Origin: Verrucomicrobiia bacterium
GTDB taxonomy: Bacteria > Verrucomicrobiota > Verrucomicrobiia > Limisphaerales > DASXHY01
Assembly: GCA_036272195.1 (NCBI GenBank)
Contig: DATAZE010000049.1
Location: 1 to 64,000 of the forward strand
Direction of reading: 5' to 3'
Length of the DNA: 64,000 nt
Each line of letters opens with the position of its first letter. The stretch's first letter is position 1. Of the stretch, positions 1-64,000 are shown piece after piece. The notes below the pieces were generated by a model that was not told the origin of the DNA, did not search any database, and was given only the letters and a program-made list of their open reading frames with translations. A program made the translations under genes and the position numbers.

Positions 1-211
1 GCAATGGACCGACGGCATGTTGTACCCGGTATTGCATCGGATGGAAAACAACGGCTGGATCAAGTCGCGCTGGGTGAAGATGGAGAACGGCCGGAAGCGG
101 AAATATTATTCGGTGAAAAAGGACGGGACGCGCGCGCTCGACGAACAGCGCGCGCAATGGCTTAAAGTCCACAGCGTTCTGACTCAATTATGGGGAGAAC
201 AATATGCGTAA
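1..211 (+). CDS. PadR family transcriptional regulator (5' partial, window starts inside gene)
   Basis: C-terminal PadR-like winged-helix motif (LYPVLHRMENNGWI...YYSVTKDG...). Stop TAA 209-211 overlaps ATG of next gene (ATGCGTAA). Confidence 0.7.
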   Translation, partial: QWTDGMLYPVLHRMENNGWIKSRWVKMENGRKRKYYSVKKDGTRALDEQRAQWLKVHSVLTQLWGEQYA

Positions 212-1061
212 CCTCGAAGAAAAAATCGCCGATTGGCGCGAGCAAATGGCCGCGGGGGGAATCAAGTCGCCCACGATCCTCGACGAATTGGAAAGCCATT
301 TGAGAGAGGAGATTGATATCAGGCTGGCTTGCGGCGACTCGGAATCCGCTGCTTTTGAACGCGGGGTTGTTTGGATCGGAACCCCGGGTGCGATACAAGC
401 CGAGTTCAACAAGGTGGAACGTACAGGTTGTCTGCCAATGAAAATTGGCGCAACGGTGTGGGCCGTATTGAGTCTCGGGGAGGCGATTGTGTTGTCGGGG
501 CTAATGTTTTCCGGAACGCTTCATTTACTCGTCGCGACACATATTTTTTGCCTCTGCGTGGGATATCTGGCGTCTTTTATCACCGGCGGATTGGCCATCT
601 ATTACGCTTACCGCCATTGGTTCGGGAACTTCTCGACCGCACAGCGACAATCCGTGGAGCGTGCGGTTCTTTGGTTCAGCCAGGCTGCTGCCGGACTGGC
701 CGTCGTGGGGTTCATCCTCGGCGTTTTGTGGAGCATACAAAATAGCGGCACCTATTGGGGCGGCACTCCGCGGGAGATCGGAGGACTGTGCGCTTCGGTC
801 TGGCTGGTGGTTTTGTGGAGCGTGCAACAGTTTTTTCGGAAGGACGCTTACGCGCGTATGCAGGCGTGCATCGGCGGGAATGTAATTATTGGTCTGGCAT
901 GGTCCGGAGCCGTGGTTTTGAGCGGCGACTCTCTGCCACGCCACCTCGGCGATTATTGGTTTATCGAACTTTTCCTTGGCTTGCATCTGGTCGTCTTCGC
1001 GATGGGACTCTCGCGCCGATTGAGCGGGCTAAATCGTCAACGAAAGGAATATGGTGTTTAA
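204..1061 (+). CDS. membrane protein, paralog 1 of PadR-linked family (conserved ~65-aa N-terminal cytoplasmic domain + multi-TM region)
   Basis: N-term motif I-x-[DE]WR-x-QM-x-GGIK-x3-[IV]LDELESHLRE[ED] shared with ORFs at 1051, 1720, 2787, 48498(-). Hydrophobic TM segments after aa ~75. ATG overlaps padR stop. Confidence 0.6.
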   Translation: MRNLEEKIADWREQMAAGGIKSPTILDELESHLREEIDIRLACGDSESAAFERGVVWIGTPGAIQAEFNKVERTGCLPMKIGATVWAVLSLGEAIVLSGLMFSGTLHLLVATHIFCLCVGYLASFITGGLAIYYAYRHWFGNFSTAQRQSVERAVLWFSQAAAGLAVVGFILGVLWSIQNSGTYWGGTPREIGGLCASVWLVVLWSVQQFFRKDAYARMQACIGGNVIIGLAWSGAVVLSGDSLPRHLGDYWFIELFLGLHLVVFAMGLSRRLSGLNRQRKEYGV

Positions 1062-1707
1062 CCTCGATCCAGCAATCACCGAGTGGCGGCGGAAAATGGC
1101 TGCCGGTGGAATCAAATCCCCCGCCGTGGTGGACGAACTCGAAAGCCATCTGCACGAAGACGTGGAACAGCAAATGCGAGCCGGAACCAGCGCCCGGGAG
1201 AGCGAGGCAAATTACCGCGTGAGCAATTAACCTCAAGCGGGTCAAAACAATATGCTTGAACTTGACCAGGCCAGGAGAAACCGGACACGAATGCTTTTGC
1301 AACGATGGTCGCTCATTGTCGGAATTGCATTTGTCTATTCCACCATGGCGGTTACGTGGTTCATCGGTTTGCGGCAGGGAAAAATCGAACTCACGTGGAT
1401 CGAAGTCGTTCTCGCGTTGGGCGCGATGGCACCAATGGTCCTGCTGGGTCGCGCCGGGCGAGCGCTGGCGAAATTCCTGCCGCTCGTCCACGAAAACTGG
1501 GTCATTGTCATGGCGCTCTCTGCGCTCTTCCTCGGGGCGGCCGTATTGAGAACGTTTTTCAATGAGCTATCGCCGGCCAATCTCGTTCAGGTCCAGGTGA
1601 TCGCGCTCTGGAGCCTTTCGCCGACGCTTGGATTTGGAAGCTGCGTTTCGGCCTGGTACGACCGGTCGCTGGCGGCACGGGAGAACGCGAGGACGGTCAA
1701 CGTTTAA
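1051..1707 (+). pseudogene. paralog 2 of the same family, interrupted by in-frame TAA at 1228-1230 (N-domain 1051-1230, TM part 1252-1707 in same frame)
   Basis: 1051 and 1252 are in the same reading frame. Sequence across the stop (…YRVSN*PQAGQNNMLELDQARRNRTRMLLQRWSLIVGIAF) aligns with the paralog 4 linker (…QQIGQLERLKAEFEKTETNERKLMKRGLIIGAGV). ATG at 1051 overlaps stop of paralog 1 (ATGGTGTTTAA). Confidence 0.45.
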
Positions 1708-1719
1708 AAAACTTCGGTT

Positions 1720-2781
1720 ATGTTCGATCTCGATCTGGCAATTTCGGAATGGCGGCGGCAAATGTCCGCTGGCGGAATCAAGTCGCGCGAAGTGCTCGCC
1801 GAGTTGGAAAGCCACCTGCGCGACGATGTAGAACAACAAATGCGCTCCGGCATCGCCGCCGAAAAGGCATTTCATGAAGCGGTGCGGCGGATTGGTCCCG
1901 CGGACAAAGTCCGAGTCGAATTTGCCAAGGTGGCTGCGCCTCCCGCACTGTCCGGCATGAAATTGTTGCGCGTTTGTTGTGCTGGCATGGCCGTGTTTAT
2001 TGCCGTCATTGAGACCTGGCTGCTGCTCATGTCTGAAGTGACACCGGTGGAGCGAATTTTAGGAATGACGTTTGTTTGTTTGATCGCGGCTTACGTAGGC
2101 GCCCTTCCCTATCTCAATCAAAGACTGTTTCCGGGCGTGCGCGGCGCTGCGCTGAGAAATGTGCTCGGCGCGGTCTGTAATTTCGGAGGATTGTTATGGG
2201 TGTCGCTGGCCCTCCTTGGCGCTTTGAACGTGATTCGTTTGCCGAATGGAATTCTTTTCGATCTAGTGGGCTGGTCACTGCTCGGCGCCGGGACCGCAAC
2301 GATTTTTGTGATCGCGCACGGAACTGATTGGGATCTGCTCGGGCTTTGGAGCCCGGCGGTCAAGCAGTGCTTTGAAACCGCCACCGAGGAGGCATTTCGG
2401 TTTCGCCACGATTTTGTCGGCACCGAACATGTGTTGCTCGGGTTGCTGCAATCCGATGACAGAATCGTTTCAAAGGTCTTGGGAAAGTTGGACGTAAGCC
2501 GCGAAACAGTGCGTGCAGAAATTGAAAAAATTGTCGGCCTCGGGCCGCAATTGCAATCGACCCCAAAACACGCACCGATTTACACACCACGGGCGAAGAA
2601 GGCCATCCGCCTCGCAATGAAAGAGGCGCGGGATTTGAAACGCGACCGTGTGGAAGCGGAGCACATTTTTCTGGGGTTGCTGCTGGAAGGCAGCGGCGTG
2701 GCGGCGCTGACTCTCAAAAACCTGGGCGTGAACCCCGGCGCTGCGCGCTACGAAATTCTCAAGGAATCACGCCTCGCTTAA
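1720..2781 (+). CDS. paralog 3: N-terminal family domain + ~4 TM helices + C-terminal Clp_N (ClpA/B/C N-terminal) double-repeat domain
   Basis: C-terminal ~140 aa: FVGTEHVLLGLLQSDD..VSKVLGKLDVS...TPRAKKAIRLAMKEARDLKRDRVEAEHIFLGLLLEGSGVAALTLKNLGVN = canonical two-repeat Clp_N fold signature. The N-term motif matches the family. Confidence 0.7.
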   Translation: MFDLDLAISEWRRQMSAGGIKSREVLAELESHLRDDVEQQMRSGIAAEKAFHEAVRRIGPADKVRVEFAKVAAPPALSGMKLLRVCCAGMAVFIAVIETWLLLMSEVTPVERILGMTFVCLIAAYVGALPYLNQRLFPGVRGAALRNVLGAVCNFGGLLWVSLALLGALNVIRLPNGILFDLVGWSLLGAGTATIFVIAHGTDWDLLGLWSPAVKQCFETATEEAFRFRHDFVGTEHVLLGLLQSDDRIVSKVLGKLDVSRETVRAEIEKIVGLGPQLQSTPKHAPIYTPRAKKAIRLAMKEARDLKRDRVEAEHIFLGLLLEGSGVAALTLKNLGVNPGAARYEILKESRLA

Positions 2782-2786
2782 CCAAT

Positions 2787-3215
2787 ATGTTCAACCTCGA
2801 ACACGAAATCGCGGAATGGCGGCAGCAAATGATCTCCGTGGGGATCAAAAATCCCGCCGTGCTCGATGAGTTGGAAAGTCACCTCCGCGAGGATATGGAG
2901 CACAGAATTCTGTATGGCGAAGCGCAAGACACCTTTCAAAAGGCAACGCAACAAATCGGCCAACTGGAACGGCTCAAGGCGGAATTTGAAAAAACGGAAA
3001 CAAACGAAAGGAAGCTTATGAAACGAGGTCTCATTATCGGCGCCGGAGTCATTGGCATTTTGGTAGGCATGGGGTTTGTAACACCGGCAGTGGCGCAATA
3101 TCAGCATGAAGGAGTGATGAAGAACGCCGAACCGTGGTTGTTTCTACTCGGAAGCCTGCTCACGCTGGCGAGCTTTGGTTTGGCGATTCGAGGCCTGAAA
3201 AAGAGCCGGGCTTGA
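2787..3215 (+). CDS. paralog 4: N-terminal family domain + 2 TM helices
   Basis: MFNLEHEIAEWRQQMISVGIKNPAVLDELESHLREDMEH... followed by hydrophobic segments. Confidence 0.6.
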   Translation: MFNLEHEIAEWRQQMISVGIKNPAVLDELESHLREDMEHRILYGEAQDTFQKATQQIGQLERLKAEFEKTETNERKLMKRGLIIGAGVIGILVGMGFVTPAVAQYQHEGVMKNAEPWLFLLGSLLTLASFGLAIRGLKKSRA

Positions 3216-3258
3216 TTACCCTCCCCCGGACACGTCCTTCTCCGCGCCGAAATTTGTT

Positions 3259-3287
3259 TTGCGCGGAACCACCGGCAAAGCTATTTT
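3259..3287 (+). promoter_or_regulatory. putative sigma70 promoter for tRNA-Gln (TTGCGC-17 nt-TATTTT)
   Basis: -35 TTGCGC 3259-3264, 17-nt spacer, -10 TATTTT 3282-3287, 10 nt before mature tRNA 5' end. Same architecture as the promoter upstream of tRNA-Arg(CCG). Confidence 0.4.
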
Positions 3288-3297
3288 CCTTTCGGCT

Positions 3298-3371
3298 TGG
3301 CCGATGGTGTAATGGTAACACAGTGCCCTTTGGAGGCATTATTCATGGTTCGAATCCATGTCGGCCAGCCA
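3298..3371 (+). tRNA. tRNA-Gln (anticodon UUG), CCA encoded
   Basis: Manual cloverleaf: acceptor TGGCCGA/TCGGCCA, D-stem GTGT/ACAC, anticodon stem GTGCC/GGCAT with loop CTTTGGA (U33, anticodon TTG, R37), T-arm CATGG-TTCGAAT-CCATG, discriminator G. Confidence 0.85.
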
Positions 3372-3425
3372 CTTCTTTCCCCTTTTACCCATTTTTGATT
3401 TACGACCGTGTGGCCGTCTCATCGA

Positions 3426-4805
3426 TCATCCATTCCCAATGCGCTGACGCACAAAGCCGATGTGCTCGCGTAACCCATAAAACTGTCCAGCAAAGGATGC
3501 CGGAACTTTCATGCGGTTCACGGTTTCTTCGATCTGATCCAGTCGCCGCCGCAGTTCTTCGCGTTTGGCTGGTGAGATTTCACCGAACAATTCCCGTTCG
3601 ACTTTCAGCAAGTTGCGATACCAGCGATAAATTCGCAGTTGGGTTCGCAATTTGTAAGCCGTGGGAACCAGCTTCAATCCGGGAATCAACAGCAACACCA
3701 TCGGCACAATCGCCACCAGCAATCTATTCACCAGGCTGGCGAGCCAAAAAGGCAAAGACCGATAAAGAAACGTTTTTCCGGATTCGTAATAGCGCGTGGC
3801 TTCGGGATTGATTTTCAATTCCTGTTTGAGGGGCGCCGGAAATTCACCACGCCGTTGAAGCAGTGTGGCGTTGCCGTGCACCTCCCGCGCGGCTTCGAGC
3901 AACAAATCGCAGAGGGCCGGATGCAATCGCGCGCGTCCCACCAATTCCACCGTGGGGCCAATCAGGTGCACGTCGTAGGGCGGCAGATCCTTGCCGAGGT
4001 CGATCGAACCTCGTGGCAGGTCGAGTCTGTTCAAATAGGAAAATCGCCGCGTGTAGCCATCCGCCTGCTTGAAATCGTACATCTGGACGCCCGGCGCGCG
4101 GAGCAAAGTGCGCATGGTTTGAGGCGAAGCGGAATCGCCCATCAGAAAAACGGCGTCGACTTTGCCATCCAACAAACCTTTCGCGGCATCTTCCGCATCC
4201 AAATCAAGAAATGTCGTTGTTCCGTCAGCACGAACGCCATTGGTCCCGAGCAAAGTCAGTGCGAGCGTGCGCGCCCCACTGCCAGGAGCGCCGACGGCAA
4301 GTTTTTTGCCAGCGAAGTCGGACAAGAGATTTACCGGCGCTGAACTCCGATAAAATATCAACAGGGGCTGATAAGAAATGCTGCCGAGGGAAAGCAGGCT
4401 GGAATTTTGATCGGATTCCGGCTCGCCGGTTTGAACGAAACCGATGTCCACGCGAAATTTCGGATTGGAGAGCCGGCGGAGGTTTTCCACGGAACCTTCC
4501 GAAGGGAGAATTTTCAATACCACTCCATTGCTCGAAAGGATGTCACGATACCGTTCGGCAATGCGCTCATAGGAACTGCCGGCCGGCCCGCTCGTGATAA
4601 TCAAGGTCCGGGGAGGCGCTGAATGAATCGACCAAAAAATCGCCGCGACTATTACCGCCACGATAAAAAGAACCGTGCCCGCCGCGGCTGTCCGCGTCAT
4701 CCCAAAATTCTCCGTGAACGTGGACAGCACTTGCGAAACGACCATCGGTTCGCTTTTTCCCGTGCTGTCGGGCCCGCGCGTATTTTCTTTTTCGTCGGAG
4801 TTCAT
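3426..4805 (-). CDS. TAXI-family TRAP-transporter solute-binding protein-like, with C-terminal TM helix and coiled-coil tail
   Basis: LIITSGPAGSSYERIAERYRDIL...SEGSVENLRRLSN...VDIGFVQTG resembles the TAXI (TIGR02122-like) N-terminal region. N-terminal signal anchor, C-terminal hydrophobic helix + charged coiled coil. Confidence 0.5.
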   Translation of the reverse strand: MNSDEKENTRGPDSTGKSEPMVVSQVLSTFTENFGMTRTAAAGTVLFIVAVIVAAIFWSIHSAPPRTLIITSGPAGSSYERIAERYRDILSSNGVVLKILPSEGSVENLRRLSNPKFRVDIGFVQTGEPESDQNSSLLSLGSISYQPLLIFYRSSAPVNLLSDFAGKKLAVGAPGSGARTLALTLLGTNGVRADGTTTFLDLDAEDAAKGLLDGKVDAVFLMGDSASPQTMRTLLRAPGVQMYDFKQADGYTRRFSYLNRLDLPRGSIDLGKDLPPYDVHLIGPTVELVGRARLHPALCDLLLEAAREVHGNATLLQRRGEFPAPLKQELKINPEATRYYESGKTFLYRSLPFWLASLVNRLLVAIVPMVLLLIPGLKLVPTAYKLRTQLRIYRWYRNLLKVERELFGEISPAKREELRRRLDQIEETVNRMKVPASFAGQFYGLREHIGFVRQRIGNG

Positions 4806-4844
4806 TGAAATCTTCTTCTGTTTTCGGCTCGTGATTTTCGCGGC

Positions 4845-5894
4845 TTAATTTTCTCCCGACGGCGGCGGAAGGCTCACCGTTGACGACACTGGTTTTCCAA
4901 AATTCGGCGTTCCGTCCGCGTTCCAGGTGAACGGCTGGATGCGGACATCGCGGCGCTTGCTGTCCTTTGCGACGAGCGCGTGATAAACAATCCAATCTTC
5001 CTTACCGTCCGGCGATTTTGTGAAGGAGCAATGCCCGGGCCCAAAGACATCCTCGGTCCGCGCAAAAACGGGTTGCGCTGTTTTGGTCCACGACTTCGGA
5101 TTCATCACGTCACCGCCCATCCAATTCAGTTCGCCGAGGCAATAATTCACATCCCAAAACCCGCTCGCAGAATAGATAATGAACAACCGACCATTGTGCC
5201 AGAGCGTTTCCGGGCCCTCGTTGATATGTGGAAAATCGTGTTGCTCCCAGCTTCGATCCGGTTGCGAAATGCAGACTCGTTCACCGCTGATCGTCCAGGG
5301 ATTGCTCATGGGCGCGATGTAAAGATTTTGCACGCCATCCGTTGCCTCCGGCCAACCGGCCCAGATAAAATAAAGTTTTCCCTCCAGCATTTCGAGCACG
5401 GTGCCATCGATGGCCCAACAGTCGATTGGTGCCGCAATTTTGCCCTTGAACGCGAAAGGCGCTTGCGGATCGTTCGCCGTGCCTTCGAGAACGTACATGC
5501 GATGATGCGGGTTGGCGCCGTCGTCCGCGGCGACGTAAATGTACCATTTGCCTTGAAGGAAATGCAGTTCGGGCGCCCAAATCTCGCGTGAGTAAGGCGT
5601 GTTGGTTGGAGCCTGCCAGACGCATCGCCAATGGTCGACGCCGATGTCCTCCAACCGCGTCGCACGATTCACCCAGACGCCGCTTCCCCGCGATTGGCAA
5701 AGGAAATAATTGGTTCCCTCGCGAATAACCCACGGGTCTTGTCCGTGTGCGACCACGGGATTTTTAAATTCGCGGTGTGCGTTTTGGCAAATCGCCGGGA
5801 GCGGCGCGCCAAAAACCAGAAGCAGCGAAAGCAAAGCAAACGGCAAACATTTCGAGTTCATCAACGGGGCGAATTTATCTCTCCAGCTTTCCAT
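4845..5894 (-). CDS. glycoside hydrolase family 43 protein (secreted)
   Basis: GH43 hallmarks: HGQDPWVIREGTNYF (catalytic Asp region), IWAPELHF..GKWYIYVAADDG, signal peptide. Confidence 0.75.
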   Translation of the reverse strand: MESWRDKFAPLMNSKCLPFALLSLLLVFGAPLPAICQNAHREFKNPVVAHGQDPWVIREGTNYFLCQSRGSGVWVNRATRLEDIGVDHWRCVWQAPTNTPYSREIWAPELHFLQGKWYIYVAADDGANPHHRMYVLEGTANDPQAPFAFKGKIAAPIDCWAIDGTVLEMLEGKLYFIWAGWPEATDGVQNLYIAPMSNPWTISGERVCISQPDRSWEQHDFPHINEGPETLWHNGRLFIIYSASGFWDVNYCLGELNWMGGDVMNPKSWTKTAQPVFARTEDVFGPGHCSFTKSPDGKEDWIVYHALVAKDSKRRDVRIQPFTWNADGTPNFGKPVSSTVSLPPPSGEN

Positions 5895-6019
5895 TGACGA
5901 TAAAAAATCGGGCTGCTGGACTTTAAGACTGGTCGGCGGGACGCTTGTGGTCCCAAGCTATCCTTACCGTTCGACAAGTTTCTCCTCCTGGCGCATGATG
6001 ACGGGATACTTTTGGAAGA

Positions 6020-8080
6020 ATGCCTGCGAAGTCCGCCACATTCACGCCGCCGAACCGAACGGATCGGTGGCAAGCCATCTTGCCGGGATTGGCGATAGTC
6101 CTGCTGGTCGTGGTTGCCTACCTGCCCGCGTTGCACGGGCAGTTCATTTGGGATGACGATTTTCACGTCCTCAAAAACGCCTCTTTGCGTTCGCTAAGCG
6201 GGTTGTGGCGTATCTGGTTTGAACCGGGCGCGACGCAACAATATTACCCGATCACCTACTCGAGCTTTTGGATCGATTACCACTTATGGGGAATGAATCC
6301 CCCGCCCTATCACGCTGAAAATATTTTCCTTCATGCGCTCAATGCGCTGCTGGTCTGGCAACTCTTGCGGCGATTGAGCGTGCCCGGCGCGTGGCTCGGC
6401 GCGGCGCTGTTTGCGTTGCACCCGGTTTGCGTTGAATCGGTGGCGTGGGTCAGCGAACGGAAAAACACGCTTTCGGGATTCTTTTTTCTGATGTCCTTAT
6501 TCGCGGCCATTGAATTCTGGCTGCCTCGACGAAACGAAATCAAAAAGACCAACAGCCTCAAAGACACTGAATTCATTTTTGGGCCATGGAAGTTTTACTG
6601 GCTCACCCTATTCCTCTACCTATGCGCGCTGTGGTGCAAAACCGTCACCGCCGGCTTGCCAGGCGTCATCCTGGTGCTGGCCTGGTGGAAGCGCGGGCGA
6701 CTGCGATGGAAGGACGCACTTTTAGTCCTGCCGTTTTTGGCGCTCGGAATCGGAATCGGATTACTCACGGTTTCCATTGAGCACAAATCAATTGTCGACG
6801 CCGCAAATCTCGATGAATGGAAGCTGTCGTTACCGGCGAAGTTTTTCATCGCGGGACGGGCGTTCTGGTTTTATCTGGGAAAATTATGCTGGCCGTATCC
6901 GCTGATTTTCATTTACCCGCGCTGGAACATCGAGAGTCTGCGAGTAGTAAATTATCTACCACTGGCGGCTGCGGTTGCCGGATTTGCATTGTTGTGGTTC
7001 AAGCGCCGCGCGTGGGGTCGAGCGCCGTTGGCGGCGGCGGGTTATTTCGTCATTGTGCTCTTCCCGGCGTTGGGGTTCGTGAACATCTTTCCCTTCCGCT
7101 ATTCTTTTGTGGCAGATCATTTTCAATATCTCGCCACAATCGGACCACTGGCGTTGGCGGCAGCAGGCATCAGCGCTCTGCTGACGCGATTACCTGAAAA
7201 AAATGCCACGGTAAAACGGTCGCTGGCAGGTGCGCTTTTATTAGTAATGGCGGTGCTGACCTGGCGGCAAACGGGAATTTATCGCAATCTCGAAGTCCTC
7301 TGGCGCGATACGCTCGCGCGCAATCCGGGCGCATGGATGGCGCATGATAATCTAGGCCGCTACCTGACTGGGGCGCGGCGTTTTGACGAAGCGAAGGTTG
7401 AATATCACAAGGCCATCGAGATTCGGACGAACGATCACGTGGCCTATTATGATCTGGGATTGGAAGCCGCCATGTTGGGGAACCTCGACGAGGCGAAACA
7501 GGATTTCACAAAAACCCTCGAACTTTGCCCGACCTTCGCCACGGCGCATTACGAAATGGGCAATGTCTTCACGCGTGAGGGTAACCTGGATGAAGCAATT
7601 CACGAATACAAAGAGACGCTCAAGGCGATTCCCGGTCTCGTGTTGGCTCATTTTAATCTCGCCAACGCGCTGGCCCGGCAGGGGAAGCTGGAGGATGCTG
7701 TCGAAGAATATAAGCGGACGTTGGAAAAAGATCCGGACTACGCACCGGCGCACGCTACGCTGGGCCGAATCATGGCTTCGCGCGGAAATGTTGAGGGAGC
7801 GATCGAGCATTACCAGGCCGCGTTGGAGAGCGATCCGAATTCTTTGGAAGCGCTCGTGAATCTCGCCAACGCGCTGGTTTCCAAAGGGCAGTTGGACGAG
7901 GCGGTCACGCGCTATCACGAGGCGTTGCAATTGGATCCCAACAGCCCCGTAATCCACTTCAATTTATCCGTGGCGTTGGCGAAGCAAGGCAATGCCTCGG
8001 AGGCAGAACACGAGCGCACGGAAGCGCAACGACTCCAAGCCGAACGCTCGGCAGCTGGTGGGACGCGCCCGGCGAATTAG
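6020..8080 (+). CDS. TMTC/PMT_2-like multi-TM protein with C-terminal TPR repeats (putative O-mannosyltransferase-like)
   Basis: N-terminal YLPALHGQFIWDDDFHV...YYPITYSSFWIDYHLWG (DUF1736/PMT_2-like) + ~10 TM. C-terminal 34-aa TPR repeats (AHxNLGxxL.xxGxxxEA...). Confidence 0.65.
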   Translation: MPAKSATFTPPNRTDRWQAILPGLAIVLLVVVAYLPALHGQFIWDDDFHVLKNASLRSLSGLWRIWFEPGATQQYYPITYSSFWIDYHLWGMNPPPYHAENIFLHALNALLVWQLLRRLSVPGAWLGAALFALHPVCVESVAWVSERKNTLSGFFFLMSLFAAIEFWLPRRNEIKKTNSLKDTEFIFGPWKFYWLTLFLYLCALWCKTVTAGLPGVILVLAWWKRGRLRWKDALLVLPFLALGIGIGLLTVSIEHKSIVDAANLDEWKLSLPAKFFIAGRAFWFYLGKLCWPYPLIFIYPRWNIESLRVVNYLPLAAAVAGFALLWFKRRAWGRAPLAAAGYFVIVLFPALGFVNIFPFRYSFVADHFQYLATIGPLALAAAGISALLTRLPEKNATVKRSLAGALLLVMAVLTWRQTGIYRNLEVLWRDTLARNPGAWMAHDNLGRYLTGARRFDEAKVEYHKAIEIRTNDHVAYYDLGLEAAMLGNLDEAKQDFTKTLELCPTFATAHYEMGNVFTREGNLDEAIHEYKETLKAIPGLVLAHFNLANALARQGKLEDAVEEYKRTLEKDPDYAPAHATLGRIMASRGNVEGAIEHYQAALESDPNSLEALVNLANALVSKGQLDEAVTRYHEALQLDPNSPVIHFNLSVALAKQGNASEAEHERTEAQRLQAERSAAGGTRPAN

Positions 8081-8212
8081 CGCGCCGCGCCACGTTGATG
8101 ACTGGACACCATCGGCGCATTTCGACATTCTTGTCGCGTGACCAAAAGAGGCACAGTCTTCGTGACACAGTTCGCCGGCGACTGTCCATTCCTTTTGTAA
8201 CGCGACAATATT

Positions 8213-9625
8213 ATGGAAACCGCACCCACTCCCCCGCCATCCTCGGCTCCGCCGCCGATTATTGCGTCCGTTCCCAAAAAAACCAAAAAAAGTCGCAAGA
8301 CACTTTTCTTCATCATCGGCGGCCTGCTGCTTGTGGTGATAGTGGTGGTAGTGGTCATTTTGCGGGGAAGAAAACCGCCCATTATCGTTCAGACCGAAAA
8401 AGTGGCGCGGCGTAACATCACGGAAGTTGTCGTTGCGAACGGCAAAATCCAGCCGGTCACGGAAGTGATGATCAGTCCGGAAGTCGCCGGCGAAATCGTC
8501 GCGTTGCCGGTCAAGGAAGGCGACCACGTGAAGAAAGGCGACTTGTTGGTGCAAATCAAGCCGGACAATTATCAGGCCACTCGCGACTCCGCGGATGCCA
8601 ATTATCGTTCGGCGCTGGCCAACAAAAGCCTGGCACAGGCGCAATTGGACAAGGCCGAGGCGGAATACAAACGCAACCTCGAATTGTTCCAGCACAAGCT
8701 CGTTTCGGATTCGGTTTTTCTGGACATCAAAACCACCTACGAAGTGGCCAAACTGCAGCTTGAAACCGCATCGCACCAGGTCGACCAGGCCAAGTTCGGG
8801 CTCGACAACGCCAACGCCGATTTGAGCAAGACGACCATTCTTTCCCCGATTACCGGCACTGTCGTCCAGTTAAAATCACAACTCGGCGAGCGCGTGCTGG
8901 GCACGTCGTTCAACATGGGCACCGAAATCATGACGGTGGCCGACTTGAACGAAATGGAGGCGCAGGTGGACGTCGGCGAAATGGATGTGGTGCTGATGCA
9001 TCCCGATCAGAATGCGCGCCTGGAAGTGGATGCGTTCAAAGACCAGAAATTCAACGGCACCGTAACCGAAGTGGCGAATTCAGCGAAGGGTTTCAGCTCG
9101 AGCGCCACCGCGTTGGGCGGAGGCAGCAGCGCGACCGGAGACGCCACCAAGTTTGAGGTGCATATTCGAATCAAGGAAAAGGAACTGTTCCGCCCGGGCA
9201 TGTCAGTGACGGCGGAGATTGAAACGCGTTCGCGCACCAACGTAATGGTAGTGCCCATCGCGAGCGTGACGGCGCGGTTGCCCAAGCCCGCGAAGGATCT
9301 GGCAAAAACGAATTCACCAGCAGCGGGCACGAATGCCAGCGTGGCATCGTCGTCGACCACCACAAACGCGGTGAAGACGGACAAGAAAGCGAAAGAAGGA
9401 CCCAAGCAAATCGATGTCGTGTTTGTGGTGGAAGGCGATCATGTGAAGATGGTCCCCGTGAAAATCGGCATCAGCGACGACAATTACTGGGAGGTAACCG
9501 ATGGTTTGCAGGAGGGACAGGACGTGGTTTCGGGCGGTTATCACGCCATCAGTCACGATTTGGAGGACGGCAAAAAAATCACCAAGGGCCCGGCCCCGAT
9601 GGGCGGTGAGAAGAAAGAAATGTAG
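8213..9625 (+). CDS. macA: efflux RND/ABC-type periplasmic adaptor (membrane fusion protein, MacA-like)
   Basis: HlyD/MFP architecture: N-terminal TM, coiled-coil hairpin, beta-barrel motifs ([12 protein letters not shown]..., MVVPIASV). First gene of the macAB-ftsX operon. Confidence 0.8.
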
Positions 9626-9675
9626 AGCCCGCCAACGCCGAAAATAGCGGCGGCCACAAATCGCCGCTACCAAAC

Positions 9676-10362
9676 ATGAGCCTCATTCGACTTCACAATA
9701 TTTCGCGCCGCTACCAAATGGGCACGGAAACAGTCCACGCGTTGCGCGAAGTTTCGCTGGAAATCCAGCGCGGCGAATACGTCGCCATCATGGGGCCGTC
9801 CGGCTCCGGCAAATCTACTTTGATGAATCTGCTCGGTTGCCTTGATACACCCACGGCTGGGCAATACGAACTCAACGGCATCCAGGTCAGCGAAATGGAT
9901 GACAACCGGCTCGCCGAAGTGCGGAACAAGGAAATCGGGTTTGTTTTTCAAACCTTCAACCTCCTGCCGCGTTCCGATGCATTGCGCAATGTGGAATTGC
10001 CGCTGATTTATTCCGGCATGCCCAGCGAAGAACGCCGCCGCATCGCGCTCGAAGCGCTGGCAAGCGTTGGTTTGGGCGATCGCATTCATCATCGGCCCAA
10101 CGAACTTTCCGGCGGCCAACGGCAGCGGGTGGCCGTGGCGCGCGCGCTGGTGAATCGGCCTTCGATTCTGCTCGCGGATGAACCGACCGGAAACCTCGAT
10201 TCAAAAACGGGCGAAGAAATGATGGCCTTGTTCGAGCAGCTTTGGAGCAAGGGAAACACAATCATCCTGGTCACTCACGAAGAGGACATCGCCCGGCATG
10301 CCAAGCGGGTCATTCGCATACGCGATGGATTGATTGCCAGCGATGAGCGGATGGATGGATAA
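9676..10362 (+). CDS. macB: ABC transporter ATP-binding protein (MacB/LolD family)
   Basis: Walker [10 protein letters not shown], signature [15 protein letters not shown], Walker [14 protein letters not shown]-loop. Confidence 0.9.
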
Positions 10363-10866
10363 ATGGATTGGTGGATTTTTGGATGAACGGTTGGGCGACA
10401 GCTCTCAAAACTGTTTGTTCTTATGGAGTATACAAAACGAAGGAATTTGAATCGAGGATATATGAAACTCGAAGCGTGGCAACGCGGTATGGATTTATTT
10501 GCCATGGCATATCGCATGTCTGGGCATGTTTCTGACTTCAAACTCAAATCGCAATCCAGGGACTCCGCTCAGTCAGTTTCTGCAAACATTGGGGAAGGCT
10601 ATGGCCGTCGTTCACTGCCCGAGTACCTGCAATTTCTCTACATCGCCAAAGGTTCACTTGCCGAAACGCTCACTCGCGCGATAGGGTTCCGTAGCGTCGA
10701 GACCCTGTCCAGCGACGACTTCGAAGAATTTGATAAGCTCCATTACGAAGTGGAAAATAAGCTTTTACGCCTCATCGAATCACTTGAATCCAAGCGCGAG
10801 AGGAATGACTGGCGCGACACATTGCCATCCAGCAATCCAAAAATCCAGCCATCCATTTATCCTTCC
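10353..10866. mobile_element. four-helix-bundle gene cassette bounded by ~38-bp imperfect inverted repeats (10353-10390 / 10829-10866)
   Basis: GGATGGATAAATGGATTGGTGGATTTTTGGATGAACGG vs reverse complement of right end GGAAGGATAAATGGATGGCTGGATTTTTGGATTGCTGG (~34/38). Left IR overlaps macB stop, right IR abuts ftsX start. Confidence 0.5.
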
Positions 10867-10872
10867 CGATGA
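10462..10872 (+). CDS. four helix bundle protein (TIGR02436 / 23S-rRNA intervening-sequence protein family)
   Basis: MKLEAWQRGMDL...ANIGEGYGRRS..EYLQFLYIAKGSLAE... is a strong family signature. GAGGA SD 6 nt upstream of ATG 10462. Confidence 0.85.
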   Translation: MKLEAWQRGMDLFAMAYRMSGHVSDFKLKSQSRDSAQSVSANIGEGYGRRSLPEYLQFLYIAKGSLAETLTRAIGFRSVETLSSDDFEEFDKLHYEVENKLLRLIESLESKRERNDWRDTLPSSNPKIQPSIYPSR

Positions 10873-12095
10873 ACTTCCTGACCGAGTTACGCGAAGGCCT
10901 GGCGATTTCCTGGAGCGCCATTCGCGCGAACCGGTTGCGCTCCGTGCTTGCCACCCTTGGCATCGTCATTGGGATTGTGACCGTCACACTGATGGGCACC
11001 GCTATCCAGGCGCTGAATCGCTCCTTCGAGAAAAGCATTTCGTTCATCGGCGGCGACGTCCTGTATGTGGATCGAGGCTCGTGGTTCATGCAATCCTACC
11101 AGGAATGGCGGGACTCGCAAAAGCGCCCGGCGCTCTCACTTTCGGAAGCGGATGGTTTGGCGGAACAACTCACACTTTCGAGCGCCGTGACTTCCGTGGC
11201 CTCCACCGATGAGCCGGTGAAATACAAAAAGCATAGCTCAGGAGGGGTTTCGATTGTTGGCACCACCGAGAATTTCATGTTCACCATGGGCTTTTCGATT
11301 GCTGAAGGCCGTTTTCTCTCCGGCCCGGAATGCGATTTCGGCCGACCCGTCTGTGTCATCGGAGCCACCGTGGCCACCAATTTGTTTCCGCACGAACCAC
11401 CGGTCGGGAACAAGGTGCTCATCGGCAATTTGCCGTTTCAAGTTGTGGGCGTGCTCGATAAACAGGGCGGGTTCGTCGATAAGAATGTCGATAACCAGGT
11501 GATGATTCCCATGCCTCAATATATTTCGCATTTCGACGATAGCCCCGACCTGCAAATTCAGGTGAAAGTGAAAGACATGGCGCAGGTGGATGAAGCCAAG
11601 GATGAATTGCGGCTGATCATGCGCCGCCTGCGTCGACTCGCGCCAAATGACCCGGACAATTTCGCCATCAATCAGCAGGACCAGATCCTCACCATGTTCC
11701 ACGCGGTCGCCGGGACTATTGGAGCCATCGGGCTTTTTGTCACCGGACTTTCGCTGTTCGTGGGCGGCATCGGCATCATGAATATCATGTTTGTGTCCGT
11801 GGCCGAACGAACGCGTGAAATCGGCATTCGCAAAGCCATCGGCGCGAAACGGCGAACAATCCTCCTCCAATTTTTAATTGAAGCCGCGAGCATTTGCCTT
11901 ATGGGCGGATTCATCGCATTGGCCATCGCGTGGCCGATGACGTTGTTGATGCAACGGATGATGCCGGCGGAGTTGTCGTTGAATGTGGCTGGTGTCGCGC
12001 TCGGCGTGGCGCTGGTGACGGGTGTGCTGGCGGGATTTTTTCCCGCGTGGCGGGCGGCAAGGATGAACCCGGTGGATGCACTTAGGAACGAATGA
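10869..12095 (+). CDS. ABC transporter permease, FtsX/MacB-like (4 TM + periplasmic domain)
   Basis: N-term LRSVLATLGIVIGIVTV, large periplasmic domain, C-terminal FtsX motif ERTREIGIRKAIGAKRRTI. Confidence 0.85.
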   Translation: MNFLTELREGLAISWSAIRANRLRSVLATLGIVIGIVTVTLMGTAIQALNRSFEKSISFIGGDVLYVDRGSWFMQSYQEWRDSQKRPALSLSEADGLAEQLTLSSAVTSVASTDEPVKYKKHSSGGVSIVGTTENFMFTMGFSIAEGRFLSGPECDFGRPVCVIGATVATNLFPHEPPVGNKVLIGNLPFQVVGVLDKQGGFVDKNVDNQVMIPMPQYISHFDDSPDLQIQVKVKDMAQVDEAKDELRLIMRRLRRLAPNDPDNFAINQQDQILTMFHAVAGTIGAIGLFVTGLSLFVGGIGIMNIMFVSVAERTREIGIRKAIGAKRRTILLQFLIEAASICLMGGFIALAIAWPMTLLMQRMMPAELSLNVAGVALGVALVTGVLAGFFPAWRAARMNPVDALRNE

Positions 12096-12103
12096 ACAAT
12101 CAT

Positions 12104-12653
12104 GGTGGGGCGAGACTCCGTCGAGCCCTATCTAATTATGAATCCGAACGATTCAAATATTGAAGTCGGCAGAAAAAATCCATCAACGGGCGTCCACGTT
12201 CATTTTGGAGAATCAACGATAGTGTTGTTGACTGTGACCACTGAAAACAGGATGCCTTGGCTGGCGAATCCGCTTGCCGACCGGCTTCTGCGAGAAACCT
12301 GGCAAGACGCGAGAGCGTGGCTGGTTGGCGACTACCTGTTAATGCCCGATCACCTTCATGCCTTTTGCGCACCCCAAGACTTTTCATTTTCAATTGAGCA
12401 ATGGATGACTTTTTGGAAGCGCGATTTTCGGCGACGACATGGCCGGGAGGATTGGCGCTTTCAATCTCGTGGCTGGCATCATCGCCTTCGCCATGGCGAA
12501 GACCACTCCACCAAGTGGCTTTACATTCAGGAAAATCCGGTTCGTAAAGGACTTGCGAACAGAATCGAGGATTGGCTGTACAAGGGATCAATTCATTACA
12601 TCAGATGGTAACTCGCAACAAAAGATCAGGGCTCGACGGAGTCTCGCCCCACC
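12104..12653. mobile_element. RAYT unit: REP-associated tyrosine transposase gene flanked by perfect 26-bp inverted repeats
   Basis: 12104-12129 GGTGGGGCGAGACTCCGTCGAGCCCT; 12628-12653 is its exact reverse complement. Each arm is itself an imperfect hairpin. Inserted between the two ftsX genes. Confidence 0.7.
12138..12611 (+). CDS. REP-associated tyrosine transposase (RAYT, IS200/IS605-like Y1 HUH transposase)
   Basis: HUH motif PDHLHAF, C-terminal catalytic Tyr region WLYIQENPVRKGL. Collinear with E. coli YafM/TnpA_REP (VLPEHMHCIW; YIYINPVKHGWV). Alternative start ATG 12102 overlapping the left IR. Confidence 0.8.
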   Translation: MNPNDSNIEVGRKNPSTGVHVHFGESTIVLLTVTTENRMPWLANPLADRLLRETWQDARAWLVGDYLLMPDHLHAFCAPQDFSFSIEQWMTFWKRDFRRRHGREDWRFQSRGWHHRLRHGEDHSTKWLYIQENPVRKGLANRIEDWLYKGSIHYIRW

Positions 12654-12697
12654 GTAGGGGGGCACTCCTTCTCGCCGAGCTAAACGAAAGCTTTCGC

Positions 12698-13906
12698 ATG
12701 GGCATGGGCGCTTTGGCGGCGCACAAGTTGCGTTCGGCGCTCACGCTGCTGGGCGTGCTCATCGGCGTGTTTTCCATCATCGTGGTGATGACCGCCATGC
12801 GCGTCTTGCAGCACAATGTCGAGGAGAACCTCAGCCAGATGGGCGCCCAGACTTTCATGGTCCGCAAGGCTCCAATGATTTTTTTCGACAGCCCGGACGG
12901 ATTTGAAAAATTCCGGCGGCGGAAAAATATCACCATGGCCCAGGTAAAACGGCTCGACGATAAAACAACCTTGCCGGCGAGCATCGGAATGGAAACGTCG
13001 TTTTGGGCGGGTGAAATGCAGACCCGCTACGGAAAAAGCGCCCCCGATGTGCCCGTCTTCGGCGAAACCCCCGGCAGTTTTCCCGCGCATAACTGGATCG
13101 TGCAGGACGGGCGCGCCTTATTGGAAATGGATGTGGACGGCATACGCGATGTTTGCGTGCTGGGCAACAAGCTTGCCGAAACTCTTTTCCCGCACAGCCC
13201 GGCGCTCGGCGAATGGTTAAAGATCGACGGCATCAATTATTTGATCATCGGCGTTCTTGAATCCCGCGGCGGCACGCTCGGCGGCAACCAGGATAATTTT
13301 GTCGTGATGCCCATCACCACCGGCTTGAACCGTTACGGACGCTATGGACGCAGCTTGAATGTGCTTGTGGAGGCGCGCGATGCGGCGAGTTACAACGCCA
13401 CGGAGGAGGAAGTGCGCGGCGCGTTGCGGGTCATCCGCAAGGTGCCGCCGGGAGAGGAGGACGACTTCGAGCTTTTTTCCAACGATTCGATGATCTCGCA
13501 GTTCAACGATTTCACGCGCGCAGTCCGCATCGGCGTGGCACTGGTCAGTTCGATCGCGCTGCTCGCCGCCGGGATCGGCATCATGAACATCATGCTCGTC
13601 TCCGTCACGGAGCGAACGCGCGAAATCGGCATCCGCCGCGCCGTGGGTGCGAAGAAGCGCAACATCATGGCACAATTCATCATGGAAGCGATCGTGTTGT
13701 GCGAGGTGGGCGGCGTGATCGGCGTGGGGTTGGGTATACTCGGAGGAAATGTCCTGGCACTGGTCTTGAAATTGCCGCCGGTGATCCCGGTGGATTGGGT
13801 GGTGCTGGGCCTGTTGATTTGCTCGGTGGTGGGAGTTGTGTTCGGGACTTATCCGGCGTTTAAAGCGGCGAATCTGGATCCGATTGAGTCATTGCGATAC
13901 GAATGA
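12698..13906 (+). CDS. ABC transporter permease, FtsX/MacB-like (second permease)
   Basis: KLRSALTLLGVLIGVFSII..., ERTREIGIRRAVGAKKRNI. The ORF-track start 12572 lies inside the RAYT gene. First ATG after the right IR is 12698; the native start may have been displaced by the insertion. Confidence 0.75.
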   Translation: MGMGALAAHKLRSALTLLGVLIGVFSIIVVMTAMRVLQHNVEENLSQMGAQTFMVRKAPMIFFDSPDGFEKFRRRKNITMAQVKRLDDKTTLPASIGMETSFWAGEMQTRYGKSAPDVPVFGETPGSFPAHNWIVQDGRALLEMDVDGIRDVCVLGNKLAETLFPHSPALGEWLKIDGINYLIIGVLESRGGTLGGNQDNFVVMPITTGLNRYGRYGRSLNVLVEARDAASYNATEEEVRGALRVIRKVPPGEEDDFELFSNDSMISQFNDFTRAVRIGVALVSSIALLAAGIGIMNIMLVSVTERTREIGIRRAVGAKKRNIMAQFIMEAIVLCEVGGVIGVGLGILGGNVLALVLKLPPVIPVDWVVLGLLICSVVGVVFGTYPAFKAANLDPIESLRYE

Positions 13907-13922
13907 ACGTTTTCCTGCGAAC

Positions 13923-13952
13923 GCTGACGTCCCGCCGGCGGGACGTCAGCGC
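13923..13952. terminator. perfect 30-bp palindrome (13-bp stem) between convergent genes, bidirectional terminator-like
   Basis: GCTGACGTCCCGCCGGCGGGACGTCAGC directly after ftsX2 stop (13906) and before the end of the minus-strand DUF1573 gene. Confidence 0.45.
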
Positions 13953-13980
13953 TCCCAGGATTGAAAGCCGTTCTCGGACG

Positions 13981-14508
13981 TTATTTCGAATCCGAAACAA
14001 TCGCTTTCACCTTCAGCCGCCGATTTCCTTGCGAGGTAAAAACAATGATCTCGTTCGTCACGACGTTACTGGTTTTTTTGGTTAAATCGATCGTGGCTTC
14101 GATTTTTCCAGAGGCGCCGGCGGTAAGAGTCCACGGTTTCGATGGCAGGCTCGCCACCGTGCAATCACAAGTGGTGCTCGTGTCGTAAATTACCACCGGG
14201 CCGGAAGAGACATTCGTCAGGTTGAACGTGAACGGCGCTTTCAACTCACCGGTTTTTGCGCGGTATTCCTTCGAAACTGTATCCCACACCAGGATATTCG
14301 GCACCATGCTGTCACCCGAATCCGGCGGCAGTGTGACCGGAGGTTGTGAGGGTTTATTGGTTTCGCTTGGTGATGGAATTATCGGAGTGATCGGAGTTGC
14401 CGGCACAGGCCGCTCCGGTTTTTGCCCGGAAATTTTGCAGCCACCCACCAGCGCCAGCGACAAGGCCGCGAGGAACGGAAAATAAATTGTGCGCGTGAAC
14501 GAAAACAT
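13981..14508 (-). CDS. DUF1573-domain lipoprotein
   Basis: Signal peptide + lipobox LALVGGC, Pro-rich linker, C-terminal DUF1573-like region with CDCT motif. Confidence 0.55.
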   Translation of the reverse strand: MFSFTRTIYFPFLAALSLALVGGCKISGQKPERPVPATPITPIIPSPSETNKPSQPPVTLPPDSGDSMVPNILVWDTVSKEYRAKTGELKAPFTFNLTNVSSGPVVIYDTSTTCDCTVASLPSKPWTLTAGASGKIEATIDLTKKTSNVVTNEIIVFTSQGNRRLKVKAIVSDSK

Positions 14509-14605
14509 CGTATCACTTGTACGTCATCCGGTTGTCACAAACAAGTTTCGGAATCGCCAAAAATTTGGAATTGCTGAATGACTTAGTGCGGGAGATTCTT
14601 GAGCC

Positions 14606-17272
14606 ATGAAATTCCTGGTGAACTTGCTCTGCGCCTCTCTTGTTTTAACGGCTGCAGCCGATGATTTTGATACCACCACCGCCACGGTGGGACATGTGGG
14701 AAATGCATTGGTAACACCGGTAAACCAGCTGGTCACGCCCGCGGGCACACAGATCGATCTGCCGGGCATGAGGCCGAACGCGCTCGCGCTCAGCCCCGAT
14801 GGAACACTGCTCTTAACCTCCGGTCTCACGCGCGAGTTACTTGTCCTTGACCCGGCCACAACTAAAATACTTCAGCACGTTGATTTACCCTCTGACAAAG
14901 CCTCGCCGGAAAACCTGCTCGACGCCCCAATTCTCGATCCGCAAGACAAGGCGAAGCTTAGTTTCACCGGGCTCGTTTTCTCGCCAGACGGTTCGCGTAT
15001 CTATTTGGCAAATGTGAACGGCGACATCAAAGTTTTTGGAGTCGCGAAAAATCTGCACGTCTCGCCGTTATTTTCCTTTCCGCTGCCGCTGGCCAATGCG
15101 CCGCATCGCAAGGAGGAAATTCCGGCAGGCATCGCGGTTTCGCGCGATGGCAAAAAAATTTATGTCGCGCTCAATCTCTCCAATCGCCTGGCGGAAATGG
15201 ACACAGCGACTGGTAAAGTGTTGCGGATTTGGGACGTGGGCGTGGCGCCGTTTGATGTCGCACTCGTGGGACACAAGGCTTACGTGAGCAACTGGGGCGG
15301 CCGCCGGACGGACGCGCACAGTTTCACCGGCCCTGCCGGCCGCGGCACGTTTGTGCGCGTGGATAACCGCTACATTGCGGATGAAGGCTCGGTGACGGTG
15401 ATTGATCTGGACGCGGGACCCGAGACTGCCGGCTGGGAACAGGAAATTCTCACTGGCGTCCGCGCGTGCGCCCTCGCGGTTTCGCCCAATGGCCGGTATC
15501 TCGTCGTCGCCAATGCGGGCAGCGATTCTTTGACCGTCATCGACACGCGCGAAGATAAAATCATCGAAACCATTTGCGCGCGGCAGGACCCCGGGGATTT
15601 GTTCGGCGCACAACCGAACGCGCTCGCCTTCGATAAACGCGGAAAAACACTCTATGCCTGCAACGGCTCGCAGAACGCCGTGGCCGTTTTCCAATTCAAC
15701 CCCGGCGAGTCAAAATTGCTCGGGTTGATTCCCGTGGGCTGGTTTCCGGGCGCGATTTGCTGCGACGCCCACCGTAACACGCTTTACGTCGCGAACATCA
15801 AGAGCATTGCCGAGACCAAACAAAAGCCCGGGCGCGGAATGGGAGCAGGTCTCGGTTTCAATACCCATCAATATTACGGCTCACTTTCGTTCGTCCCTTT
15901 GCCGTCCGGCAAAGAATTGGCGGCTTTCACACAGAAAGCCCTGGCGAATCTGCGTTACCCCCTGCTGGCTCAGGCCAAACTGCCCCCGCGCGAAGGCGTT
16001 CAGGCGCGGCCCGTGCCTGAACGCGTGGGTGAGCCGAGCGTGTTCAAGCATGTTATTTACATCATCAAGGAAAACCGCTCCTACGACCAGGTACTCGGCG
16101 ACGTGACGAATGGCAACGGCGACGCCGACCTGTGCATTTTTGGCGAGCACGTCACGCCAAATGAACACAAACTGGTGCGGGAATTCACGCTGCTGGACAA
16201 CACTTACTGCTCCAGCATCCTGAGCGCAGACGGCCACAATTGGACCGATACCGGACTCGCGACCGATTATCTCGAACGTTCCTTCGCCGGTTGGCCGCGG
16301 AGTTATCCCTCCGGTGGCGACGAGGAAAGCGTCGATGCCCTTGCTTATTCGCCCGCCGGTTTTATTTGGGACGACGCGCTCGCCCACGGGAAAACATTCC
16401 GCGATTATGGTGAATTCACCACCGGTCGCAGCCATTGGACGGATCTCACCCGCAAGAAACCCTTTCGGTTCCTCGATTCCTACCGCGATTCCATGAGCGG
16501 CTCGAATGCGATCACCTACATCTGCGAGCCGGAAGTCGAAACCCTGCGCCCTTACATTCGCGAGGATTATCCCAGTTGGAACCTGGATGTGCCGGACCAG
16601 TTGCGCGCGGCAAAATTTATTGAAGACCTGAAAAAGCACGACGAGGCCGGGACGTTTCCCGATTTCACCATTGTCTGGATGCCGAACGATCACACGAGCG
16701 GAACCAAACCCGGTTCGCCAAAACCCGAGGCGCAAGTGGCGGACAACGACCTCGCCGTCGGCAAGATCGTCGCCGCCGTGAGCCACAGTGCGTTTTGGAA
16801 GGACACCTGCATTTTTTGCATCGAAGACGACCCGCAAAACGGCTGGGACCATGTGAGCGGCTATCGCACGACGGCCTACGTCATCAGCCCCTACACCAAA
16901 CGCCACGCGGTGGTGAGCACGCAATACAATCAGACCAGCTTGCTGCGCACGATGGAACTCATCCTCGGCCTGCCGCCCATGAATCAATTCGATGCCACTG
17001 CCACGCCAATGTTTGATTGTTTTACGGATGCGCCGGACTTCGCGCCCTTCGATTCCGTCGCGAACAATGTGCAATTAGACGACATGAATCCGCCGGCGAG
17101 AAAAGTCTCCGACGCACAGTTACGCAAAGACGCTTACGTTTCAGCGCGGTTGCCGCTGACACTGGCGGATCAATGTCCGGAAGGCGTGCTGAATGAGATC
17201 CTCTGGCGTTCGGTGAAAGGCATGCAATCGCCCTATCCGAGTTGGGCGGTCAAAGTGGTGGACGACGATTGA
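14606..17272 (+). CDS. bifunctional YncE-like beta-propeller / phosphoesterase-family (PlcC/AcpA-like) protein, secreted
   Basis: N-terminal signal. Repeated YVTN-type propeller blades (ALSPDGTLL, YVANVNGD, VSPNGRYLVVAN...). C-terminal IYIIKENRSYDQVLGD = phosphoesterase (PF04185-like) signature. Confidence 0.7.
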   Translation: MKFLVNLLCASLVLTAAADDFDTTTATVGHVGNALVTPVNQLVTPAGTQIDLPGMRPNALALSPDGTLLLTSGLTRELLVLDPATTKILQHVDLPSDKASPENLLDAPILDPQDKAKLSFTGLVFSPDGSRIYLANVNGDIKVFGVAKNLHVSPLFSFPLPLANAPHRKEEIPAGIAVSRDGKKIYVALNLSNRLAEMDTATGKVLRIWDVGVAPFDVALVGHKAYVSNWGGRRTDAHSFTGPAGRGTFVRVDNRYIADEGSVTVIDLDAGPETAGWEQEILTGVRACALAVSPNGRYLVVANAGSDSLTVIDTREDKIIETICARQDPGDLFGAQPNALAFDKRGKTLYACNGSQNAVAVFQFNPGESKLLGLIPVGWFPGAICCDAHRNTLYVANIKSIAETKQKPGRGMGAGLGFNTHQYYGSLSFVPLPSGKELAAFTQKALANLRYPLLAQAKLPPREGVQARPVPERVGEPSVFKHVIYIIKENRSYDQVLGDVTNGNGDADLCIFGEHVTPNEHKLVREFTLLDNTYCSSILSADGHNWTDTGLATDYLERSFAGWPRSYPSGGDEESVDALAYSPAGFIWDDALAHGKTFRDYGEFTTGRSHWTDLTRKKPFRFLDSYRDSMSGSNAITYICEPEVETLRPYIREDYPSWNLDVPDQLRAAKFIEDLKKHDEAGTFPDFTIVWMPNDHTSGTKPGSPKPEAQVADNDLAVGKIVAAVSHSAFWKDTCIFCIEDDPQNGWDHVSGYRTTAYVISPYTKRHAVVSTQYNQTSLLRTMELILGLPPMNQFDATATPMFDCFTDAPDFAPFDSVANNVQLDDMNPPARKVSDAQLRKDAYVSARLPLTLADQCPEGVLNEILWRSVKGMQSPYPSWAVKVVDDD

Positions 17273-17274
17273 AA

Positions 17275-17340
17275 CAGAGCGCGGACTTCAGTCCGCGTGT
17301 CTCCATACAATTAATAACTCGCGGACTGAAGTCCGCGCTC
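17275..17340. terminator. 20-bp perfect inverted repeat (arms themselves palindromic) between convergent genes
   Basis: AGAGCGCGGACTTCAGTCCGCG ...23 nt... CGCGGACTGAAGTCCGCGCTC. Lies between the phosphoesterase stop (17272) and the SNF2 helicase stop (17353). Confidence 0.4.
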
Positions 17341-17352
17341 CATGTCGCGTAA

Positions 17353-20300
17353 TCAATCTTCCGAAAACAAATATTCCAAATCTGTCTTCGACAGGCTGCG
17401 AGCAAAACCTTCTTCGCCGAGCACATCGGAAATTGTTTGCGCCTTGCTCTGTTGCAGTTCCCAGATTTTTTCCTCGACCGTCCCGGGCGAAATCAGCCGG
17501 TACGCATTCACGGTTTGCGTCTGACCGATGCGATGAGAGCGGTCGATGGCTTGCGCCTCGACAGCTGGATTCCACCACGGATCGTAAAGCACCACGTAGC
17601 TCGCAGTGGTCAGGTTCAAGCCGGTGCCGGCCGCGCGCAGGCTAAGCAGGAACACCGCGGCATTCGGATCGCTCTGGAACGCGCTGACGACTTCCTGACG
17701 GTCCTTGGTCTGGCCGGTAAGAATGTGCGTGTTGATATTGTGCGTTTTGCATTCCTTTTCCAGCAACTCAAGCATCTGCACAAATTGGCTGAAGACGAGC
17801 ACCTTCTGTCCTTCGGCCACCAATGAATCGAGCAATTCGAATAGCGTCTCGGTTTTGCCGGAAGCCGAATCGTTGCCCACGAGTCTGGGATGACAGCAAA
17901 TCTGGCGTAAACGAGTCAGCGCGGCCAGGACGTGCATCTTGCTCTTGTTGATACCTTGCGTCGCGACGACCTGCATGACCTGGTCGCGGCTGCGGCGCAA
18001 TTCAGCCAGGTAAAGTTTCCGCTGCTCCTCGCCAAGTTCGCAGTCGCGGCGTTGCTCAATACGATCCGGCAAATCCTTCGCGACATGCTTTTTCAAGCGG
18101 CGCAACAACAACGGCCGCAGTTTGGCCGAGAGCCGTCGACGAGCGATGCGCTGCGCGGATTCCGCGTTCTCGATGCCGCGCGGCTCGTAAGTCTCCAGAA
18201 AATGTTCCTGCGTGCCCAGGTAGGTCGGCTGCACAAAATCTACGATGCTCCACAAATCGAGCAACCGGTTCTCCAGCGGCGTGCCGGTGAGCGCCAGCCG
18301 ATGTTCGGACTTCAATTGCTTCACCGATTGCGTGACCTGCGCGCCGGGGTTTTTGATAAATTGCGCTTCGTCCAAAATGACGGTGCGGAACGCGAACTTC
18401 TGCAGTTCCTCCAAGTCGCGGCGCAGGAGCGCGTAGTTCGTGACGATGATATCGTGCTGCGGGATTTTCTTGCGCAAACCGTGCCGCGCTGCGCCGCTTT
18501 CCAGCACGAGCACCTTCAAATGCGGGGTGAAGCGCTCCGCTTCGCGCCGCCAGTTGTGCAACACGGATGCCGGGCAAATAACCAGCGACGGCTTGTGATT
18601 CTTCTTATTCTGCGCCTGCAACCACGCCAGCCACGTGAGCGTTTGCAGGGTTTTGCCGAGGCCCATGTCGTCGGCCAGAATTCCACCAAGCCTGATTTGC
18701 GTGAGGTGACAGAGGAAATCGAAACCGTCTTTCTGATACGGACGCAGTCCCGCCTGCACAGTGGAGGGAATTTCCGTTGAGGGAACACCTTTGAAATTCT
18801 TCAGATTCTCGCGCAACACGGCCGCCTGCGGAGAATCCGCGAAACGTTTCAACGTTTCATCGTCCAAATGCGCCGCCTGCTCGAGACCAATGCGATGCGC
18901 AATCGGCACCAGTCCATCCACGCCGATGTCCGCCATCGTTTCATGCGCCGATTGGACGGCGTTCGTATCCAATTCCACCCAGCCGGAATCTGGCAACTTC
19001 ACGAAACGGCTGGTGGCTGCGGCCAACCGTTGCAAATCGGCGGCTGAGAGTTTGAGTCCTTCCTGCTCCCATTCCGCCGAAACCGAAAGCCAATCAATGC
19101 CGCTGCCTTTCACGATCAACCGCGGCTTAAGTTGGCGCGGTTGCAGGAACAAGCGATGAAACGCCGGGTTCCCGAGGCACTCAACTTCCGGCGGGCGATT
19201 GGCCCACGCGCGGGCGAGCAGCCCGAGGAAATTTTCGTTCGCATCGCCGACCCACAGGCCCGGTTCGGGCGTGAACCAATCCAATTGGCGCAACCACTGT
19301 GTAGCTGGTTCGAGGCGGGGGTCGTCGAGGATTTCCGGTTTGTCGTTGGCGCGTCTGCGCGGCTCATTGGTCAGCCAATCGTGACCGTTCCAAAACCACA
19401 CGCTGTCGTCGCGCTGGCTTTTCGCCAGGAGACGCAGCCGGACGGTTTCATCGAGCAGCTCGAAAATGAACTGTGGCTTGGCCGGATGCGCCACGCATAG
19501 TTCCTCCCAATCCAAACCGTGGCTCGCCTGCGTGCGCCGCAAATGCGTGAGCAATCGATGACTCAACTTGCGCACCGGCACGGCCGGCCGGTCCTTCCAC
19601 AATTCGAGCACGGAGGAAGGCGGTGCGTTGCGGAGCAGGTAAAAAGTATTTCCCGCCAGCGCAAGCGGCGGTTGGCTGGAGAAGAAATAAACATCCGGCA
19701 GCGCGTGCACCTGCCCGTCCGGCAGTTTAAGCCGGTGGGTAAAGGACAGATCGCGGCCTTCGCCGTTTTCCAGGTGCGGCGTTAATTCAGCAACCTGCCC
19801 GTGAAAGTGCAGCGCCTTTTGATCCGTTGCAGATTCCAGCCGCGCGGTGTGGCCCCAGTGCGCCAGCCAGTGCATCAGTTCAGCGTTCGATAACACCAGC
19901 GTATCATCGCCGTCCTGCCGATTGGAATGCGTTTGGGCGAGCCACTGGATGAATTCCCAATCGTGCGGCGGAAAAAGTTCCTGCTCGTGCGCCGCGCGGG
20001 TCGTCAATTCGACCATGTCCTGCAATGACCGCAATTTCTCGCCGGTCCGCGGGCGCATCAGATGAAATTGGACGGTCAGACGGAAACGCGACGCGTTGTC
20101 GGGATCCGATTGCGGCTGGCAAATGACCCGTAACGTCGCGCGCGGTGAATCCAGGTGCACCGGCTTGGGCGGGAAAAGCCAATGTTCCAGTTCGCGGATG
20201 AGCTTTTGTTCCAGTTCGGCCTCCTCGACCTGCGCAAAACGGCCGAGATTGGCGTGGGCGGACAATTCAGTCGGTGGGGGCCGGCGGGCGCGTAAAAAGA

Positions 20301-20757
20301 GAAATGCGAGTTCCTCCAGACGCCCCTTGCCTTGGGCGGCCAGCAAACGTGGCCACCAATCCGTGGCGGGAAAATCCCGGCGCGAAAGCGACAGTTTCTC
20401 GAAGTAATCTTCGAGCAGCAACCAGGCCCGCTGCGAGTCGGCGCAGGTGGAAAAGCTGTTCAGGAGTTCTTCGCGCTCAGCGACAGCCGATTTTGAATCG
20501 GACAATTCGCGGCGCAGATCTGCCAGCGCACCGTAAGTCTGAGAGAGAACTTTCTGGTGCGCGTCGTATTTCGTGCTTCCTGAGCGCGAGCCGTTTTTAT
20601 TTTTCGATAGAGCCTTTGCCATTCTGATTAAAAGCAACCCGCCTAAACGGCCGAAGCCGGTGGCGGCACTTCCATCGCGACCGCTCCTGGCGCGAAGGAA
20701 AACCCATAAAACAACTAGCGGCCTATCATCTCGACATAGATTGGCCATTCCGGTCAA
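17353..20757 (-). CDS. SNF2-family helicase (RapA/HepA-like), ~600-aa N-terminal region of unknown function
   Basis: Motifs LRPYQKDGFDFL, ILADDMGLGKTLQTL (I), DEAQFIKN (II), LTGTPLENRL (III), helicase-C LLSLRAAGTGLNLTTASYVVLYDPWWNPAVEAQAIDRSHRIGQ. The true start may be the internal Met at ~20622. Confidence 0.85.
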   Translation of the reverse strand: MTGMANLCRDDRPLVVLWVFLRARSGRDGSAATGFGRLGGLLLIRMAKALSKNKNGSRSGSTKYDAHQKVLSQTYGALADLRRELSDSKSAVAEREELLNSFSTCADSQRAWLLLEDYFEKLSLSRRDFPATDWWPRLLAAQGKGRLEELAFLFLRARRPPPTELSAHANLGRFAQVEEAELEQKLIRELEHWLFPPKPVHLDSPRATLRVICQPQSDPDNASRFRLTVQFHLMRPRTGEKLRSLQDMVELTTRAAHEQELFPPHDWEFIQWLAQTHSNRQDGDDTLVLSNAELMHWLAHWGHTARLESATDQKALHFHGQVAELTPHLENGEGRDLSFTHRLKLPDGQVHALPDVYFFSSQPPLALAGNTFYLLRNAPPSSVLELWKDRPAVPVRKLSHRLLTHLRRTQASHGLDWEELCVAHPAKPQFIFELLDETVRLRLLAKSQRDDSVWFWNGHDWLTNEPRRRANDKPEILDDPRLEPATQWLRQLDWFTPEPGLWVGDANENFLGLLARAWANRPPEVECLGNPAFHRLFLQPRQLKPRLIVKGSGIDWLSVSAEWEQEGLKLSAADLQRLAAATSRFVKLPDSGWVELDTNAVQSAHETMADIGVDGLVPIAHRIGLEQAAHLDDETLKRFADSPQAAVLRENLKNFKGVPSTEIPSTVQAGLRPYQKDGFDFLCHLTQIRLGGILADDMGLGKTLQTLTWLAWLQAQNKKNHKPSLVICPASVLHNWRREAERFTPHLKVLVLESGAARHGLRKKIPQHDIIVTNYALLRRDLEELQKFAFRTVILDEAQFIKNPGAQVTQSVKQLKSEHRLALTGTPLENRLLDLWSIVDFVQPTYLGTQEHFLETYEPRGIENAESAQRIARRRLSAKLRPLLLRRLKKHVAKDLPDRIEQRRDCELGEEQRKLYLAELRRSRDQVMQVVATQGINKSKMHVLAALTRLRQICCHPRLVGNDSASGKTETLFELLDSLVAEGQKVLVFSQFVQMLELLEKECKTHNINTHILTGQTKDRQEVVSAFQSDPNAAVFLLSLRAAGTGLNLTTASYVVLYDPWWNPAVEAQAIDRSHRIGQTQTVNAYRLISPGTVEEKIWELQQSKAQTISDVLGEEGFARSLSKTDLEYLFSED

Positions 20758-21021
20758 TCAGAAAGCGCAAAAATCTTGATTGTGACAAGGAAGTTGTCCG
20801 GAAGATTTCGGAAAGAAACCGGGCTGAATTCAGCAGAAATATTGCAAAAAGTAGCTAAAAATGACGGTAATTCCTTTTTCTTCGCCATGCGCTAAATGAA
20901 ATTTTGATGCCTGTTTTACTCAATTCAGCCCCTACCCCCGAACACCAAAGACTCGTCGATTGAATCAAAAGCACTCCTATGACTATCAACCCCACCGGAG
21001 AGTCGGTCGCTCAGAAGCTTC

Positions 21022-22041
21022 TTGTTTTTGCGGCGTAAAATCTCCTACTTTTTGGAAATGAGTTTTGGGGAGAAACGTCGATTTCAAATTTGCTTGGAGA
21101 AGGGGGGGCCGATTCTTTCGCTATGTTGGGATGGCGACGATTTAGTTGACTGGGCAGGTGGTGGACGTCGGTTCTCCCTTGACGGCTCCATTACGCGGCC
21201 CAATGTTCTCTGGGCATATCCTTTCGACAGAGCCATTTGCAGTCGCAACGGAAATTACCAAATCATCTATCAAACACTGGGAACAAAAGGCCTGATTATC
21301 CAAGGGAACAAACTGATCCGGGAAATCAATCGCAGTTTTTACCATGCCGATGTCTACGAATATCCAATTGCATTCGTATGTTGTCCAGGACGCGGAGTGG
21401 GAATTGCCCATTGTCCAGCGGAGTATTGCAGGCTCGAAATCGAGGACGTTGAATCAGGCAAGCCATTGACATGGCGTTCGGGAAAATCTCCGGATTTTTT
21501 TCATTCCCGTCTCCAGACAAGTCTGGATGGCAAATACCTTCTCAGTGCGGGATGGGTATGGCATCCGATAGACCACGCATGCCTGTTTTCGATTGAAAAG
21601 GCATTCAGAGACCCTGCACACTTGGATAATCCGATCGATTTTGAATTGCCTGATGAGTTCTCCGAGGTGAACTCCGCCACTTTTCAAGGAAACGATGCAT
21701 TGCTTCTGGCCGGGAGTTCGGAATCCGGCGATTCAAAAGCGTTTATTGGACGGTATAATCTCAAGGAGGCAACCATCGAAACAAAATCCGCACTGGAAAC
21801 GGCGCCCGGCAATATAATGGCAGTTGGCTCAGATCACTTCGTAGGATTTCATGAGTATCCCAAACTATTCGAGATTTCTTCAGGCAAAATAATCCGGAGT
21901 TGGCCGGAATTGAAATCTGGCACCCGATATTCGAGTATCATCCACCATCTGGAACCGCAACCTGCAGTGGCTTTGGATCCGGTTCACCAGAGGTTTGCTG
22001 TCGCAAATGAAGCAGGTATCACCGTGATTGAGTTAGGTTAA
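21022..22041 (+). CDS. hypothetical protein, low-GC (~45-48%) gene, probably horizontally acquired
   Basis: Long ORF with coding-like composition in an AT-rich island (20760-22060) flanked by ~60% GC genes. No recognisable motif. Possible start at 21061. Confidence 0.45.
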   Translation: MFLRRKISYFLEMSFGEKRRFQICLEKGGPILSLCWDGDDLVDWAGGGRRFSLDGSITRPNVLWAYPFDRAICSRNGNYQIIYQTLGTKGLIIQGNKLIREINRSFYHADVYEYPIAFVCCPGRGVGIAHCPAEYCRLEIEDVESGKPLTWRSGKSPDFFHSRLQTSLDGKYLLSAGWVWHPIDHACLFSIEKAFRDPAHLDNPIDFELPDEFSEVNSATFQGNDALLLAGSSESGDSKAFIGRYNLKEATIETKSALETAPGNIMAVGSDHFVGFHEYPKLFEISSGKIIRSWPELKSGTRYSSIIHHLEPQPAVALDPVHQRFAVANEAGITVIELG

Positions 22042-22124
22042 ACGAACCTGTCGCGCAGCAGTGATTCGCTCTTGAACATTCCTCACTGGATTCCCCGATT
22101 GAACTCATGTAACGTTCCGCGACT

Positions 22125-23271
22125 ATGTTTGACACCATCACGGCGGAAATTTCGACGGCGGCGGAGAAACTCGCGCATCTGCGGAGGTTTCTTTGACGTC
22201 CCGGGCGCGCAAAAACGGATAACGGAACTGACTGCTTTGATGGCGGGTGAGACCTTCTGGAACAGTCGCGAACACGCCCAAAAGGTCATCGACGAATCCA
22301 ATTCGCTCCGCAATAAGATCGAGCCATTGCTCAAGGCGGAAAAGCAACTCGAAGATTTCCAGGTGATGGTCGAGTTGGGTGAAGCCGAGCCGCCAGAGGC
22401 CCAGGCTAAAATCCAAAAAGAACTCGAAGCCGACCTCGCCAAGTTTTTCAAACAACTTGAGGCGACGGAACTGCGGGTTTTTCTCAACGGCCCGCACGAC
22501 AAGAATAATTGCATCCTGAGCATCAACTCCGGCGCGGGTGGCACCGAGGCCTGCGATTGGGCGAATATGCTCCTGCGGATGTATCAACGCTGGGCGGAAT
22601 CGCGCGGCTGGGAGATTGAGGTCACCGACGCGTTGCCCGGTGAAGGCGCGGGCATCAAAAGCGCCACCATGCTGATCACGGGGGAGAATGCCTACGGCTT
22701 TTGCAAAGCGGAGCGTGGCGTTCATCGGCTCGTGCGCATCTCGCCGTTTGATTCCAACAAACGTCGCCATACCAGTTTCGCGAGCGTGGACACGATTGCG
22801 GAACTCGAGGAGGACACCACGGAAATCGTCATTCCGCCGAATGAATTTTCGGTGGACACCTTTCGTTCCGGCGGCAAAGGCGGCCAGAACGTGAACAAGG
22901 TGGAAACTGCAGTGCGTATTACGCACATTCCCACCGGCCTGGTCGTGGCTTCGCAAGCGCAACGTTCGCAGCATCAGAACCGCGCCACCGCGATGAAGCT
23001 CCTGCTGTCCCGCATTTTCGCGCAACGGCTCGATGCCGCCAAGGCGGACATGGAAAAATTTTATGGCGAAAAAGGCAGCGTCTCCTGGGGCAACCAGATT
23101 CGCAGCTACGTTTTTCAACCTTACCGAATGGTCAAAGACCTGCGCACCGGCGTTGAGACGAGCGACGTGCAAGGCGTAATGGATGGCAACCTTGATCCAT
23201 ACGTTAACGGCTGGCTACGCGCCGGCTGCCCGGCGAAGCGCATGCAGGGCGTGAAGGATGAAGAAGATTAA
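22125..23271 (+). CDS. prfB: peptide chain release factor 2, with programmed +1 ribosomal frameshift at 22191-22197 (CTT TGA C)
   Basis: Frame-0 ORF ATG 22125...LRRFL-TGA. SD-like GGAGG 3 nt upstream of CTTTGAC is the canonical RF2 autoregulatory site. The +1 frame continues DVPGAQKRITEL... through SPF, GGQ (SGGKGGQNVNK) and RF2 motifs to 23271. Confidence 0.9.
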
Positions 23272-23336
23272 CGCAAAGACGCAAAGACGCAAAGAAAAGA
23301 ACGGCTCTGCGACTTTGCTTCTTTGCGCCTTTGCGT
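23271..23336. repeat. (ACGCAAAG)x3 tandem octamer facing three inverted copies, ~24-bp stem hairpin between prfB and trpC
   Basis: ACGCAAAGACGCAAAGACGCAAAG-aaaagaacggctctgcga-CTTTGCTTCTTTGCGCCTTTGCGT, 22/24 pairing. Overlaps prfB stop, ends 9 nt before trpC ATG. Confidence 0.5.
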
Positions 23337-23344
23337 TGAATTCC

Positions 23345-24241
23345 ATGGCAAATATTTTAGATACCATCGTTGAAGAAAAGAAACGCGAGGTCGCGCGGCT
23401 ACCGGAGCGCGTGCTGGCCGCGGGCGATTTACGCGATGCCATGCTGGAACACGGCGAACGGCGCGATTTCATGGCTGCGCTAAGATCACGTAGCAGCCGA
23501 GGTAACGAGGCTCAAATCAAACCGGAGCCTCCTAACGTCGGCGGCTACAATTCAATTGCGCTGATTGCGGAAGTGAAGAAGGCCTCCCCATCGGCGGGCA
23601 TTATTTGCAAAGATTTTGATCCCGTTAAGATTGCCAGGGAATACGAAGCGGCAGGCGCGAGTTGTTTGTCAGTGCTAACGGACGAAAAGTTTTTCCAAGG
23701 CTCGCTGGATTACCTGCGGCAAATTCGCGCAGCCGTGAAGCTGCCGCTGTTGCGCAAGGATTTCATCATCGACGAGCGGCAGATTCTGGAAGCCATCGAG
23801 TGGGGCGCGGATGCGATTTTGTTGATCGTGGCGATTCTCGACGACGAGCGCTTGAAACGCTTCCATTCACTGGCGAAAGGCGCTGGCTTGTCTGTGCTGG
23901 TGGAAGTGCACGACGAAGCTGAATTGGAACGCGCGCTGGCGATTGGCGCCGATCTCATTGGCGTGAACAATCGCGATTTGAAAACTTTCAAAGTGGATTT
24001 AGGAACGACGGAACGGCTGGCGGCTAAACTTTATAGTGGCACGGGCATCTTGCCCGTGCGATTGCAGAAAGAAACGCACGGGCAAGATGCCCGTGCCACT
24101 ATGCTCGTCGCCGAAAGCGGCATTCACACGCGAGCGGACGTCGAGCGGTTGACCAAATGCGGCGCGGCGGCAATTCTGGTTGGCGAATCGTTAATGAAGG
24201 GCGGGGATATTCGGGCGAAAGTGAAGGAATTGATTGCCTGA
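23345..24241 (+). CDS. trpC: indole-3-glycerol phosphate synthase, carrying an in-frame 22-aa insertion encoded by a palindromic repeat
   Basis: IGPS motifs (ALIAEVKKASPSAG, SVLTDEKFFQGS, LPLLRKDFIIDERQILEA, VLVEVHDE, IGVNNRDL, VAESGI). Start at MANILDTIVEEKK (23345); the upstream part of the track ORF is the hairpin region. Confidence 0.85.
   Translation: MANILDTIVEEKKREVARLPERVLAAGDLRDAMLEHGERRDFMAALRSRSSRGNEAQIKPEPPNVGGYNSIALIAEVKKASPSAGIICKDFDPVKIAREYEAAGASCLSVLTDEKFFQGSLDYLRQIRAAVKLPLLRKDFIIDERQILEAIEWGADAILLIVAILDDERLKRFHSLAKGAGLSVLVEVHDEAELERALAIGADLIGVNNRDLKTFKVDLGTTERLAAKLYSGTGILPVRLQKETHGQDARATMLVAESGIHTRADVERLTKCGAAAILVGESLMKGGDIRAKVKELIA
24035..24100. repeat. REP-like doublet: two inverted copies of a 26-bp palindromic unit (AGTGGCACGGGCATCTTGCCCGTGCG) with 14-nt spacer, inside the trpC reading frame
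   Basis: Copy 1 24035-24060, copy 2 (inverted) 24075-24100. 66 bp = 22 codons starting on a codon boundary (SGTGILPVRLQKETHGQDARAT), no stop. Third copy at 36676-36701. Confidence 0.7.
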
Positions 24242-24323
24242 ATGGCGGGGGTTCGAGCGCCGTAGGCGCGGAATATTTGCAGAACACGTCGCGAAAAAAT
24301 TCCAAAGCTCAAAACCGTTGCTA

Positions 24324-25175
24324 TTAATTTGCAGGGTATACATTGTTTGTAGACTTCGGATCATGCGAATAAATCAGGCTGTTCAATTTCGCCACCGCAT
24401 CTTCGTTGCCCTGCTGCGAACATTTCTTAAGCCAGTATATTGCGAGGTCGCGGTTTGTTTCACACCCCTGCCCCTTCAAATAGTGAAGTGCCAAGCCGTA
24501 TTGTGCGGAAACGCTTCCGTTTGTGGCCTCGGGCGCGAGCCAGATCACCGCATTTGATTGTGCGATGAATTGCGCTAATTGGGATCGGGCTTTTGCCGCT
24601 GCGTTGGCCTTGGATACCGCCTCATTATATTTCGACACCCATTCGGGGGGAGGCAAGCACGGTGTTCCGTAGTCGATAGCACGGATTGTCCTCGATCCTC
24701 CAGAAACCGCGGTGTAACTATAGGTGCCGATGTACCGCCCGAGAAAATGCTCTTGAATCGAAATAACCTCGTTCTCAGCAACGGAAAACGGAAAGTTTTT
24801 CACAAAGAATTCTCGATTGTCGTCATGATAAGCATCGCTTCCGTAATAATGCGGGCTTTCTCCGAAATCTCCCATTATCCGAATTCCCTCGGGCTGAACC
24901 TCTACCACTTTTCCGCAAAATTGCACCATGTCGCATCCGGCGACAAAGTTTGTTCCTCCATTAAAAATTCTCCACGGGTGACGATTATATGCCGCTATCA
25001 TTTCTTGGGTGCGAAGCTCTTGTGCGTGTTTTGCTTGTTCGACCTGTTCGGCAGTCACCATAGCATCGATCGTTGTCCCGCCAGAATACTGCCCAACAAA
25101 TTGCCCTCCACCTATTGCGATTTCGATTCCAAAGCTAAATATCGTCGCAAAGAGAATTCGTTGATGTGCATTCAT
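24324..25175 (-). CDS. hypothetical secreted protein with C-terminal Sel1-like repeats, low-GC gene
   Basis: N-terminal hydrophobic segment. C-terminal AQYGLALHYLKGQGCETNRDLAIYWLKKCSQQGNEDA resembles Sel1/TPR-like repeats. Region ~47% GC. Confidence 0.45.
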   Translation of the reverse strand: MNAHQRILFATIFSFGIEIAIGGGQFVGQYSGGTTIDAMVTAEQVEQAKHAQELRTQEMIAAYNRHPWRIFNGGTNFVAGCDMVQFCGKVVEVQPEGIRIMGDFGESPHYYGSDAYHDDNREFFVKNFPFSVAENEVISIQEHFLGRYIGTYSYTAVSGGSRTIRAIDYGTPCLPPPEWVSKYNEAVSKANAAAKARSQLAQFIAQSNAVIWLAPEATNGSVSAQYGLALHYLKGQGCETNRDLAIYWLKKCSQQGNEDAVAKLNSLIYSHDPKSTNNVYPAN

Positions 25176-25258
25176 ATTGCAAAGTTATTGGACTTATTCA
25201 GATAGACACTATTTGTCCGACCCATTGTCCAAAATTACGGACCTGCTTTGTGTTTGAC

Positions 25259-26419
25259 CTACACCCTCACCCACTTGCCCGACTTCGCCGATTCTTCCAC
25301 CGCTTCCAACACGCGCTGATTTTTTAACCCATCCTCAAACGTCGGCTGAACCGACTTGCGGTCGACACACGCATTCACGAAATCCGCAACCGTGTGCACG
25401 AATGTATGTTCATAGCCGATAATGTGCCCCGGCGGCCACCACTGGCCCACGTAAGGATGAATCCCGTTTTGTTGCGTGACGATGATATCGCGGAAACCCT
25501 GCCGGTCCGGCGGATTGGTGTTATCGAAAAATTTCAGCCGATTCATGTCCTCGAAATCAAAGCAGAGCGACCCTTTGCTGCCGTTGATTTCAATTTGAAT
25601 GTGGTTTTTACGGCCCAATGCAAAACGCGTGGCTTCGAGATTGGCCAAGGCACCGTTTTCAAACGTGCCCAGGAAAATCGCAGCGTCATCCACCGTCACC
25701 TTCCCCATTTTGCGCTGTGACTTGGGCACGAGCGCGGCGCTTTTGACGGGCGATTCAATCGGGCGCTCCGGAATAAACGTGTGCATCATCCCGCACACTT
25801 TGGTGAACTCACCGACGAGATAGCGGCCGAGGTCGATGATGTGCGCGTTGATGTCACCATGAGCGCCGCTGCCGGAAACTTTTTTGTCGAGACGCCAGGT
25901 CATCGGAAAATCCGGGTCCACAATCCAGTCCTGGGCATAACGCGCGCGGTAGTGATAAATCTGCCCAATAGCGCCTTCGGAAATCATTTTTTTGGCGAGC
26001 GCAATCGCCGGGATACGGCGATAATTATGGCAGACCATGTGGACAATCTTGGATTTCTGCGCCGCGTTGAACATCGTCTGCGCCTGCTTCACCGTCATCG
26101 CCAGTGGTTTCTCACACAGCACATGCTTGCCGTTTTGCGCGGCCGCCACGGCAATTTCGCAATGGCTGTCGTTCGGCGTGTTGATGTCGATGATATCGAT
26201 GAGCGGGTCATTGATAAGCTCGCGCCAATCAGTTGAGGAATTTTGCCAGCCGAATTGCAAACGCGCCGCCTGCACGCCTGCGGAATCGCGTCCGCAGATG
26301 GTGTGCATTTCGACATGAGCTTTCAGCGGGAAAAATCGAGGGGCCTGACGCCAGGCATTCGAGTGGGCTTTCCCCATGAACCGATAACCGACCATTCCGA
26401 CGCGGAGAGTTTTCGCCAT
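25259..26419 (-). CDS. Gfo/Idh/MocA family oxidoreductase
   Basis: N-terminal Rossmann LRVGMVGYRFMGKAHSNAW, typical family length and C-terminal alpha/beta domain. Confidence 0.85.
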   Translation of the reverse strand: MAKTLRVGMVGYRFMGKAHSNAWRQAPRFFPLKAHVEMHTICGRDSAGVQAARLQFGWQNSSTDWRELINDPLIDIIDINTPNDSHCEIAVAAAQNGKHVLCEKPLAMTVKQAQTMFNAAQKSKIVHMVCHNYRRIPAIALAKKMISEGAIGQIYHYRARYAQDWIVDPDFPMTWRLDKKVSGSGAHGDINAHIIDLGRYLVGEFTKVCGMMHTFIPERPIESPVKSAALVPKSQRKMGKVTVDDAAIFLGTFENGALANLEATRFALGRKNHIQIEINGSKGSLCFDFEDMNRLKFFDNTNPPDRQGFRDIIVTQQNGIHPYVGQWWPPGHIIGYEHTFVHTVADFVNACVDRKSVQPTFEDGLKNQRVLEAVEESAKSGKWVRV

Positions 26420-26570
26420 AAAGTTGGTGGTTGAATTAGCGTCCGCCGTCTTTATAGTGACCTACGATTTTCAAGTCAATCGGCGACTGGGGCTTTGGCA
26501 TAAATCCGGCTTGAATCGTTCGTCAAAGTAAAGCCGTTTAAATTCAAAAGTCACTGTTTAACAAAGACTT

Positions 26571-27593
26571 ATGCCGTTTACCACTGCTGAAATCGCGAAA
26601 TATCTGAAAGGCGAGGTTTTGGGCGATGTCGCCGCTGTCCTGAACACGTTCGCTCCCGCCGACCGCGCCCAGGTTGGTGATCTTACCTTCGCTGAAAACG
26701 CGGATTATTTCTCACGCGCCGAACAAAGCGCTGCCTCCGCGATCATCGTGGATGGCGATTTCACCTCGAAAAAAATCCTCATTCGCGTGCCGAACGCGCG
26801 CATCGGTTTTGCAAAAGCGCTGGAATTATTTTTTCCCGAACCGGCTTTTGCGCCGGGTGTGCATCCCACCGCCATCGTGGCTGCTTCAGCGCAAATCGAT
26901 CCCACGGCGCACGTGGGACCGTATTGTGTGGTCGCGGAAAAAGCCCACATCGGCGCGCGATCGATTTTGCAAGGCGGCAATCATCTGGGCGCGCACTGTC
27001 ATCTGGGCGAGGACGTGAATTTATTTCCGAACGTCACAGTTTACGCGCGCAGCGAAATCGGCAATCGCGTCCGCATTCACGCCGGGACGGTTGTCGGCTC
27101 CGACGGATTTGGTTACGTGCAGGATAACGGCATTCACCGCAAGGTGCCACAAATCGGCAACGTGATTATTCGCGACGACGTGGAAATCGGCTCGAACGTC
27201 TGCATCGATCGCGGAGCGCTCGGACCGACGATCATCGGCAAAGGCACCAAGATCGACAACCTCGTACAAATCGCGCACAACGTTTCCATCGGCGAACATT
27301 GCCTGGTCATTTCGCAAGTGGGCGTGGCCGGCAGCACGAAGCTGGGAAATTATGTGATTCTGGCGGGGCAGGCGGGACTGGCGGGACATTTGAAAATCGG
27401 CAATCGCGTGACGGTGACTGCGCAGGCCGGAGTAATGAACAATATTCCCGACGGCGAAAAGTGGCTGGGCTCGCCCGCGCAACCCGATCGCCAAGCCAAG
27501 CGGCAGATGATTGCCGCTACGCATTTACCGGATTTGTTGAAGCGCGTCGCCGAGCTGGAGAAAAAATTGGGCGTGGAATCGGAGCGGGAATAA
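26571..27593 (+). CDS. lpxD: UDP-3-O-(3-hydroxyacyl)glucosamine N-acyltransferase
   Basis: LpxD N-terminal domain + left-handed beta-helix hexapeptide repeats (IGxxVxIxxxxVIG...), C-terminal helix. Confidence 0.85.
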   Translation: MPFTTAEIAKYLKGEVLGDVAAVLNTFAPADRAQVGDLTFAENADYFSRAEQSAASAIIVDGDFTSKKILIRVPNARIGFAKALELFFPEPAFAPGVHPTAIVAASAQIDPTAHVGPYCVVAEKAHIGARSILQGGNHLGAHCHLGEDVNLFPNVTVYARSEIGNRVRIHAGTVVGSDGFGYVQDNGIHRKVPQIGNVIIRDDVEIGSNVCIDRGALGPTIIGKGTKIDNLVQIAHNVSIGEHCLVISQVGVAGSTKLGNYVILAGQAGLAGHLKIGNRVTVTAQAGVMNNIPDGEKWLGSPAQPDRQAKRQMIAATHLPDLLKRVAELEKKLGVESERE

Positions 27594-27837
27594 ATCGATT
27601 TCCCTCTAAAAATCGCGAGACGCTTGTAAGCGAGCGTCAACCGGGGACGCAATTCGCGCAGACCGTGGCAAGGCAGCACATTTTCAATTCGCAACTTCCT
27701 GCCATCGCCCCCTTTAACGCATGGCCTCATCATTTAAGGGTCAGCTCCATTTGTTGGCTGGGATTAAATATATTTTCCTCTTAATCAGATACTTATACGG
27801 CGACTCATTGACACCTCCAATCCTCAGGCGCACACTC

Positions 27838-28175
27838 GCCTTGTAGCAGCCTAAGTCGGCCTGCCTTCCTGCAGGCCGTCGCGGGGGACCCAAACCCGGA
27901 TTCCGCAATTGCGGAACGGGGCGGGGCGAACGGCGATGGCGAACCATCGTCGAGGTCACTTTCAGGACCTAGCCCGTCAGCTAACCTCGTCGGCATCTGG
28001 AAGGGCGATCCTCCAGGACCCGCGTGTGCGGGCACCCGCGGTCTCCCCACTCAAAACGCGTTGCGTGTTGTAGCGGCGGTCTATGCCCGTCGCCAAGATA
28101 TGCAGCGGCGCTCCCTGAGCGCCGGACTGACCTTGTAGAACTGCGGCGGTCATAGACCGCTGCTACACGAGCTAC
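27838..28175. repeat. cluster of GTAG...CTAC REP-like palindromic elements (BIME-like) upstream of flotillin gene; alternatively a structured ncRNA
   Basis: GTAG-headed palindromes: 27842 GTAGCAGCC + hairpin GGCCTGC-cttcct-GCAGGCC; 28068 GTAGCGGCGGTCTATG pairs with 28152 CATAGACCGCTGCTAC; 28136-28167 GTAGAACTGCGGCGGTCATAGACCGCTGCTAC; inner hairpin GGCGCTC-cct-GAGCGCC. Confidence 0.35.
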
Positions 28176-28201
28176 AGCGCAGCCATATCGGAGATTGGGT
28201 T

Positions 28202-29998
28202 ATGACAAATGTATTCACGTTTTTGGCAAATCACTGGGTGCTTACCGGCGTGGCGTTCATCGTCTTGTTTGCAATGTTCGCGCAATTGTTTACTGGAGCG
28301 GCGCTCATCTCGGAACGGCAGGTCGGCATCGTCGTGAAGCGATTCGGCGGGCGCGGTTTGGAACCGGGCCGCTTGATTGCCCTTGCCGGCGAAGCGGGGT
28401 ATCAGGCCGATACGCTCGCGCCGGGACTGCATTTCGGGTTCTGGCGCTGGCAATATCGAATCATCAAAGGCTCGGTCACCGTCGTGCCCCAGGGTGAAAT
28501 CGCCCTGGTGCTCGCGGCAGATGGCGCCGCGATTCCCGCCGAGCGAATCCTGGGAAAAATCGTCGATTGCGACAATTTCCAGGACGCGCGGAAGTTCCTG
28601 GTGAACGGCGGCGAAAAGGGCCGTCAGCTCGGGATGCTGACTGGCGGCACGTATCGCATCAATTCCGCGTTGTTCACGGTCATCACGTCGCACACGGCGG
28701 AAAATCACGCCATGGCGCCGTTGCAACTGGAACTCACCCGTGTGAACACCGACATGGTGGGCATCGTGACGACACTGGACGGCCGGCCGATTGAGGCCGG
28801 GGAAATTGCCGGGCCGACCATTGCCGGTCACGACAACTTCCAGAATGCACAGGCATTCCTGGACGGCGGCGGCAGTCGCGGATTGCAGGAACAAGTCCTG
28901 TTGTCCGGCACGTGGAACCTGAATCCCTGGTTCGCCCAGGTGGAGCAGGTCCCGATGGTGCATATACCGATTGGCCACATTGGCGTCGTGATCTCGTTCG
29001 TTGGAAAGGCGCACGAGGACGTCAGCGGAGTCGAGTTCAAACATGGCGACCTGGTCATGGTCGGTCACAAAGGTGTGTGGGTGACGCCGCTTTATCCCGG
29101 CAAACACCCGCTCAACACCCGCGTGATGAAAGTTGAATTGGTCCCGACCACGAACATCGTATTGAACTGGGCCACGCGCACCGAGGCGCATCATTACGAC
29201 GAGAAGCTTTCGTCGATAACCGTGCGCTCGAAGGACGGGTTCGCGTTCAATCTCGACGTGTCGCAGATCATCCACGTCGGCGCGCTCGACGCGCCGAAGG
29301 TCATCTCGCGCGTCGGATCGATGCAGAACCTGGTCGATCACGTGTTGCAGCCGATTGTCGGAAATTACTTCCGCAACTCGGCGCAGGATTACACGGTGCT
29401 CGACTTCCTGAGCGCGCGCAGCCATCGCCAGACGGAAGCGGCGGAACATATCCGCACGGCCATCGGCGCTTATGACGTGCAGGCGATCGACACGCTGATT
29501 GGCGATATCAATCCACCGGCCCAGTTGATGCAGACGCAGACGGACCGGAAGATCGCCGAAGAGCAGAAGAAGACCTACGAAGTGCAGGAAGCCGCGCAGA
29601 AGCAGCGCCAACAATTGGTGCGACAGACTTCGCTCGCGGACATCCAGCAACAGGTCGTCGGCGCGGAACAGGGCGTGAGCATCGCGGAATTGCACGCGAA
29701 CGCCAACGTCAAGCAGGCGGCCGGTGAAGCCGAATCGACGCGGTTGCGCGCCATCGGCGAAGCGGAAGCGATTCGCGCAACCGGCCAGGCGAAGGCCGAA
29801 GCTTATCGCGCGGGCGTGGAATCGCTCGGCACACAGGGCTACACGGTGATGCAGTTGATGCAAATCGTGGGCGACCGCAACGTGCGAATTGTGCCGGACG
29901 TCGCGGTAAGCGGCGCCACGGCAAACCCGGGCCTGGTGGATGGATTACTCGGCGTGATGCTGCGCAATCAAAATACCGGCCCAACTCAGAAAAACTGA
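28202..29998 (+). CDS. flotillin/SPFH (band-7) family protein (YqiK-like)
   Basis: N-terminal TM, SPFH domain, long C-terminal coiled-coil/EA-rich region (EQKKTYEVQEAAQKQRQQL...). Confidence 0.8.
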   Translation: MTNVFTFLANHWVLTGVAFIVLFAMFAQLFTGAALISERQVGIVVKRFGGRGLEPGRLIALAGEAGYQADTLAPGLHFGFWRWQYRIIKGSVTVVPQGEIALVLAADGAAIPAERILGKIVDCDNFQDARKFLVNGGEKGRQLGMLTGGTYRINSALFTVITSHTAENHAMAPLQLELTRVNTDMVGIVTTLDGRPIEAGEIAGPTIAGHDNFQNAQAFLDGGGSRGLQEQVLLSGTWNLNPWFAQVEQVPMVHIPIGHIGVVISFVGKAHEDVSGVEFKHGDLVMVGHKGVWVTPLYPGKHPLNTRVMKVELVPTTNIVLNWATRTEAHHYDEKLSSITVRSKDGFAFNLDVSQIIHVGALDAPKVISRVGSMQNLVDHVLQPIVGNYFRNSAQDYTVLDFLSARSHRQTEAAEHIRTAIGAYDVQAIDTLIGDINPPAQLMQTQTDRKIAEEQKKTYEVQEAAQKQRQQLVRQTSLADIQQQVVGAEQGVSIAELHANANVKQAAGEAESTRLRAIGEAEAIRATGQAKAEAYRAGVESLGTQGYTVMQLMQIVGDRNVRIVPDVAVSGATANPGLVDGLLGVMLRNQNTGPTQKN

Positions 29999-30074
29999 GC
30001 GCCAGGGAGGCACGGAGCGCGCCAGCAATGGCGCGCTCCCTTTTCTCTGGAAAATAAGCCAACCGAAATTCGAT

Positions 30075-30494
30075 ATGAATACTTACCAGCACACTCAACC
30101 AGGCACGGCCATCGTCAATTGCATGCGGGTGATGTTCGTGTTTTTCGCCGTCGGCAGCGTCTTCCTGCATCAATTTATAATCGGGACAATAATAATCGCA
30201 ATCACCGGCTGGGTCTTTCGCTCGATGACCATTGAAATCTCCGAGACGGAATTGATTTGGTATTTCGGCTCCGGTTTTCTGCGGAAACGTGTGCCGCTGA
30301 GCGAAGTGGCATCGGCAGAGCCGGTCACGACCACATTTTGGAACGGCTGGGGGATTCATTACACGTCGCGCGGCTGGCTTTACAACGTGGCCGGTCGAGG
30401 CGCAGTCACCATCACCTTGCGGAATGGCAAACAGTTCTGTCTGGGAACAGATGAGCCGGAGGAGTTAGCCAGGCAATTGATGGCGCGCAAATAA
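30075..30494 (+). CDS. hypothetical membrane protein (2 TM + small soluble domain)
   Basis: ORF with TM helices immediately downstream of the flotillin gene; no confident family. Confidence 0.45.
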   Translation: MNTYQHTQPGTAIVNCMRVMFVFFAVGSVFLHQFIIGTIIIAITGWVFRSMTIEISETELIWYFGSGFLRKRVPLSEVASAEPVTTTFWNGWGIHYTSRGWLYNVAGRGAVTITLRNGKQFCLGTDEPEELARQLMARK

Positions 30495-30530
30495 TAACGC
30501 GAAGCACGAACGGAAGCGCACCCAACATTC

Positions 30531-30603
30531 GTAGCAGCCGACGTCAGGAGGCTCCAATCAGATTTTCCAAAAAAGGAATGAGCCTCCTGATGTCGGCTGC
30601 TAC
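30531..30603. terminator. 24-bp inverted repeat with 25-nt loop, GTAG...CTAC REP-like, between convergent genes
   Basis: GTAGCAGCCGACGTCAGGAGGCTC ... GAGCCTCCTGATGTCGGCTGCTAC (23/24). Right arm overlaps the stop of the minus-strand DUF2007 gene. Confidence 0.5.
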
Positions 30604-30809
30604 AACTCATCTTCCCGCTCGGCGTAGAATAACTGGTGGGCGCGATCGTAATCGGCTTCAGGAACGAACACTTTGGCGGGGCGATTTAAATCGCCATCTT
30701 CCGGCAGCGTCGGATCTACGAATTCCTGCGTGGCCATGATGCCGTGTTTTTCCAGCATCACGACGAGCATTTCAGTATTAATGACCGGGCCGGTATAGAA
30801 GAGCTTCAC
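30600..30809 (-). CDS. DUF2007-domain small protein (putative signal-transducing, PII-like fold)
   Basis: MKLFYTGPVINTEMLVVMLEKHGI...VFVPEADYDRAHQL matches the DUF2007 pattern. Confidence 0.5.
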   Translation of the reverse strand: MKLFYTGPVINTEMLVVMLEKHGIMATQEFVDPTLPEDGDLNRPAKVFVPEADYDRAHQLFYAEREDEL

Positions 30810-30935
30810 TTCAGTGAATTAAACCACGATAGGCCGTGAAGCGTAAAACACGAATTAACCTGAACGCGTTCTTATAAATTGACGCAATACGCACATACGC
30901 ACCCCACCCCATACAAAATAACTCTTCTCGTGTAA

Positions 30936-31316
30936 TTGTCATCGCGTCCGGGATTTGAGAAAGTAATGCGCAACGAGGCAATTATGAATGACATCAATAA
31001 AGAAGAAGTTTTTAGCAACCTGAAGAGTTTCTTGAAATCGAAAGGCATCGAAATCCAGGACGGCTCCTACGCCGCCGGAATTCGCAAGGGCTGCGAAATC
31101 CTCACCGATACCGTGAACCTCAGCCAGCGGGCATTGGTGCGGGCAAAGGGCGCGATGGACAAGGGCCTGGATCAGGTTCGGCAAACCGTCCACGAGCGGA
31201 CAGCGCCGAAAACGGGCGGTGCCAAAGCAAAGGAACCCGCCTCCGCCAAATCCAAAAATAAAACCCGCCCAAAAACAAACACCGAAAAAAAACGCGCCAG
31301 GCGCTCTCCCAAATAG
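30936..31316 (+). CDS. hypothetical small basic protein
   Basis: ORF with Lys/Arg-rich C-terminus. Start uncertain (30969 or 30984). Confidence 0.35.
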   Translation: MSSRPGFEKVMRNEAIMNDINKEEVFSNLKSFLKSKGIEIQDGSYAAGIRKGCEILTDTVNLSQRALVRAKGAMDKGLDQVRQTVHERTAPKTGGAKAKEPASAKSKNKTRPKTNTEKKRARRSPK

Positions 31317-31790
31317 CGCGGCCCAGCGACATCAGCACAGAATATCAGCCGTGATCGACACATCTCGTTTTTCGCGTACGATCTTCAAAATGTTTCAGTC
31401 CCAAAGGAGCTTCCGATTTGAACCGCGGAGCGGTTATGGATATTAGCCGGGGACAACGTCCCCGGTTACGGGTGTAAAAATAACTTCGTCGCGGAGCGAC
31501 GAAGGAAAACGGCCGCTCCTCACCAACCTGAACTGGCTTCCAAAACGCGAAACCGTTTTGCCTGGCAGAAAGAATCTTTGCACCACCTTGAACCGCGGGA
31601 CGATTAGGGAAAATACCACGGCGTTTCAACGCCAGGAACTGGCTCGCTCCCACACAAGGCCCGAACGGACGGCTGATCTGGGAATCGCGTTTTCGACGAT
31701 GCCCTCGGGACTTAACCGCTCACGCCCGCCGCGCTCCCATCGAAAAACCGCTATTGGATTTCGCCCGCTGTCTGGCATAGTTCGCGGACA

Positions 31791-32366
31791 ATGGAACGGA
31801 CTGAAGCGGAATTGATAGCCGCAGTTTTGAAGGGCGATGCCGCCAGTTTCGAGCCGTTGATTGAGAAGTATTCTCCCCGCGTTTTTGCCACCGCCCGGCG
31901 CTATGCCCGCCGCGAAAGCGAGATCGAGGACATCGTCCAGGAAGTGTGGCTTAAAGCCTATCAAAAGCTGCAAAGCTTTCGCGGCGAAGCCCCCTTCGAG
32001 CATTGGCTGATGCGCCTGGCCGTGCGCACCTGCTACGATTTTTTACGCAGCCATCAGCGCAACCGCGAATCCGCCTTCTCGGATTTGAGTGAGCCGGAGG
32101 ATGATTGGCTGGAGCGCTTCGTCCACACGCCGGGCGCCGCGCGGGAGGATGCTGATGCGGCCCGCCAGCTCGTCCAGCGCGTCCTGCAATCCCTTTCACC
32201 ACCGGCGCGCCTGGTCATCACGCTGCTGGAAATCGAGGACCGGTCGGTGAAGGAAATCTCCAAACTGACCGGATGGTCCGTTCCGTTGGTGAAAGTGCGC
32301 GCCTTTCGCGCCCGGGCTGAGATGCGAAAGATATTGGCAAAAATTACCCAAGAGAAGTATCTGTAA
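31791..32366 (+). CDS. RNA polymerase sigma-70 factor, ECF subfamily
   Basis: Region 2 (IVQEVWLKAYQKLQSFRGEAPFEHWLMRLAVRTCYDFLR) and region 4 HTH (SVKEISKLTGWSVPLVKVRAFRARAEMRK). Confidence 0.85.
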   Translation: MERTEAELIAAVLKGDAASFEPLIEKYSPRVFATARRYARRESEIEDIVQEVWLKAYQKLQSFRGEAPFEHWLMRLAVRTCYDFLRSHQRNRESAFSDLSEPEDDWLERFVHTPGAAREDADAARQLVQRVLQSLSPPARLVITLLEIEDRSVKEISKLTGWSVPLVKVRAFRARAEMRKILAKITQEKYL

Positions 32367-32403
32367 CTGAACGAAAATATCAGGCGTCTAGTAAAATAGA
32401 AGT

Positions 32404-32715
32404 ATGAACCTTGTTGAGCTGCAAAAGAAGTTGATTGCCGCCGCCCGCGCGAATCCGCCGAGCGACCGCGTCCCGCCATCATTTGAAAAACGGATCATGG
32501 CATTGATTACTGCCCGCCCCGTTTCTGACGTCTGGGCCGCATGGGCTCGGGGTCTCTGGGTTGCTGCCGCGCCGTGCGTGGCCGTCATGCTCCTGTTCAG
32601 CGCCATGGCATTTTTCCATGCGCCGCAACCAAGCAATCCCTCCATCGATCTCGCCCAGCAACTCGATAACACCTTGCTCGCCGCGGTGGATCAAAATAGT
32701 GATTCCTCCTGGTGA
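32404..32715 (+). CDS. putative anti-sigma factor (single-TM)
   Basis: Small protein with a central TM helix immediately downstream of the ECF sigma. Confidence 0.4.
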   Translation: MNLVELQKKLIAAARANPPSDRVPPSFEKRIMALITARPVSDVWAAWARGLWVAAAPCVAVMLLFSAMAFFHAPQPSNPSIDLAQQLDNTLLAAVDQNSDSSW

Positions 32716-33173
32716 ACACGTGGAAAGCCATCTTTGCTGCGCTGGTGATTTTCGGCGCCGGCTTCGTGACCGGTAACGTCCTGAATCGCATCACTTCAAA
32801 GACGCCCCTTTCAGCCGTGGCTCCCCATGCTGGAACTCGTTCCTCCTCCCAGCCGCTTTCTCTCGAGCAACTTCGCAAAGTCGAATTGATGGGACGCGTC
32901 CAAAAAGACCTCGACCTCACGCCCGAGCAACACGCCCGCATTGAAAAAATCATTGGCGACGCCCAGGAACGCATTCGCGATTTGTGGGACCAGGTCGCCC
33001 CGGACATTCACGACGAATACGACGACTTCCAGAAAAAGCTGTGCAGTGAATTGACGCCGGACCAGAAGAAGCGTTTCGACGCGCTCATGAAAGCCCAGCA
33101 GCATTCGCACAAGCCCGCTTCCACGAATGCCCCGCCCCAAGCCGCCGTGGAACCGAAGAAGATCGACGCTTAA
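32712..33173 (+). CDS. Spy/CpxP-family (LTXXQ motif) periplasmic protein
   Basis: Signal anchor + two LTxxQ motifs (LTPEQHARIEKI, LTPDQKKRFDAL). Confidence 0.55.
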   Translation: MNTWKAIFAALVIFGAGFVTGNVLNRITSKTPLSAVAPHAGTRSSSQPLSLEQLRKVELMGRVQKDLDLTPEQHARIEKIIGDAQERIRDLWDQVAPDIHDEYDDFQKKLCSELTPDQKKRFDALMKAQQHSHKPASTNAPPQAAVEPKKIDA

Positions 33174-33225
33174 ATTGTCTGGCTGCGGTATCGGCACATT
33201 TCAGGGCTGACGTTTTCAACCACAG

Positions 33226-33316
33226 AAAAGCTTCAAATTCCAAGCCCCAATTCGTCACTATCTTCTTTGGTATTTGGAGTTTGGCGATTCTTTGGAGCTT
33301 GGGGCTTGGAATTTGG
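33226..33316. repeat. 21-bp inverted repeat (GCTTCAAATTCCAAGCCCCAA / TTGGGGCTTGGAATTTGGAGC) enclosing a TTGGAG repeat array, upstream of the rpmH promoter
   Basis: 20/21 complementarity. The 49-bp spacer carries TTGGAG/TTGGCG/TTTGGAG repeats. Confidence 0.45.
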
Positions 33317-33372
33317 AGCTTTAGGCCACACGGAGAAGTTTAAATTCAAATTAGGACATCCGTCGGCCATCC

Positions 33373-33400
33373 TTGACACCCAAAAGTTCGCTGATATGCT
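33373..33400 (+). promoter_or_regulatory. putative sigma70 promoter of rpmH operon (TTGACA-16 nt-TATGCT)
   Basis: -35 TTGACA 33373-33378, -10 TATGCT 33395-33400, ~78 nt upstream of rpmH ATG. Confidence 0.45.
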
Positions 33401-33478
33401 CCCGCGTTCCGATTTTAGGGATGTTTCCCGAACTCGTTGGTGGCGCGAATTGTCGCGCCCATTAGCTGATTAGAATTT

Positions 33479-33616
33479 ATGAAACGACAGTATCAACCGT
33501 CCAAACGCCGCCGGGTCCGGCAGCATGGTTTTCTGGCACGCAACAGCACCAAGAGCGGGCGCGCCACTTTGGCCAATCGCCGCCGCCAGGGCCGCAAGCG
33601 CCTGACGCCGGTTTAA
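33479..33616 (+). CDS. rpmH: 50S ribosomal protein L34 (not in ORF track because <60 aa)
   Basis: [45 protein letters not shown] matches L34 consensus. Immediately upstream of rnpA. Confidence 0.9.
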
Positions 33617-33622
33617 TCGGCC

Positions 33623-33991
33623 ATGCCCGCCGAGCCGCCCAGGCTGAAGTTTGGCCGCGCGATGCGCATCAAGCAGGGCCGGGATTTTTCCCGCGTGCGG
33701 CAGGACGGCCAGCGGTTGGTGCACGGCTGCATGATCGCCAATTGGCGCAAGCTGCCGGTGGAATCAAGCCATCGCCTCGGCGTCGTGACGAGTGGCAAGC
33801 TCGGCAATGCTGTGGTTCGCAACCGGGCGCGCCGGCTGTTAAGGGAGGCCTTTCGCACCCATCAATACGATTTGACGCAACCGGTGGATTTAGTCCTGGT
33901 GGCGCGGGCTTCGATTGTAGGCAAAACTTTTGCCTTCGTGGAAAAGGACTTTTTGACAACGTTGCGCAAAGCGGGACTGTTAAGCAAATGA
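33623..33991 (+). CDS. rnpA: ribonuclease P protein component
   Basis: RnpA motifs ([32 protein letters not shown]). Conserved rpmH-rnpA linkage. Confidence 0.85.
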
Positions 33992-34008
33992 ACAAGGCAG
34001 AAGGCAGA

Positions 34009-34371
34009 ATGAAGAAACTGATCCCGGCGCGTGTGCGTCGGGCTTTTGCATTCTTCCTTCTTCCTTCTTCCTTCTTAATTCTCTTCGTCCGTCTCTATCG
34101 CATCACGCTCTCGCCGGCCAAAGCGTTTCTCTTCGGTCCGTCCGCGCAATGCCGCTTCGAGCCGAGCTGCTCACAATACGCCATCGAGGCCCTCAAAACC
34201 CACGGCGCCATAAGCGGCGGCTGGCTCGCGGCCAAACGCGTTTGCCGCTGCCATCCCTGGGGCGAATGCGGCGAAGACCCGGTGCCGGCAGTTAAGCCCA
34301 AAGTCCAAAATCTAAAGTCCAACGCTCCGCATCCCACGTTCCAGGTTTCGAACTTTGGATCGCGAATCTAA
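34009..34371 (+). CDS. yidD: membrane protein insertion efficiency factor YidD
   Basis: Embedded in track ORF 33742..34371. [65 protein letters not shown] = DUF37/YidD signature. Alternative start 33988. Confidence 0.75.
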
Positions 34372-34376
34372 TTTTC

Positions 34377-36176
34377 ATGGATCGCAAATCAATAGCAATT
34401 ATCGCCGGGTGTGTTGTCATGTTGGTTGTCTGGCAGTTTGTCATCGTGCCGAAATACTGGCCCTACAAACCACCGCAGCCCTCGGCCCACACCGTCACCA
34501 ATGGCGTTGTTCAAGGCACCCTCACCAACGGAAGCAATGTTCACCAGCAATTGGAGCAGGCCCCTCAAACGGCGGCCTCAATGACTCACCCCGGGTCGCA
34601 ATTGGAAATCACCGCCGAGACACCCGAACAATTGCTGGTCGTGTCCAACGAAAACGCCCGTTACACCTTCACCTCCTACGGCGGCGGGTTGAAACTCGTG
34701 GAATTGCTGGCCTATCCCGAAACCATTCCGTCCTGGCGCAATAAAAAGGCCCAGGCTGGCGGCCTCGCTTCGCTGAACACTTACACTCCTTCACCAACCC
34801 TCGCCGTGCTGGATGGATCCGCAGTGCAGGGCGACGGCGTTTTTACTTTGATGCGCACGGCCACCGGTATTCGTGCCGAAAAAACACTCACGAACGGCTT
34901 GACCATCGTGAAAGATTTCTCACCCACCACTAATTTTTTGGTCAACGCCTCCGTATGGCTCGAGAACCACTCCACACAATCACTATCATTGCCCGAGCAG
35001 GAATGGACCGTAGGCACCGCCACGCCGATGAATCCAGACGACCGCGGCACACCTTACATCGGTATGATGTGGTCGGACGGCGACAAAATGTCCGACACAG
35101 CGGGAGCGACCTATTTTTCATCGCGCGGAATCGCCTGCATGCCGCGCACGCCGCCGGCGGAATATCGCCTCAGCCAGACAAACATCGCCTGGGCGGCCGT
35201 GCATAATCAGTATTTCGCGCTCGCGGTGGTTCCACACGACAGCCCCACCGGCGTGGTGATGCGCAAGGTGGATTTGCCCCGGCCTGTCGGCGAGGAATTC
35301 CCGATGTATTCCTCCAACGGCTACACTGCGGCGCTGGTTTACCCGGCCATCACGCTCTCGACCAATCAAATCGTGCAGCGCCAATTTGCTTTGTACATCG
35401 GCCCGAAAGAATACAAGACCCTCGCCCGGGTCGCCACCGAGTTGAATAACAACCTCGATGCGATCATGAACTTCGGCCGCATTCTCGGGTTTTTCTCCAA
35501 GGCATTGCTGTTGACGATGAATTTCCTTCACGCCGCGATCAGCGTCCCCTACGGCTGGGTGATCGTGCTGATCACGGTCCTGTTGAGAGCAGTCTTCTGG
35601 CCGCTCACCGCCGCTGGCACGCGCTCGATGAAACGCATGCAGGCCCTCCAACCGCAGGTCAAGGCCATCCAGGAAAAGTATAAAGACGACCCGGTGAAGG
35701 CGCAGAAAAAGCAAATGGAGCTTTGGAAAGAAAACAAAGTGAATCCCATGGGCGGATGCCTTCCCGCGTTGATCCAGATGCCCGTGTTCATCGGTTTTTA
35801 CACGATGATCCGCACCGCCATCGAATTGCGCGGCGCGCATTTCCTTTGGGTCACCGACTTGTCCAAGCCGGACACGCTGTTCCTCGTTCCCGGGATTAAT
35901 TTTCCGTTCAACCTGCTCCCGCTGCTCATGGTAGGCGTCATGGTCTGGCAGGCGCACCTCACCCCGCCATCGCCCGGCATGGACCCGGGACAGCAAAAGA
36001 TGATGCGTTACATGCCCGCGCTGTTCCTGGTGTTTCTTTACAATTATTCCTCCGGCATGGCGCTTTACATGTTCGTCAGCACGCTGTTAGGCATCATCCA
36101 GACGAAATTGACCAAAACCCAGCCCGCCCCGGCTGCCACTCCCGCCTTGACGTCGCCGCCAAAAAAGAAGAAATAA
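34377..36176 (+). CDS. yidC: membrane protein insertase YidC
   Basis: N-terminal TM, large periplasmic P1 domain, conserved 60-kDa-IMP C-terminal core (LLPLLMVGVMVWQ, MMRYMPALFLVF), basic tail. Confidence 0.9.
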   Translation: MDRKSIAIIAGCVVMLVVWQFVIVPKYWPYKPPQPSAHTVTNGVVQGTLTNGSNVHQQLEQAPQTAASMTHPGSQLEITAETPEQLLVVSNENARYTFTSYGGGLKLVELLAYPETIPSWRNKKAQAGGLASLNTYTPSPTLAVLDGSAVQGDGVFTLMRTATGIRAEKTLTNGLTIVKDFSPTTNFLVNASVWLENHSTQSLSLPEQEWTVGTATPMNPDDRGTPYIGMMWSDGDKMSDTAGATYFSSRGIACMPRTPPAEYRLSQTNIAWAAVHNQYFALAVVPHDSPTGVVMRKVDLPRPVGEEFPMYSSNGYTAALVYPAITLSTNQIVQRQFALYIGPKEYKTLARVATELNNNLDAIMNFGRILGFFSKALLLTMNFLHAAISVPYGWVIVLITVLLRAVFWPLTAAGTRSMKRMQALQPQVKAIQEKYKDDPVKAQKKQMELWKENKVNPMGGCLPALIQMPVFIGFYTMIRTAIELRGAHFLWVTDLSKPDTLFLVPGINFPFNLLPLLMVGVMVWQAHLTPPSPGMDPGQQKMMRYMPALFLVFLYNYSSGMALYMFVSTLLGIIQTKLTKTQPAPAATPALTSPPKKKK

Positions 36177-36222
36177 CGCCAACGCAACTCTCAACGCTCA
36201 ACTCTTAACTCTCAACTTTCAG

Positions 36223-36672
36223 ATGTCCGCCCAACCTAAAGCCACGCTGGAGAAAATCATGGAGTTGCTCGGTTTCACCGCCACGGTGGAAGATCACGCC
36301 ATGGAAGACGGCATCCTGCTCGATGTAAAGACCGAGGACTCCGGCCGCCTCATCGGCCGCCAGGGCCAAACGCTGGCGGACCTGCAATACATCGCCAACC
36401 GCTTGTTGTTCCAGCAGGACCCTGCCGCGCCGAAAATCATGGTCGACGTGGGTGGTTATCGCGCCCAGGCTCGCGAAGCGCTCGTCAAGAAAGCCAAAGA
36501 CGCCGCCGAAAAAGTCCGCCGCTGGGGCGATGTGGTTGAACTCGAACCGATGACCGCCTTCGATCGCCGCATCATCCATCAGGCCTTGAAAGATGACCCC
36601 GGCGTCGAAACCGCCAGTGTGGAAGTCGAAGGCACCGACAAGAAGGCGATCCTGCTTAGACCGAAGCACTGA
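36223..36672 (+). CDS. khpB: RNA-binding protein Jag/KhpB (KH + R3H domains)
   Basis: KH region (GRLIGRQGQTLADLQYIANRLL) and R3H region (EPMTAFDRRIIHQALKDDPGVETASVE). Conserved position after yidC. Confidence 0.8.
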   Translation: MSAQPKATLEKIMELLGFTATVEDHAMEDGILLDVKTEDSGRLIGRQGQTLADLQYIANRLLFQQDPAAPKIMVDVGGYRAQAREALVKKAKDAAEKVRRWGDVVELEPMTAFDRRIIHQALKDDPGVETASVEVEGTDKKAILLRPKH

Positions 36673-36675
36673 GAT

Positions 36676-36701
36676 AGTGGCACGGGCATCTTGCCCGTAC
36701 G
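36676..36701. repeat. single copy of the 26-bp REP-like unit (AGTGGCACGGGCATCTTGCCCGTACG)
   Basis: 25/26 identical to the copies inside trpC. Lies between the convergent stops of jag (36672) and the minus-strand gene ending at 36706. Confidence 0.65.
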
Positions 36702-36705
36702 AATC

Positions 36706-37329
36706 TCACTGCATCACATGCCCCGGCATCGAGCACGTCGGCGCGACCCCCACCACATTTAAGCTGTAATTCCCCCCGCTGGGACACTGAGGCATCGATT
36801 GCCCGGGCAAAAAGGGCGCAATATCCACTGGTGTTGGCGTGGCATCCTGCGGCTTGTTATTCTGAACGGCCCACTGCTGCTTCGCCGCCTGCAACATCCG
36901 CAAATTATTGATGCAAGTCATCGTCGCTGCCTGGTTTTGCTTCATCTGCAGGATTTGCTGCTCGGCCATGGCCTTCGCTTTTTCCGCCGTGCGATCCGCC
37001 TGCTGCTGCATTTGGGCCTGGACACGCTCCGTCTGCGCTTGCGCGGACTGCGCTTGCTTCACCATTTGCTGCTTCTCATCCGTCAACTGGCGGACCTGGT
37101 TGCGCAAGCGCAGCAATTCCGCGTTGCCCTCTTGCATTGACGCGATCTGCTCATTCTGCGACGCCACCTGTTTCTGCGCCTCGTCCAACTGCGATTGCAA
37201 CGCCTCAGCTTGCTGGACCTGCGTGCGCGCCTTGGCCAACTCGGCGTCGGTGGAAGCTTTGGAAAAATAAAGCGCACCCGCGCCGACGGCGCACGCCACC
37301 GCAACGATCCAGGGTAAAATGTTCTTCAT
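36706..37329 (-). CDS. hypothetical single-TM coiled-coil protein with C-terminal DUF1559/pseudopilin-like Cys-containing tail
   Basis: N-terminal TM, ~130-aa Q/A-rich coiled coil, C-terminal CINNLRMLQAAKQQWAVQNNK...CPSGGNY motif. Confidence 0.45.
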   Translation of the reverse strand: MKNILPWIVAVACAVGAGALYFSKASTDAELAKARTQVQQAEALQSQLDEAQKQVASQNEQIASMQEGNAELLRLRNQVRQLTDEKQQMVKQAQSAQAQTERVQAQMQQQADRTAEKAKAMAEQQILQMKQNQAATMTCINNLRMLQAAKQQWAVQNNKPQDATPTPVDIAPFLPGQSMPQCPSGGNYSLNVVGVAPTCSMPGHVMQ

Positions 37330-37472
37330 GGCAGTTTCTTTTCTCCTTTTTGCAGGCGGGCGTCAAACAATTACGGCGAATGTTTCTCTTGGTCCATCGT
37401 CGACGAATGTCAAACGGAGACCAGCGATTGAGGATGTCCGACCAGAAAAGAATTCGGACTATAGCTTCGACG

Positions 37473-38726
37473 CTACTGGGGACCCGCGGAGTCTGCCGCC
37501 GTGCGGAAGTCCACCAGGATGTTGATAACCTTATGTGATTCAAGTGTGAATGTTAGGCCAAGGTCTTTGTATTCCAGTTGTTCCTGCATCACAACTCCAG
37601 CGTCCCACGGTTTTGCTGTCGTTGGCTGACCGAAAGCTTTGATGACATCCTCACGGCTGGATTCCATGCCGATACCTTCCTTGGTGTGTCCTTTGAATGC
37701 CTTTACGCCAGGGTATTTCAGGAGGCTGTCTCCGCAAAAGACAGCCGTCACTCCCCGTTTGTTTGCAGCGACGGACATACCGAGGCGTTGATCGTAGACC
37801 ATTATTTTGCCCTGCCATTTTTCCGGCTTGCCCAGCACCGCTTCCACTTCATTTGTCGTCATGCCCTTCACAACGTTGCCCACCCTTGCACCCGGCACAA
37901 TCAGGATGGGCGCTTGTTGCCCAGTCTGAGCACCCTGCTTCACCGATTCCGCGGATAATACAATTATCACACCGCTGCCTCCGAGCAGTATCGCCGAGGT
38001 CATGCCAATCGCGAATTTCATTTTCACCCAAGTCATGGTTTTCATAGTTCCTTTCACAAGTTCCATTAACGCGCCGGATACGGTTCCCCCTTTTGCGGCC
38101 GCCGTCGTGACGGCCACGGCAAGTGCCGTTGGCGCAGCTTGAACCGAATTAACTGATACCGCCGCGGCAATCGCCGCTCCGGAAAGAATCACTCCTCGTT
38201 TGGTGAAGAAGCCCCGTAATCTCTCCAGCCCACGATTGACTCTCATGCGTGCGCCGTCTTCGGTCGTTCCCATCTCCGCCCCGACCTGGGTGAATTCCTT
38301 TCCTTCGAAGAATCGGAGGATGACAGCGTCATGCTCTTTTTTGCCCAGGCAACTCAGTGCTTCATCCAGCATCGGGGCGATTTGGTCCCATGCGTTGGCA
38401 TCCGATTCATTCGTAATGGATTCCATGTGCGCCTCCTGTTCACGGACTTGGCGGCGGCGTTGCTGTCTCAAGGCATGGGCCGAAACATTTCGCGCCGTCC
38501 GGCAGAGCCAACTGCTGAGTATCGTATTTGGTGCAAGTGATTTTGCCTTTCTAGCCAAAATGATGAAAACGCCTTGAGTGACGTCTTCGGCCAGATGAGA
38601 GTCGTGTACTTGGCGCAGGGCAACTGAATAGACTAAATTAACGTATCGCGATACCAGTGCGGCAAAAGCCTGCTCGGAATTCCTTTGGGCATATTCCTGA
38701 ACCAACGCCATGTCATTCGTCGCCAT
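37473..38726 (-). CDS. ECF-type sigma factor fused to two TM helices and a ~180-aa extracytoplasmic C-terminal domain
   Basis: N-terminal sigma-70 r2 (YVNLVYSVALRQV...DVTQGVFIILARK) and r4 (DAVILRFFEGKEFTQVGAEMGTTEDGARMRVNRGLERLR), then hydrophobic helices and a soluble C-terminal domain. Confidence 0.7.
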   Translation of the reverse strand: MATNDMALVQEYAQRNSEQAFAALVSRYVNLVYSVALRQVHDSHLAEDVTQGVFIILARKAKSLAPNTILSSWLCRTARNVSAHALRQQRRRQVREQEAHMESITNESDANAWDQIAPMLDEALSCLGKKEHDAVILRFFEGKEFTQVGAEMGTTEDGARMRVNRGLERLRGFFTKRGVILSGAAIAAAVSVNSVQAAPTALAVAVTTAAAKGGTVSGALMELVKGTMKTMTWVKMKFAIGMTSAILLGGSGVIIVLSAESVKQGAQTGQQAPILIVPGARVGNVVKGMTTNEVEAVLGKPEKWQGKIMVYDQRLGMSVAANKRGVTAVFCGDSLLKYPGVKAFKGHTKEGIGMESSREDVIKAFGQPTTAKPWDAGVVMQEQLEYKDLGLTFTLESHKVINILVDFRTAADSAGPQ

Positions 38727-38886
38727 TTTCCTAATACATGCCCGCGAAAGCGAAAAAGCGAACAGATTATTTTGAAGATTCTTAGAAGACCCTGCTCAAA
38801 TTCAATCGCTCGACCACGGTCACGGAATGAGACCACTACAGTCAAACATTGAATCCTTCGCTATTCCTGCTATCTAAACACCCAAC

Positions 38887-40476
38887 ATGCGCGCTCAATT
38901 TTCAGCCCGTTGGACGTGTTTTGCCCTGATGGTCATGTTGTGGCCGATTTTGCTCCGCGCCCAAACCCCGCCGGAGACGACAATCACCAGCGGCCCCTCA
39001 GGCACCATCAATAATCCCAATCCGTCGTTCACGTTCACCAGTCCCGAGCCTGATTGCACTTTCACCGCTCAAATGGATGGCGGCGGGTATGTTGCCGTCA
39101 CTTCGCCAAAGACTTACAGCGGCCTCGCCGACGGCAAACACACATTTCAAGTGCGCGCTACCGACCCTTCCAATAACACGGATCCGACGCCGGCCTCTCT
39201 CACCTTCCTTGTGGACACCATTGCGCCGAGCACCTCCATCACCGCCGGGCCTTCGGGGTTGATCAACAATTCAAACCCTTCGTTCAGTTTCACCAGTCCT
39301 GACGGAACGGCAACTTTTCAGGTGCAGATGGATGGAGGCGGTTACACTGCGGCGACTTCGCCAAAGAATTACTCCGGCCTTTCTAATGGAACTCATACCT
39401 TTCAGGTCCGCGCCGTCGATCCCGCGGGAAATATCGGCTCTCCCGCCAGCCGCAGTATTACTGTGGATACCGTTTCACCAGATACAACCATCACTCAAGG
39501 ACCGCCAGGCATTACCGGCAGTCCGACTGCGACCTTTGATTTCATCAGCTCCGAGGTTAATTCAACCTTCCAGGCCCAATTGGATGGCGCGGCATATACT
39601 TTGACATCCTCTCCCATAACTTACAACGGGCTCTCCGACGGATCGCATACGTTTCAAGTGCGTGCCATCGATGCCGCAGGAAATACCGATGCTTCTCCGG
39701 CGAGTGTGACTTTCACGGTGGACACCATCCCGCCCAACACCTCCATCACCGCCGGCCCTTCGGGATTCACGAGCAATGCAAGCCCCTCGTTTAGCTTCAT
39801 CAGCCCTGATTCCACTGCAACTTTTCAAGCCCAAATGGACGGTGGCGCATACGCCACGGTGACTTCTCCAAAAAGTTATCCCGGCCTCGGCGACGGCTCC
39901 CATACCTTCCGGGTGCGGGCCCTTGACCCAGCCGGAAATATCGATCCAGCGCCGCCCAGCCGAACCTTTACAGTGGATACGATTCCGCCCATCACCACCA
40001 TCTTCAGCTCCCCACCGGGCATCGCAACGACCAACACGGCCATTTTTGGATTCCAAAGCAGCGAATCAGGCTCAACGTTTCAGGTGAGATTGGACGGCGA
40101 AGCCTATTTTTCCGCCGCCTCCCCGTACATTTGGACGAACCTGACCGGCGGCAGTCATACGTTTCAGGTGCGCGCCATCGATCCGGCGGGAAATGTTGAC
40201 CCGGCGCCGGCTACACGTTCATGGGCAATTATTCCTCCCTTCATTGGATCAAATCAATTAACCATCGCGCCTTTCGGAAGCACGCAAGTCACGGTAACTT
40301 ATTTCGGCGATCCAAACGCCTCTTACACCTTGCAACAATCCACCAACCTCCTCAATTGGAACACATGGTATTCGACCGTGTCTCCGTCGAATGGAGTCAT
40401 TCAACAACCTGACACTTTGGGCACCGCCAAACGCTTCTATCGCGCCGTGGCCAGCCCCAACGGATCACATCCCTAA
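38887..40476 (+). CDS. secreted protein with five tandem ~85-aa Ig-like repeats
   Basis: Signal peptide. Repeat unit TxITxGPSGxxNNxNPSFxFTSP[ED]xTxTFQxQMDGGGYxAxTSPKxYSGLxDGxHTFQVRAxDPAGNxDPxPAxxTFxVDTIxP occurs 5 times. C-terminal RFYRAV tail. Confidence 0.6.
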   Translation: MRAQFSARWTCFALMVMLWPILLRAQTPPETTITSGPSGTINNPNPSFTFTSPEPDCTFTAQMDGGGYVAVTSPKTYSGLADGKHTFQVRATDPSNNTDPTPASLTFLVDTIAPSTSITAGPSGLINNSNPSFSFTSPDGTATFQVQMDGGGYTAATSPKNYSGLSNGTHTFQVRAVDPAGNIGSPASRSITVDTVSPDTTITQGPPGITGSPTATFDFISSEVNSTFQAQLDGAAYTLTSSPITYNGLSDGSHTFQVRAIDAAGNTDASPASVTFTVDTIPPNTSITAGPSGFTSNASPSFSFISPDSTATFQAQMDGGAYATVTSPKSYPGLGDGSHTFRVRALDPAGNIDPAPPSRTFTVDTIPPITTIFSSPPGIATTNTAIFGFQSSESGSTFQVRLDGEAYFSAASPYIWTNLTGGSHTFQVRAIDPAGNVDPAPATRSWAIIPPFIGSNQLTIAPFGSTQVTVTYFGDPNASYTLQQSTNLLNWNTWYSTVSPSNGVIQQPDTLGTAKRFYRAVASPNGSHP

Positions 40477-40929
40477 GTCCGTCGGGTAAAATTGGTGGAA
40501 CCGGAGGGATCTGCGCGAAGACTGGCGTGCCGAGCCGTAGCTCGAAGCGCAGCGGAGAGCGAAGGCTGGTCCTACATCCTTTTTTTAGCAAATGCGCGGC
40601 CGGAGGCAGATTTCAGATACCGTTCAAATTCAATCGCCCGTTGACTCAATGAATGCAACCGCTGTCTTTATCCTCCACGGACAAAACTTGGCCGTGTGCG
40701 GGACCCGTCCGGAATTATGGGTTTTCAGACGGTCTTGTAAGTCCTCGGTGAAACCAACATAAAAACGTTCCGAGATGGTTTCGCTTTGAAGAATGTAAAC
40801 GTAGAAGAACTACATTGGCTCTTGATGGCTTGCCGAGTCGTAGCTCGCCTACCGCAGTGAACCAAACGCCCGCCTTCGTTTTACTTCGGCGCGGCAGTCT
40901 TCGCGCTCCACTGCGTTGCGAGCGAAGAC

Positions 40930-41006
40930 TGGTGCGCGAGGAGAGGGTCGAACTCTCAACCTTCGGCTTCGGAGGCCGACGCTCTATCCAATTGAGCTAC
41001 TCGCGC
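40930..41006 (-). tRNA. tRNA-Arg (anticodon CCG), CCA encoded
   Basis: Minus-strand cloverleaf: acceptor GCGCGAG/CTCGCGC, D-arm GCTC-AATTGGATA-GAGC, anticodon stem TCGGC/GCCGA with loop CTCCGAA (CCG), T-arm GAGAG-TTCGACC-CTCTC, discriminator A. Confidence 0.85.
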
Positions 41007-41015
41007 AACTTGCCG

Positions 41016-41044
41016 AAAATAGGCCATGCGCCCGCCCTCGGCAA
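41016..41044 (-). promoter_or_regulatory. putative sigma70 promoter for tRNA-Arg(CCG) (TTGCCG-17 nt-TATTTT)
   Basis: On the minus strand TTGCCGAGGGCGGGCGCATGGCCTATTTTCGGCAAGT precedes the tRNA 5' end. Same -10 hexamer and spacing as the tRNA-Gln promoter. Confidence 0.4.
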
Positions 41045-41381
41045 TCTGTTTTCCACTGAATCCCATAATCCGGGCGCATATCAAAATTTGAATGGTATTT
41101 CAGCCACGGAGTGGCGGTAGATGGTAGCCCATGGCGCGAGCCGTGGGAACCGAACGTGGAAATTGTTAAGCCCCGGATGGGGCGAAAGAAAAATGCCGTG
41201 CCGCGTTCTTTCGCTGCTCCGCAGCTAGTTCCTCGATTTTTTGCGATATGCAATTTTTGATATGCGCCCCCGTAACCCCGCAGTTCGAATGGGCACGGCG
41301 CAGCGCAATTGGAACTTGGAATTTGGAACTTTATTTGACAGCCATGCTATAATAGCCGCAGAAGGAGGACAGAAAGGGCAA

Positions 41382-41831
41382 ATGAAAAAGCGGGTGAAGC
41401 AATTCGGGGTTAATGGAAAACTCACCGTCCCCTCCCAAGGTTTTGGATCGTGGAATTTGGAACTTCATCACCCGACGCCGTCTCGGCGCAAATCGTTATC
41501 CTTCAACCGTGCTCCAACCATTCCGACCCATTCCACTCTATTCGGGGGGGGGATATATGAGTCTGCCGGCCGGACCTCGGACCGCTCGTTGCGCCGGAGC
41601 CGGGCGAAGGCGAATGGACTCTGGGCGACTGGTAGGGCTCGCGCTGCCGCGCGGCCCCATATTCCGTCCCGCGCCCATAGCGCGGAGCAAAACCGCCGCT
41701 CCGATGGCAATTGCGATAAGTCTGCTGCACCGATGTCTGCGTCCGATGAGCCTCTGCGGCAAAACACCAAGTCGCCGTCAATCGCCCCGAGTCGCCGTCA
41801 AAAAAAATTCTTTTTCCGTTCTTTGACATAA
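41382..41831 (+). CDS. hypothetical small basic/low-complexity protein with strong expression signals
   Basis: Extended -10 TGcTATAAT (41345-41353), SD GAAGGAGGA (41361-41369), ATG 41382. 149 aa, Arg/Ser/Pro-rich, no homology recognised. The track ORF 41241..41831 includes the leader. Confidence 0.35.
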   Translation: MKKRVKQFGVNGKLTVPSQGFGSWNLELHHPTPSRRKSLSFNRAPTIPTHSTLFGGGIYESAGRTSDRSLRRSRAKANGLWATGRARAAARPHIPSRAHSAEQNRRSDGNCDKSAAPMSASDEPLRQNTKSPSIAPSRRQKKFFFRSLT

Positions 41832-41847
41832 CGTTCGGCAGAAGGAC

Positions 41848-43059
41848 CTAATCCTTCTTCACCAACGTCCCATCGCGCCGCAAGTGATACATCTGTCCGC
41901 GCCACTCGATGCGGTTGCCCACGAACGCGTACAGCCAGATAGCGGTGTGGAGCACGTCCTTGACGGGCGCCAGCCACAAATAGCGTCGATGACCTGAAGA
42001 TTGCGTGAGACGGCGCTGTAAATTGGACGCGACGATTATTCGAGCGATAACGAACAGCCCGCCACAGAGCAGACCAATATGTAGATTGAGATTCCAAACG
42101 TCGAAAACATGGCGCGTGGTGGAAAAATGCAGGTGCGAGGCGCGGACAGTCATCACGAGGCCAAAAATCAACAACACCAAAGCCCAAAATCCCGCATTGT
42201 TCAAAATGCTGAAAAAATAAGGAAGCGGCTGACACACGCGAATCGTTCTGGCCCAGCGCAATTGATGCCTCCACACGGCACGCCAGCCCATCGGCGGGTC
42301 CCAGCATTCCACCACAATCGGACTAAGCATGATGCGATAGCCGTTGCGCGAAATCCGATTGCCGAGTTGATAATCGTCCGCCAGACAATTCACGAGCGAC
42401 TTGAATCCACCGATTTCCTCCAGGGGCCGGCGGCGGACAAACATGACCGCGCCGAGCGCGAAATCCAGCGGGTTGAGCGTTTGCGACTGCAAGACATGGC
42501 TCCAAAAATCGGCATTGATGGCGATGGCTTCCCATTGCATCGCGAGCGTCGACGGATTGGCCAGACGATAGAAGCAATTGATCAGGCCCACTCCCGGCTC
42601 GCGCAGCGGCACAACCGCACTCGCCATAAAATCCGATTGCACACGCACGTCGGCATCACTGACCACAAAGATGTCATGCTTCGCAAGCTTCTCAATTTCC
42701 GCCAGTTTGGAAACTTTGGCGCTGGCGCCGATGAGTTGAGGCACCATGACGAGTTGAGCGTCCCGCTGCGGAAATTCCTGCATCAGTTTGCGCACAATTT
42801 CGCAAACGGGATCTTCGGCGGAAACCACGCCGAAAAGAATCTGCACTTCTCCCGTGTAATTCTGCGCGAACCAGCTTCGCAGGCAATCTTCAGTGGCTGC
42901 GTCGGCTCCTTTGAGTGATTTGAGCAGCGTGACTGCGGGCGCGAACGATTCGTCGCTGGCGTGGTGGTGCAGTGGAAATCGGCGTGCCGCCACCCATTGC
43001 CAAATCAACAAGGCAAAACTGAGGAGGGCAAGGGAGCCAAAGATTATGCTTAAAATCAC
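41848..43059 (-). CDS. glycosyltransferase family 2, ceramide-glucosyltransferase-like (Glyco_transf_21; HpnI-like)
   Basis: N-terminal TM, DxD region (VVSDADV), Q/HxxRW motif (HQLRWARTIR), C-terminal TM helices. Confidence 0.65.
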   Translation of the reverse strand: MILSIIFGSLALLSFALLIWQWVAARRFPLHHHASDESFAPAVTLLKSLKGADAATEDCLRSWFAQNYTGEVQILFGVVSAEDPVCEIVRKLMQEFPQRDAQLVMVPQLIGASAKVSKLAEIEKLAKHDIFVVSDADVRVQSDFMASAVVPLREPGVGLINCFYRLANPSTLAMQWEAIAINADFWSHVLQSQTLNPLDFALGAVMFVRRRPLEEIGGFKSLVNCLADDYQLGNRISRNGYRIMLSPIVVECWDPPMGWRAVWRHQLRWARTIRVCQPLPYFFSILNNAGFWALVLLIFGLVMTVRASHLHFSTTRHVFDVWNLNLHIGLLCGGLFVIARIIVASNLQRRLTQSSGHRRYLWLAPVKDVLHTAIWLYAFVGNRIEWRGQMYHLRRDGTLVKKD

Positions 43060-43158
43060 CGCCCGTTCCTAAACAGGATGCGCCGCCGTCGCAAGCACGA
43101 ATTGGAGATTCGGGTTTTCAAATCAGAACCTTCAAACGTTGGCGCTATGGAAATTGAG

Positions 43159-44403
43159 TTACCGTTTTCTCCGCTTAGCCGGCCCGAAGAAATATCCGCC
43201 GCGCACACGCACCGCCTGCACCCGGCGATCGTGGCCGGTCGGTTGGCCAGGTTTGCCCTCCTCGAACAACGCAGTATAGCGGTATTCAAAATTCTCCAGC
43301 CTCACCCGTTCAACTTTCTGGCCGATGAACCGTTCGATGGCCGCCACGTGGGAAGAATCCTCGGCCACCATGAGCGTGAACGCGTCCCCGGTGGCTTCCG
43401 CGCGGCCCGTGCGGCCTATGCGATGAATGTAATCCTCTGGATGATGCGGCACATCATAGTTGATCACGTGGCTGACGTCCGCGATATCCAGGCCGCGCGC
43501 GGCAATGTCCGTCGCCACGAGCACTTCGAAACGGCCATCGCGGAAGCCTTTGAGCGCTTGCTCGCGTTCGCGTTGCGTACGGTTGGAGTGCAGCACGGCC
43601 ACGGCGTGATTGTTGCGCTTAAGCAATTGGGCGATGCGATCCGCGCCATGTTTCGTCCGGCAAAACACGATCACTGACTCGTAATGCACGCGATCCAGCA
43701 ACGCGAGGAGCAAATCAGTTTTTTGAGCGTCGGCCACTGGATAAATCACGTGCTTGACCGTTTCCGCCGGGGTCCGCCGCGCGCCGATTTCAATCGTCTC
43801 CGGATTGCGCATCGCCCATTTGATGAGCGTCTCGATCTGCACCGGGATGGTCGCCGAGAACAGCATCGTCTGGCGCTCGCGCGGGCATTTCTGAACGATG
43901 CGGCGCACGTCCGGCAGGAAACCCATGTCGAGCATCCGGTCGGCTTCATCGAGCACGAGATGCTGGACGTGGTCCAAATGACACGTGCCTTGTTCCAAAT
44001 GATCGAGCAAACGGCCAGGCGTGGCGACGATGATATCCGCGCCGGCTTTGAGCATTTCATTTTGGCGGCCGTAACCGACGCCGCCGAACACGACGGCGAT
44101 TTTCAAATCGGTGAAGCGCGCAAAATCGTGAATGGCGGTTTCCACCTGCGCCGCGAGTTCGCGCGTAGGCTCCAGCACGAGAAAACGGGTGCGCGGATCG
44201 TGATGGCCCATCTTCGTAAGAACCGGCAAAGCGAATGCGGCGGTCTTGCCAGTGCCGGTTTGTGCGCTGCCGATGACATCCTTTCCTTCCAGAACCAGTG
44301 GAATGGCGCGGAGCTGGATGGGCGTCGGGTCCGTGTACCCCATGGCTTTCACGCCTTCCAGAACGGGAGCAGACAAACCGAGTTTGGCAAATGGCATAGG
44401 CAT
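43159..44403 (-). CDS. DEAD-box ATP-dependent RNA helicase (RhlE-like)
   Basis: Q-motif/PTPIQ, AQTGTGKT, DEAD (VLDEADRMLD), SAT, HRIGRTGRAG, basic C-terminal tail. Confidence 0.9.
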   Translation of the reverse strand: MPMPFAKLGLSAPVLEGVKAMGYTDPTPIQLRAIPLVLEGKDVIGSAQTGTGKTAAFALPVLTKMGHHDPRTRFLVLEPTRELAAQVETAIHDFARFTDLKIAVVFGGVGYGRQNEMLKAGADIIVATPGRLLDHLEQGTCHLDHVQHLVLDEADRMLDMGFLPDVRRIVQKCPRERQTMLFSATIPVQIETLIKWAMRNPETIEIGARRTPAETVKHVIYPVADAQKTDLLLALLDRVHYESVIVFCRTKHGADRIAQLLKRNNHAVAVLHSNRTQREREQALKGFRDGRFEVLVATDIAARGLDIADVSHVINYDVPHHPEDYIHRIGRTGRAEATGDAFTLMVAEDSSHVAAIERFIGQKVERVRLENFEYRYTALFEEGKPGQPTGHDRRVQAVRVRGGYFFGPAKRRKR

Positions 44404-44529
44404 AATCTGTGGTTTAAGGGGAGAAATGTCTATGAAGGATTTGACCTGTCCGGAGCGCCGGTGTCCCGCGGGCCAACATCAAAATTGCCTTACAAACGGG
44501 TCGGTTTGGAGATCAGCACTCTGCTGACC

Positions 44530-45156
44530 TCATGCAATCTCGATGCTCTTTGCCGCGCGAATGAACTCACGAACTTTTTCGTGGTCCTTTTTTCCGGGCG
44601 CGGCTTCGACGCCGCTGGAGACATCCACGCCGTATGGCTGAACTTTTTGAACCGCCTCAGCCACGTTTGCCGGCGTCAATCCGCCGGCGAGAAAAATCGG
44701 GCGGCCCAGTTTTTTCGCTTCGACGGCAAGGTCCCAATTAAACTTTTCTCCGGTGCCGCCAGGTTTGTCGGCGACAAAAGCATCGAGCAACCACGCCTCG
44801 GTCGGATATTCCGGCAGGGCTTTGAGCGATTCCGCGTCGCGAATGCGAAAGGCCTTCATGCTCATCAGGCCAAATTGCGCACAATACTCGGGCGTCTCGT
44901 GGCCGTGGAACTGAAGCATGTTCAACCCGCAATCGCCAATCGCACGCATCACGAGGTCTTCGCCGGCGTCCACGAACACTCCTACTTTGATGACGAGGGG
45001 CGGTAATTGGCGGACGACCTCCGCGGCATCGCGAATCGACACGTGGCGCGGGCTTGGCTCGTAGAACATGAAGCCGAGCGCATCCGCGCCCGCTTCGACG
45101 GCGGCGAGCGCGTCGGGCGCGTTGGTAATGCCACAGATTTTGACTTTGACACTCAT
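44530..45156 (-). CDS. trpF: phosphoribosylanthranilate isomerase
   Basis: VKICGITN...GADALGFMF...LAGGLTPANVAEAV = TrpF TIM-barrel motifs. Start at MSVKVKICG (45156); upstream part of the track ORF is unlikely coding. Confidence 0.85.
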   Translation of the reverse strand: MSVKVKICGITNAPDALAAVEAGADALGFMFYEPSPRHVSIRDAAEVVRQLPPLVIKVGVFVDAGEDLVMRAIGDCGLNMLQFHGHETPEYCAQFGLMSMKAFRIRDAESLKALPEYPTEAWLLDAFVADKPGGTGEKFNWDLAVEAKKLGRPIFLAGGLTPANVAEAVQKVQPYGVDVSSGVEAAPGKKDHEKVREFIRAAKSIEIA

Positions 45157-45256
45157 GGAGCGGGCATAGCATTCCATGTTGCGGCGAAAAAACAAGAGCG
45201 CGGACCGGTCAAAGAGGTTGGCGCGGCAAAGATTCTCCCTTATCCTCACCGGGGCT

Positions 45257-45332
45257 GCCCCTATAGCTCAAATGGATAGAGCAGCGGTTTCCTAAACCGT
45301 TGATTTCGGTTCAATTCCGAATGGGGGTACCA
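45257..45332 (+). tRNA. tRNA-Arg (anticodon CCU), CCA encoded
   Basis: Acceptor GCCCCTA/TGGGGGT (G1-U72 and U6-G67 wobbles), D-arm GCTC-AAATGGATA-GAGC, anticodon stem GCGGT/ACCGT with loop TTCCTAA (CCT), T-arm TTCGG-TTCAATT-CCGAA, discriminator A. 76 nt. Confidence 0.7.
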
Positions 45333-45393
45333 TCGTAAACTCTCCAATTTCACTGACTCCGCAGCAAGCAGTGCATTTTGCCCGTCGCGGTAT

Positions 45394-45684
45394 TTACGCA
45401 CAGGAACACGAAAGCTCGGAGTGTTCCAGGGCCTCGATGACGTAAGGCCAGTTTTTTTGGCATTCAAAAACATCACCCACTCTCAGTAAGATATCGCCCT
45501 TCGCCGGCGTGCTTGTCAGCCAGACAACACCGGTTTTGATTTCAATCCGTTTGATTCCCGAGCGCTGCTCCAGTCGAATGACTTTATCGCGAGCCAGGGT
45601 GCGAATGCCACTCCGCGAGGAAAGCGTTTCAGGGCTGGCTGATTGCGAAGAATCCAGCGTGCCGATATGTGCAGTCGATGTCAT
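45394..45684 (-). CDS. DUF2917-domain protein
   Basis: KTGVVWLTSTPAKGDILLRVGDVF...WPYVIEAL matches the DUF2917 pattern. Start at internal Met (MTSTAHIG). Confidence 0.5.
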   Translation of the reverse strand: MTSTAHIGTLDSSQSASPETLSSRSGIRTLARDKVIRLEQRSGIKRIEIKTGVVWLTSTPAKGDILLRVGDVFECQKNWPYVIEALEHSELSCSCA

Positions 45685-45841
45685 AATCTGTTCTGAAGCA
45701 AGCTGACACGGAAGCCCGGGCTTTAACAGATACAGTGGAACGCTTTCTTTGCTTTCACAGATGAGAATTGGTAAACTGTACAACCTGATTTTGAAATAAA
45801 CTGTATCTGTTAAAAGTGCGCGAAAAGCGCACAGTACCCTT

Positions 45842-47269
45842 ATGCGCGCAAATCTCCCGATTTATGAACAACTCGCCGGCCAATTGGGCGAGATGATCCA
45901 AACCCGGTCGTTGCGGGCCGGTGACCGGATGCCGTCGGTCCGGAAATTCAGCGTTCAACAGCGAGTCAGTGTACCCACGGCTTTGAAGGCGTATGTGACG
46001 TTGGAAACGCGCGGCTTGATTGAGGCGCGCCCCAAATCCGGATTTTACGTTCGAGCGCGGCGGATCGACTTGACGCCCGAACCAATGCCGTCACCCACCA
46101 TGCCGAAAGTGATTGCCGTAGGAAATTTCGATCCCGTGAGAGCTTTGTTGTCCGATCATGCCAATTCAAAGCTGGTGCCTTTGGGCGCCGCGTTGCCGAG
46201 CGCGGAATTGCTGCCGGGAGTCAAGTTGACGCGGACGATGGCAATGATTGGCCGGAGGCTCGGCGCCAATAGCATCGATTACGATATGGCCCCGGGACAT
46301 GAGACATTACGCCGCGAACTGGCCCGCCGTTCATTGGAGTGGGGCTGCGCTTTGAAGGCGGACGATTTTATTGTGACCGTGGGCGGCACAGAAGCACTCT
46401 CGCTTGCTTTGCGAGCCACCTGCAAGCCCGGCGACACCGTCGTCGTGGAATCCCCCACTTATTTCGGACTTCCCGGCATGTTGCGCGAGTTGCAGCTCAA
46501 GGCGCTGCCGATCCCGGTGCACGGTTCGGAAGGAATTGATTTAGATCTTTTGCAGAAATCGTTGCGCAAGACGCGTGTCGGCGCCTGCGTTTTAATTCCG
46601 AACATCCATAACCCCATCGGCTTCATCATGCCAGACGAACGCAAACGACAATTGATTGAAATTTGCGCGGAGCGGAAAATTCCGGTCATTGAAGACGACA
46701 CTTACGGAGACTTGCAGCATGAAGGTGCCCGCCCGCGCTGTTTGAAAGCATTCGATCCCGAAGGCTTCGTGCTGCTGTGTGGCTCCTATTCCAAGAGACT
46801 CGCGCCAGGCTATCGCGTTGGATACATCGCCGCGGGAAAATGGCAGACTCGCGTGCTCGCGCAAAAACAGGCGAGCACGTTAAACGGCGCATTGCTGCCA
46901 ACCCTGACCGTGGCAGAGTTTCTGAAGAACGGCGGCTATGATCGTTACCTGCGTTCCGTCCGGCAGGCCTATCATAACCAGGTTGCCAAAATGCGGGAGG
47001 CAATCGCCGAACATTTTCCGAAGGGCGTTGGCCTATCACGTCCCAAAGGAGGTTACCTGCTGTGGTGCGAACTTCCTAAGTCGGTCGATGCTTTTAAATT
47101 GTCCAAGCAGGCTCGCGAGGCGGGAATCAGTATTGCGCCCGGACCGTTGTTTTCAGCGGCGGACGATTTTCAAAATTTTATCCGCGTCAATTGCGGTTAT
47201 CCGTGGAATCCAGCAATGGAACGCGCAGTGCGAACTCTGGGACAATTAGTGAGAAAGCAACTAAGTTAG
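45842..47269 (+). CDS. MocR-family transcriptional regulator (GntR-type HTH fused to PLP-dependent aminotransferase-like domain)
   Basis: N-terminal GntR HTH (MPSVRKFSVQQRVSVPTALKAYVTLETRGLIEARPKSGFYV). Fold-type I aminotransferase domain with the PLP-Lys region (YSKRLAPGYRVGY). Confidence 0.85.
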   Translation: MRANLPIYEQLAGQLGEMIQTRSLRAGDRMPSVRKFSVQQRVSVPTALKAYVTLETRGLIEARPKSGFYVRARRIDLTPEPMPSPTMPKVIAVGNFDPVRALLSDHANSKLVPLGAALPSAELLPGVKLTRTMAMIGRRLGANSIDYDMAPGHETLRRELARRSLEWGCALKADDFIVTVGGTEALSLALRATCKPGDTVVVESPTYFGLPGMLRELQLKALPIPVHGSEGIDLDLLQKSLRKTRVGACVLIPNIHNPIGFIMPDERKRQLIEICAERKIPVIEDDTYGDLQHEGARPRCLKAFDPEGFVLLCGSYSKRLAPGYRVGYIAAGKWQTRVLAQKQASTLNGALLPTLTVAEFLKNGGYDRYLRSVRQAYHNQVAKMREAIAEHFPKGVGLSRPKGGYLLWCELPKSVDAFKLSKQAREAGISIAPGPLFSAADDFQNFIRVNCGYPWNPAMERAVRTLGQLVRKQLS

Positions 47270-47364
47270 TTTAGCCGTCAATGCTCCAATTCAGGCGAGT
47301 CCGTCCTTGATTAAAACCCCGGCGTCTGGTGAATTTCCGGAACGACGCTTTCGTCGAATTAACA

Positions 47365-47970
47365 ATGACAATATTAAGCTCTTCACGATTTATGGCAAAG
47401 CCCCCTTTCATCCTTCTTCTGGTCATAGGCGCGTTATTTGTCGCGACTCGATCTCCCGCGCAGACTACAAACCTGCCGCCCGCGACCACGTTGGAAGCGG
47501 TCGAAACTTCGCCGAATCAATTAGTGTTGAAAGGCTCGTTCCTGATGGGTTCAGTCGCGGTTCAACAAGCCACTATTACGCTGGTGTGCAAAGAGGATGC
47601 CATCATCAATCCAAGCGACAATACGCGTGTAAAATGGTATGGCTGCTCGTTTGGAATTAAAGTCAATAATCAGACCCTGGGAAGAACCCTCATTGATTAC
47701 GACGAAATGGATTCGCTGCTGAAAGCGGTTGAGTATATGAAAAACGTCACCTGGTCAGTGACGCCGCTCCCCTCTTTCGATTTGGTCTACACCACAAAAG
47801 CGGGATTGAGATTTTCAGTGTTTAGCGACAACCGTGAAAGTAGAATTCAGTTTTTGATGCGAAATAACTACATGGACAAAAGAATTTTCCTCACGTCCGA
47901 CCAGATCGCTCAACTTTATTCCCTCCTGCAACAGACCAAAGCAAAGCTTGATGATTTGCGCAAAAGCTAA
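47365..47970 (+). CDS. hypothetical secreted protein
   Basis: Signal peptide MTILSSSRFMAKPPFILLLVIGALFVATRSPAQT; no family recognised; moderately AT-rich. Confidence 0.4.
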   Translation: MTILSSSRFMAKPPFILLLVIGALFVATRSPAQTTNLPPATTLEAVETSPNQLVLKGSFLMGSVAVQQATITLVCKEDAIINPSDNTRVKWYGCSFGIKVNNQTLGRTLIDYDEMDSLLKAVEYMKNVTWSVTPLPSFDLVYTTKAGLRFSVFSDNRESRIQFLMRNNYMDKRIFLTSDQIAQLYSLLQQTKAKLDDLRKS

Positions 47971-48003
47971 CGATTCGAACCACCGCGGCGGGCGGGCCGG
48001 CCG

Positions 48004-48498
48004 TCAATGTTTGGCCAGGCTTTGCTTCTTCGCAAACCACAAGGCAATCGTCGCGATCCATCCAAAGGCGATCAGGACCGACCACAGCGTCGCGTGCAAG
48101 TAAGGCACATTGTAGGAGTCATAGAGTCGATCAAAGTCGCCGCCCTTCAGGGTTGGGATAACGATTTCGATTATCCAGCGGCTGAAATAGATTCCCGCCG
48201 TCGCCGTCGGGATCAGCCAACCGGTCAGTGAAAAAAAACGGATTGGTGTTTGCATGGTGTGTGTTGGTTTGAAACGGTCTACTTTCTTGAATTCCGCAAT
48301 AAGACGCTCGGGTTCTCCCAGACGTTGAAAGGCCTGTGCAAGTGCGCGTTGTTCGGATGTTCCCAAACTCGTCAACTGCTCGACCTCCTCGCGTAAATGC
48401 ATCTCCAATTCGTCCAGAGTCCGCGAACATTTAATTCCGCCTCCCTGCAACTGCTCTCGCCATTGCGCAATGACTATCTCCAAGTCAGGTGCGTTCAT
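48004..48498 (-). CDS. paralog 5 of the PadR-linked N-terminal-domain family (N domain + 2-3 TM), solitary copy
   Basis: MNAPDLEIVIAQWREQLQGGGIKCSRTLDELEMHLREEVEQ...LIAEFKKVD matches the motif of the genes at 204-3215. A 6-bp inverted repeat ACATAG-N5-CTATGT lies ~30 bp upstream of the track ORF start (48534). Confidence 0.6.
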   Translation of the reverse strand: MNAPDLEIVIAQWREQLQGGGIKCSRTLDELEMHLREEVEQLTSLGTSEQRALAQAFQRLGEPERLIAEFKKVDRFKPTHTMQTPIRFFSLTGWLIPTATAGIYFSRWIIEIVIPTLKGGDFDRLYDSYNVPYLHATLWSVLIAFGWIATIALWFAKKQSLAKH

Positions 48499-48734
48499 GC
48501 GCGTTTTATTCTCATCAGACATGGAATGCGACAATACATAGTGACGCTATGTATGTCAAGTGAAGTTATTGTATTGTGGATTTGTGAATTTCGCGGAACC
48601 AGATTACGATCCGCCCTCTCTTACAAAGGCGGGCATATCGGTTGAAGGGTGCCAAACCGAATGAATAGGGGTCGGTGCGTGAGAGTCTAACTTATATGAC
48701 ACGCCGTAGAAATCGCGTAAGTTAATTGTGAGAT

Positions 48735-51023
48735 ATGAAGGCAAAGCTTTTCCAAAGGTGCGGGTTGGCCCTCTTTCTGGCGCTCATCCCCCTTTTAGGC
48801 GGATGCGACCAGGAAACCGCCAATTCTGCGACCGTTCCCAATGTTGTCACCAGCCAACCGCCGGTTGACTCAACCGCAGCCCCGGCACCCGCCCTTGCCG
48901 ACACGAACCAAGCCGTAGCGCCGGCCGCGACGCCGCAGGAAACCGAGCAGGAATTGGAGAATGCCCCTGGGAAGATCATTTCCACACCGGATATAGGTTC
49001 CACTAACGTAAGCAATAACCCCCGCCTGACCGAACTCGTCAAACTGGTCGAGGCAGGACTTGGAGAAAACGTGCTGATTGCCTACGTCACCAATTCCCCA
49101 ATGGCTTTCAATATTTCCTCCGACGATATTCTCTATCTCAACGACTTGGGGACCCCGGAAACGGTGGTGACCGCGATGCTCCAGCGTGATCAGCAGGCCA
49201 ATCCCGCGGCTGCTCCGGTCGCGGCCACACCTGCTCCGGCACCCACTCAGCCACAATCCCCTTACCTTCCCTATGCCAATCCCGGGCCCGGGCAACCGCC
49301 GCCGCCCGCCGACGGAACTTATGCGGACCCGAACATGACCGCGCAAACCGACGTGGCTGTGCCGCCGTTGACACCCACGCCGGCTACCGAGGAGGACGTG
49401 CAACAGGCGCCCAACGGTTCCTATTCCTACTTTTGCGATTCATTGTCGCCCTACGGAAGCTGGGTTGATATCGAGGGTTATGGACCTTGCTGGCAACCGA
49501 CTGCCGTGGTCGCAAATCCCGGCTGGCAGCCGTATGGCGATCACGGGCATTGGGCATACACCGACAGCGGTTGGTGTTGGGTCTCGGATTATTCGTGGGG
49601 CTGGGCACCGTTTCACTATGGCCGTTGGTTCCGTCATGGCCGTTTCGGCTGGTGCTGGGCGCCGGATACCGTGTGGGGTCCCGCATGGGTAAGCTGGCGC
49701 TATGACAACTCTTATTGCGGCTGGGCTCCGCTGCCGCCGGCGGCTTGTTATCGTCCGGGATTCGGTTTCACTTATTTTGGACGTTCGGTCGGTTTCGATT
49801 TCGGTTTTGGGCTTTCGGCGAATTGGTTTGTGTTCGTCCCGCTAGGCCATTTTCACGATCGGGATTTTTACCATCACCGGATGCCGCATCGCGAAGTCAC
49901 TAAAATTTACGCCAACACAACCATTCACAACCAGATCATCCGCGGTAACCATAACAATCTCATCAACCGTGGAGTTCCGGTGGATCGCGTGGCAGCCGCC
50001 AGCCACACTCAAATCCACCCCGTCCGTATTCGCGCGGAGGCCAACGCGCCAAGATCCGGCCAACTGGATCGGGACGGCCGGTCCTTGTCGGTGTTTCGTC
50101 CTGCGTTGCCGGTTCCGAAGCCGAATAACAACGCGCGGTTGGTGGGCGAAGGTGTGCAGCCGAACCCGCAATTTAATCTGCATTCCCGTATCCAGCAGGC
50201 TCCCGTGCAGCATAATCGGGCGGTTACTGCCGGTCCCGGACGCCAGCCGATTATTTCCAATCCGGCAGGAACTCCGGGACGTGACAATCACCTGCCTCAA
50301 GCGGGCAACGAACGGCCGAATTCCATCATTATGCACGGACCCAACAACGGGAATTCATTACGCGGAAATCCCGCACAGACCGCGCCGCAAAATCTGGGGC
50401 ACGGGCCCGTATTCCAACCTCAAACTCCCGCGCAACCGGGACAGGAAAACAATCACCGCGTGGTTATTCCGCAAGGGCAACAACAATCAGGTCAACCAAT
50501 TCAGCCCACACCACGGCAGCAGAATCAACTGCCGCCGCCTACATTTAATCGTCCCATCAATAACGGACCGGACTTGCTACAGCAGCAGCAGCAACAGCAG
50601 CAGCAGCAACAGCAGCAGCAGCAACAGCAGCAGCGAGAACTACAGCAACGAGAATTCCAGCAGAGACAGTTTCAACAACCACAACAGCAGCAGCCAGTGA
50701 CGCCGACGCCGCGGCAAGACGGGCCGCCACGCGCTTTCGAATCACCTCGTGCGCGCGACCAGAATGCCAATCCGGGATTCCACTCTGAGCCGATCGCCCC
50801 CACGCCGCCTCAACGAAATTTTGAACCACGACAGGCGCCGGAAGTGCATTCAGCGCCACCGCAATTCAGCGCGCCAGCCCGCCAGGAGAATAACTCGGGC
50901 AGAAGCATTGGGGGCGGAGGCGGGAACGGCAATGGAAACGGTAACAATAATGGCGGCGGAGGCGGGGGCCGTGGTGGGAATAACGGTGGGGGCAATGGCG
51001 GCGGGGGCGGTCGCAATCGTTAA
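48735..51023 (+). CDS. Pro/Gln-rich lipoprotein with Trp/Gly-rich central domain, poly-Gln tract and Gly/Asn-rich C-terminus
   Basis: Lipobox LLGGC; P/A/Q-rich linker; W-rich block (YGSWVDIEGYGPCWQP...WCWVSDYSWGWAPFHYGRWFRHGRFGWCWAPDTVWGPAWVSWRY); Q18; C-terminal GGGGGNGNGNGNNNGGGGGGRGGNNGGGNGGGGGRNR. Confidence 0.6.
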   Translation: MKAKLFQRCGLALFLALIPLLGGCDQETANSATVPNVVTSQPPVDSTAAPAPALADTNQAVAPAATPQETEQELENAPGKIISTPDIGSTNVSNNPRLTELVKLVEAGLGENVLIAYVTNSPMAFNISSDDILYLNDLGTPETVVTAMLQRDQQANPAAAPVAATPAPAPTQPQSPYLPYANPGPGQPPPPADGTYADPNMTAQTDVAVPPLTPTPATEEDVQQAPNGSYSYFCDSLSPYGSWVDIEGYGPCWQPTAVVANPGWQPYGDHGHWAYTDSGWCWVSDYSWGWAPFHYGRWFRHGRFGWCWAPDTVWGPAWVSWRYDNSYCGWAPLPPAACYRPGFGFTYFGRSVGFDFGFGLSANWFVFVPLGHFHDRDFYHHRMPHREVTKIYANTTIHNQIIRGNHNNLINRGVPVDRVAAASHTQIHPVRIRAEANAPRSGQLDRDGRSLSVFRPALPVPKPNNNARLVGEGVQPNPQFNLHSRIQQAPVQHNRAVTAGPGRQPIISNPAGTPGRDNHLPQAGNERPNSIIMHGPNNGNSLRGNPAQTAPQNLGHGPVFQPQTPAQPGQENNHRVVIPQGQQQSGQPIQPTPRQQNQLPPPTFNRPINNGPDLLQQQQQQQQQQQQQQQQQQRELQQREFQQRQFQQPQQQQPVTPTPRQDGPPRAFESPRARDQNANPGFHSEPIAPTPPQRNFEPRQAPEVHSAPPQFSAPARQENNSGRSIGGGGGNGNGNGNNNGGGGGGRGGNNGGGNGGGGGRNR
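50580..50633 (+). repeat. (CAG/CAA)18 trinucleotide microsatellite encoding poly-Gln within the lipoprotein gene
   Basis: cagcagcagcagcaacagcagcagcagcaacagcagcagcagcaacagcagcag read directly from the sequence. Confidence 0.85.
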
Positions 51024-51119
51024 GTTCGCATCAGCTTAACCTGGAGCGCGGAGCATTGCTCCGCGCTCCGGAAATTTCTTTTCTGCTTTTGAAATAGCTT
51101 TCCCGTTGGCATTATCGTC

Positions 51120-51731
51120 GTGATGGGCATCACGCCGCAGCAATTTAAACGCATGGAAGAGCGCCTCAGCCGTTCTACGCGGGTGGCGGCTGTCGCGTTC
51201 GAACCAACCGTTCGTCTTATCCCGAACTCACACCGCATCATTCTTGGCCTCGATCCGTCATTGCGCGGCACCGGCTTTGGTGTGATACGACTCGCCAAAC
51301 CATGTCCCGAGACGCTCGCGCACGGCACCATTTCGTGCGCGCAAAGCTGGGAACGCTCGCGTTGTCTCGTGAGAATCGTGCAGACCCTGCGCGATGTGAT
51401 AAAACAATTCCAACCGACCGTCTGCGCCGTGGAAGGTATTTTTTACGCGCAAAATTTGCAAACGGCGATGATCATGGGCGAAGCGCGCGGCGCAGCCCTT
51501 TCGGCGATTGGCGAGGCCGGGCTGGAAATTTATGAAATGGCGCCGCGCAAAGTGAAGCAGGCCATCGTCGGCTACGGCGCCGCGCAAAAAATCGCGGTCG
51601 CCAAAATGGTCCAGCGAATGTTGCGCCTGGCCGTGATTCCCGCGCCGGACGCTGCCGACGCGCTCGCGCTCGCGCTTGCTCACGCGCAGGAAAACGGACG
51701 ATATTCATTTTCCCCGCCGAAGAAGATCTGA
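51120..51731 (+). CDS. ruvC: crossover junction endodeoxyribonuclease RuvC (start codon uncertain)
   Basis: RIILGLDPSLRGTGFGVI...CAVEGIFYAQNLQTAMIMGEARGAA...AAQK..V..MVQRML = RuvC catalytic motifs. No ATG adjacent to the conserved N-terminus; candidate starts are ATG 51120/51153 or an in-frame GTG. Confidence 0.8.
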   Translation: MMGITPQQFKRMEERLSRSTRVAAVAFEPTVRLIPNSHRIILGLDPSLRGTGFGVIRLAKPCPETLAHGTISCAQSWERSRCLVRIVQTLRDVIKQFQPTVCAVEGIFYAQNLQTAMIMGEARGAALSAIGEAGLEIYEMAPRKVKQAIVGYGAAQKIAVAKMVQRMLRLAVIPAPDAADALALALAHAQENGRYSFSPPKKI

Positions 51732-51738
51732 AGCATTC

Positions 51739-52344
51739 ATGATCACGTTCCTTCACGGCAAACTTGTCGAAGCGCTCCCCACCCAGGTCACGGTGGATGT
51801 CAACGGCGTCGGTTACGAAGCGCTGATTCCGCTATCGTCATTCGACAAATTGCCGCTACCGGGCCAGGCGATAAAACTGCTCACTCAATTGGTGGTTCGC
51901 GAGGACGCGCACACGCTTTACGGCTTCATGACTTCGGAGGAGCGCGATTTATTTCGAATGCTCGTTCACACTGTGAGCGGGATCGGACCCAAGACCGCGC
52001 TGAATGTGCTGAGCGGAATCAGCGTGACAACTTTTCGCGGCGCGGTGGCGAACGGCGACATCAAGTCACTCTCGAAAATTTCCGGCGTCGGAAAAAAAAC
52101 CGCCGAGCGAATCATCGTGGAATTGAAGGACAAAATCGGCATGGCCGGCGCGTGGGAAGCCGCCAGCGCAAAACACCGCCTGTCCGCGGACGAACAACGC
52201 ATCAATGACGCCGTGCTGGCGCTGGTGGCCCTCGGGTTCAAGCAAATCGATGCGCACGATTCCGTCCGCGCCGCGCAGGCGATGCTCGGGATGCAGGCCA
52301 CGGTGGAAGAACTGGTTCGCGCCTGTTTGAAAAAGGGGGCATAA
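51739..52344 (+). CDS. ruvA: Holliday junction DNA helicase RuvA
   Basis: MITFLHGKLVE...VTVDVNGVGYEA (OB domain), HhH motifs (VSGIGPKTALNVL; ISGVGKKTAERI), C-terminal domain III. Confidence 0.9.
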   Translation: MITFLHGKLVEALPTQVTVDVNGVGYEALIPLSSFDKLPLPGQAIKLLTQLVVREDAHTLYGFMTSEERDLFRMLVHTVSGIGPKTALNVLSGISVTTFRGAVANGDIKSLSKISGVGKKTAERIIVELKDKIGMAGAWEAASAKHRLSADEQRINDAVLALVALGFKQIDAHDSVRAAQAMLGMQATVEELVRACLKKGA

Positions 52345-53048
52345 TGGTCGAAGTGAGACCAACAGGCCGCCAGCGAAAATCGGGAGTGGTCGTGCCGCAC
52401 TCGCCACGGTGGTATCAACGGCTCGGCGCTTCGCTGATTTATTTTCTCGCGCGCGCGTACACGATGACGCTGCGCACCCAGTGGGACAATCGCTCAGGTT
52501 ATTTCCTGGATAAACTGGGCGGCCCGGCAATCTATTGCCTGTGGCACAACCGGCTATTTCTTTGCATGGAGGCGTACCTGGAACAGACGCAACAGCGCAG
52601 CCTGGGCAAAGGCCTCGCCGCACTCATTAGCGCGAGCAAAGACGGAGCCTTTCTAGCCGCCGTCCTGGAGCGTTTCCGGGTCCAGCCGGTGCGCGGGTCC
52701 TCGAGCCGCCGCGGCCCACAAGCGTTGCTCGAACTAACGTCGTGGGCGGAATGCGGCTATGATCTGGCGATTACACCCGACGGCCCGCGCGGCCCGCGCT
52801 ACGTCGTACAGGAAGGCGTGATGTCGCTGGCGCAAATTACCGGCTTGCCGATCGTGCCCTTCGCGTTTCACGCGCACCGGAAAATTTGCCTGAAAAGCTG
52901 GGATGGATTTCAGATTCCGCTGCCATTTTCGCGGTGCGACCTGAGCCTGGGAAAACCGATCTATGTTCCACGCGAGGCGACTGACATTGAACGAGAAGAG
53001 ATCCGCAAACAACTGGAACGAACGCTGATCAACATTTCGCGGGATTAG
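52344..53048 (+). CDS. DUF374-domain protein (lysophospholipid acyltransferase-like)
   Basis: AIYCLWHNRLF...DGAFLAAVLERFRVQPVRGSSSRRG...ITPDGPRGPRY resembles the DUF374/LPLAT pattern. Confidence 0.55.
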   Translation: MVEVRPTGRQRKSGVVVPHSPRWYQRLGASLIYFLARAYTMTLRTQWDNRSGYFLDKLGGPAIYCLWHNRLFLCMEAYLEQTQQRSLGKGLAALISASKDGAFLAAVLERFRVQPVRGSSSRRGPQALLELTSWAECGYDLAITPDGPRGPRYVVQEGVMSLAQITGLPIVPFAFHAHRKICLKSWDGFQIPLPFSRCDLSLGKPIYVPREATDIEREEIRKQLERTLINISRD

Positions 53049-53064
53049 CTTTCTCGGGAAATTC

Positions 53065-53754
53065 TCACCCAAGGCGCGCGAGAAATTTATAAAACGCATA
53101 TCGCCGCATGATCGACCTCACGTAAGCCCTCGTATTCGGAAACCCGATTTGACCGATGAATACTGCGCTGTTGGTCGCCGCCGCGCCGCCGTTCCATTTC
53201 AGTAAATGGCCGCGGCCGGCGTTGTAATCGGCCAACGCGAATGGCAGCGGGTCATCCGTACGCGCGTAACGCTTCATTAATTTGCCCAGGTAAAATGTCC
53301 CCGCCAGAACGTTGGTGCCGGGATCGAAACATTGTTCGTGCGAGAAATTTTGGACGTGCTCAGCCACGGCCCAATCAAGCGCCGCCGCCTCCTGGATTTG
53401 CATCAGGCCGATTTCACCGGCACGACCGCGCCGATCGGGATGAAACCGCGTCTCCCGCCAGATCACTGCCTTCACCAGGAGCGGATCGACATTGTAACGT
53501 TTCGCGGCGGCATTGATTTGTGGTTGGAATTTTCTGCCCTGGGTGGCAGCAAACCACAAATAAACGCCGCCGCTTATGAGTGCCGCCGAGCACAACGCAA
53601 CCAGCAGCAAAATTATCCGGCGCCATTTCACGGCGTCATTGTAGCGGTGCTCCGCGGGCGTCGCATTCCAAATTTCTGATGTGCTCCAATCATTCCGGGA
53701 GCGCTGACGTCTCGGCATCGCCTCACATTTGAGACCCTCGCGCTTGACAGTCAT
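53065..53754 (-). CDS. lytic transglycosylase domain protein (SLT family)
   Basis: N-terminal TM. SLT catalytic region VKAVIWRETRFHPDRRGRAGEIGLMQI...ALADYNAGRG. Start at internal Met to avoid overlap with priA. Confidence 0.75.
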   Translation of the reverse strand: MTVKREGLKCEAMPRRQRSRNDWSTSEIWNATPAEHRYNDAVKWRRIILLLVALCSAALISGGVYLWFAATQGRKFQPQINAAAKRYNVDPLLVKAVIWRETRFHPDRRGRAGEIGLMQIQEAAALDWAVAEHVQNFSHEQCFDPGTNVLAGTFYLGKLMKRYARTDDPLPFALADYNAGRGHLLKWNGGAAATNSAVFIGQIGFPNTRAYVRSIMRRYAFYKFLARLG

Positions 53755-53782
53755 TGCGTATGCCTCAACTCTCCATTCCAGA

Positions 53783-56110
53783 ATGATCGCGCGCGTCAGC
53801 CTCGAAATCGCCCTCCGCAAGGAGTTCGATTACATGATTCCGCCCGGCCTCACCGGCCAGGTGGATGTGGGCAGTCGCGTGCAGGTGCCCTTTGGCCCGC
53901 GCAAAGTCCTCGGCTGCGTGACCGCGCTCGCTGAGGAATCGGCGCATACAAAACTGAAGCCGATCATCAAAGTCATCGGCGCGCAAACGCTGGTGACGCC
54001 AAAAGTCCTCAAGCTCGCGCGGTGGATCGCAGATTATTATTGCTGCGCGTCGGAGATTGCGCTCAAAAGCGTCCTTCCCGAAGTGGTCCGGAAGGAACAA
54101 AGCGGATGGCGCGAGCGACTCTTCGTGCGCGCGCTTCCGGTGGCGGGCGAGTTGCCAAAACTGCCGAAACGTCAGCGCGAAATCTGGAACATCATCGAGG
54201 AACGCCGCGAGTTGCCTTTGCAGGAATTGCTTGAGCTTGCCGAGACCACGGCATCCACCATTCGGCGGCTGGAAGACCGCGGCCTCGTCGAAATCGCAAA
54301 TCAAATTTCCGAGCGGGATCCCTACGCGCGCGAACATATTTTGCCGTCGCAACCGCTACCGCTCAACGCCGCGCAGGCAGAGGCATTGGAAAAAATAAAA
54401 AGCGCCATGAATGCCGGCGCCATGCAAAATTCAGATGTGCAGCTATCAACCACAGCACATCCGTCTTCTAAGACATTTCTTTTGCACGGCGTCACCGGTT
54501 CGGGAAAAACGGAGGTCTATCTTCAAGCCATTGCCCACGCTCTTGAGCAAGGCAAAGGCGCGATTGTGCTTGTGCCCGAAATTTCCCTGACGCCTCAAAC
54601 AGTGGAGCGATTCAAAGCCCGCTTCAGTTCCGGCAACTTGCAGACACTCGTGGCGGTGCTGCATTCGCATCTTTCATCGGGCGAACGGCATGATGAATGG
54701 CACAAGATACGCCAGGGCCGCGCGCGCATTGTCATCGGCGCGCGATCGGCGATCTTCGCTCCTGTGGATCCGCTGGGACTGATTATCGTGGATGAGGAAC
54801 ACGAGCACACTTACAAGCAGGAGGAATCGCCGCGTTACCACGCGCGCGACGTGGCGATCATGCGCGGCCAAATGGAAGGCGCGCCGGTCGTGCTCGGTTC
54901 GGCAACGCCATCGCTGGAGACGTATTTCAATTGCCGCAAGGGAAAATACACGCTGCTGGAATTGCCTGAGCGCGTGGACGACCAAAAAATGCCGCAGGTG
55001 CGGGTCGTGGACATGCGGCAGGCCGCCCGCAAAGAAAAGGGCACACCCATTTTTTCGCCGCAACTCAAGGAGGCCATCACGCAGCGGCTGGAACGCGGCG
55101 AGCAAACTATTTTGTTTTTGAACCGGCGAGGCTACTCGACTTCACTGCAATGCCCCAAGTGCGGTCACGTTTGCGGCTGTCCGAATTGCAGTATTTCGCT
55201 CACCTATCATCGCCTGGAACAAAAGCTTTCGTGCCACATCTGCGGTCATAGCGAAAAGGTCCCCTCGGTTTGCCCCAATGAAAGCTGTAAAAATCCTGCG
55301 ATCCGCTTTGCCGGCACAGGCACGCAGAAGGTGGAAGAAACACTGGCGAAATTATTTCCCAATGCCCGCACCAAACGCATGGATGCCGACACCATGAAGC
55401 GCAAGGATGATTACCGTACGATTCTCGGAGATTTTCGCGTGGGTAAAATCGACATCCTCGTCGGCACGCAAATGATCGCAAAAGGCCTGCATTTCCCGAA
55501 TGTCACGCTGGTGGGAATTATTTTTGCGGACCTTGCGTTGCATCAACCGGACTTCCGCGCCGGCGAGCGTACTTTTCAATTGCTCACGCAGGTCGCCGGC
55601 CGGGCCGGGCGCGGTGATATTGAGGGCCAAGTTGTGGTGCAGGCATTCACGCCATTTCATCCAGCCATTCAATTCGCGCGGCGCCATGATTTCGGCGGCT
55701 TCTACGAGCAGGAACTGGAATTTCGCGAACAACTGAAATATCCACCGTTCAGCCGGGTGGCGTTACTGACCTTGAAAGGCCGGAACGAAGAGAAGGTGAA
55801 ATTTTCCGCTGAACATTTGAAGAAGGTGCTTGAGTCAGTTGTCCAAAAATCCAAAGCCCAAAGTCCAATGTCCAAAGAAACCGCGGCGGGCGCGACCTCG
55901 GACCATGGGCCTTGGACTTCGGACTTGGTAATCGCCGGCCCCGCTCCTGCGCCTTTACTGCGGGCGGAGACGTTTTACCGTTATCAAATTATGCTGCGCA
56001 CACATCGCATGAGCGCGCTCAGCCGCGAGCTCGCAAAAATTATTCAGGCACTGGTGTTGCCGGAAGACATAATGCTGGCGGTGGATATTGATCCAGTGGA
56101 CCTCGGGTAA
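53783..56110 (+). CDS. priA: primosomal protein N' (replication restart helicase PriA)
   Basis: 3'-BD N-terminus, Walker A LLHGVTGSGKTEVYL, DEEH, Cys-rich zinc-binding region (CPKCGHVCGCPNCSISLTYH...CHICGH), helicase C motifs. Confidence 0.9.
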   Translation: MIARVSLEIALRKEFDYMIPPGLTGQVDVGSRVQVPFGPRKVLGCVTALAEESAHTKLKPIIKVIGAQTLVTPKVLKLARWIADYYCCASEIALKSVLPEVVRKEQSGWRERLFVRALPVAGELPKLPKRQREIWNIIEERRELPLQELLELAETTASTIRRLEDRGLVEIANQISERDPYAREHILPSQPLPLNAAQAEALEKIKSAMNAGAMQNSDVQLSTTAHPSSKTFLLHGVTGSGKTEVYLQAIAHALEQGKGAIVLVPEISLTPQTVERFKARFSSGNLQTLVAVLHSHLSSGERHDEWHKIRQGRARIVIGARSAIFAPVDPLGLIIVDEEHEHTYKQEESPRYHARDVAIMRGQMEGAPVVLGSATPSLETYFNCRKGKYTLLELPERVDDQKMPQVRVVDMRQAARKEKGTPIFSPQLKEAITQRLERGEQTILFLNRRGYSTSLQCPKCGHVCGCPNCSISLTYHRLEQKLSCHICGHSEKVPSVCPNESCKNPAIRFAGTGTQKVEETLAKLFPNARTKRMDADTMKRKDDYRTILGDFRVGKIDILVGTQMIAKGLHFPNVTLVGIIFADLALHQPDFRAGERTFQLLTQVAGRAGRGDIEGQVVVQAFTPFHPAIQFARRHDFGGFYEQELEFREQLKYPPFSRVALLTLKGRNEEKVKFSAEHLKKVLESVVQKSKAQSPMSKETAAGATSDHGPWTSDLVIAGPAPAPLLRAETFYRYQIMLRTHRMSALSRELAKIIQALVLPEDIMLAVDIDPVDLG

Positions 56111-56142
56111 GTTAACGAAAGCCTGCCGGGACGAAAGGCGAC

Positions 56143-56946
56143 CTACTTCACCTTTACCCGAAATTCGCTCGCATTCGTGATCTTCGCCAAATCACCGCCG
56201 TAGAATGCCGCGCGATAATTCTCGGTTTCCAACAGGTGCTGCTCCAAATCTTTCTTATCGCGTTTAAGGATGAATTTGAGCTCGTCCATGTCGTCCGACC
56301 AGCGAAAGCCGTTGAAGAATTGCGAGCCGGCAAATTGCGTTTTATAGAGCGCGTTGTGCGAGTAACAGGTGCCCAGGTAAAGATGTTTCAAGCCCCGCTC
56401 GGCGAATAATGCCGCCGCGTAAGTCATCATGAACATGCCCAGATTGCGCGCGTAGTAATTCAAGTCGTAGAACGCGTAATAATAAAACGCCAGTTCCCTG
56501 CCTTCGAGATATACTGTCGCAGCGCCCACTTCCGTGCCCGTCTTCACGTCGATGAACAAAAGAAGGTGTGAAATAATCGGCGAAGCGAACAACCCGTCGA
56601 GCCGCTCGAACGTCATCACGTCTTTGCCGAATTTAATGTCCGCGTAGGTCTTGAAAAATTGGCGGCGTTCCGCGGTATAATCGTATTTGTCGCGCGGGAC
56701 AAGTTTGACCTCGATGCCTTCGCCCTTACGCAGGATGCGGCGGTTCTCAGACGACGGCTTGAACTTCGCGAGGTTTATCCGCACCTGGCGGCAAAGATAA
56801 AAACGGTCCAAGTTGCGCGACGACGGAAGAAAGCCGGCGTTGAAAATGTCCGAGGGAGCTTCGCCCGACTCCGGCACGGCCCAAATGGCGTAGGGAAATT
56901 GATAATGATCGTAATCGGAGTTTTGTTCAGAGAATAAAAGTTTCAT
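56143..56946 (-). CDS. arginyl/leucyl-tRNA--protein transferase-like protein (ATE/Bpt family, N-end rule)
   Basis: ATE_N/ATE_C-like region (FKTYADIKFGKDVMTFERLDGLFA...YLGTCYSHNALYKTQFAGSQFFNGFRW). Confidence 0.45.
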   Translation of the reverse strand: MKLLFSEQNSDYDHYQFPYAIWAVPESGEAPSDIFNAGFLPSSRNLDRFYLCRQVRINLAKFKPSSENRRILRKGEGIEVKLVPRDKYDYTAERRQFFKTYADIKFGKDVMTFERLDGLFASPIISHLLLFIDVKTGTEVGAATVYLEGRELAFYYYAFYDLNYYARNLGMFMMTYAAALFAERGLKHLYLGTCYSHNALYKTQFAGSQFFNGFRWSDDMDELKFILKRDKKDLEQHLLETENYRAAFYGGDLAKITNASEFRVKVK

Positions 56947-56974
56947 AGTGAACCCGGAATGGACGCGGCGAGCA

Positions 56975-58162
56975 TCACACCGAAACCGTTTCCCTCGTGT
57001 GTTGGTGTTTGCTTGAGTCGTTCACGCATTTGCGGCGCAGGCGCAGGCGCCAGCTGGTGAGCACTTCGTAGCTCACCGAACCCTTGAGCTTCGCCATGTC
57101 GTGCACGGTGATTTCCTCCGCGCCCTGCCGGCCCATGAGGACCGCTTCATCCCACATTTGCGCCTCGGGAATATCCGTGATGTCCACCATCAACGCGTCC
57201 ATCGCGATGCCGCCGACGAGCGGCGCGCGCTTGCCGTGAATCAGCGCCCCGCCCTGGTTGCGCACGCGCGGAAAACCGTCGCCGTAGCCAATCGGCAGCA
57301 CGGCGACGCGGCGGGGTGAAGACGCGGTGTAACGCATGCCGTAGCCGACCACCTCGCCCGGCTCGAGTTTTTGGATCGCGGCAATGCGCGCCTTTACTGA
57401 CATGACCGGCTCGATGCCCGCGATGCGGCGGCACACCGTCGATGGAAAAATGCCAAACATCAAAATACCCGTGCGAATCATATCGCGATGCGCGTGCGCA
57501 AGGTCCAAAAATCCGCCGCTGTTACACAGATGCTGGCACTTCACGCGGATGCCCTTTTCAGCCAAGCCGGCCATGACTTCATCGAAGCGTGAAATCTGGA
57601 GGTTCGCGAATGTTTTGTCCGTTTCATCGGACTGTGCGAAGTGAGTCATGGCCCCTTCGAGCAGCAGGGATTTCTCGGAGCAAATCAATTCGATCAGCGA
57701 AAGCGCCTCGTCCCAACGAACCCCGTAACGGCTCATTCCGGTATGAATTTTTACATGGACCGGCACGCGTTTACCCGCCTCGGCAGCGATGTGGGCGAGT
57801 TTACGCAAAGTGTTCGGTTCGTTGACACAGACGGTCAAATCATGGGCAACGCACCACGGCAGTTCGGCTTCCTGCCGTTCCCCAAGCAAGAGCAGCGAGG
57901 CGGTGATGCCAGCGTCGCGAAGCGTCATGGCCTCTTCCAGCGTGCTCAAGCCGAGGCAGTTGGCGCCTTCGTCCAGAGCGATTCGCGCCACATCCAAAGC
58001 GCCGTGGCCGTAGGCTTCGTCTTTAACCACTGCCATCATTTTGACCTTGGCCGGAAGATCGCGGCGGATGAGTTGCAGGTTGCGGCGCAGGCGGCCGAGG
58101 TCAATCTCAGTCCAGGCCGGGCGCAACGGAAAGTTTGTCGAATTTAAGTCCATTTTGACCAA
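56975..58162 (-). CDS. alr: alanine racemase
   Basis: PLP-Lys motif AVVKDEAYGHG, TIM-barrel + C-terminal beta domain (VGYGMRYTA...GRQG), short C-terminal extension. Confidence 0.85.
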   Translation of the reverse strand: MVKMDLNSTNFPLRPAWTEIDLGRLRRNLQLIRRDLPAKVKMMAVVKDEAYGHGALDVARIALDEGANCLGLSTLEEAMTLRDAGITASLLLLGERQEAELPWCVAHDLTVCVNEPNTLRKLAHIAAEAGKRVPVHVKIHTGMSRYGVRWDEALSLIELICSEKSLLLEGAMTHFAQSDETDKTFANLQISRFDEVMAGLAEKGIRVKCQHLCNSGGFLDLAHAHRDMIRTGILMFGIFPSTVCRRIAGIEPVMSVKARIAAIQKLEPGEVVGYGMRYTASSPRRVAVLPIGYGDGFPRVRNQGGALIHGKRAPLVGGIAMDALMVDITDIPEAQMWDEAVLMGRQGAEEITVHDMAKLKGSVSYEVLTSWRLRLRRKCVNDSSKHQHTRETVSV

Positions 58163-58311
58163 GCTTGTTTAAGCACGAAACAAACCAAATGGCACGAGAA
58201 AACCGCTGAGATTCCTGTCAAATGTCATTTTCCACCATCTTGCCAGCGCCAGCGGACGCCAATGAGGTGTTCACTTGATAAGCCGGCCCCCATCCGTTAT
58301 TCCATCTCCTC

Positions 58312-59211
58312 ATGCAACCCTACGAACTGAAATTGGAGGGAGTCATTTCCTTTCCCTGCACACCCTTTAAAAGCGATCTCTCGCTAGATCTCGACGGATT
58401 GCGAAAAAATCTCCGTTCTCTGCTGAAACATCCAGTTTGCGCCGTGGTAGCCCCGGCGGGCACAGGAGAAATTCATTGCCTCTCACCGGCTGAACATTTA
58501 GCGGTCGTCAAGGCGACAGTCGAAGAAGTCAACGGGCGTGTGCCGGTGCTGACCGGTGTGGGGTTTAACCTCGCCATGGCGGCCGATATGGCCCGGCAAG
58601 CCGCAACCGCAGGCGTCAGCGGAATTCTCGCTTTCCCGCCATATTATCCAAGTCCTGACGAAGAAGGTATTGTGGCCTATTACAAGGGCATCGCGGAAGC
58701 CACTCCGCTCGGGTTGTTGATTTATAGCCGCGATTGGTTCAATCCCTCACCGGCTCTCGTCGAAAAACTCGCGCGGACAATTCCCAACCTGATTGCGTGG
58801 AAAGACGGTCAGGCCGACATGCGCCGTTATCAAATGATCCGCCAGCGCGTCGGTGATCGCCTGCACTGGATCGGCGGCGCGGGCGACGACGCGGTGCCCG
58901 CTTATTACACCATCGGAGTTCGCACCTACACATCCAGCATTGCCAACGTGGCGCCGAAACTCTCTCTGCGCCTGCATGAATTGGCTTCGGCCGGTTACTC
59001 GGACGAACTGACAAAATTGATGAACGAATTGATCGTTCCACTCTACGCCTTGCGGGCGCGTCGAAAGGGCTACGAAGTCTCCGTCATGAAATCGATGATG
59101 GAGATGGCTGGACTGGTTGGTGGTCCGGTGCGTCCACCGTTGGTCGATTTGAAACCTGATGAAATCGAAACGCTGCGCGGCATGATGGACAAGTGGAAGC
59201 CCTGGCTGTGA
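58312..59211 (+). CDS. dihydrodipicolinate synthase / N-acetylneuraminate lyase family protein (DapA/KdgD-like)
   Basis: TIM-barrel class I aldolase motifs (ISFPCTPF, VVAPAGTGEIHCLS, PVLTGVG, Lys region in IAWKDG). Confidence 0.7.
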   Translation: MQPYELKLEGVISFPCTPFKSDLSLDLDGLRKNLRSLLKHPVCAVVAPAGTGEIHCLSPAEHLAVVKATVEEVNGRVPVLTGVGFNLAMAADMARQAATAGVSGILAFPPYYPSPDEEGIVAYYKGIAEATPLGLLIYSRDWFNPSPALVEKLARTIPNLIAWKDGQADMRRYQMIRQRVGDRLHWIGGAGDDAVPAYYTIGVRTYTSSIANVAPKLSLRLHELASAGYSDELTKLMNELIVPLYALRARRKGYEVSVMKSMMEMAGLVGGPVRPPLVDLKPDEIETLRGMMDKWKPWL

Positions 59212-59450
59212 CCCGGGGCACCGCTCTCCTGCGTGGCAACGGTTTCAACGCAAATGACGAATGAAGAATGGCCTGGCGGGCACTTGACTCCATTTGTCAT
59301 TCACCATTAAAGAGTCACTTTCAGTTGGACATTTACGCTGAAGTAACCGATTAGTTATAACTCTTATCGCTAAAGGCGATTTGTAAATCGTGCCTTTGCA
59401 GTTACAATGAAAACATTGGTGGTTAGTTACCGGATCTAGCTTTAAAGGGT

Positions 59451-60695
59451 ATGGATGAATCACAGCCTCAGGGCGCCACTCCTCCGAAAACAAACGGCGG
59501 GGAAAATGCCCCCGCAAAAAACGCCGGGCGTTCCATCTGGAAACGTCCGCCGGTTGTCATTTTGGGAACCATTGTTCTTGCGCTGATTCTTATTTGGAGT
59601 CTCGCGGAGGTCGCGAAAAGTTTCTCCCACGAAAGCACTGATGATGCCTTCCTAGCTGCGGACATCGTGTCCATTTCTCCTAAGATTTCGGGCGAAGTAA
59701 AACAGGTTTTCGTAAAGGACAATCAGACGGTTAAGGCGGGAGATCCGCTCGTGGAAATTGACCCGCGCGATTACGCAACCGCGCTCGCGGAGAAAAAAGC
59801 CGCACTGGCGGCGGCAAATGCCAATACTAATGTCATTGCTTCCAGCTTCCAGATGCTGGGCGTGCAAATCACCACCGCCGAAGCCACCGCACAGCAATCC
59901 GCCGCACAGGCCGCCGCCGACCAGGCCACCGCCGAGAAGGCTGCCTCAGACCAGAAACGCGCCCAGGATTTATTTGAGCGAAAAATCATTGCCCCGCAGG
60001 AATTCGATTCCGCCAAAGCCATCGCCGACGCGGCCACTAATACTTTGAAAGCCAGCGAGGCCAAGGCCGCCAGTGATCGCTCTAAAATTGACGAAGCCAG
60101 GGCCGAATTCGAAGCTGGGCGCAGCGCTTATTATCGCGCCCTCGCCCAGGCCACACAGGCGGACGTCGATGTTTCCCAGGCCGATTTGAGCCTGTCTTAC
60201 GCCCACATCGTGGCGCCAGCGGACGGTCGCATCACGCGCAAGGCGGTCGAACCTGGCGATTACGTCCAGGTCGGTCAGCGGTTGATGGCGGTTGTGCCCA
60301 CCAACATCTGGATCGTCGCCAATTTCAAAGAGACGCAATTAACAAAAATTCGAACCAACCAGCCAGTTGAAATTTCCGTGGACGCAATCCATGGACGCAC
60401 CTTTACGGGGCATGTCGAAAGCATCCAGGCCGGCAGCGGCGCAGCTTTCAGTTTGTTGCCTCCGGAAAACGCGGTGGGCAATTACGTGAAAGTCGTTCAG
60501 CGCGTTCCGGTGAAAATTGTTTTTGATGACCCGCTCGATGCCGGGCACGTGCTTGGGCCGGGCATGTCGGCAGTGCCGAGCGTTCAAGTGGGAGCGCCAG
60601 TTTCCAAAGCGGTCGTCATCGTGATCGCAATCCTGGTCGCGCTCGGAATCGGAGTTTTCTGGTGGCGCGCCGCGACTAAACGGCCTGCCGCGTAG
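59451..60695 (+). CDS. emrA: HlyD-family secretion protein (EmrA-like membrane fusion protein)
   Basis: N-terminal TM, long coiled-coil hairpin, beta-barrel motifs (IVAPADGRITRKAVEPGDYVQVGQRLMAVVP), C-terminal TM. Confidence 0.8.
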   Translation: MDESQPQGATPPKTNGGENAPAKNAGRSIWKRPPVVILGTIVLALILIWSLAEVAKSFSHESTDDAFLAADIVSISPKISGEVKQVFVKDNQTVKAGDPLVEIDPRDYATALAEKKAALAAANANTNVIASSFQMLGVQITTAEATAQQSAAQAAADQATAEKAASDQKRAQDLFERKIIAPQEFDSAKAIADAATNTLKASEAKAASDRSKIDEARAEFEAGRSAYYRALAQATQADVDVSQADLSLSYAHIVAPADGRITRKAVEPGDYVQVGQRLMAVVPTNIWIVANFKETQLTKIRTNQPVEISVDAIHGRTFTGHVESIQAGSGAAFSLLPPENAVGNYVKVVQRVPVKIVFDDPLDAGHVLGPGMSAVPSVQVGAPVSKAVVIVIAILVALGIGVFWWRAATKRPAA

Positions 60696-60699
60696 AAAA

Positions 60700-62280
60700 A
60701 TGCCCGCTGCATCCGCCAGTAAGATTCAGCAGCCGTGGCAGCCCAACCACAACCCGTGGCTCATCGCCGTTGCGGTCATGGCCGCCACGTTCATGGAAGT
60801 GCTCGACACCTCGGTCGCGAATGTTTCGCTTCCGCACATCGCCGGCAATCTGTCCGTCACCACCGACGAAGCCACCTGGGTCCTGACCAGCTATCTCGTC
60901 TCCAACGCCATCGTGCTGCCGATCACCGGCTGGCTGGGAATTTATTTTGGACGGAAACGGCTGCTCGTTATCTGCGTCATCATTTTTACGATCGCTTCGA
61001 TCCTTTGCGGCATGGCGCCGAGCCTGCCATTTCTCATCGTCGCGCGCGTCCTTCAAGGTGTCGGAGGCGGCGCCATGCAACCGATTGCGCAGGCGGTGTT
61101 GCTGGAAAGTTTTCCACCGGAAAAACGGGGCGTGGCCATGGCCACGTACGGCATGGGTGTCATTGTCGCGCCAATTCTGGGGCCAACGCTGGGCGGTTGG
61201 ATCACCGACAATTATTCCTGGCGCTGGATTTTTTACATCAACGTGCCGGTCGGGATTTTCGCCGTGCTTATGGCGCAGGCGTTCATTGAAGATCCTCCCT
61301 ACATTAAGAATGCAAAGGTCGAAAGTGTAGACTTTTATGGTTTCGCTTTTCTGGCCGTGTGGCTGGGAACATTGCAAGTCGTGCTCGACAAAGGCCAGCA
61401 GGAGGACTGGTTTGCCTCCGATTGGATCGTGTGGTTTTCCGTGATTTCAACGGTGTGCTTTATCGCGTTCGTCATGCGTGAGCTGCGTACCGATCATCCC
61501 ATCGTGAACTTGCGCGTCCTCAAGAATCGGAATTTCGTTGCCGGTGTGGTGCTGATTACGTGCCTCGGTGGCGTGCTTTACGGCACTACCGCGGCCTTGC
61601 CTATTTTTCTGCAGACATTGATGGGTTACCCGGCGTTGCAAAGTGGATACGCCCTCAGCCCGCGCGGCATCGGCGCGCTAATCACCACTTTCATCGTGGG
61701 ACGGCTCATTGGAAAAGTGCCCAACCGGCTCCTCATCACGGTTGGATTCATCCTGCTCGCCATGTCCTCCTTCTGGCTTGGAATGATTAATCTCCAGATT
61801 TCCGTTTGGAACATCATCTGGCCGAGCGTACTGAACGGAATTGCAATTAGTTTCATCTTTGTCGCGCTCACGACCTCGGCCATGGGGCATCTCCGCCAGG
61901 AACAGATGGGCAACGCCGCCGGCATCTATAACTTAATGCGAAATCTTGGCGGCAGTTTCGGCATCGCCTCAGTCACGACGATCATCGCCCGCCGCTCCCA
62001 GATCCATCAGGCCCTAATGGTCGGCCACCTGACGCCTTACGACCCCGCCTACACCCAGCAACTCGCCGCTGCACAACACGCCCTCACCCCAAGCGTCGGT
62101 TCGTGGCTCGCGCATGAACAGGCGCTCGGGTTGCTTTACAATTCCTTGCTTCAACAAAGCACTTTATGGGCGTTCGTCGAGAACTTCCGACTCTTCGGAA
62201 TTTTGTGCTTGGTTTGCCTTCCCCTGATTTTATTATTCAAACGCGTCCGGCGCGGACAAAAGGCTATCGCGGCGCATTGA
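60700..62280 (+). CDS. emrB: MFS transporter, DHA2 family (EmrB/QacA-like, 14 TM)
   Basis: MFS motif A (GWLGIYFGRKRLL), motif C (GPTLGGWITDNYSWRWIFYINVPVG), 14 predicted TM; follows emrA with a 4-nt gap. Confidence 0.85.
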   Translation: MPAASASKIQQPWQPNHNPWLIAVAVMAATFMEVLDTSVANVSLPHIAGNLSVTTDEATWVLTSYLVSNAIVLPITGWLGIYFGRKRLLVICVIIFTIASILCGMAPSLPFLIVARVLQGVGGGAMQPIAQAVLLESFPPEKRGVAMATYGMGVIVAPILGPTLGGWITDNYSWRWIFYINVPVGIFAVLMAQAFIEDPPYIKNAKVESVDFYGFAFLAVWLGTLQVVLDKGQQEDWFASDWIVWFSVISTVCFIAFVMRELRTDHPIVNLRVLKNRNFVAGVVLITCLGGVLYGTTAALPIFLQTLMGYPALQSGYALSPRGIGALITTFIVGRLIGKVPNRLLITVGFILLAMSSFWLGMINLQISVWNIIWPSVLNGIAISFIFVALTTSAMGHLRQEQMGNAAGIYNLMRNLGGSFGIASVTTIIARRSQIHQALMVGHLTPYDPAYTQQLAAAQHALTPSVGSWLAHEQALGLLYNSLLQQSTLWAFVENFRLFGILCLVCLPLILLFKRVRRGQKAIAAH

Positions 62281-62284
62281 GGTT

Positions 62285-62393
62285 GGTCAAATCAGTTAAA
62301 TAAGTTAAATGGGTTAAATTAGTGAATGAGCAGCGAATCGCAGAGTCCCCACCCATTGAACCGATTTAACTTATTTAATTCGTTTAACTGACC
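62285..62393. repeat. AT-rich ~40-bp imperfect inverted repeat pair between emrB and lutA (core TTAAATAAGTTAAAT)
   Basis: GGTCAAATCAGTTAAATAAGTTAAATGGGTTAAATTAGTG ... CCCATTGAACCGATTTAACTTATTTAATTCGTTTAACTGACC. Strongly AT-rich in a 60% GC context. Confidence 0.5.
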
Positions 62394-62400
62394 GCTCACC

Positions 62401-63117
62401 ATGACCGTCACGCTTTTCATCCCTTGCTTTGTGGACCTGATGTTTCCGCGCGTCGGTATCAGCATCGTCGAGATTTTTGAAAAGCTCGGACATAAAATCG
62501 AGTATCCGGAAGACCTCACTTGCTGCGGACAGCCGGCTTTCAACTCCGGTTATTGGCCGGAAGCGCGCGAAGTCGCATTGCCGGTTTTGAAACGCCTGCG
62601 GAACACCGAAGTCGTTGTAATTGCCTCCGGTTCCTGCGGTGCCATGCTGAAGGTTTTTTATCCGCAACTCTTCGCCGGGACCGAACACGAGAAAGCGGCG
62701 CAGGAGCTCTCGGCAAAGTGCTATGAATTTTCTGATTTTCTCGTCACTAAATTGGGTGTTACCGATCTCGGCGCGCGTTTTCCCGCGAAGGTCACCTTTC
62801 ACGACGGCTGCCACGGTTTGCGCGAACTCGGCAACAAAAAACCCGCGCGCGATTTGCTCGCCAAAGTGCGCGGTCTTGAACTCGTGGAAATGCGCGATGC
62901 CGAGACCTGCTGCGGCTTCGGCGGAACATTTGCGGCAAAGTTTCCGATGATCTCCACTGCCATGGGCGAAGTGAAATGCGCATCCGCCTCTGAAACCGGC
63001 GCGGAGTATATCGTCTCGAACGATTCCAGCTGTCTCATGCACGTCCAGGGCCTGCTCGATAAACAAGGCCGTAAACTTAAAACCATTCACCTGGCCGAAG
63101 TGCTCGCGAGCAAATAA
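62401..63117 (+). CDS. lutA: (Fe-S)-binding protein LutA (L-lactate utilization, two CCG domains)
   Basis: CCG motifs (CCGQPAFNSGYW; CCGFGGTFAAKFP). MTVTLFIPCFVDLMFP is a typical LutA N-terminus. Confidence 0.8.
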   Translation: MTVTLFIPCFVDLMFPRVGISIVEIFEKLGHKIEYPEDLTCCGQPAFNSGYWPEAREVALPVLKRLRNTEVVVIASGSCGAMLKVFYPQLFAGTEHEKAAQELSAKCYEFSDFLVTKLGVTDLGARFPAKVTFHDGCHGLRELGNKKPARDLLAKVRGLELVEMRDAETCCGFGGTFAAKFPMISTAMGEVKCASASETGAEYIVSNDSSCLMHVQGLLDKQGRKLKTIHLAEVLASK

Positions 63118-63233
63118 CCATCAAAACCGCAGATGAACGCAAATGCACACAGATTGGGAAAGGGGCGCATTACGGATAACACAAAAACTTTTCGCATCTG
63201 CGTTTATTTACGTTCATGTGCGGTTGAAATTTG

Positions 63234-64000
63234 ATGATCTCGCCCTTCCAACAATTCAAAGCGCAGGCGGAAATCCTCACGCATGATTTGCGGCATCGCG
63301 ATATCGTCCAGACCGCGTTACGCAAATACGAGATCGTGCGCGACAAATCGCGCGGCGCATTCCAGGATTACCCCTCTGCACGACAGGCGGCGGCCGAGAC
63401 CAAATGGGAAGCCCTCAATCATCTCGATAAATATCTCGAGCAATTCGCCGCCAAACTCGAAGCGCGCGGCACGAAAGTTCATTGGGCCACCACCGGTGAA
63501 CAGGCGCGCGACATCATCCTCGGCATCATTCGTGAAAAAAAGGCGCGCTCCATCGTCAAGTCCAAGGCGATGACCTCGGAGGAAATCCATCTCAATCACG
63601 CCCTCGAACACGAGGGATTTGAAGTTGTGGAATCCGACCTGGGCGAATTCATCGTCCAACTTCGCAAAGAAACGCCGTATCATATCGTGTTTCCGGCGAT
63701 GCATCTCACGCGCGGCGACATTAAGGAATTATTCAATCGCGAACTGAACGCCAATTCAACCGACAATCCCGAGGAATTGACCATGGTCGCGCGCCGCGTC
63801 CTGCGGCAGAAATATATTCATGCCGACATTGGTTTCACCGGCGCGAATTTCGCCATCGCCGAAACCGGGATGATTTCCATCACGGAAAATGAGGGCAACG
63901 CCCGTCTGACCGCCGCGCTGCCGAAAACCATGATCACGCTGCTAGGCATCGAGAAAGTCTTGCCGCGCCTCGAAGACCTGGCGTTGTTTCTCCCGCTGTT
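63234..64000 (+). CDS. lutB: lactate utilization protein LutB (LUD/Fe-S), 3' truncated by window end; not in ORF track
   Basis: Manual translation from ATG 63234: MISPFQQFKAQAEILTHDLRHRDIVQTALRKYEIVRDKSRGAF...KVHWATTGEQARDIILGII...HIVFPAMHLTRGDIKELF...DIGFTGANFAIAETGMISITENEGNARL. Open to the end of the window. Confidence 0.75.
   Translation, partial: MISPFQQFKAQAEILTHDLRHRDIVQTALRKYEIVRDKSRGAFQDYPSARQAAAETKWEALNHLDKYLEQFAAKLEARGTKVHWATTGEQARDIILGIIREKKARSIVKSKAMTSEEIHLNHALEHEGFEVVESDLGEFIVQLRKETPYHIVFPAMHLTRGDIKELFNRELNANSTDNPEELTMVARRVLRQKYIHADIGFTGANFAIAETGMISITENEGNARLTAALPKTMITLLGIEKVLPRLEDLALFLPL

Follow-up and report, generated by a model that had tools for sequence, protein, structure and literature searches.

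A tandem array of HAAS-domain membrane proteins behind one padR in a Verrucomicrobiae MAG, a probable many-sensors-one-regulator signalling operon

Gene order and a deletion scar in the array

The window (the whole 64-kb stretch of DNA analysed here) opens within a padR gene, of which the last 69 codons and the TAA are present (2..211, plus strand), the 5′ half and the promoter lying beyond the window edge. It is followed on the same strand by g1 (204..1061), in which a HAAS/perm_prefix_1 domain (~204-420) precedes a six-TM module with a CcsA-like heme-handling fold; g2a (1051..1230), a 59-aa remnant that has HAAS helices 1-2 only and ends at TAA 1228-1230; g2b (1252..1707), a 151-aa four-TM protein that has lost its HAAS domain; g3 (1720..2781), which joins a HAAS/perm_prefix_1 domain (~1720-1935) and four TM segments (~1972-2313) to a ClpC-type N-terminal domain (~2350-2763); and g4 (2787..3215), the last gene of the array, with a HAAS/perm_prefix_1 domain and a two-TM module of no known family. 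The array proteins range from 142 to 353 aa. A tRNA-Gln(ttg) gene found with ARAGORN (3298..3371, plus strand) marks the downstream boundary, and the window between 3250 and 3400 is 92% identical to the stretch immediately 3′ of the array in the related locus L005. A fifth paralogue, the orphan g5, lies outside the region covered by the earlier note on this DNA (48004..48522, minus strand); its product of 172 aa (start at ATG 48522) has a short TM module, and no padR lies beside it.

The four ORF starts reported in the earlier note (204, 1051, 1720, and 2787) were all recovered on the plus strand, as were the overlapping or abutting starts and stops: the padR stop (TAA 209-211) overlaps the g1 start (ATG 204) by 8 nt, the g1 stop (TAA 1059-1061) overlaps the g2a start (ATG 1051) by 11 nt, and the remaining intergenic gaps are 12 and 5 nt. 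Promoter-like and terminator-like sites within the array show no excess over chance, and no operator-like palindrome was found inside it. Because of this spacing and these two negative results, the proposed organisation of padR and g1-g4 as a single operon is plausible from the sequence.

The count of four paralogues had to be revised. Three intact HAAS proteins stand (g1, g3, and g4), but the ORF at 1051, previously taken as a paralogue with a split TM region, turned out to be a 59-aa stump followed by a four-TM ORF without HAAS domain, i.e., a rearrangement scar. We rejected the reading of g2 as one gene carrying a nonsense mutation or a double frameshift, because the other two frames lack HAAS helix 3 and because comparison with the DNA of L005 and of a second relative, L089, shows a deletion scar instead. 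The 93% nucleotide identity to L089 stops at base 1166, right after the ELESHLxEDVE codons of g2a. Bases 1189-1262 match a piece of L005 that comprises the 3′ tail of an array gene, the spacer, and the next start codon (83% identity, 62/75); ATG 1252 coincides in the alignment with the start of the third of the four L005 genes and is therefore the ancestral start codon. Bases 1262-1340 align with the same L005 gene from codon 71 onward. Hence, g2b has lost about codons 4-70 of its HAAS domain by a deletion that keeps the frame, and in g2a the HAAS helices 1-2 run, in another frame, into what is left of the 3′ tail of an array gene since lost. Judged against L005, the ancestor of the array probably had two more HAAS genes. 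The structure of stump plus g2b is also present in a separate Logan assembly, and the second slot varies among close relatives. The TM module of g2b is 68% identical to that of an intact 215-aa orthologue, and its persistence without a HAAS domain suggests that one module or more may work without PadR.

The shared N-terminal domain and the modules fused to it

A domain of ~72 aa is common to the N-termini of g1, g3, and g4, and is kept in part by the g2a stump. When the 80-aa N-termini were searched against the 64-kb window with tblastn, they found each other (E 1e-13 to 1e-20, 41-64% identity) and g5 (E 1e-10 to 1e-17), in agreement with the common motif claimed earlier. A lack of such mutual similarity would, according to the earlier note, have counted against its reading; the similarity is clearly significant, and the domains are homologous. 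Their coding DNA forms a four-copy, 140-nt direct repeat (61-74% identity). A profile of five N-domain sequences, run on a set of 1.84 billion proteins, retrieved 4259 cluster representatives (E<=1e-3), and a profile search of PDB sequences gave nothing meaningful. When homologues of the N-domain alignment were sought with a word index, the matches were mainly short fragments that revealed little of the architectures.

Judged by profile matches, the domain is NCBIfam perm_prefix_1 (NF038403), whose Pfam counterpart is HAAS (PF22564). The earlier note had proposed a resemblance to a "permease prefix", and this model is indeed the top or only match for every N-domain (13/13 at E<=0.1). The score of g3 exceeds the 30-bit cut-off (39.2 bits for the full protein, 42 for the isolated domain), and those of the others lie under it (g5 28, g1 20.9, g2a 17.3, g4 15.6). 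Scanned directly against Pfam, the array proteins show no HAAS match at E<1, and four of the 13 isolated N-domains, which comprise those of the window and related ones, match PF22564 (best E 0.0026), all under the gathering score of 27 bits. Full-length homologues of g1 (P0297, P0313, and P0319) reach 29-31 bits on the HAAS model over residues 22-67. The assignment of the window domains, themselves under the Pfam threshold, therefore rests on transitive homology. An AF2 model of the domain (pLDDT 89) has helices at residues 4-17, 23-42, and 47-58/61-72, the third being broken at G59-P60, which agrees with the published description of HAAS (PMC11237479). G59 is invariant in the alignment of 13 N-domains; W11/R12 and ELExHLR are further invariant positions. 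Conservation of the GxP motif is incomplete: it reads GTP in g1, GP in g3, and GEP in g5, the P is missing from g4, and a P lies within three residues of the G in only 65/169 surveyed domains.

Downstream of this domain the proteins diverge, as had been noted: tblastn revealed no mutual similarity between the C-terminal parts, which comprise six TM segments in g1, four TM segments plus Clp_N in g3, and two TM segments in g4. In g1, g3, g4, and g5 alike, the HAAS domain is N-terminal to the TM or sensor module, and across the survey described below we counted ~31 clusters of modules downstream of it. The module of g1 has a degenerate version of the WWD motif (consensus WGxxWxWD) of the CcsA/CcmC/CcmF heme-handling family (PF01578), to which it may belong. 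That of g3 ends in a double Clp_N repeat (Pfam, 1.4e-23), which aligns with the N-domain of Bacillus ClpC (4p15) over 138 residues (E 1.4e-30). The protein stops after this domain and has no AAA+ ATPase region, which rules out that g3 is a Clp/Hsp100 ATPase such as ClpC. More than 100 full-length homologues of g3 were found (37-78% identity), and g1 also has many. The module of g4 has no significant match to a Pfam family; it belongs to a cluster of 25 members in the survey (C2), and an orthologue of the same length (142 aa) occupies the corresponding position in the syntenic locus L004. The modules of relatives include a prepilin peptidase and a TatC-like module, one half of TatC. Most of the other TM modules have no Pfam match, and a CcmH match in one relative (25.7 bits), which overlaps the N-domain, was judged unreliable.

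The regulator and its predicted operator

The padR fragment supports the earlier identification of a PadR regulator, with 47 bits on Pfam PF03551 (2.6e-12, cut-off 27). Its best NCBIfam model is TIGR03433 padR_acidobact (2e-17, 63 bits, cut-off 101.8), on which the full-length orthologue of L004 scores 95.1 bits, just below the cut-off. The fragment differs from this 110-aa protein, a short single-domain form of PadR, at 2 of 69 residues. Between loci, PadR keeps 91-95% identity where the identity of the partner proteins is only 33-73%. The first 60 bases of the window, searched for in metagenome contigs by exact match so as to recover the padR 5′ end, had no match, and we used the close relatives L087-L089 instead. 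Since this end and the promoter lie outside the window, autoregulation at this locus is extrapolated from relatives.

We surveyed the genomic context of the domain; the earlier note had suggested a survey of PadR neighbours in Verrucomicrobia. PadR is encoded directly upstream on the same strand in 76/80 loci. In 53 of these 76 the distance from its start to that of the first HAAS gene is exactly 325 nt, and in 40/76 one padR precedes an array of two to five HAAS genes. The longest of the 173 surveyed HAAS proteins has 441 aa. Chthoniobacter flavus Ellin428, a cultured relative, has two simple padR-HAAS loci (L023 and L035).

Upstream of padR, the relatives have a 7-5-7 palindrome, TACATAG-N5-CTATGYA, within the spacer of a near-consensus sigma-70 promoter whose -10 box is separated from the padR ATG by 6 nt; the mRNA of the padR operon is predicted to be leaderless and to begin at the A of this ATG, 7 nt after the box. 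The core RCAT-N9-ATGY was found in 65/74 surveyed padR upstream regions, against a background of 0.007 per 60 nt, and in 56 loci the distance from its end to the start codon is exactly 11 nt. The motif also precedes the padR of L089. When a stricter palindrome was searched on both strands of the ~0.87 Mb of surveyed loci, nearly all matches stood immediately ahead of padR or an orphan HAAS gene; only L078 and L085 depart from this, with second copies near padR.

The window itself has one such site, which belongs to g5 (48531..48559, minus strand). A perfect palindrome, TACATAG-CGTCA-CTATGTA (48553-48535), lies between a -35 box TTGACA (48559-48554) and a -10 box TATTGT (48536-48531), with the ATG 8 nt beyond the latter. 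It is the only match in the 64 kb when up to three mismatches are allowed; a search with a 6-nt spacer gave none, the correct spacer being 5 nt. We infer that TACATAG-N5-CTATGTA is the PadR operator. As its matches lie only ahead of HAAS operons and genes, no separate output gene was identified.

A candidate membrane-tethered circuit and its known relatives

A dyad of HAAS proteins and PadR-like wHTH regulators has been described computationally (Ravi et al., mSystems 2024, PMC11237479) and was taken up again in PMC12419801. Both papers state a model of release from HAAS, as a prediction, and the first proposes these pairs as an alternative to histidine kinase/response regulator pairs and lists RodA/FtsW among the HAAS fusions. 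Hence, the earlier proposal of a PadR-governed envelope module holds in its main part, since PadR-linked membrane signalling is the best reading of the locus, but its claim that the system had not been described does not. We consider it fairly probable that the locus represents a many-sensors-one-regulator form of the HAAS/PadR signalling operon. The main texts of the two papers mention neither arrays of several genes under a single padR nor modules of the ClpC-N-domain or CcsA-like kind, nor do they give the operator; relative to them, the arrays, these modules, the position-locked operator and promoter, and the variable second slot are new here.

In the mechanism that we propose, a 110-aa winged-helix PadR would be made from the near-consensus sigma-70 promoter, with the palindrome in its spacer, as a leaderless mRNA, and its dimers would occupy the palindrome, thereby repressing the operon that encodes them. 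The downstream genes would be translated by coupling, and g1, g3, and g4 would place the same HAAS domain at the cytoplasmic face of the membrane on different bodies (the CcsA-like fold, the four-TM protein with the ClpC-type N-domain, and the two-TM module). The HAAS domains may be docking sites for PadR, in which case signals received by the modules would shift it between membrane and operator, and several inputs would converge on one repressor. With the same promoter and operator, g5 would belong to the same regulon from 45 kb away. The membrane-tethered HAAS domains thus likely capture or release an autorepressor, and a shared partner is suggested by the maintenance of the N-domain across paralogues with unrelated C-termini and by the higher conservation of PadR relative to its partners. 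The contact between HAAS and PadR, the direction of control (capture or release upon a stimulus), and the nature of the signals are conjectural parts of this scheme.

A more specific version, which we regard as speculative and quite unlikely as a whole, is a self-contained "demand-sensing" circuit. One PadR would be titrated by up to five or six HAAS-tagged copies of envelope or quality-control proteins, each reporting the load of one pathway, and the set would change between relatives by gene gain and loss. Because the operator-bearing targets would be sensors only, the sensors would also be the output. The bodies in question are the CcsA-like heme-handling fold, the prepilin peptidase, the TatC half, and the substrate- or adaptor-binding domain of ClpC.

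PadR might instead sense a small molecule directly, like the drug- or phenolic-acid-binding PadR/LmrR proteins, the HAAS proteins being only its regulated output. We consider this unlikely, but it has several points in its favour: the HAAS proteins are the sole visible output, operators having been found only at orphan HAAS genes and at operons of padR with HAAS genes; the phenotypes caused by overexpression in Listeria come from membrane genes of the operon itself (PMC6624303); and g2b, without HAAS domain, remains an intact ORF close to its orthologue. It leaves unexplained why one N-domain is found on about 30 unrelated modules, why this domain lies beside padR in nearly all surveyed loci, and why PadR is so much more conserved than its neighbours. 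The short single-domain form of PadR also speaks against it. Under this alternative, the HAAS proteins could be protective or spare envelope components, and the N-domain could serve oligomerisation, localisation, or stability.

That the locus is a pseudogenising remnant no longer working as a system, as the scar and the two additional HAAS genes of the probable ancestor might suggest, is very improbable, since g1, g3, and g4 are intact, the gene overlaps are kept, g1 and g3 have many full-length homologues and g4 an orthologue of unchanged length, and the orphan g5 retains a perfect operator palindrome. An ADOP/MacB-type PadR-linked efflux system is scarcely credible: perm_prefix_1 and the best PadR model are shared with ADOP loci, but neither Pfam nor NCBIfam detects FtsX or MacB_PCD permease domains in any array protein, which refutes membership, and the sizes of the array proteins (142-353 aa) and of the surveyed HAAS proteins (441 aa at most) also speak against it. 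An anti-phage defence or toxin-antitoxin module controlled by PadR has next to no probability despite the variation of the array between close relatives, since PADLOC has no model that matches PadR or a protein of the array, the modules look like parts of envelope biogenesis or of Clp, and mobile-element genes were not seen in the inspected flanks.

The many-sensors-one-regulator reading lends itself to experiment. The position-locked operator and promoter are concrete, directly testable predictions, and several membrane modules with one predicted docking domain are a natural design for studies of competition and integration. The ClpC N-domain, the heme-handling fold, and the prepilin peptidase of relatives have recognisable ligands or partners that hint at the signals, and the HAAS-less g2b and the padR-less g5 are built-in natural controls.

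The closest known system is the HAAS/PadR dyad, with which the locus shares a stand-alone padR directly upstream of a protein with an N-terminal HAAS domain, the kinked third helix, and the fusion of HAAS to multi-TM or intracellular modules. It differs in having three to five tandem HAAS genes per padR and a distant orphan, in its Verrucomicrobiota lineage, in the ClpC N-domain and CcsA-like modules, in window domains that score under the Pfam threshold, and in the conserved predicted operator and predicted leaderless promoter defined here. In Listeria monocytogenes, LltR-Lmo0600 (DUF1700), LstR-RodA/FtsW, and LftR-LftS (DUF1048) likewise pair a PadR-type repressor with a co-transcribed downstream protein of the HAAS superfamily, although these are Firmicutes operons with a single partner gene per padR and other fused modules (PMC6624303, PMC4517056). 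LltR and LstR each act as repressor of the operon to which they belong, whose membrane protein is a DUF1700 protein for LltR and a RodA/FtsW homologue for LstR, and mutation of LltR derepresses the genes of its operon (PMC6624303); deletion of LftS alone has no phenotype (PMC4517056).

The acidobacterial PadR regulators (TIGR03433) and their ADOP permeases share with the array the prefix model NF038403 and the closest PadR subfamily model, but the array proteins lack the FtsX/MacB permease body. Stand-alone ClpC-N-domain proteins (mycobacterial ClpC2 and plant ClpT; PDB 9p2p, 8ad9, and 4y0b) have, like g3, a double Clp_N without AAA+ ATPase. Unlike them, g3 anchors this domain in the membrane by four TM helices and couples it to HAAS, and it is nearest to the N-domains of ClpC proper (E 1e-30), with weaker matches to ClpC2 (E 1e-8 to 1e-12).

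Membrane sequestration of regulators is known from Mlc, which is captured by PtsG, and from pairs of anti-sigma and ECF sigma factors. The likeness is one of analogy only: in these systems, the state of a membrane protein decides whether it keeps or frees a soluble regulator, which in turn controls the gene of its captor. They have no sequence relationship to the proteins of the array, in which several captors would compete for one repressor.

The shared N-terminal domain

When the 80-aa N-termini of the array proteins were compared with one another in the window by tblastn, they matched with E values of 1e-13 to 1e-20 (41–64% identity); their C-terminal parts showed no mutual similarity in tblastn. 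The coding DNA of this N-domain forms a four-copy direct repeat (140 nt, 61–74% identity), and tblastn also located a fifth copy at ~48.3–48.5 kb on the minus strand, in an orphan paralogue (g5, 48004–48522). At E ≤ 1e-3, a profile of the five sequences, searched against 1.84 billion proteins, retrieved 4259 cluster representatives; with E ≤ 1e-10 required, the number was 1580. The similarity claimed in the earlier note is thus confirmed by tblastn, the DNA repeat, and the profile search. Its comparison of this domain to a "permease prefix domain" was also correct: the best NCBIfam match of every copy is perm_prefix_1 (NF038403), whose cut-off is passed by g3 and which matches 13 of 13 aligned N-domains at E ≤ 0.1.

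Isolated N-domains match weakly the Pfam model HAAS (PF22564), a small helical domain proposed to dock PadR. Because full-length homologues of g1 (~280 aa, E 1e-25 to 1e-32) exceed the HAAS gathering score at residues 22–67, the N-domain is, by transitive homology, HAAS. Its AF2 model (pLDDT 89) has two helices and a third interrupted at G59-P60, in agreement with the published description of three helices, the third kinked (PMC11237479). G59 does not vary among the 13 aligned sequences, but the proline is retained only in part of the clade. A fold search with the isolated domain gave non-specific matches.

Locus layout, fused modules, and the second slot

The window, whose source is annotated as a Verrucomicrobiae MAG, starts inside padR on the plus strand. 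The last 69 codons are present (2–211); this fragment matches Pfam PadR with 47 bits, and its top NCBIfam model is TIGR03433 (padR_acidobact). The padR stop is overlapped by 8 nt by g1 (204–1061), whose own stop is overlapped by 11 nt by the g2a ORF (1051–1230); g3 (1720–2781) and g4 (2787–3215) start after gaps of 12 and 5 nt, all on the plus strand. Since promoter-like and terminator-like sites within the block do not exceed the shuffled expectation, a single transcription unit is the simplest reading, and the PadR-led gene row of the earlier note stands in this form. An identical JGI contig begins just 14 nt further upstream, still inside padR, so that the 5' end of padR is absent for this organism. 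Some surveyed genomes hold two padR–HAAS loci with near-identical padR and promoter, which makes an assembly break at such a repeat a plausible cause of the contig edge. At the other end, the array appears to be anchored beside a tRNA-Gln gene (3298–3371) 3' of g4. This stretch (3250–3400) is 92% identical to 7068–7217 of the related locus L005, which despite the match lacks g4 and has different flanking genes.

In the g3 protein, a complete ClpC-type N-terminal domain (Clp_N, 1.4e-23; Bacillus ClpC NTD, E 1.4e-30 across 138 residues) comes after four TM segments, and there is no ATPase; over 100 full-length homologues have this architecture. Given the even number of TM segments, the Clp domain is placed in the cytoplasm, on the same side as HAAS. 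The small TM modules of g4, g2b (1252–1707), and g5 matched no known family. Relatives join the N-domain to a prepilin peptidase (65.8 bits), to DUF998, to half of TatC, and to numerous modules without a family. In the TatC case, the 222-aa protein P0356, the N-domain is followed by the C-terminal half alone (profile positions 89–208 of 208, 84.5 bits), a further biogenesis-machine fragment occupying the putative sensor position. In the closest syntenic relative (L004, 822–1895), a 357-aa fusion of HAAS to a prepilin peptidase (Peptidase_A24) fills the first slot, replacing g1 and g2. It retains the motif GFGDVK, which we take to resemble the catalytic GxGD box, and on this resemblance protease activity may have been kept.

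The 59-aa g2a ORF ends at TAA 1228–1230, and the following ORF is in the same frame. Relative to L089, a locus 93% identical across the shared 1166 nt, identity stops at base 1166, directly after the conserved ELESHLxEDVE codons, beyond which L089 runs on into a different module. Relative to L005, bases 1189–1262 (62/75 identical) run from the 3' tail of gene 2of4 across the intergenic spacer into the ATG of gene 3of4, and owing to a 1-nt indel the reading frame misses the ancestral TGA and ends at the TAA; from 1262, the window aligns to gene 3of4 from codon 71 onward. By this alignment, ATG 1252 was already the start codon in the ancestor. The two DNA comparisons identify g2a as a HAAS stump joined to a foreign tail, and g2b as a 4-TM protein whose HAAS domain was, on this evidence, lost by in-frame deletion. 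The TM part of g2b is 68% identical to that of an intact orthologue, and the same ORF pair (59 aa and 151 aa) occurs in a separate Logan assembly. Hence, of the four paralogues first described, the homologous N-termini stand, but the ORF at 1051 is the stump of a scar. The gene order of L005 (C8-, C1-, C7-, and ClpN-type, after clusters of fused modules) suggests that the ancestor of the array had six HAAS genes, and close relatives diverge exactly at the second slot. A start context, (A/C)ACAATATG...CT(C/T)GA, is repeated at HAAS gene starts (198–217, 1246–1265, 2781–2800); the copy at 1246–1265 was the first clue to ATG 1252 as a relic start.

Related loci and the predicted operator

Scanning a single genome for each species gave 80 loci, most of them from Verrucomicrobiia MAGs, with Chthoniobacter flavus Ellin428 also represented; this survey is biased to close relatives of the query, and MAG taxonomy labels outside Verrucomicrobiota need caution. 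In 76 of these loci, PadR was detected directly upstream and in the same orientation, supporting its linkage to HAAS, and the distance from padR start to first HAAS start is exactly 325 nt in 53. Arrays comprise one HAAS gene in 36 loci, two in 14, three in 15, four in 9, and five in 2. Of the four loci in which padR went undetected, two begin a contig with an array-internal gene, another retains, behind the promoter, the remnant of a deleted padR, and upstream of the last a PadR-like C-terminus was recognised by eye. L017 (6893–7001) carries an orphan HAAS gene with promoter, operator, and the first ~12 padR codons (MMRKELVAASAE...), the remaining padR being deleted; it is a natural padR-less locus with a predicted operator. 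The C-terminal parts of the surveyed proteins form ~31 similarity clusters. PadR is 91–95% identical between loci, against 61–71% (HAAS), 33–60% (TM), and 49–73% (ClpN) for ClpN-type partners, which fits a constraint on PadR from DNA plus several partners.

Aligned padR upstream regions share cgcTTGACATACATAg-N5-CtATGtATnGTGtnnCtATG. The promoter consists of a -35 box (TTGACA), a 17-nt spacer with a 7-5-7 palindrome inside it, TATAGT or TATCGT as the -10 box, and 6 nt before the start codon; these leave no space for a ribosome-binding site, and the mRNA is therefore predicted to be leaderless. The palindrome core occurs in 65 of 74 padR upstream regions (background 0.007 per 60 nt) and ends exactly 11 nt before the ATG in 56. 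With a stricter pattern, nearly all matches across the surveyed loci precede padR or an orphan HAAS gene; second copies near padR, in L078 and L085, are the exceptions. The window's own padR promoter is beyond its edge; L089 carries the motif upstream of padR. At ≤3 mismatches, the window has no palindrome in the array itself and a sole match, a perfect copy at 48535–48553 between TTGACA and TATTGT boxes, the latter 8 nt before the g5 ATG. This ties g5 to the array's predicted regulon. Divergent from g5, a 762-aa ORF (48735–51023, plus strand) shares the 200-nt intergenic region with the g5 promoter and predicted operator; its hydrophobic N-terminal segment is followed by a middle part rich in Trp and Gly, ~18 glutamines in a row, and a tail rich in Gly and Asn.

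Proposed mechanism and known systems

In the best-supported reading, PadR dimers would bind the palindrome and repress their own operon and g5, PadR would dock on the HAAS domains that the membrane proteins carry on their cytoplasmic side, and the fused modules would tune this docking, with several inputs meeting at one repressor. Anatomy and linkage are observed; from them we infer DNA binding, HAAS–PadR contact, the signals, and the direction in which control runs. The main rival is that PadR itself senses a ligand and the HAAS proteins are no more than cargo. Two facts speak for it, that HAAS genes are the only ones seen behind predicted operators and that g2b survives without HAAS, but it leaves the conserved N-domain on unrelated modules unexplained. 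An ADOP permease reading was rejected because FtsX and MacB domains are absent from the array proteins, and anti-phage defence has no support, PADLOC models giving no hit to PadR or to any array protein.

The window also holds a MacAB-like efflux cluster (8213–13906, plus strand; L002 8227–12795) with a periplasmic adaptor, an ABC ATPase, and two MacB_PCD/FtsX permeases; a 23S_rRNA_IVP (four-helix-bundle) gene lies between the ATPase and the first permease. Both permeases start, as annotated, with MacB_PCD, where the N-domain profile has no match, and no padR adjoins the cluster.

The earlier note was wrong to regard the system as undescribed. Ravi et al. 2024 described this kind; the HAAS fusion partners that they listed are FtsX/MacB permeases as well as uncharacterised domains of the 6TM, 4TM, and 2TM types, and they put HAAS/PadR forward as an alternative to two-component systems (PMC11237479); their main text makes no mention of Clp domains or tandem HAAS arrays. 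In Listeria, PadR repressors are co-transcribed with DUF1700, DUF1048, or RodA/FtsW partners (PMC6624303, PMC4517056), which gives partial experimental precedent for autorepression. The locus is a variant of the HAAS/PadR kind, which has been described from sequence, and no new category. Set apart by arrays of several putative sensors, by ClpC-N-domain and putatively CcsA-like modules, by a well-delimited predicted operator whose promoter is predicted to be leaderless, by an orphan that carries this operator, and by visible turnover of cassettes, it offers a tractable entry for testing the HAAS/PadR model.

Follow-up and report, generated by a model that had tools for sequence, protein, structure and literature searches.

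A ClpC-type Clp_N domain fused to a HAAS-type (perm_prefix_1) domain in a Verrucomicrobial PadR cassette: a candidate phospho-arginine reader

The question raised by this locus is what an N-domain of the ClpC type, lacking an ATPase, may do in a membrane protein encoded within a PadR-headed gene array. The protein comprises 353 aa (open reading frame 1720-2781, plus strand) and consists, from the N- to the C-terminus, of a HAAS/perm_prefix_1 domain, four hydrophobic helices, and a Clp_N domain. The features of the window, which is the whole 64-kb stretch of DNA that was analysed, are collected in Table 1.

Table 1. Coordinates of the cassette, its Clp_N protein and the unlinked fifth HAAS gene.
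Feature	Position	Strand	Basis
3' part of padR gene, cassette head, cut by window edge	2..211	+	Pfam PadR E 2.6e-11, NCBIfam padR_acidobact-type E 2.2e-16 (64-aa fragment)
HAAS-prefixed paralogue 1, 285 aa, multi-TM	204..1061	+	N-domain alignment; perm_prefix_1 below threshold
HAAS-prefixed paralogue 2, in-frame TAA at 1228-1230	1051..1707	+	Translation, sequence
HAAS/perm_prefix_1, four TM helices and ClpC-type Clp_N protein	1720..2781	+	Pfam, NCBIfam, phmmer, AF2, Foldseek
HAAS/perm_prefix_1 domain, aa 1-70, presumed PadR-coupling module	1720..1929	+	NCBIfam NF038403
Four-helix membrane anchor, aa 79-201	1954..2322	+	AF2 helices, hydropathy
Cytoplasmic Clp_N domain, ClpC-NTD type, aa 208-353	2341..2781	+	Pfam, phmmer vs PDB, Foldseek
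G234-T235-E236-H237 = ClpC G30-T31-E32-H33 (pArg2 pocket glutamate)	2419..2430	+	120/120 family members
T289-P290-R291 = ClpC T81-P82-R83 (helix 5 N-cap, predicted other wall of pArg2)	2584..2592	+	120, 119 and 120 of 120
HAAS-prefixed paralogue 4, 142 aa, short TM tail, last cassette gene	2787..3215	+	N-domain alignment
tRNA-Gln after cassette	3298-3371		
Fifth HAAS-prefixed gene, unlinked, 172 aa	48004..48522	-	N-domain motif and alignment
Promoter/operator, same as at padR cassette heads	48523..48562	-	Sequence, alignment, 13-mer statistics

The initial annotation had itself raised the possibility of a frameshift in a neighbouring clp gene. On that explanation, a frameshifted or truncated clp gene would have been joined by chance to a membrane reading frame. 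However, no clp gene adjoins 1720-2781, the protein is identical across NCBI, JGI, and Logan assemblies, and its AF2 model is confident over the whole length (pLDDT 91.6, pTM 0.73). The frame is not a frameshift artefact because more than 100 full-length homologues of like architecture exist, at 40-78% identity and mostly from Verrucomicrobiota. The artefact reading was consequently rejected, and its probability is negligible. It is a genuine gene, conserved in Verrucomicrobiota, and its product is a membrane protein. In a profile search of genome contigs seeded with the family alignment, true clpC genes dominate, and locus L006 holds the sole family member.

The C-terminus proved to be, as the initial annotation had proposed, a two-repeat Clp_N domain without an AAA+ module. 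Pfam calls Clp_N (PF02861) in two stretches at E 1.4e-23 (83 bits, cutoff 20.7), and AF2 places eight helices at aa 212-352, in which two repeats of about 53 aa form one eight-helix domain. The motifs that had been quoted, GTEHVLLGLL and EAEHIFLGLLLEGSGVAALTLKNLGV, do lie at aa 234-243 and aa 312-337, respectively. In a phmmer comparison of aa ~208-348 with the PDB, ClpC N-domains rank best (4p15 at 1e-29, B. subtilis ClpC at 1e-28, Mtb ClpC1 NTD at 1e-25), and Foldseek aligns the domain with PDB ClpC NTDs at TMt 0.85-0.89 and rmsd 1.4-2.3 A, with 37-44% identity. The 353-aa protein has no Walker motif and no AAA+ match, and terminates five residues past the Clp_N domain; the NCBIfam ClpA, ClpB, and ClpK models cover the N-domain part only, with 34-37 bits against cutoffs of 993-1900. 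With the NTDs of B. subtilis and S. aureus ClpC and of Mtb ClpC1 it shares the eight-helix two-repeat fold, 37-51% identity, and identical residues at the second phospho-arginine (pArg) pocket, pArg2. In contrast to ClpC, it has neither AAA+ rings nor an M-domain, and the pArg1 pocket, R9, and R122 are degenerate.

A free-standing Clp_N is not unusual, which corrects the initial annotation: known cases are Mtb ClpC2 and plant ClpT, together with AAA-less Clp_N cluster representatives that number in the hundreds. Some of these representatives, in other phyla, are fused to sigma-70 factors, Ser/Thr kinases, LuxR, or ornithine carbamoyltransferase (OTCase). Plant ClpT1/T2 and other AAA-less forms resemble the present domain in standing alone. 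ClpT differs in that it assembles the ClpP core, shows only remote similarity (E 1e-6 to 1e-4), and occurs without HAAS, TM helices, or PadR context.

The N-terminal domain is recognized by NCBIfam perm_prefix_1 (NF038403; 39.2 bits, cutoff 30), with helices at aa 4-17, 23-42, 47-58, and 61-69. Pfam HAAS (PF22564) reaches a sub-threshold 14 bits on the 353-aa protein and is the top, likewise sub-threshold, family in 9 of 22 N-domains (best E 0.0017); the FtsX-prefixed (perm_prefix) form is counted as HAAS (PMC11237479). Positions W11, R12, G19, E28, L29, E30, H32, and L33 are invariant in the alignment, and G59, which belongs to the GxP region, is kept in at least 90% of sequences. This HAAS type has no solved homologue, since an N-domain profile found no credible match in the PDB (best E 0.083). 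Neighbouring reading frames share this N-domain, which bears out the earlier statement that Clp_N is fused to an N-domain common to the PadR-linked paralogues.

Membership of the gene in a PadR operon, also part of the initial annotation, holds well beyond the window, in which a padR fragment heads the array. In nine of ten distinct family loci, padR directly precedes, in the same orientation and in many cases with an overlap, a tight array of one to five HAAS-prefixed genes, exactly one of them with Clp_N. The exception, L089, has a cassette without an adjacent padR and retains the operator described below. The padR fragment, which at its stop runs 8 nt into the following gene, is orthologous to complete 110-aa PadR genes (L003, L005, L086-L088, L090, and L091). 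Among the companion genes, orthologues of paralogue 1 in L086 and L088 match Pfam Cytochrom_C_asm barely over the cutoff. The TAA in paralogue 2 leaves a 59-aa N-domain frame and a 151-aa TM frame, and is present in assemblies L001 and L002 as well. In a second lineage, P0243, Pfam HAAS is above its cutoff, the protein has three Clp_N domains, and the gene overlaps an upstream padR; the Clp_N-HAAS fusion has evolved on at least one further, independent occasion.

No protease, adaptor, or sigma gene is linked to the cassette in the ten loci, and the N-domains give no anti-sigma Pfam match except RskA_N at E 0.03 in one of 22. The anti-sigma-like regulated proteolysis that the initial annotation had suggested thus finds no partner there, and the anti-sigma reading is ruled out by the absence of a linked sigma gene. 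[quoted passage not shown] It shares with that dyad, and with the perm_prefix_1 and padR_acidobact (TIGR03433) families, a probable N-terminal three/four-helix HAAS-type domain, an adjacent stand-alone PadR, and variable C-terminal TM or intracellular modules on the HAAS domain. Clp_N is absent from the published HAAS partners, namely PspC, LiaF-TM, Toastrack, FtsX/MacB, FtsW, VanZ, and pentapeptide repeats, and that work (PMC11237479) describes neither HAAS arrays with as many as five paralogues per PadR nor the operator. No paper on Clp_N in combination with PadR came up in a literature search.

The hydrophobic helices span aa 79-104, 109-135, 139-168, and 178-201. The TM2-TM3 loop holds three K/R residues, and hydropathy and loop charge fit an N-in/C-in orientation; the four helices thus place both the HAAS and the Clp_N domain in the cytoplasm. 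The anchor is absent or halved in some homologues: among the 120 closest, with TM classes assigned by linker length and AF2 helices, 20 lack TM segments altogether, and in 6 the linker fits two. Because the linker suits 0, 2, or 4 helices, the two soluble domains always lie in one compartment. The membrane-tethered Clp_N of the initial annotation is thus correct for the 353-aa protein but does not define the family, and membrane tethering as an essential feature was rejected because of the soluble and two-helix-linker forms.

The ligand site was examined using the pArg pocket definitions of PMC13657355 and PMC13345244. The site-defining residue of pArg2 is E32 (PMC13657355); the T81 wall would complete this pocket, its geometry being deduced by pseudo-symmetry from the description of ClpC2 (PMC13345244). 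At the pArg1 positions (ClpC T7, T105/E106), the 353-aa protein has S211, A313, and E314, which do not make up a pArg1 pocket. Across the family (n=120), position T7 is T41/S30/A24/D15, T105 is kept in 22/120, and R9 is lost, whereas true ClpCs retain all of these residues, and those of GTEH and TPR, in 79/79 cases. The pArg1 pocket of the family has thus decayed while pArg2 stays invariant. This pattern points to strict selection on pArg2, and phospho-arginine binding is predicted.

The contrast between the two pseudo-symmetric pockets acts as an internal control, with GTEH/TPR of pArg2 at 119-120/120 and pArg1 decayed. Both motifs are also helix caps, and folding could partly explain their conservation. 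Their decay in the second repeat argues against this.

An invariant pocket may also serve another ligand. Candidates are an acidic helix or tail through which the protein would self-associate, as apo-ClpC2 does, a different phospho-ligand, or a partner such as PadR itself; Clp_N would then act in the cassette as a generic module for interaction or oligomerisation. The pArg pocket of ClpC2 also docks an acidic residue of the adjoining protomer (PMC13345244), and the many unrelated fusion partners of AAA-less Clp_N suggest a versatile binding module. However, the retained residues are exactly those of the pArg site, in a phylum in which McsB is encoded beside ClpC. We regard a ligand other than pArg, and such a generic role, as unlikely.

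The residues outside pArg2 bear on a regulated-proteolysis switch, in which the HAAS protein would sequester PadR, Clp_N would dock ClpC, McsB, or an adaptor, and degradation under stress would free PadR. Holding a regulator at the membrane is an established principle, and ClpC NTD pArg pockets touch M-domains at rest and bind MecA (PMC13657355). The NTD-M-domain and NTD-AAA1 contacts are, however, unconserved in the family: T7 is variable and R122 is replaced by L in 61/120, in addition to the loss of R9, and it is R9 and R122 that anchor the ClpC resting state. The lack of linked protease, adaptor, or sigma genes argues against such a switch as well, and the soluble forms imply that membrane sequestration is not essential. 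Taken together, a proteolysis switch seems quite unlikely.

A predicted source of phospho-arginine is encoded widely in the phylum. In the loci from the family-seeded contig search, which also supplied the ClpC control set, clpC is immediately preceded by mcsB in 51 of the 79 PVC/Omnitrophota cases, and the McsB matches pass the NCBIfam protein-arginine-kinase cutoff. The 64-kb window has no mcsB match. In Methylacidiphilum, mcsB and clp react to stress.

A promoter/operator of the form TTGACA-TACAT-N9-ATGTA is conserved at all nine visible cassette heads; in the present DNA, the cassette's own promoter falls outside the window. The exact palindrome TACAT-N9-ATGTA occurs once in the 64 kb, before the fifth HAAS gene, where TTGACA (-35) is followed by the palindrome, a -10-like TATTGT, and, 8 nt on, the ATG. 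The promoter/operator has no match in 833 kb of control loci. The 19-bp palindrome is predicted to be the PadR operator.

The only visible targets of this operator are HAAS-prefixed genes themselves, those of the cassettes and the fifth gene, which would suit a pure decoy or sink. Here Clp_N would draw pArg-substrates, adaptors, or NTD-directed toxic peptides away from the competing ClpC N-domain and sequester them, in TM forms at the membrane, without any signal to PadR, and HAAS would serve feedback on the protein's own level alone. The 47-51% identity to resident Verrucomicrobial ClpC NTDs and the role of ClpC2 as a sponge favour such competition. Against it stand the strictly conserved fusion to the PadR-coupling domain, repeated independently in P0243, and the only moderate conservation of the hydrophobic groove for cyclic peptides and unfolded substrate (Y/F80 in 82/120). 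A pure decoy, with feedback as the sole task of HAAS, is quite unlikely in our estimation. Of the adaptor/decoy role given in the initial annotation, the decoy part is plausible by the parallel with the ClpC2 sensor and sponge, which has been characterised in experiments, but the adaptor for proteolysis is a minority reading.

Signalling from Clp_N to PadR is favoured because the fusion to the PadR-coupling domain is strictly conserved and has arisen independently in P0243. The reading to which we give most weight, tentatively and at somewhat less than even probability, is a ClpC2-like reader of phospho-arginine or another ClpC ligand in an autoregulated PadR-HAAS cassette, a reader that would pass a signal to PadR and perhaps buffer the ligand as well. 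The HAAS domain would couple the protein to the PadR repressor from the operon head, and the optional, even-numbered TM anchor would hold it at the membrane with its soluble domains in the cytoplasm. McsB would make phospho-arginine-tagged proteins; on their build-up, these or another ClpC-NTD ligand would fill the Clp_N pocket. Occupancy would then alter the HAAS-PadR interaction, thereby relieving PadR repression at TACAT-N9-ATGTA. The cassette, including the Clp_N protein, would be induced, and this protein could then buffer the ligand.

The closest precedent for such a reader is ClpC2 (Rv2667), a mycobacterial/actinobacterial AAA-less Clp_N protein that responds to pArg and cyclomarin, represses its own transcription, and soaks up antibiotic as a sponge (PMC10030653, PMC13345244). 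Common to both are a free-standing ClpC-NTD-like domain without ATPase, retention of one of two pArg pockets, a link to transcriptional control of the own gene, and a likely shared logic of sensor and buffer. The analogy is not residue-for-residue, because ClpC2 retains the opposite pocket, pArg1 (T99/T100, T197), whereas the present family keeps pArg2 (E32, T81). ClpC2 also has its own N-terminal DNA-binding/dimerisation domain, which is not found in the 353-aa protein; there, the N-terminus is HAAS plus four TM helices, and DNA binding would be left to a separate PadR via HAAS. The usual four-TM anchor and the Verrucomicrobiota host are further differences. The Clp_N part matches ClpC2 structures at E 2.7e-11 to 1e-6 and 28% identity, compared with 37-44% for ClpC NTDs.

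To our knowledge, what is understood of phospho-arginine tagging comes almost entirely from Firmicutes, with transcriptional read-out only via CtsR and, very recently, ClpC2. The family offers a candidate for a compact, pArg-responsive switch in a Gram-negative PVC phylum in which mcsB-clpC, though widespread, is unstudied. Its parts, a domain of 146 aa, a repressor of 110 aa, and an operator of 19 bp, lend themselves to simple tests. It is conceivable, if rather doubtful, that the ClpC-type Clp_N is in general a portable pArg reader, feeding the McsB-dependent pArg load into transcription via HAAS-PadR in Verrucomicrobiota. If true, pArg would for the first time be linked to transcription outside Actinobacteria and Firmicutes, a HAAS-PadR system would for the first time have a defined chemical input, and a portable reader would explain the AAA-less Clp_N fusions found elsewhere. 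If the ligand proves to be something else than pArg, a single pocket under such strict conservation nevertheless flags a defined binding function worth identifying. The predicted HAAS-PadR "alternative two-component system" would gain a concrete input domain with known ligand chemistry, and would thus become experimentally tractable.

The product of the Clp_N gene at 1720-2781 matches Pfam PF02861 in two stretches (E 1.4e-23), and its top PDB matches by phmmer are ClpC N-terminal domains (NTDs) from B. lehensis (1e-29), B. subtilis (1e-28) and Mtb (ClpC1, 1e-25). Mtb and Streptomyces ClpC2 and plant ClpT are much weaker matches. An AlphaFold2 model built from 41 homologues is confident (pLDDT 91.6, pTM 0.73), and its residues ~208-350 align in Foldseek with ClpC NTD structures at TM 0.85-0.89, rmsd 1.4-2.3 Å and 37-44% identity. 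These results bear out the initial annotation, which had recognized a two-repeat Clp_N fold from two motifs and anticipated a double PF02861 match; both motifs are confirmed. Its statement that an AAA+ module is absent also holds, as NCBIfam ClpA, ClpB and ClpK models match by their N-domain part only. There is no clp gene near 1720-2781. Family proteins are named in databases only as 'Clp protease N-terminal domain-containing protein'; NCBI holds an identical protein under this name (Verrucomicrobiae bacterium, 353-kb contig). Over 100 further full-length homologues share 40-78% identity, with sources including Verrucomicrobiae, Pedosphaera, Verrucomicrobiales and one bin labelled Binatia. 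The probability that the gene is an artefact is negligible.

Four short helices make up the N-terminal ~70 residues, which score 39.2 bits against NCBIfam perm_prefix_1 (NF038403, cutoff 30). Pfam HAAS is the commonest weak match of cassette-type N-domains (9 of 22, best E 0.0017, below threshold), and the HAAS-defining paper counts FtsX-prefixed, perm_prefix-type proteins as HAAS (PMC11237479). Between the soluble domains, the model places four hydrophobic helices (79-104, 109-135, 139-168 and 178-201). The K/R-rich TM2-TM3 loop is consistent with an N-in/C-in topology, which would therefore place the Clp_N domain on the cytoplasmic side, together with ClpC and its ligands. A ClpC-dependent switch for regulated proteolysis, as proposed in the initial annotation, is distinctly improbable. 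When the 120 best family matches are grouped by how long a linker separates HAAS from Clp_N, 94 have a four-helix-sized linker, 6 a two-helix-sized one and 20 a soluble linker of 26-32 residues. The invariant feature of the family is HAAS and Clp_N on one membrane side, the tether being optional. Across 1.84 billion cluster representatives, searched exhaustively, 470 match at E <= 1e-30; among 143 further representatives from the top 150, ~42 carry the family N-domain and ~98 are other AAA-less Clp_N proteins, in which as many as 11 Clp_N stretches are matched.

Features of the window and of the compared loci
Feature	Source	Coordinates	Strand	Description
padR	window	2-211		truncated at window edge; heads window cassette
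Paralogue 1	window	204-1061		HAAS + multi-TM domain
Clp_N gene	window	1720-2781	+	353 aa; last ~146 residues a complete two-repeat Clp_N domain
Satellite HAAS gene	window	48004-48522	-	fifth HAAS-prefixed gene, unlinked to cassette; 172 aa; promoter/operator through 48562
Paralogue-1-type orthologue	L086	3111-3953		HAAS + multi-TM domain
Paralogue-1-type orthologue	L088	6761-7606		HAAS + multi-TM domain
mcsB	L045	4950-5960		directly upstream of clpC (McsB probe)
mcsB	L039	374-1339		directly upstream of clpC (McsB probe)
mcsB	L009	4146-5156		directly upstream of clpC (McsB probe)
padR + HAAS-Clp_N(x3) pair	L092	158-2408		second, sequence-distinct pair; P0243 gene overlaps upstream padR

Genomic context was compared across ten distinct family loci. 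In nine of them, a padR gene (~110 aa) lies upstream on the same strand, frequently with an 8-nt overlap with the next gene, and is followed by one to five genes that all open with the same N-domain. Each array has just one gene with Clp_N, and its rank differs between loci. The flanking genes are unrelated from locus to locus, and the cassette is therefore self-contained. In the window, the order is padR, paralogue 1, paralogue 2, the Clp_N gene, paralogue 4 and tRNA-Gln, and the N-domain of the Clp_N gene also opens the neighbouring ORFs 204-1061, 1051-1230 and 2787-3215. Paralogue 2 (1051-1707) has an in-frame TAA at 1228-1230 that separates its HAAS domain from its TM part and is also present in the JGI and Logan assemblies. 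Paralogue 2 is a pseudogene or else a gene that is split naturally. The multi-TM domain of two paralogue-1 orthologues matches Pfam Cytochrom_C_asm marginally above threshold (CcsA/CcmC-like; 31.7 in L086 and 30.3 in L088, vs 29.9); this type would be HAAS fused to a possible haem-handling TM module.

Each of the eight loci in which the region upstream of padR is visible carries the element cTTGACATACATAGc-N6-7-(A/T)ATG(T/C)AT there. This element can be parsed as a -35 hexamer, then the palindrome TACAT-N9-ATGTA and then a -10-like TAgT, with the start codon only 6-12 nt further on in most loci and up to 25 nt in three. The element's 13-mer is exact in seven family loci and deviates at one position in L003. 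L089, the sole locus without an adjacent padR, also has it with one mismatch, ~105 nt ahead of the Clp_N gene. The 13-mer has zero occurrences at <=1 mismatch in 833 kb of non-family loci. The element is a phylogenetic footprint of a predicted repressor site that overlaps the promoter core. The window cassette's own promoter lies past the left edge, and the single exact palindrome match within the 64 kb (48535-48553) stands in the same full promoter context, cacTTGACATACATAGCGTCACTATGTATTGTcgcattccATG, directly upstream of the satellite HAAS gene. TTGACA-TACAT-N9-ATGTA precedes this gene exactly as it precedes the padR cassettes of other genomes, and the gene is probably a member of the same PadR regulon. 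The simplest reading is that PadR, presumably by binding this element, autoregulates the cassette and at least one satellite HAAS gene. The start codon only 6-12 nt past the -10-like element (L003, L005, L086, L090, L091 and window 48519-48562) suggests that padR and satellite HAAS transcripts are leaderless or near-leaderless. Divergent from the satellite gene lies a low-complexity ORF (48735-51023, +, 762 aa). Its N-terminus is signal-like and its middle rich in W, G and F; some 22 consecutive glutamines and a tail rich in Gly and Asn follow.

The ligand pockets were surveyed in an alignment of 120 family Clp_N domains and 79 true ClpC NTDs from PVC, Omnitrophota and other loci, in B. subtilis numbering. 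In ClpC, T7/E106 define the first phospho-arginine pocket (pArg1), E32 the second (pArg2) and Y80/M92 the hydrophobic groove (PMC13657355). The ClpC2 pArg1 pocket is formed by the alpha1 N-terminus and the alpha2-alpha3 and alpha5-alpha6 loops (PMC13345244); by pseudo-symmetry, pArg2 would comprise the alpha5 N-cap (T81-P-R83), the alpha6-alpha7 loop and the alpha1-alpha2 loop (GTEH).

Conservation of pocket residues
Residues	Site	Family (n=120)	True ClpC (n=79)
G30-T31-E32-H33	pArg2	120	79
T81 / P82 / R83	pArg2 (by pseudo-symmetry)	120 / 119 / 120	79 / 79 / 73 (6 K)
E115 / G116 / G118 (alpha6-alpha7 loop)	pArg2 (by pseudo-symmetry)	111 / 103 / 118	79 / 61 / 79
T7	pArg1	T41, S30, A24, D15	79
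T105	pArg1	22	79
G104	pArg1	45	79
R9	near pArg1, M-domain contact	lost	79

In this alignment, the family strictly retains pArg2, and pArg1 has decayed. The two repeats share one fold, so the decayed one provides an internal control and argues against a mere folding requirement for GTEH and TPR. The ClpC resting-state anchors R9, T7 and R122 (L in 61/120) are unconserved, consistent with a Clp_N domain no longer seated on an AAA+ ring. The groove residue Y/F80 is retained in 82 of the 120 domains, and K85 is K or R in 96. A pocket that binds a partner other than pArg, or mediates self-association, is unlikely.

The protein-arginine kinase McsB is present in the phylum. A McsB probe of approximate sequence matches directly upstream of clpC in 51 of 79 ClpC loci from Verrucomicrobiota, Planctomycetota and Omnitrophota, including Akkermansia, Prosthecobacter, Lacunisphaera, Udaeobacter and other Verrucomicrobiae. 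All four matches re-tested exceed the NCBIfam 'protein arginine kinase' cutoff (NF002194; 393-427 bits vs 385). The Firmicute-type mcsB-clpC operon thus has a wide distribution across these Gram-negative phyla. In the verrucomicrobium Methylacidiphilum, stress induces mcsB and an adjacent clp gene (PMC8024496). The probe has no match in the 64-kb window.

In mycobacterial ClpC2, an AAA-less protein, the Clp_N domain takes cyclomarin, rufomycin and pArg as ligands; once a ligand is bound, ClpC2 leaves its own promoter, and the protein made on induction acts as a sponge for that ligand (PMC10030653; PMC13345244). The family looks like the same logic divided between two polypeptides, with Clp_N-HAAS as the sensor and PadR as the DNA binder. 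The tentative reading, held at slightly less than even confidence, is that the cytoplasmic Clp_N domain would read pArg or another ClpC ligand and relay the signal via HAAS to PadR, which would derepress the cassette; the protein may also buffer the ligand. Of the steps in this reader model, the analysis shows the architecture, topology logic, PadR linkage, operator and pocket conservation and the mcsB-clpC pairing in the phylum; the ligand identity, HAAS-PadR contact, sign of regulation and buffering are inferred. A pure decoy, which would act without signalling, is improbable.

The literature search found no paper linking Clp_N with PadR or HAAS, and Clp_N is absent from the published list of HAAS fusion partners (PMC11237479). 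P0243, which is soluble, 632 aa long and from a distinct sequence lineage, provides independent support: it has HAAS (Pfam, 37.2 bits vs a cutoff of 27) and three tandem Clp_N domains, and its gene overlaps a padR upstream. This second, sequence-distinct pair shows that the HAAS-Clp_N fusion arose at least twice. HAAS, S1 and Clp_N occur together in P0343. AAA-less Clp_N proteins form a large set (P0122-P0375), some of them with 3-11 matched Clp_N stretches in tandem. The fusion partners of others include sigma-70 (P0327), Ser/Thr kinases (P0329, P0373), UVR with a LuxR HTH (P0370) and, frequently, ornithine carbamoyltransferase, a curious fusion in view of arginine chemistry. Such varied partners indicate that Clp_N is a widely reused module of regulatory proteins. 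The cassette is consequently not categorically new, combining a ClpC2-like Clp_N sensor with a HAAS-PadR dyad; the same wide reuse strengthens its reading as a sensor.

Follow-up and report, generated by a model that had tools for sequence, protein, structure and literature searches.

Results

The window, by which we mean the whole 64-kb stretch of DNA analyzed, belongs to a soil Verrucomicrobium and contains a four-gene export-pump operon in the order MFP, ABC ATPase, permease 1 and permease 2. There are two additional genes, each in a cassette bounded by inverted repeats, one between the ATPase and permease 1 and the other between the two permeases. All operon genes and both cassette genes lie on the + strand, so that the cassettes are co-oriented with the operon, as the first-pass annotation had stated. 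The features are as follows.

8213-9625, + strand: membrane-fusion (HlyD/MacA-like) adaptor, operon gene 1 (TIGR01730 RND_mfp, E=1e-50; HlyD_D23, HlyD_3)
9676-10362, + strand: stand-alone ABC ATPase, MacB/LolD-type NBD (PF00005, E=1e-34; residues 3-225 of the MacB model matched)
10353-10384, + strand: cassette 1, left arm, in which the GGAT unit occurs five times at an 8-nt period (GGATGGATAAATGGATTGGTGGATTTTTGGAT); arrays in six lineages
10423-10872, + strand: 4HB-1 gene, S23p/23S_rRNA_IVP (PF05635, E=2.5e-21; TIGR02436, E=1.4e-21; PDB 2GSC, E=5e-13)
10835-10866, + strand: cassette 1, right arm, whose five ATCC units encode the end of the 4HB protein, ..NPKIQPSIYPS
10869-12095, + strand: permease 1, MacB_PCD + FtsX (PF12704, E=5e-41; PF02687, E=1e-20)
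12092-12163, + strand: putative remnant of where permease 2 began ancestrally, with an ATG that forms an ATGA together with the permease 1 stop, recognized from empty-site relatives
12104-12129, + strand: cassette 2, left REP arm (GGTGGGGCGAGACTCCGTCGAGCCCT), unchanged in L082, L144 and L186 and with a single difference in L088
12138-12611, + strand: RAYT-like Y1 (HUH) transposase, 157 aa (4ER8 TnpArep, E=1.2e-5; NF047646, 66.6 bits)
12605-13906, + strand: permease 2, MacB_PCD + FtsX (PF12704, PF02687), predicted start; open frame 12572-13906
12628-12653, + strand: cassette 2, right REP arm, perfectly reverse-complementary to the left one and located within the extended reading frame of permease 2 (..SGLDGVSPHR..)
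13913-13960, no strand: palindrome directly 3' of permease 2, facing a convergent DUF1573 gene (25-nt arms, 92%)

An MFP, an ATPase and permeases with the MacB periplasmic core and FtsX domains are all present, consistent with membership in the MacB-type (type VII) tripartite ABC exporters, and the product would be such an exporter, one whose ATPase is split off and which has two distinct permeases, sharing 31% identity. The ATPase stands alone as its own polypeptide, and its assignment as a fused MacB was rejected. The palindrome is likely the end hairpin of the operon.

Cassette 1 consists of a four-helix-bundle (4HB) gene between arms of 32 nt that are 91% complementary and 450 nt apart, and this repeat pair and that of cassette 2 were both confirmed where the first-pass annotation had placed them. 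The left arm takes in the final 10 nt and the stop codon of the ATPase gene, and the ATPase tail reads ..SDERMDG* in the window vs ..SDERLVRAA* in L001, a relative with an empty site in which the ATPase stop overlaps the permease 1 ATG. The right arm terminates 2 nt 5' of the permease 1 ATG, which the 4HB-1 stop overlaps (ATGA). The start of 4HB-1 is at 10423, and its N-terminus, MEYTKRRNLNRGY, is preserved in 6/6 lineages with synonymous changes only. The protein aligns to XCC0516, and no catalytic domain was found in it. The arms form the closing stem in both minimum-energy and centroid RNA folds (duplex -44.8 kcal/mol, z -6.4), and for both cassettes it is the arm pair that closes the minimum-energy structure of the RNA (z -2.3 and -5.9). 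Arrays of 3-6 GGAT units have been retained in six lineages, and inverted arms made of unit arrays flank every one of the 11 further 4HB or GxxExxY cassettes that were checked among relatives.

Cassette 2 is bounded by inverted repeats of 26 nt, 100% complementary and 498 nt apart. The repeats of neither cassette recur elsewhere in the 64 kb, and the chance expectation is nil (0/100 shuffles). The best solved relative of its gene product is E. coli TnpArep 4ER8 (by phmmer), with the HUH motif aligned (HLH to HMH) and likewise the catalytic Tyr (Y-I-q-e-N-P-V to Y-I-y-i-N-P-V); the only profile match is NCBIfam REP_Tyr_transpos, below its cutoff of 80, and there was no Pfam match, Y1_Tnp included. 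Judged by these matches, RAYT is a divergent member of the TnpArep-related transposases. Its start is most likely the ATG at 12138 rather than the frame start at 12102: a length of 157 aa is found in most of the 120 homologues listed, and in L082 the frame from the upstream ATG meets a stop. Inverted REP flanks around RAYT also occur in L082, L088, L144 and L186. Across 120 metagenome contigs there were 201 copies of the REP, with 62 head-to-head doublets, spaced most often by 47-50 nt, and the doublet (REPIN) folds at -39.6 kcal/mol (z -11). As DNA, a single REP folds into a 4+3-bp hairpin that includes a tandem G.A mismatch (-4.7 kcal/mol, no better than shuffles), and a conserved GTAG tag was absent at both REP ends across lineages. 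The arms are strongly constrained: L082 matches the window at 52/52 arm positions, and approximately 50-60% of synonymous sites differ between the two.

The first-pass annotation had proposed that the second insertion displaced the native 5' end of permease 2, and comparison with relatives bears this out. In empty-site L003, L008, L012 and L044, permease 2 starts at the exact ATGA whose ATG now opens a 23-codon frame running through the left REP, and in L210, the closest relative, the N-terminus of permease 2 is M-T-F-H-K-P-T-LLLAE, a stretch replaced by REP sequence in the window. The sole in-frame start for permease 2 in the window is the ATG at 12605, overlapping the RAYT stop (ATGgTAA); similarity to other permeases starts at 12668. 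Gene callers choose the equivalent ATG in L081, L082 and L088, the extended frame is open and in phase in all five RAYT-bearing operons in which the junction was read, and among RAYT-bearing operons the codons from the REP to LLLAE differ mostly by synonymous changes. These patterns suggest that permease 2 is translated from 12605 through the right REP.

The joints were compared in 80 related operons, with 77 scored at ATPase/permease 1 and 75 at permease 1/permease 2. The first gap was 40 nt or less in 58/77, with an ATGA overlap in 21 of those, and the second joint was essentially empty in 57/75. Because the same joints are tight in most of these operons, both cassettes are insertions, in agreement with the original description of invaded spacers. 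The 4HB-1 gene occupies the first joint in L209, L210, L211, L217 and L224 (permease 1 identity 59-93%), and RAYT the second in L082, L088, L144, L186 and L217 (55-88%). One of these, L217, with a permease 1 59% identical, carries both cassettes as the window does. Presence is patchy on the permease 1 tree, and L210 and L209, the closest relatives of the window, have a different 4HB (31% identical) at the joint where the window has RAYT; this patchiness, together with the alternative occupant, means that pure vertical descent with loss is insufficient. Cassette turnover is evident from a deletion scar in L082, in which the right arm of cassette 1 alone remains, fused in frame to the ATPase, from ORF-less hairpin versions filling many joints in relatives, from an internal-deletion derivative in L043 that retains the 4HB start, and from alternative occupants.

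Both cassette genes are under purifying selection, with dN/dS of 0.07-0.11 for 4HB-1 against L210, L209 and L211 and 0.06-0.09 for RAYT. The pS of both genes equals or exceeds that of the flanks, synonymous divergence is saturated, and RAYT identity declines with host identity (77, 72, 70, 69, 68%). RAYT evolves in a housekeeping-like manner at an orthologous position in six lineages, with patchy presence. On these sequence comparisons, both cassettes appear to be long-resident, conserved passengers and not fresh invaders.

Discussion

The patterns detected make it fairly probable that both couplings of this operon hold hairpin-bounded single-gene elements of selfish origin, long inherited, whose protein is still selected. 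In the ancestral layout, neighboring genes would have been translationally coupled through 4-nt ATGA overlaps. Cassette 1 (10353-10866) would then be an IVS-type element, an S23p gene between inverted GGAT arrays, carried in an mRNA, and cassette 2 (12104-12653) a REPtron, or RAYT-in-REPIN, with its REP dispersed elsewhere as REPIN doublets. Transcription of the cassettes would presumably be by read-through from the operon promoter; internal promoters had been raised initially, and no internal promoter or terminator signal stood above chance. A stop/start overlap links each cassette gene in translation to the next permease, between the 4HB stop and the permease 1 ATG and between the RAYT stop and the predicted new permease 2 ATG, and the cassettes are probably tolerated because of it. 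RAYT may act on the REPs, and the stems could have a role at the RNA level, either in RNase III processing or in long-range coupling.

Some observations count against this explanation, namely the occurrence of the REP in the window only at RAYT, the weak fold of the single REP and the patchy distribution. The near-restriction of the GGAT arrays to the joints of this operon also counts against a selfish origin and would fit a host function.

An alternative explanation could be that the hairpins, whether or not they hold a gene, work for the operon as intercistronic RNA elements, either RNase III sites setting subunit ratios or long-range stems letting ribosomes at the end of the upstream gene unmask the downstream start, with the 4HB protein as an RNA-binding regulator recognizing the GGAU array. 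In 1.6 Mb, the GGAT arrays were almost all at joints of this operon, the exception being one upstream array in L014; arm pairing is strong in 6/6 4HB-1 lineages (-23 to -45 kcal/mol, z -4.8 to -6.6); the ATPase stop falls within the left arm, and the right arm is immediately followed by the ATG of permease 1; and among the mid-size spacers of relatives, at least 14 of 24 are hairpins of the unit-array type. The selection on 4HB would also fit, as would the homopentameric state of an S23p homologue (PMC4990558) beside 3-6 units per arm. However, most related operons do without a hairpin, and across the six lineages non-cognate arms pair at least as well as cognate ones, so that compensatory change was not found. 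Moreover, unit types vary between lineages and are present at unrelated joints and inside one gene in the window, and 4HB genes located elsewhere than in this operon are enclosed by the same architecture. We regard a host device as unlikely.

Free-standing homing-endonuclease genes sit between conserved phage genes, and by analogy the joint might have been targeted repeatedly by site-specific re-insertion, or the cassettes might have spread by recombination through conserved permease flanks. Such homing would account for occupants that alternate at one joint (RAYT, 4HB-2, HicAB, another 4HB), for cassette sizes that are constant in distant clades (571-574 nt and 625-629 nt), and for the 4HB-2 genes of L004 and L049, 87% identical where permease 1 is 55% identical. 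It is also consistent with the pS of 4HB-1 between L211 and L217 (0.31, with flanks at 0.44-0.61), with the duplicated permease 1 end included in the L022 insertion, and with the nuclease fold in GxxExxY proteins. Yet pS is otherwise saturated, no recombination tract was found in the flanks of the window's RAYT, the 4HB protein is without a catalytic domain and target duplication was not seen, and this explanation is quite doubtful.

Less probable still is a recent double invasion, in which two mobile elements lately entered the operon and are merely tolerated. Sites are empty in many relatives, inverted repeats bound both cassettes, and L012 and L211 (84-86% nt identity) show a clean presence/absence difference. 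Against this, the same genes occupy the same joints down to 55-59% permease identity, pS is saturated with dN/dS near 0.1, and no second copies were found in the window. The idea of a snapshot of invasion, as first suggested, thus did not hold up given purifying selection, saturated synonymous divergence and identical positions in close and distant relatives, and from sequence it appears largely refuted. The first-pass annotation had named the same genes at the same positions with non-repeat flanks in relatives as evidence against itself; the genes and positions recur, but the flanks are repeats. An artefact, whether an assembly chimera or mis-called ORFs, can be set aside as extremely improbable even though the source is a metagenome-assembled genome, since several samples and sources yielded this arrangement in independent assemblies and the ORFs have family matches and purifying selection.

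Comparison with known systems

Long-inherited elements of selfish origin, the explanation we prefer, have parallels in several described systems. The exporter itself shares with E. coli MacAB and LolCDE an MFP adaptor and a MacB-type permease with periplasmic core domain and FtsX fold, and the window ATPase is nearest the MacB and LolD models. Unlike in E. coli MacB, the ATPase is unfused and there are two permease paralogues; LolCDE likewise has a separate ATPase and two permeases, but the window operon additionally has an adaptor gene.

To our knowledge, ORF-bearing IVS-type elements have so far been described only inside ribosomal RNA genes, and cassette 1 belongs to a poorly known kind of element. 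It shares with the 23S rRNA IVS of Coxiella burnetii and Leptospira (PMC4990558) a size of approximately 430-510 nt, a stem of approximately 28-32 bp, an S23p/four-helix-bundle ORF in the loop, tandem units of 7-8 nt by the ORF start, sporadic distribution and ORF decay. The Coxiella IVS ends in a stem of 28 bp that RNase III cleaves, and it carries heptamers in tandem ahead of its S23p ORF (PMC4990558). The rRNA IVS sits in helix 25/45, whereas cassette 1 is between the ABC ATPase and permease genes of an mRNA operon, with an ORF that is intact, under purifying selection and overlapping the start of the next gene; no rRNA was found in the 64-kb window. PF05635 is also listed for Avd of diversity-generating retroelements (PMC10053308), which is of the same protein family (four-helix bundle, pentameric). 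Assignment of 4HB-1 as such an accessory protein was rejected: there is no adjacent reverse transcriptase and no template/variable repeat, and transporter genes are neighbors on both sides.

Correia elements of Neisseria (PMC2649163) and co-transcribed MITEs are likewise inverted-repeat elements in intergenic or intercistronic DNA. Correia elements are present in numerous nearly identical copies that have target duplications and lack a gene. Here the arms consist of unit arrays that come in many sequence types, and a gene is present in the larger forms. Relatives do have GGAT hairpins without an ORF, nearly all of them at joints of this operon. Cassette 1 was rejected as a MITE, with no second copy in the window and no direct repeat flanking it.

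Cassette 2 shares with REPIN-RAYT systems, or REPtrons (PMC5581495, PMC3116915, PMC3733652, bioRxiv 10.1101/2021.07.10.451892), an HUH/Tyr transposase akin to TnpArep, inverted REP flanks, a REP that across metagenome contigs is dispersed mostly as head-to-head doublets, and a gene that appears single-copy, at an orthologous position and co-diverging with the host. For such systems, read-through from upstream has been proposed as the route of expression. Cassette 2 differs in that the host is of the Verrucomicrobiota, the protein is under the NCBIfam cutoff with no Pfam match, and there is no conserved GTAG. Unlike in the described systems, RAYT here sits inside an operon joint, one REP arm would be translated within the downstream permease, and the REP is nearly invariant over very deep divergence.

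Results

The operon contains six co-oriented genes, assigned by family matches, and directly 3′ of permease 2, ahead of a convergent DUF1573 gene, lies a near-perfect palindrome (13913-13960) that resembles a two-way terminator without a T-run.

Genes of the operon (8213-13906, + strand), in order
Gene 1: HlyD/RND_mfp adaptor
Gene 2: stand-alone ABC ATPase, nearest models MacB and LolD
Gene 3 (10423-10872): four-helix-bundle protein 4HB-1, 149 aa (PF05635 23S_rRNA_IVP, TIGR02436)
Gene 4: permease 1, MacB_PCD and FtsX
Gene 5 (12138-12611): small protein, sole family match the NCBIfam REP-associated tyrosine transposase (RAYT) at 66.6 bits (cutoff 80)
Gene 6: permease 2, MacB_PCD and FtsX, 31% identity to permease 1

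Both small genes are enclosed by inverted repeats, exactly where the first-pass annotation placed them. The arms of cassette 1 (10353-10384 / 10835-10866) are 32 nt long and 91% complementary, those of cassette 2 (12104-12129 / 12628-12653) are 26 nt long and 100% complementary; neither pair is expected by chance, and no further copies of either were found in the 64-kb window. For comparison we used 80 related Verrucomicrobiota loci, one genome per species scanned, with 48–79% permease 1 identity (L-numbers, here and below, label loci of relatives). Of 77 spacers between ATPase and permease 1 that could be measured, 58 were no longer than 40 nt, with an ATGA overlap of stop and start at 21 of these tight joints, and the joint between the two permeases was equally tight in 57 of 75, often again with an ATGA overlap; the corresponding spacers in the window measure 506 and 572 nt. 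The first joint is pristine in L001 (79%), and L012 and L211 (84–86% nt identity) show a clean presence/absence difference at both joints. The empty sites that had been proposed as a check were found in orthologous operons, most related joints being tight, so both cassettes are insertions. In Ignavibacteriota versions of the operon (L070, L072; 7216-8463) the two permeases are separated by a third paralogue with MacB_PCD/FtsX.

The supposition that the second insertion had displaced the native 5′ end of permease 2 was borne out. Where the site is empty, the permease 2 ATG overlaps the permease 1 stop and the protein begins M-K-F-H-K-P-T-L-L-L-A-E, and in L210, the closest relative, it begins M-T-F-H-K-P-T-LLLAE downstream of that locus's own cassette. 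The M-T-F-H-K-P-T codons are absent from the window's permease 2; the ATGA persists at 12092, where it now begins a frame of 23 codons that enters the left REP, the 26-nt repeat arm of cassette 2. Ahead of the conserved LLLAELNESFR, only ATG 12605 offers an in-frame start; it overlaps the RAYT stop (ATGgTAA), and its equivalent is the start picked by gene callers. In each of the five RAYT-bearing operons with the junction read, the frame continues open and in phase from this ATG through the right REP, and the codons between REP and LLLAE vary largely synonymously (e.g. AGG to CGA). The right REP is probably translated, as ..SGLDGVSPHR.., within permease 2.

Homologues of 4HB-1 numbered more than 1500 in the protein search, the best 120 of them at least 74% identical, and the protein matches Xanthomonas XCC0516 (2GSC, E=5e-13), an S23p structure described as a homopentamer of four-helix bundles (PMC4990558). 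Exact look-up of the window protein gave no match because the NCBI start is M14 (P0121). In all five genomic contexts examined (L209, L210, L211-216, L217-223, L224) the 4HB gene stood between the ATPase and permease 1 genes of this operon, and in most of them its stop overlapped the permease 1 ATG. Alignment of the RAYT with E. coli TnpArep (4ER8, E=1.2e-5) brings the HUH motif (HLH) and the Tyr of Y-I-x-x-N-P-V into register. Its most likely start is ATG 12138, since most of the 120 homologues listed are 157 aa long and the upstream ATG meets a stop in L082. The RAYT lies between both permeases in L082, L088, L144, L186, and L217, the last carrying both cassettes, as in the window, at only 59% permease 1 identity. 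Nei-Gojobori dN/dS was 0.07–0.11 for the 4HB gene and 0.06–0.09 for the RAYT, similar to the transporter genes, and synonymous differences in both were as saturated as in the flanks or more. Low dN/dS, saturated synonymous sites, and recurrence at the same joints together show that both genes encode proteins under selection that diverged with the operon. The first-pass description of a snapshot of invasion is not supported; of the pattern named there as speaking against it, the same genes at the same positions with non-repeat flanks in relatives, half was found, in that genes and positions recur. The original observation stands, and its interpretation in part. PADLOC returned no defence-system match for 4HB-1, the RAYT, or 4HB-2, a different four-helix-bundle protein (only 31% identical to 4HB-1) found at the permease 1 / permease 2 joint of some relatives.

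The window and L082, with about half of their synonymous sites differing, had identical REP arms at 52 of 52 nt, and the arms were nearly constant down to 55% permease identity. A metagenome scan with a REP 25-mer matched at least 120 contigs; among the matches listed there were at least 201 REP copies with up to 4 mismatches, 62 of them head-to-head doublets, most often spaced 47–50 nt start to start, and a RAYT was nearby in four contigs only, two of them this operon. The doublet folds at -39.6 kcal/mol (z -11) and a single REP only weakly. Stop-free stretches, at 94% of sequence at this G+C, are too common to tell whether REP copies avoid coding sequence. L021 (23-44) and L044 (4814-4835) each have a single REP copy of this type upstream of the ATPase, in L021 at a distance of about 230 nt at the contig start and in L044 in the adaptor/ATPase spacer; neither operon has a RAYT at the permease 1 / permease 2 joint. 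A 63% identical RAYT (P0091, L083-L087) sits between a phosphoribosyltransferase gene and dnaK within its own perfect inverted arms of 32–35 nt, which share a GGTGGGGCGAG start with the window REP. Other inverted doublets in the window (17277-17340, 24033-24102, 30531-30603, 33227-33322) look REPIN-like (a REPIN being an inverted REP doublet), with arms themselves palindromic in at least the first two, and are unrelated in sequence to the RAYT's REP.

The 32-nt terminal stem of cassette 1 closes its minimum-energy fold, and its arms consist of five GGAT units with an 8-nt period. Across six lineages the arms held 3–6 such units, pairing at -23 to -45 kcal/mol (z -4.8 to -6.6), and the left array was identical at 39 of 39 positions between L211 and L217. 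A compensatory-change test gave cognate arms no advantage: they paired at -34.2 kcal/mol and non-cognate arms at -35.4 kcal/mol, the common unit being the source of the pairing, so what appears to be conserved is the unit array and not a lineage-specific complementarity. Every other 4HB or GxxExxY cassette examined in relatives likewise had unit-array arms, each with its own unit: ACGTGAAA in 4HB-2 cassettes, GACAGAAT-like in GxxExxY cassettes, GAATAGTG in L040, and, outside the operon, AGGTTTC in L017 and GCGGAAT in L067. Unit-array hairpins lacking an ORF, of many unit types, occupied at least 14 of 24 mid-size (60–300 nt) spacers of the orthologous operon, including joints of L004, L007, L009, L028, L033, L034, L043, L052, L053, L055, and L061. 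Relaxed-threshold Rfam searches over the arms gave nothing; elsewhere in the window a c-di-AMP riboswitch (27838-28010, +, 51.2 bits) and an Acido-Lenti-1 RNA (41102-41147, -, 39 bits) exceeded the Rfam gathering score.

ORF-less unit-array hairpins elsewhere in the window
23270-23337
about 34000-34076
55841-55930, in frame within a 793-aa ORF (53729..56110)
62281-62393

Between them, the arms of these hairpins contain the tandem 7–9-nt units ACGCAAAG, AAATnAGTT, GTCCAAA, and GGCAGAA/TTCTTCC; two of the hairpins lie exactly between co-oriented genes, and L015, L052, and L061 also have units of the ACGCAAAG and GTCCAAAG types at operon joints.

There were several signs of turnover. L082 (88%) has no 4HB gene, and its ATPase ends in ..DTLPSTNPKIHQSTYPS, which is the cassette's right arm joined on in frame, a deletion scar of cassette 1. 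L043 is an internal-deletion derivative, since it retains the first bases of the 4HB ORF along with both GGAT arrays and nothing between. L211 has ORF-less GGAT hairpins at the operon's other two joints, and the left arm of one matches the left arm of the 4HB cassette in L211 at about 85% identity.

Other occupants of the operon's joints in relatives
GxxExxY/PDDEXK_3: L014, L044, L058
Y1 transposase: L015
HicA/HicB: L022, 2123-2671, permease 1 / permease 2 joint
AbiEii: L066
Other 4HB proteins: L040, L049, L209, L210, L004
4HB-2 remnant: L001

The L022 junction is duplicated: behind the HicB/HicA insert the final ~27 nt of permease 1 occur again, and the native ATGA start of permease 2 comes next. 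A different repeat family in spacers of the same operon (L016 1531-1887; L020 4749-4981 and 6917-7187; L062 7227-7625) translates as ..PLTLTLSLGERE.. / ..SPRERAGVRGKG... Cassettes numbered 8 in joints and 3 in flanks over the 80 loci, a comparison biased by a query panel drawn from joint cassettes, and joint enrichment is therefore not claimed.

Discussion

The best-supported reading, and one we consider probable, gives both cassettes a selfish origin. They would have settled at the only sites that a tight operon leaves open to insertion and would since have been inherited vertically, now and then being lost, replaced, or reduced to hairpins. They would be transcribed by read-through; a scan for promoters and terminators gave counts equal to shuffles, with no excess. 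Each cassette gene would keep a stop/start overlap with the gene that follows.

The stems may act in RNA, as RNase III substrates by analogy with the intervening sequences (IVSs) of 23S rRNA and Correia elements (PMC2649163), or in long-range coupling, for which the ATPase stop, inside the left arm, and the permease 1 ATG, immediately after the right arm, would be suitably placed. An alternative explanation could be a host regulatory device, which we regard as unlikely. Site-specific re-insertion or recombinational spread might be read from the patchy distribution of occupants on the permease 1 tree, where the window, with its RAYT, groups first with L210 (4HB-2) as its sister and then with L209 (4HB-2), L082 (RAYT), and L001 (4HB-2 remnant); sliding-window identity of the flanks revealed no recombination tract around the window's RAYT joint, and we judge such spread rather improbable. 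A truly recent invasion would suit the clean presence/absence pair and is, with saturated synonymous sites in both genes, very improbable. An artefact is extremely improbable, both genes recurring at the same joints in other genomes.

In practice, joints of this kind lead gene callers to wrong starts for permease 2, the RAYT, and the 4HB gene. The RAYT is wired into translation of the operon, with one REP apparently read as part of a membrane protein, and the REP has hardly changed over very deep divergence; these two points are relevant to the debated role of RAYTs for their hosts (PMC5581495). Cassette 2 is a RAYT inside a REPIN-like REP pair, an additional member of a known element type. 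It fits the single-copy, vertically inherited RAYT of REPIN-RAYT or REPtron systems (PMC5581495; PMC3733652) and differs from these in that no GTAG tag was conserved across RAYT-bearing lineages.

The IVS-type cassette at an mRNA joint, with the wider family of unit-array hairpins, is the more interesting lead. A speculative and on present evidence doubtful extension is that these hairpins form an undescribed class of bacterial element, with inverted arrays of 7–9-nt units carrying a 4HB (S23p/Avd-like) gene, a GxxExxY nuclease-fold gene, or nothing, of which rRNA IVSs would be the subset that drew attention; the encoded oligomer would recognise its own array and the closing stem would keep the neighbours functionally joined. 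If so, coding and ORF-less forms would relate as autonomous and non-autonomous elements, as do RAYT and REPIN, and the stem would hold rRNA halves together in the ribosome and in operons serve stop/start coupling or RNase III processing. No description of mRNA-joint cassettes or of such hairpins outside rRNA was found in the literature searched (protein families, Verrucomicrobia), which is weak evidence at incomplete coverage.

The nature and mobility of IVSs and S23p proteins have been in question since about 1990 (PMC4990558), and work on them in rRNA is hampered by a host gene that is both multi-copy and essential. At the joints described here, this architecture stands between ordinary genes and comes with clean presence/absence pairs, with a deletion scar and derivatives lacking an ORF, and with several combinations of protein and unit type, so direct tests are possible. 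The Coxiella 23S IVS is 428–444 nt long, with a 28-bp terminal stem cut by RNase III and an S23p ORF directly preceded by tandem heptamers (GACAGAT) (PMC4990558). Cassette 1, at 514 nt with a 32-nt terminal stem and an S23p-family ORF, shares this build and, unlike the rRNA IVS, is located at an mRNA joint.
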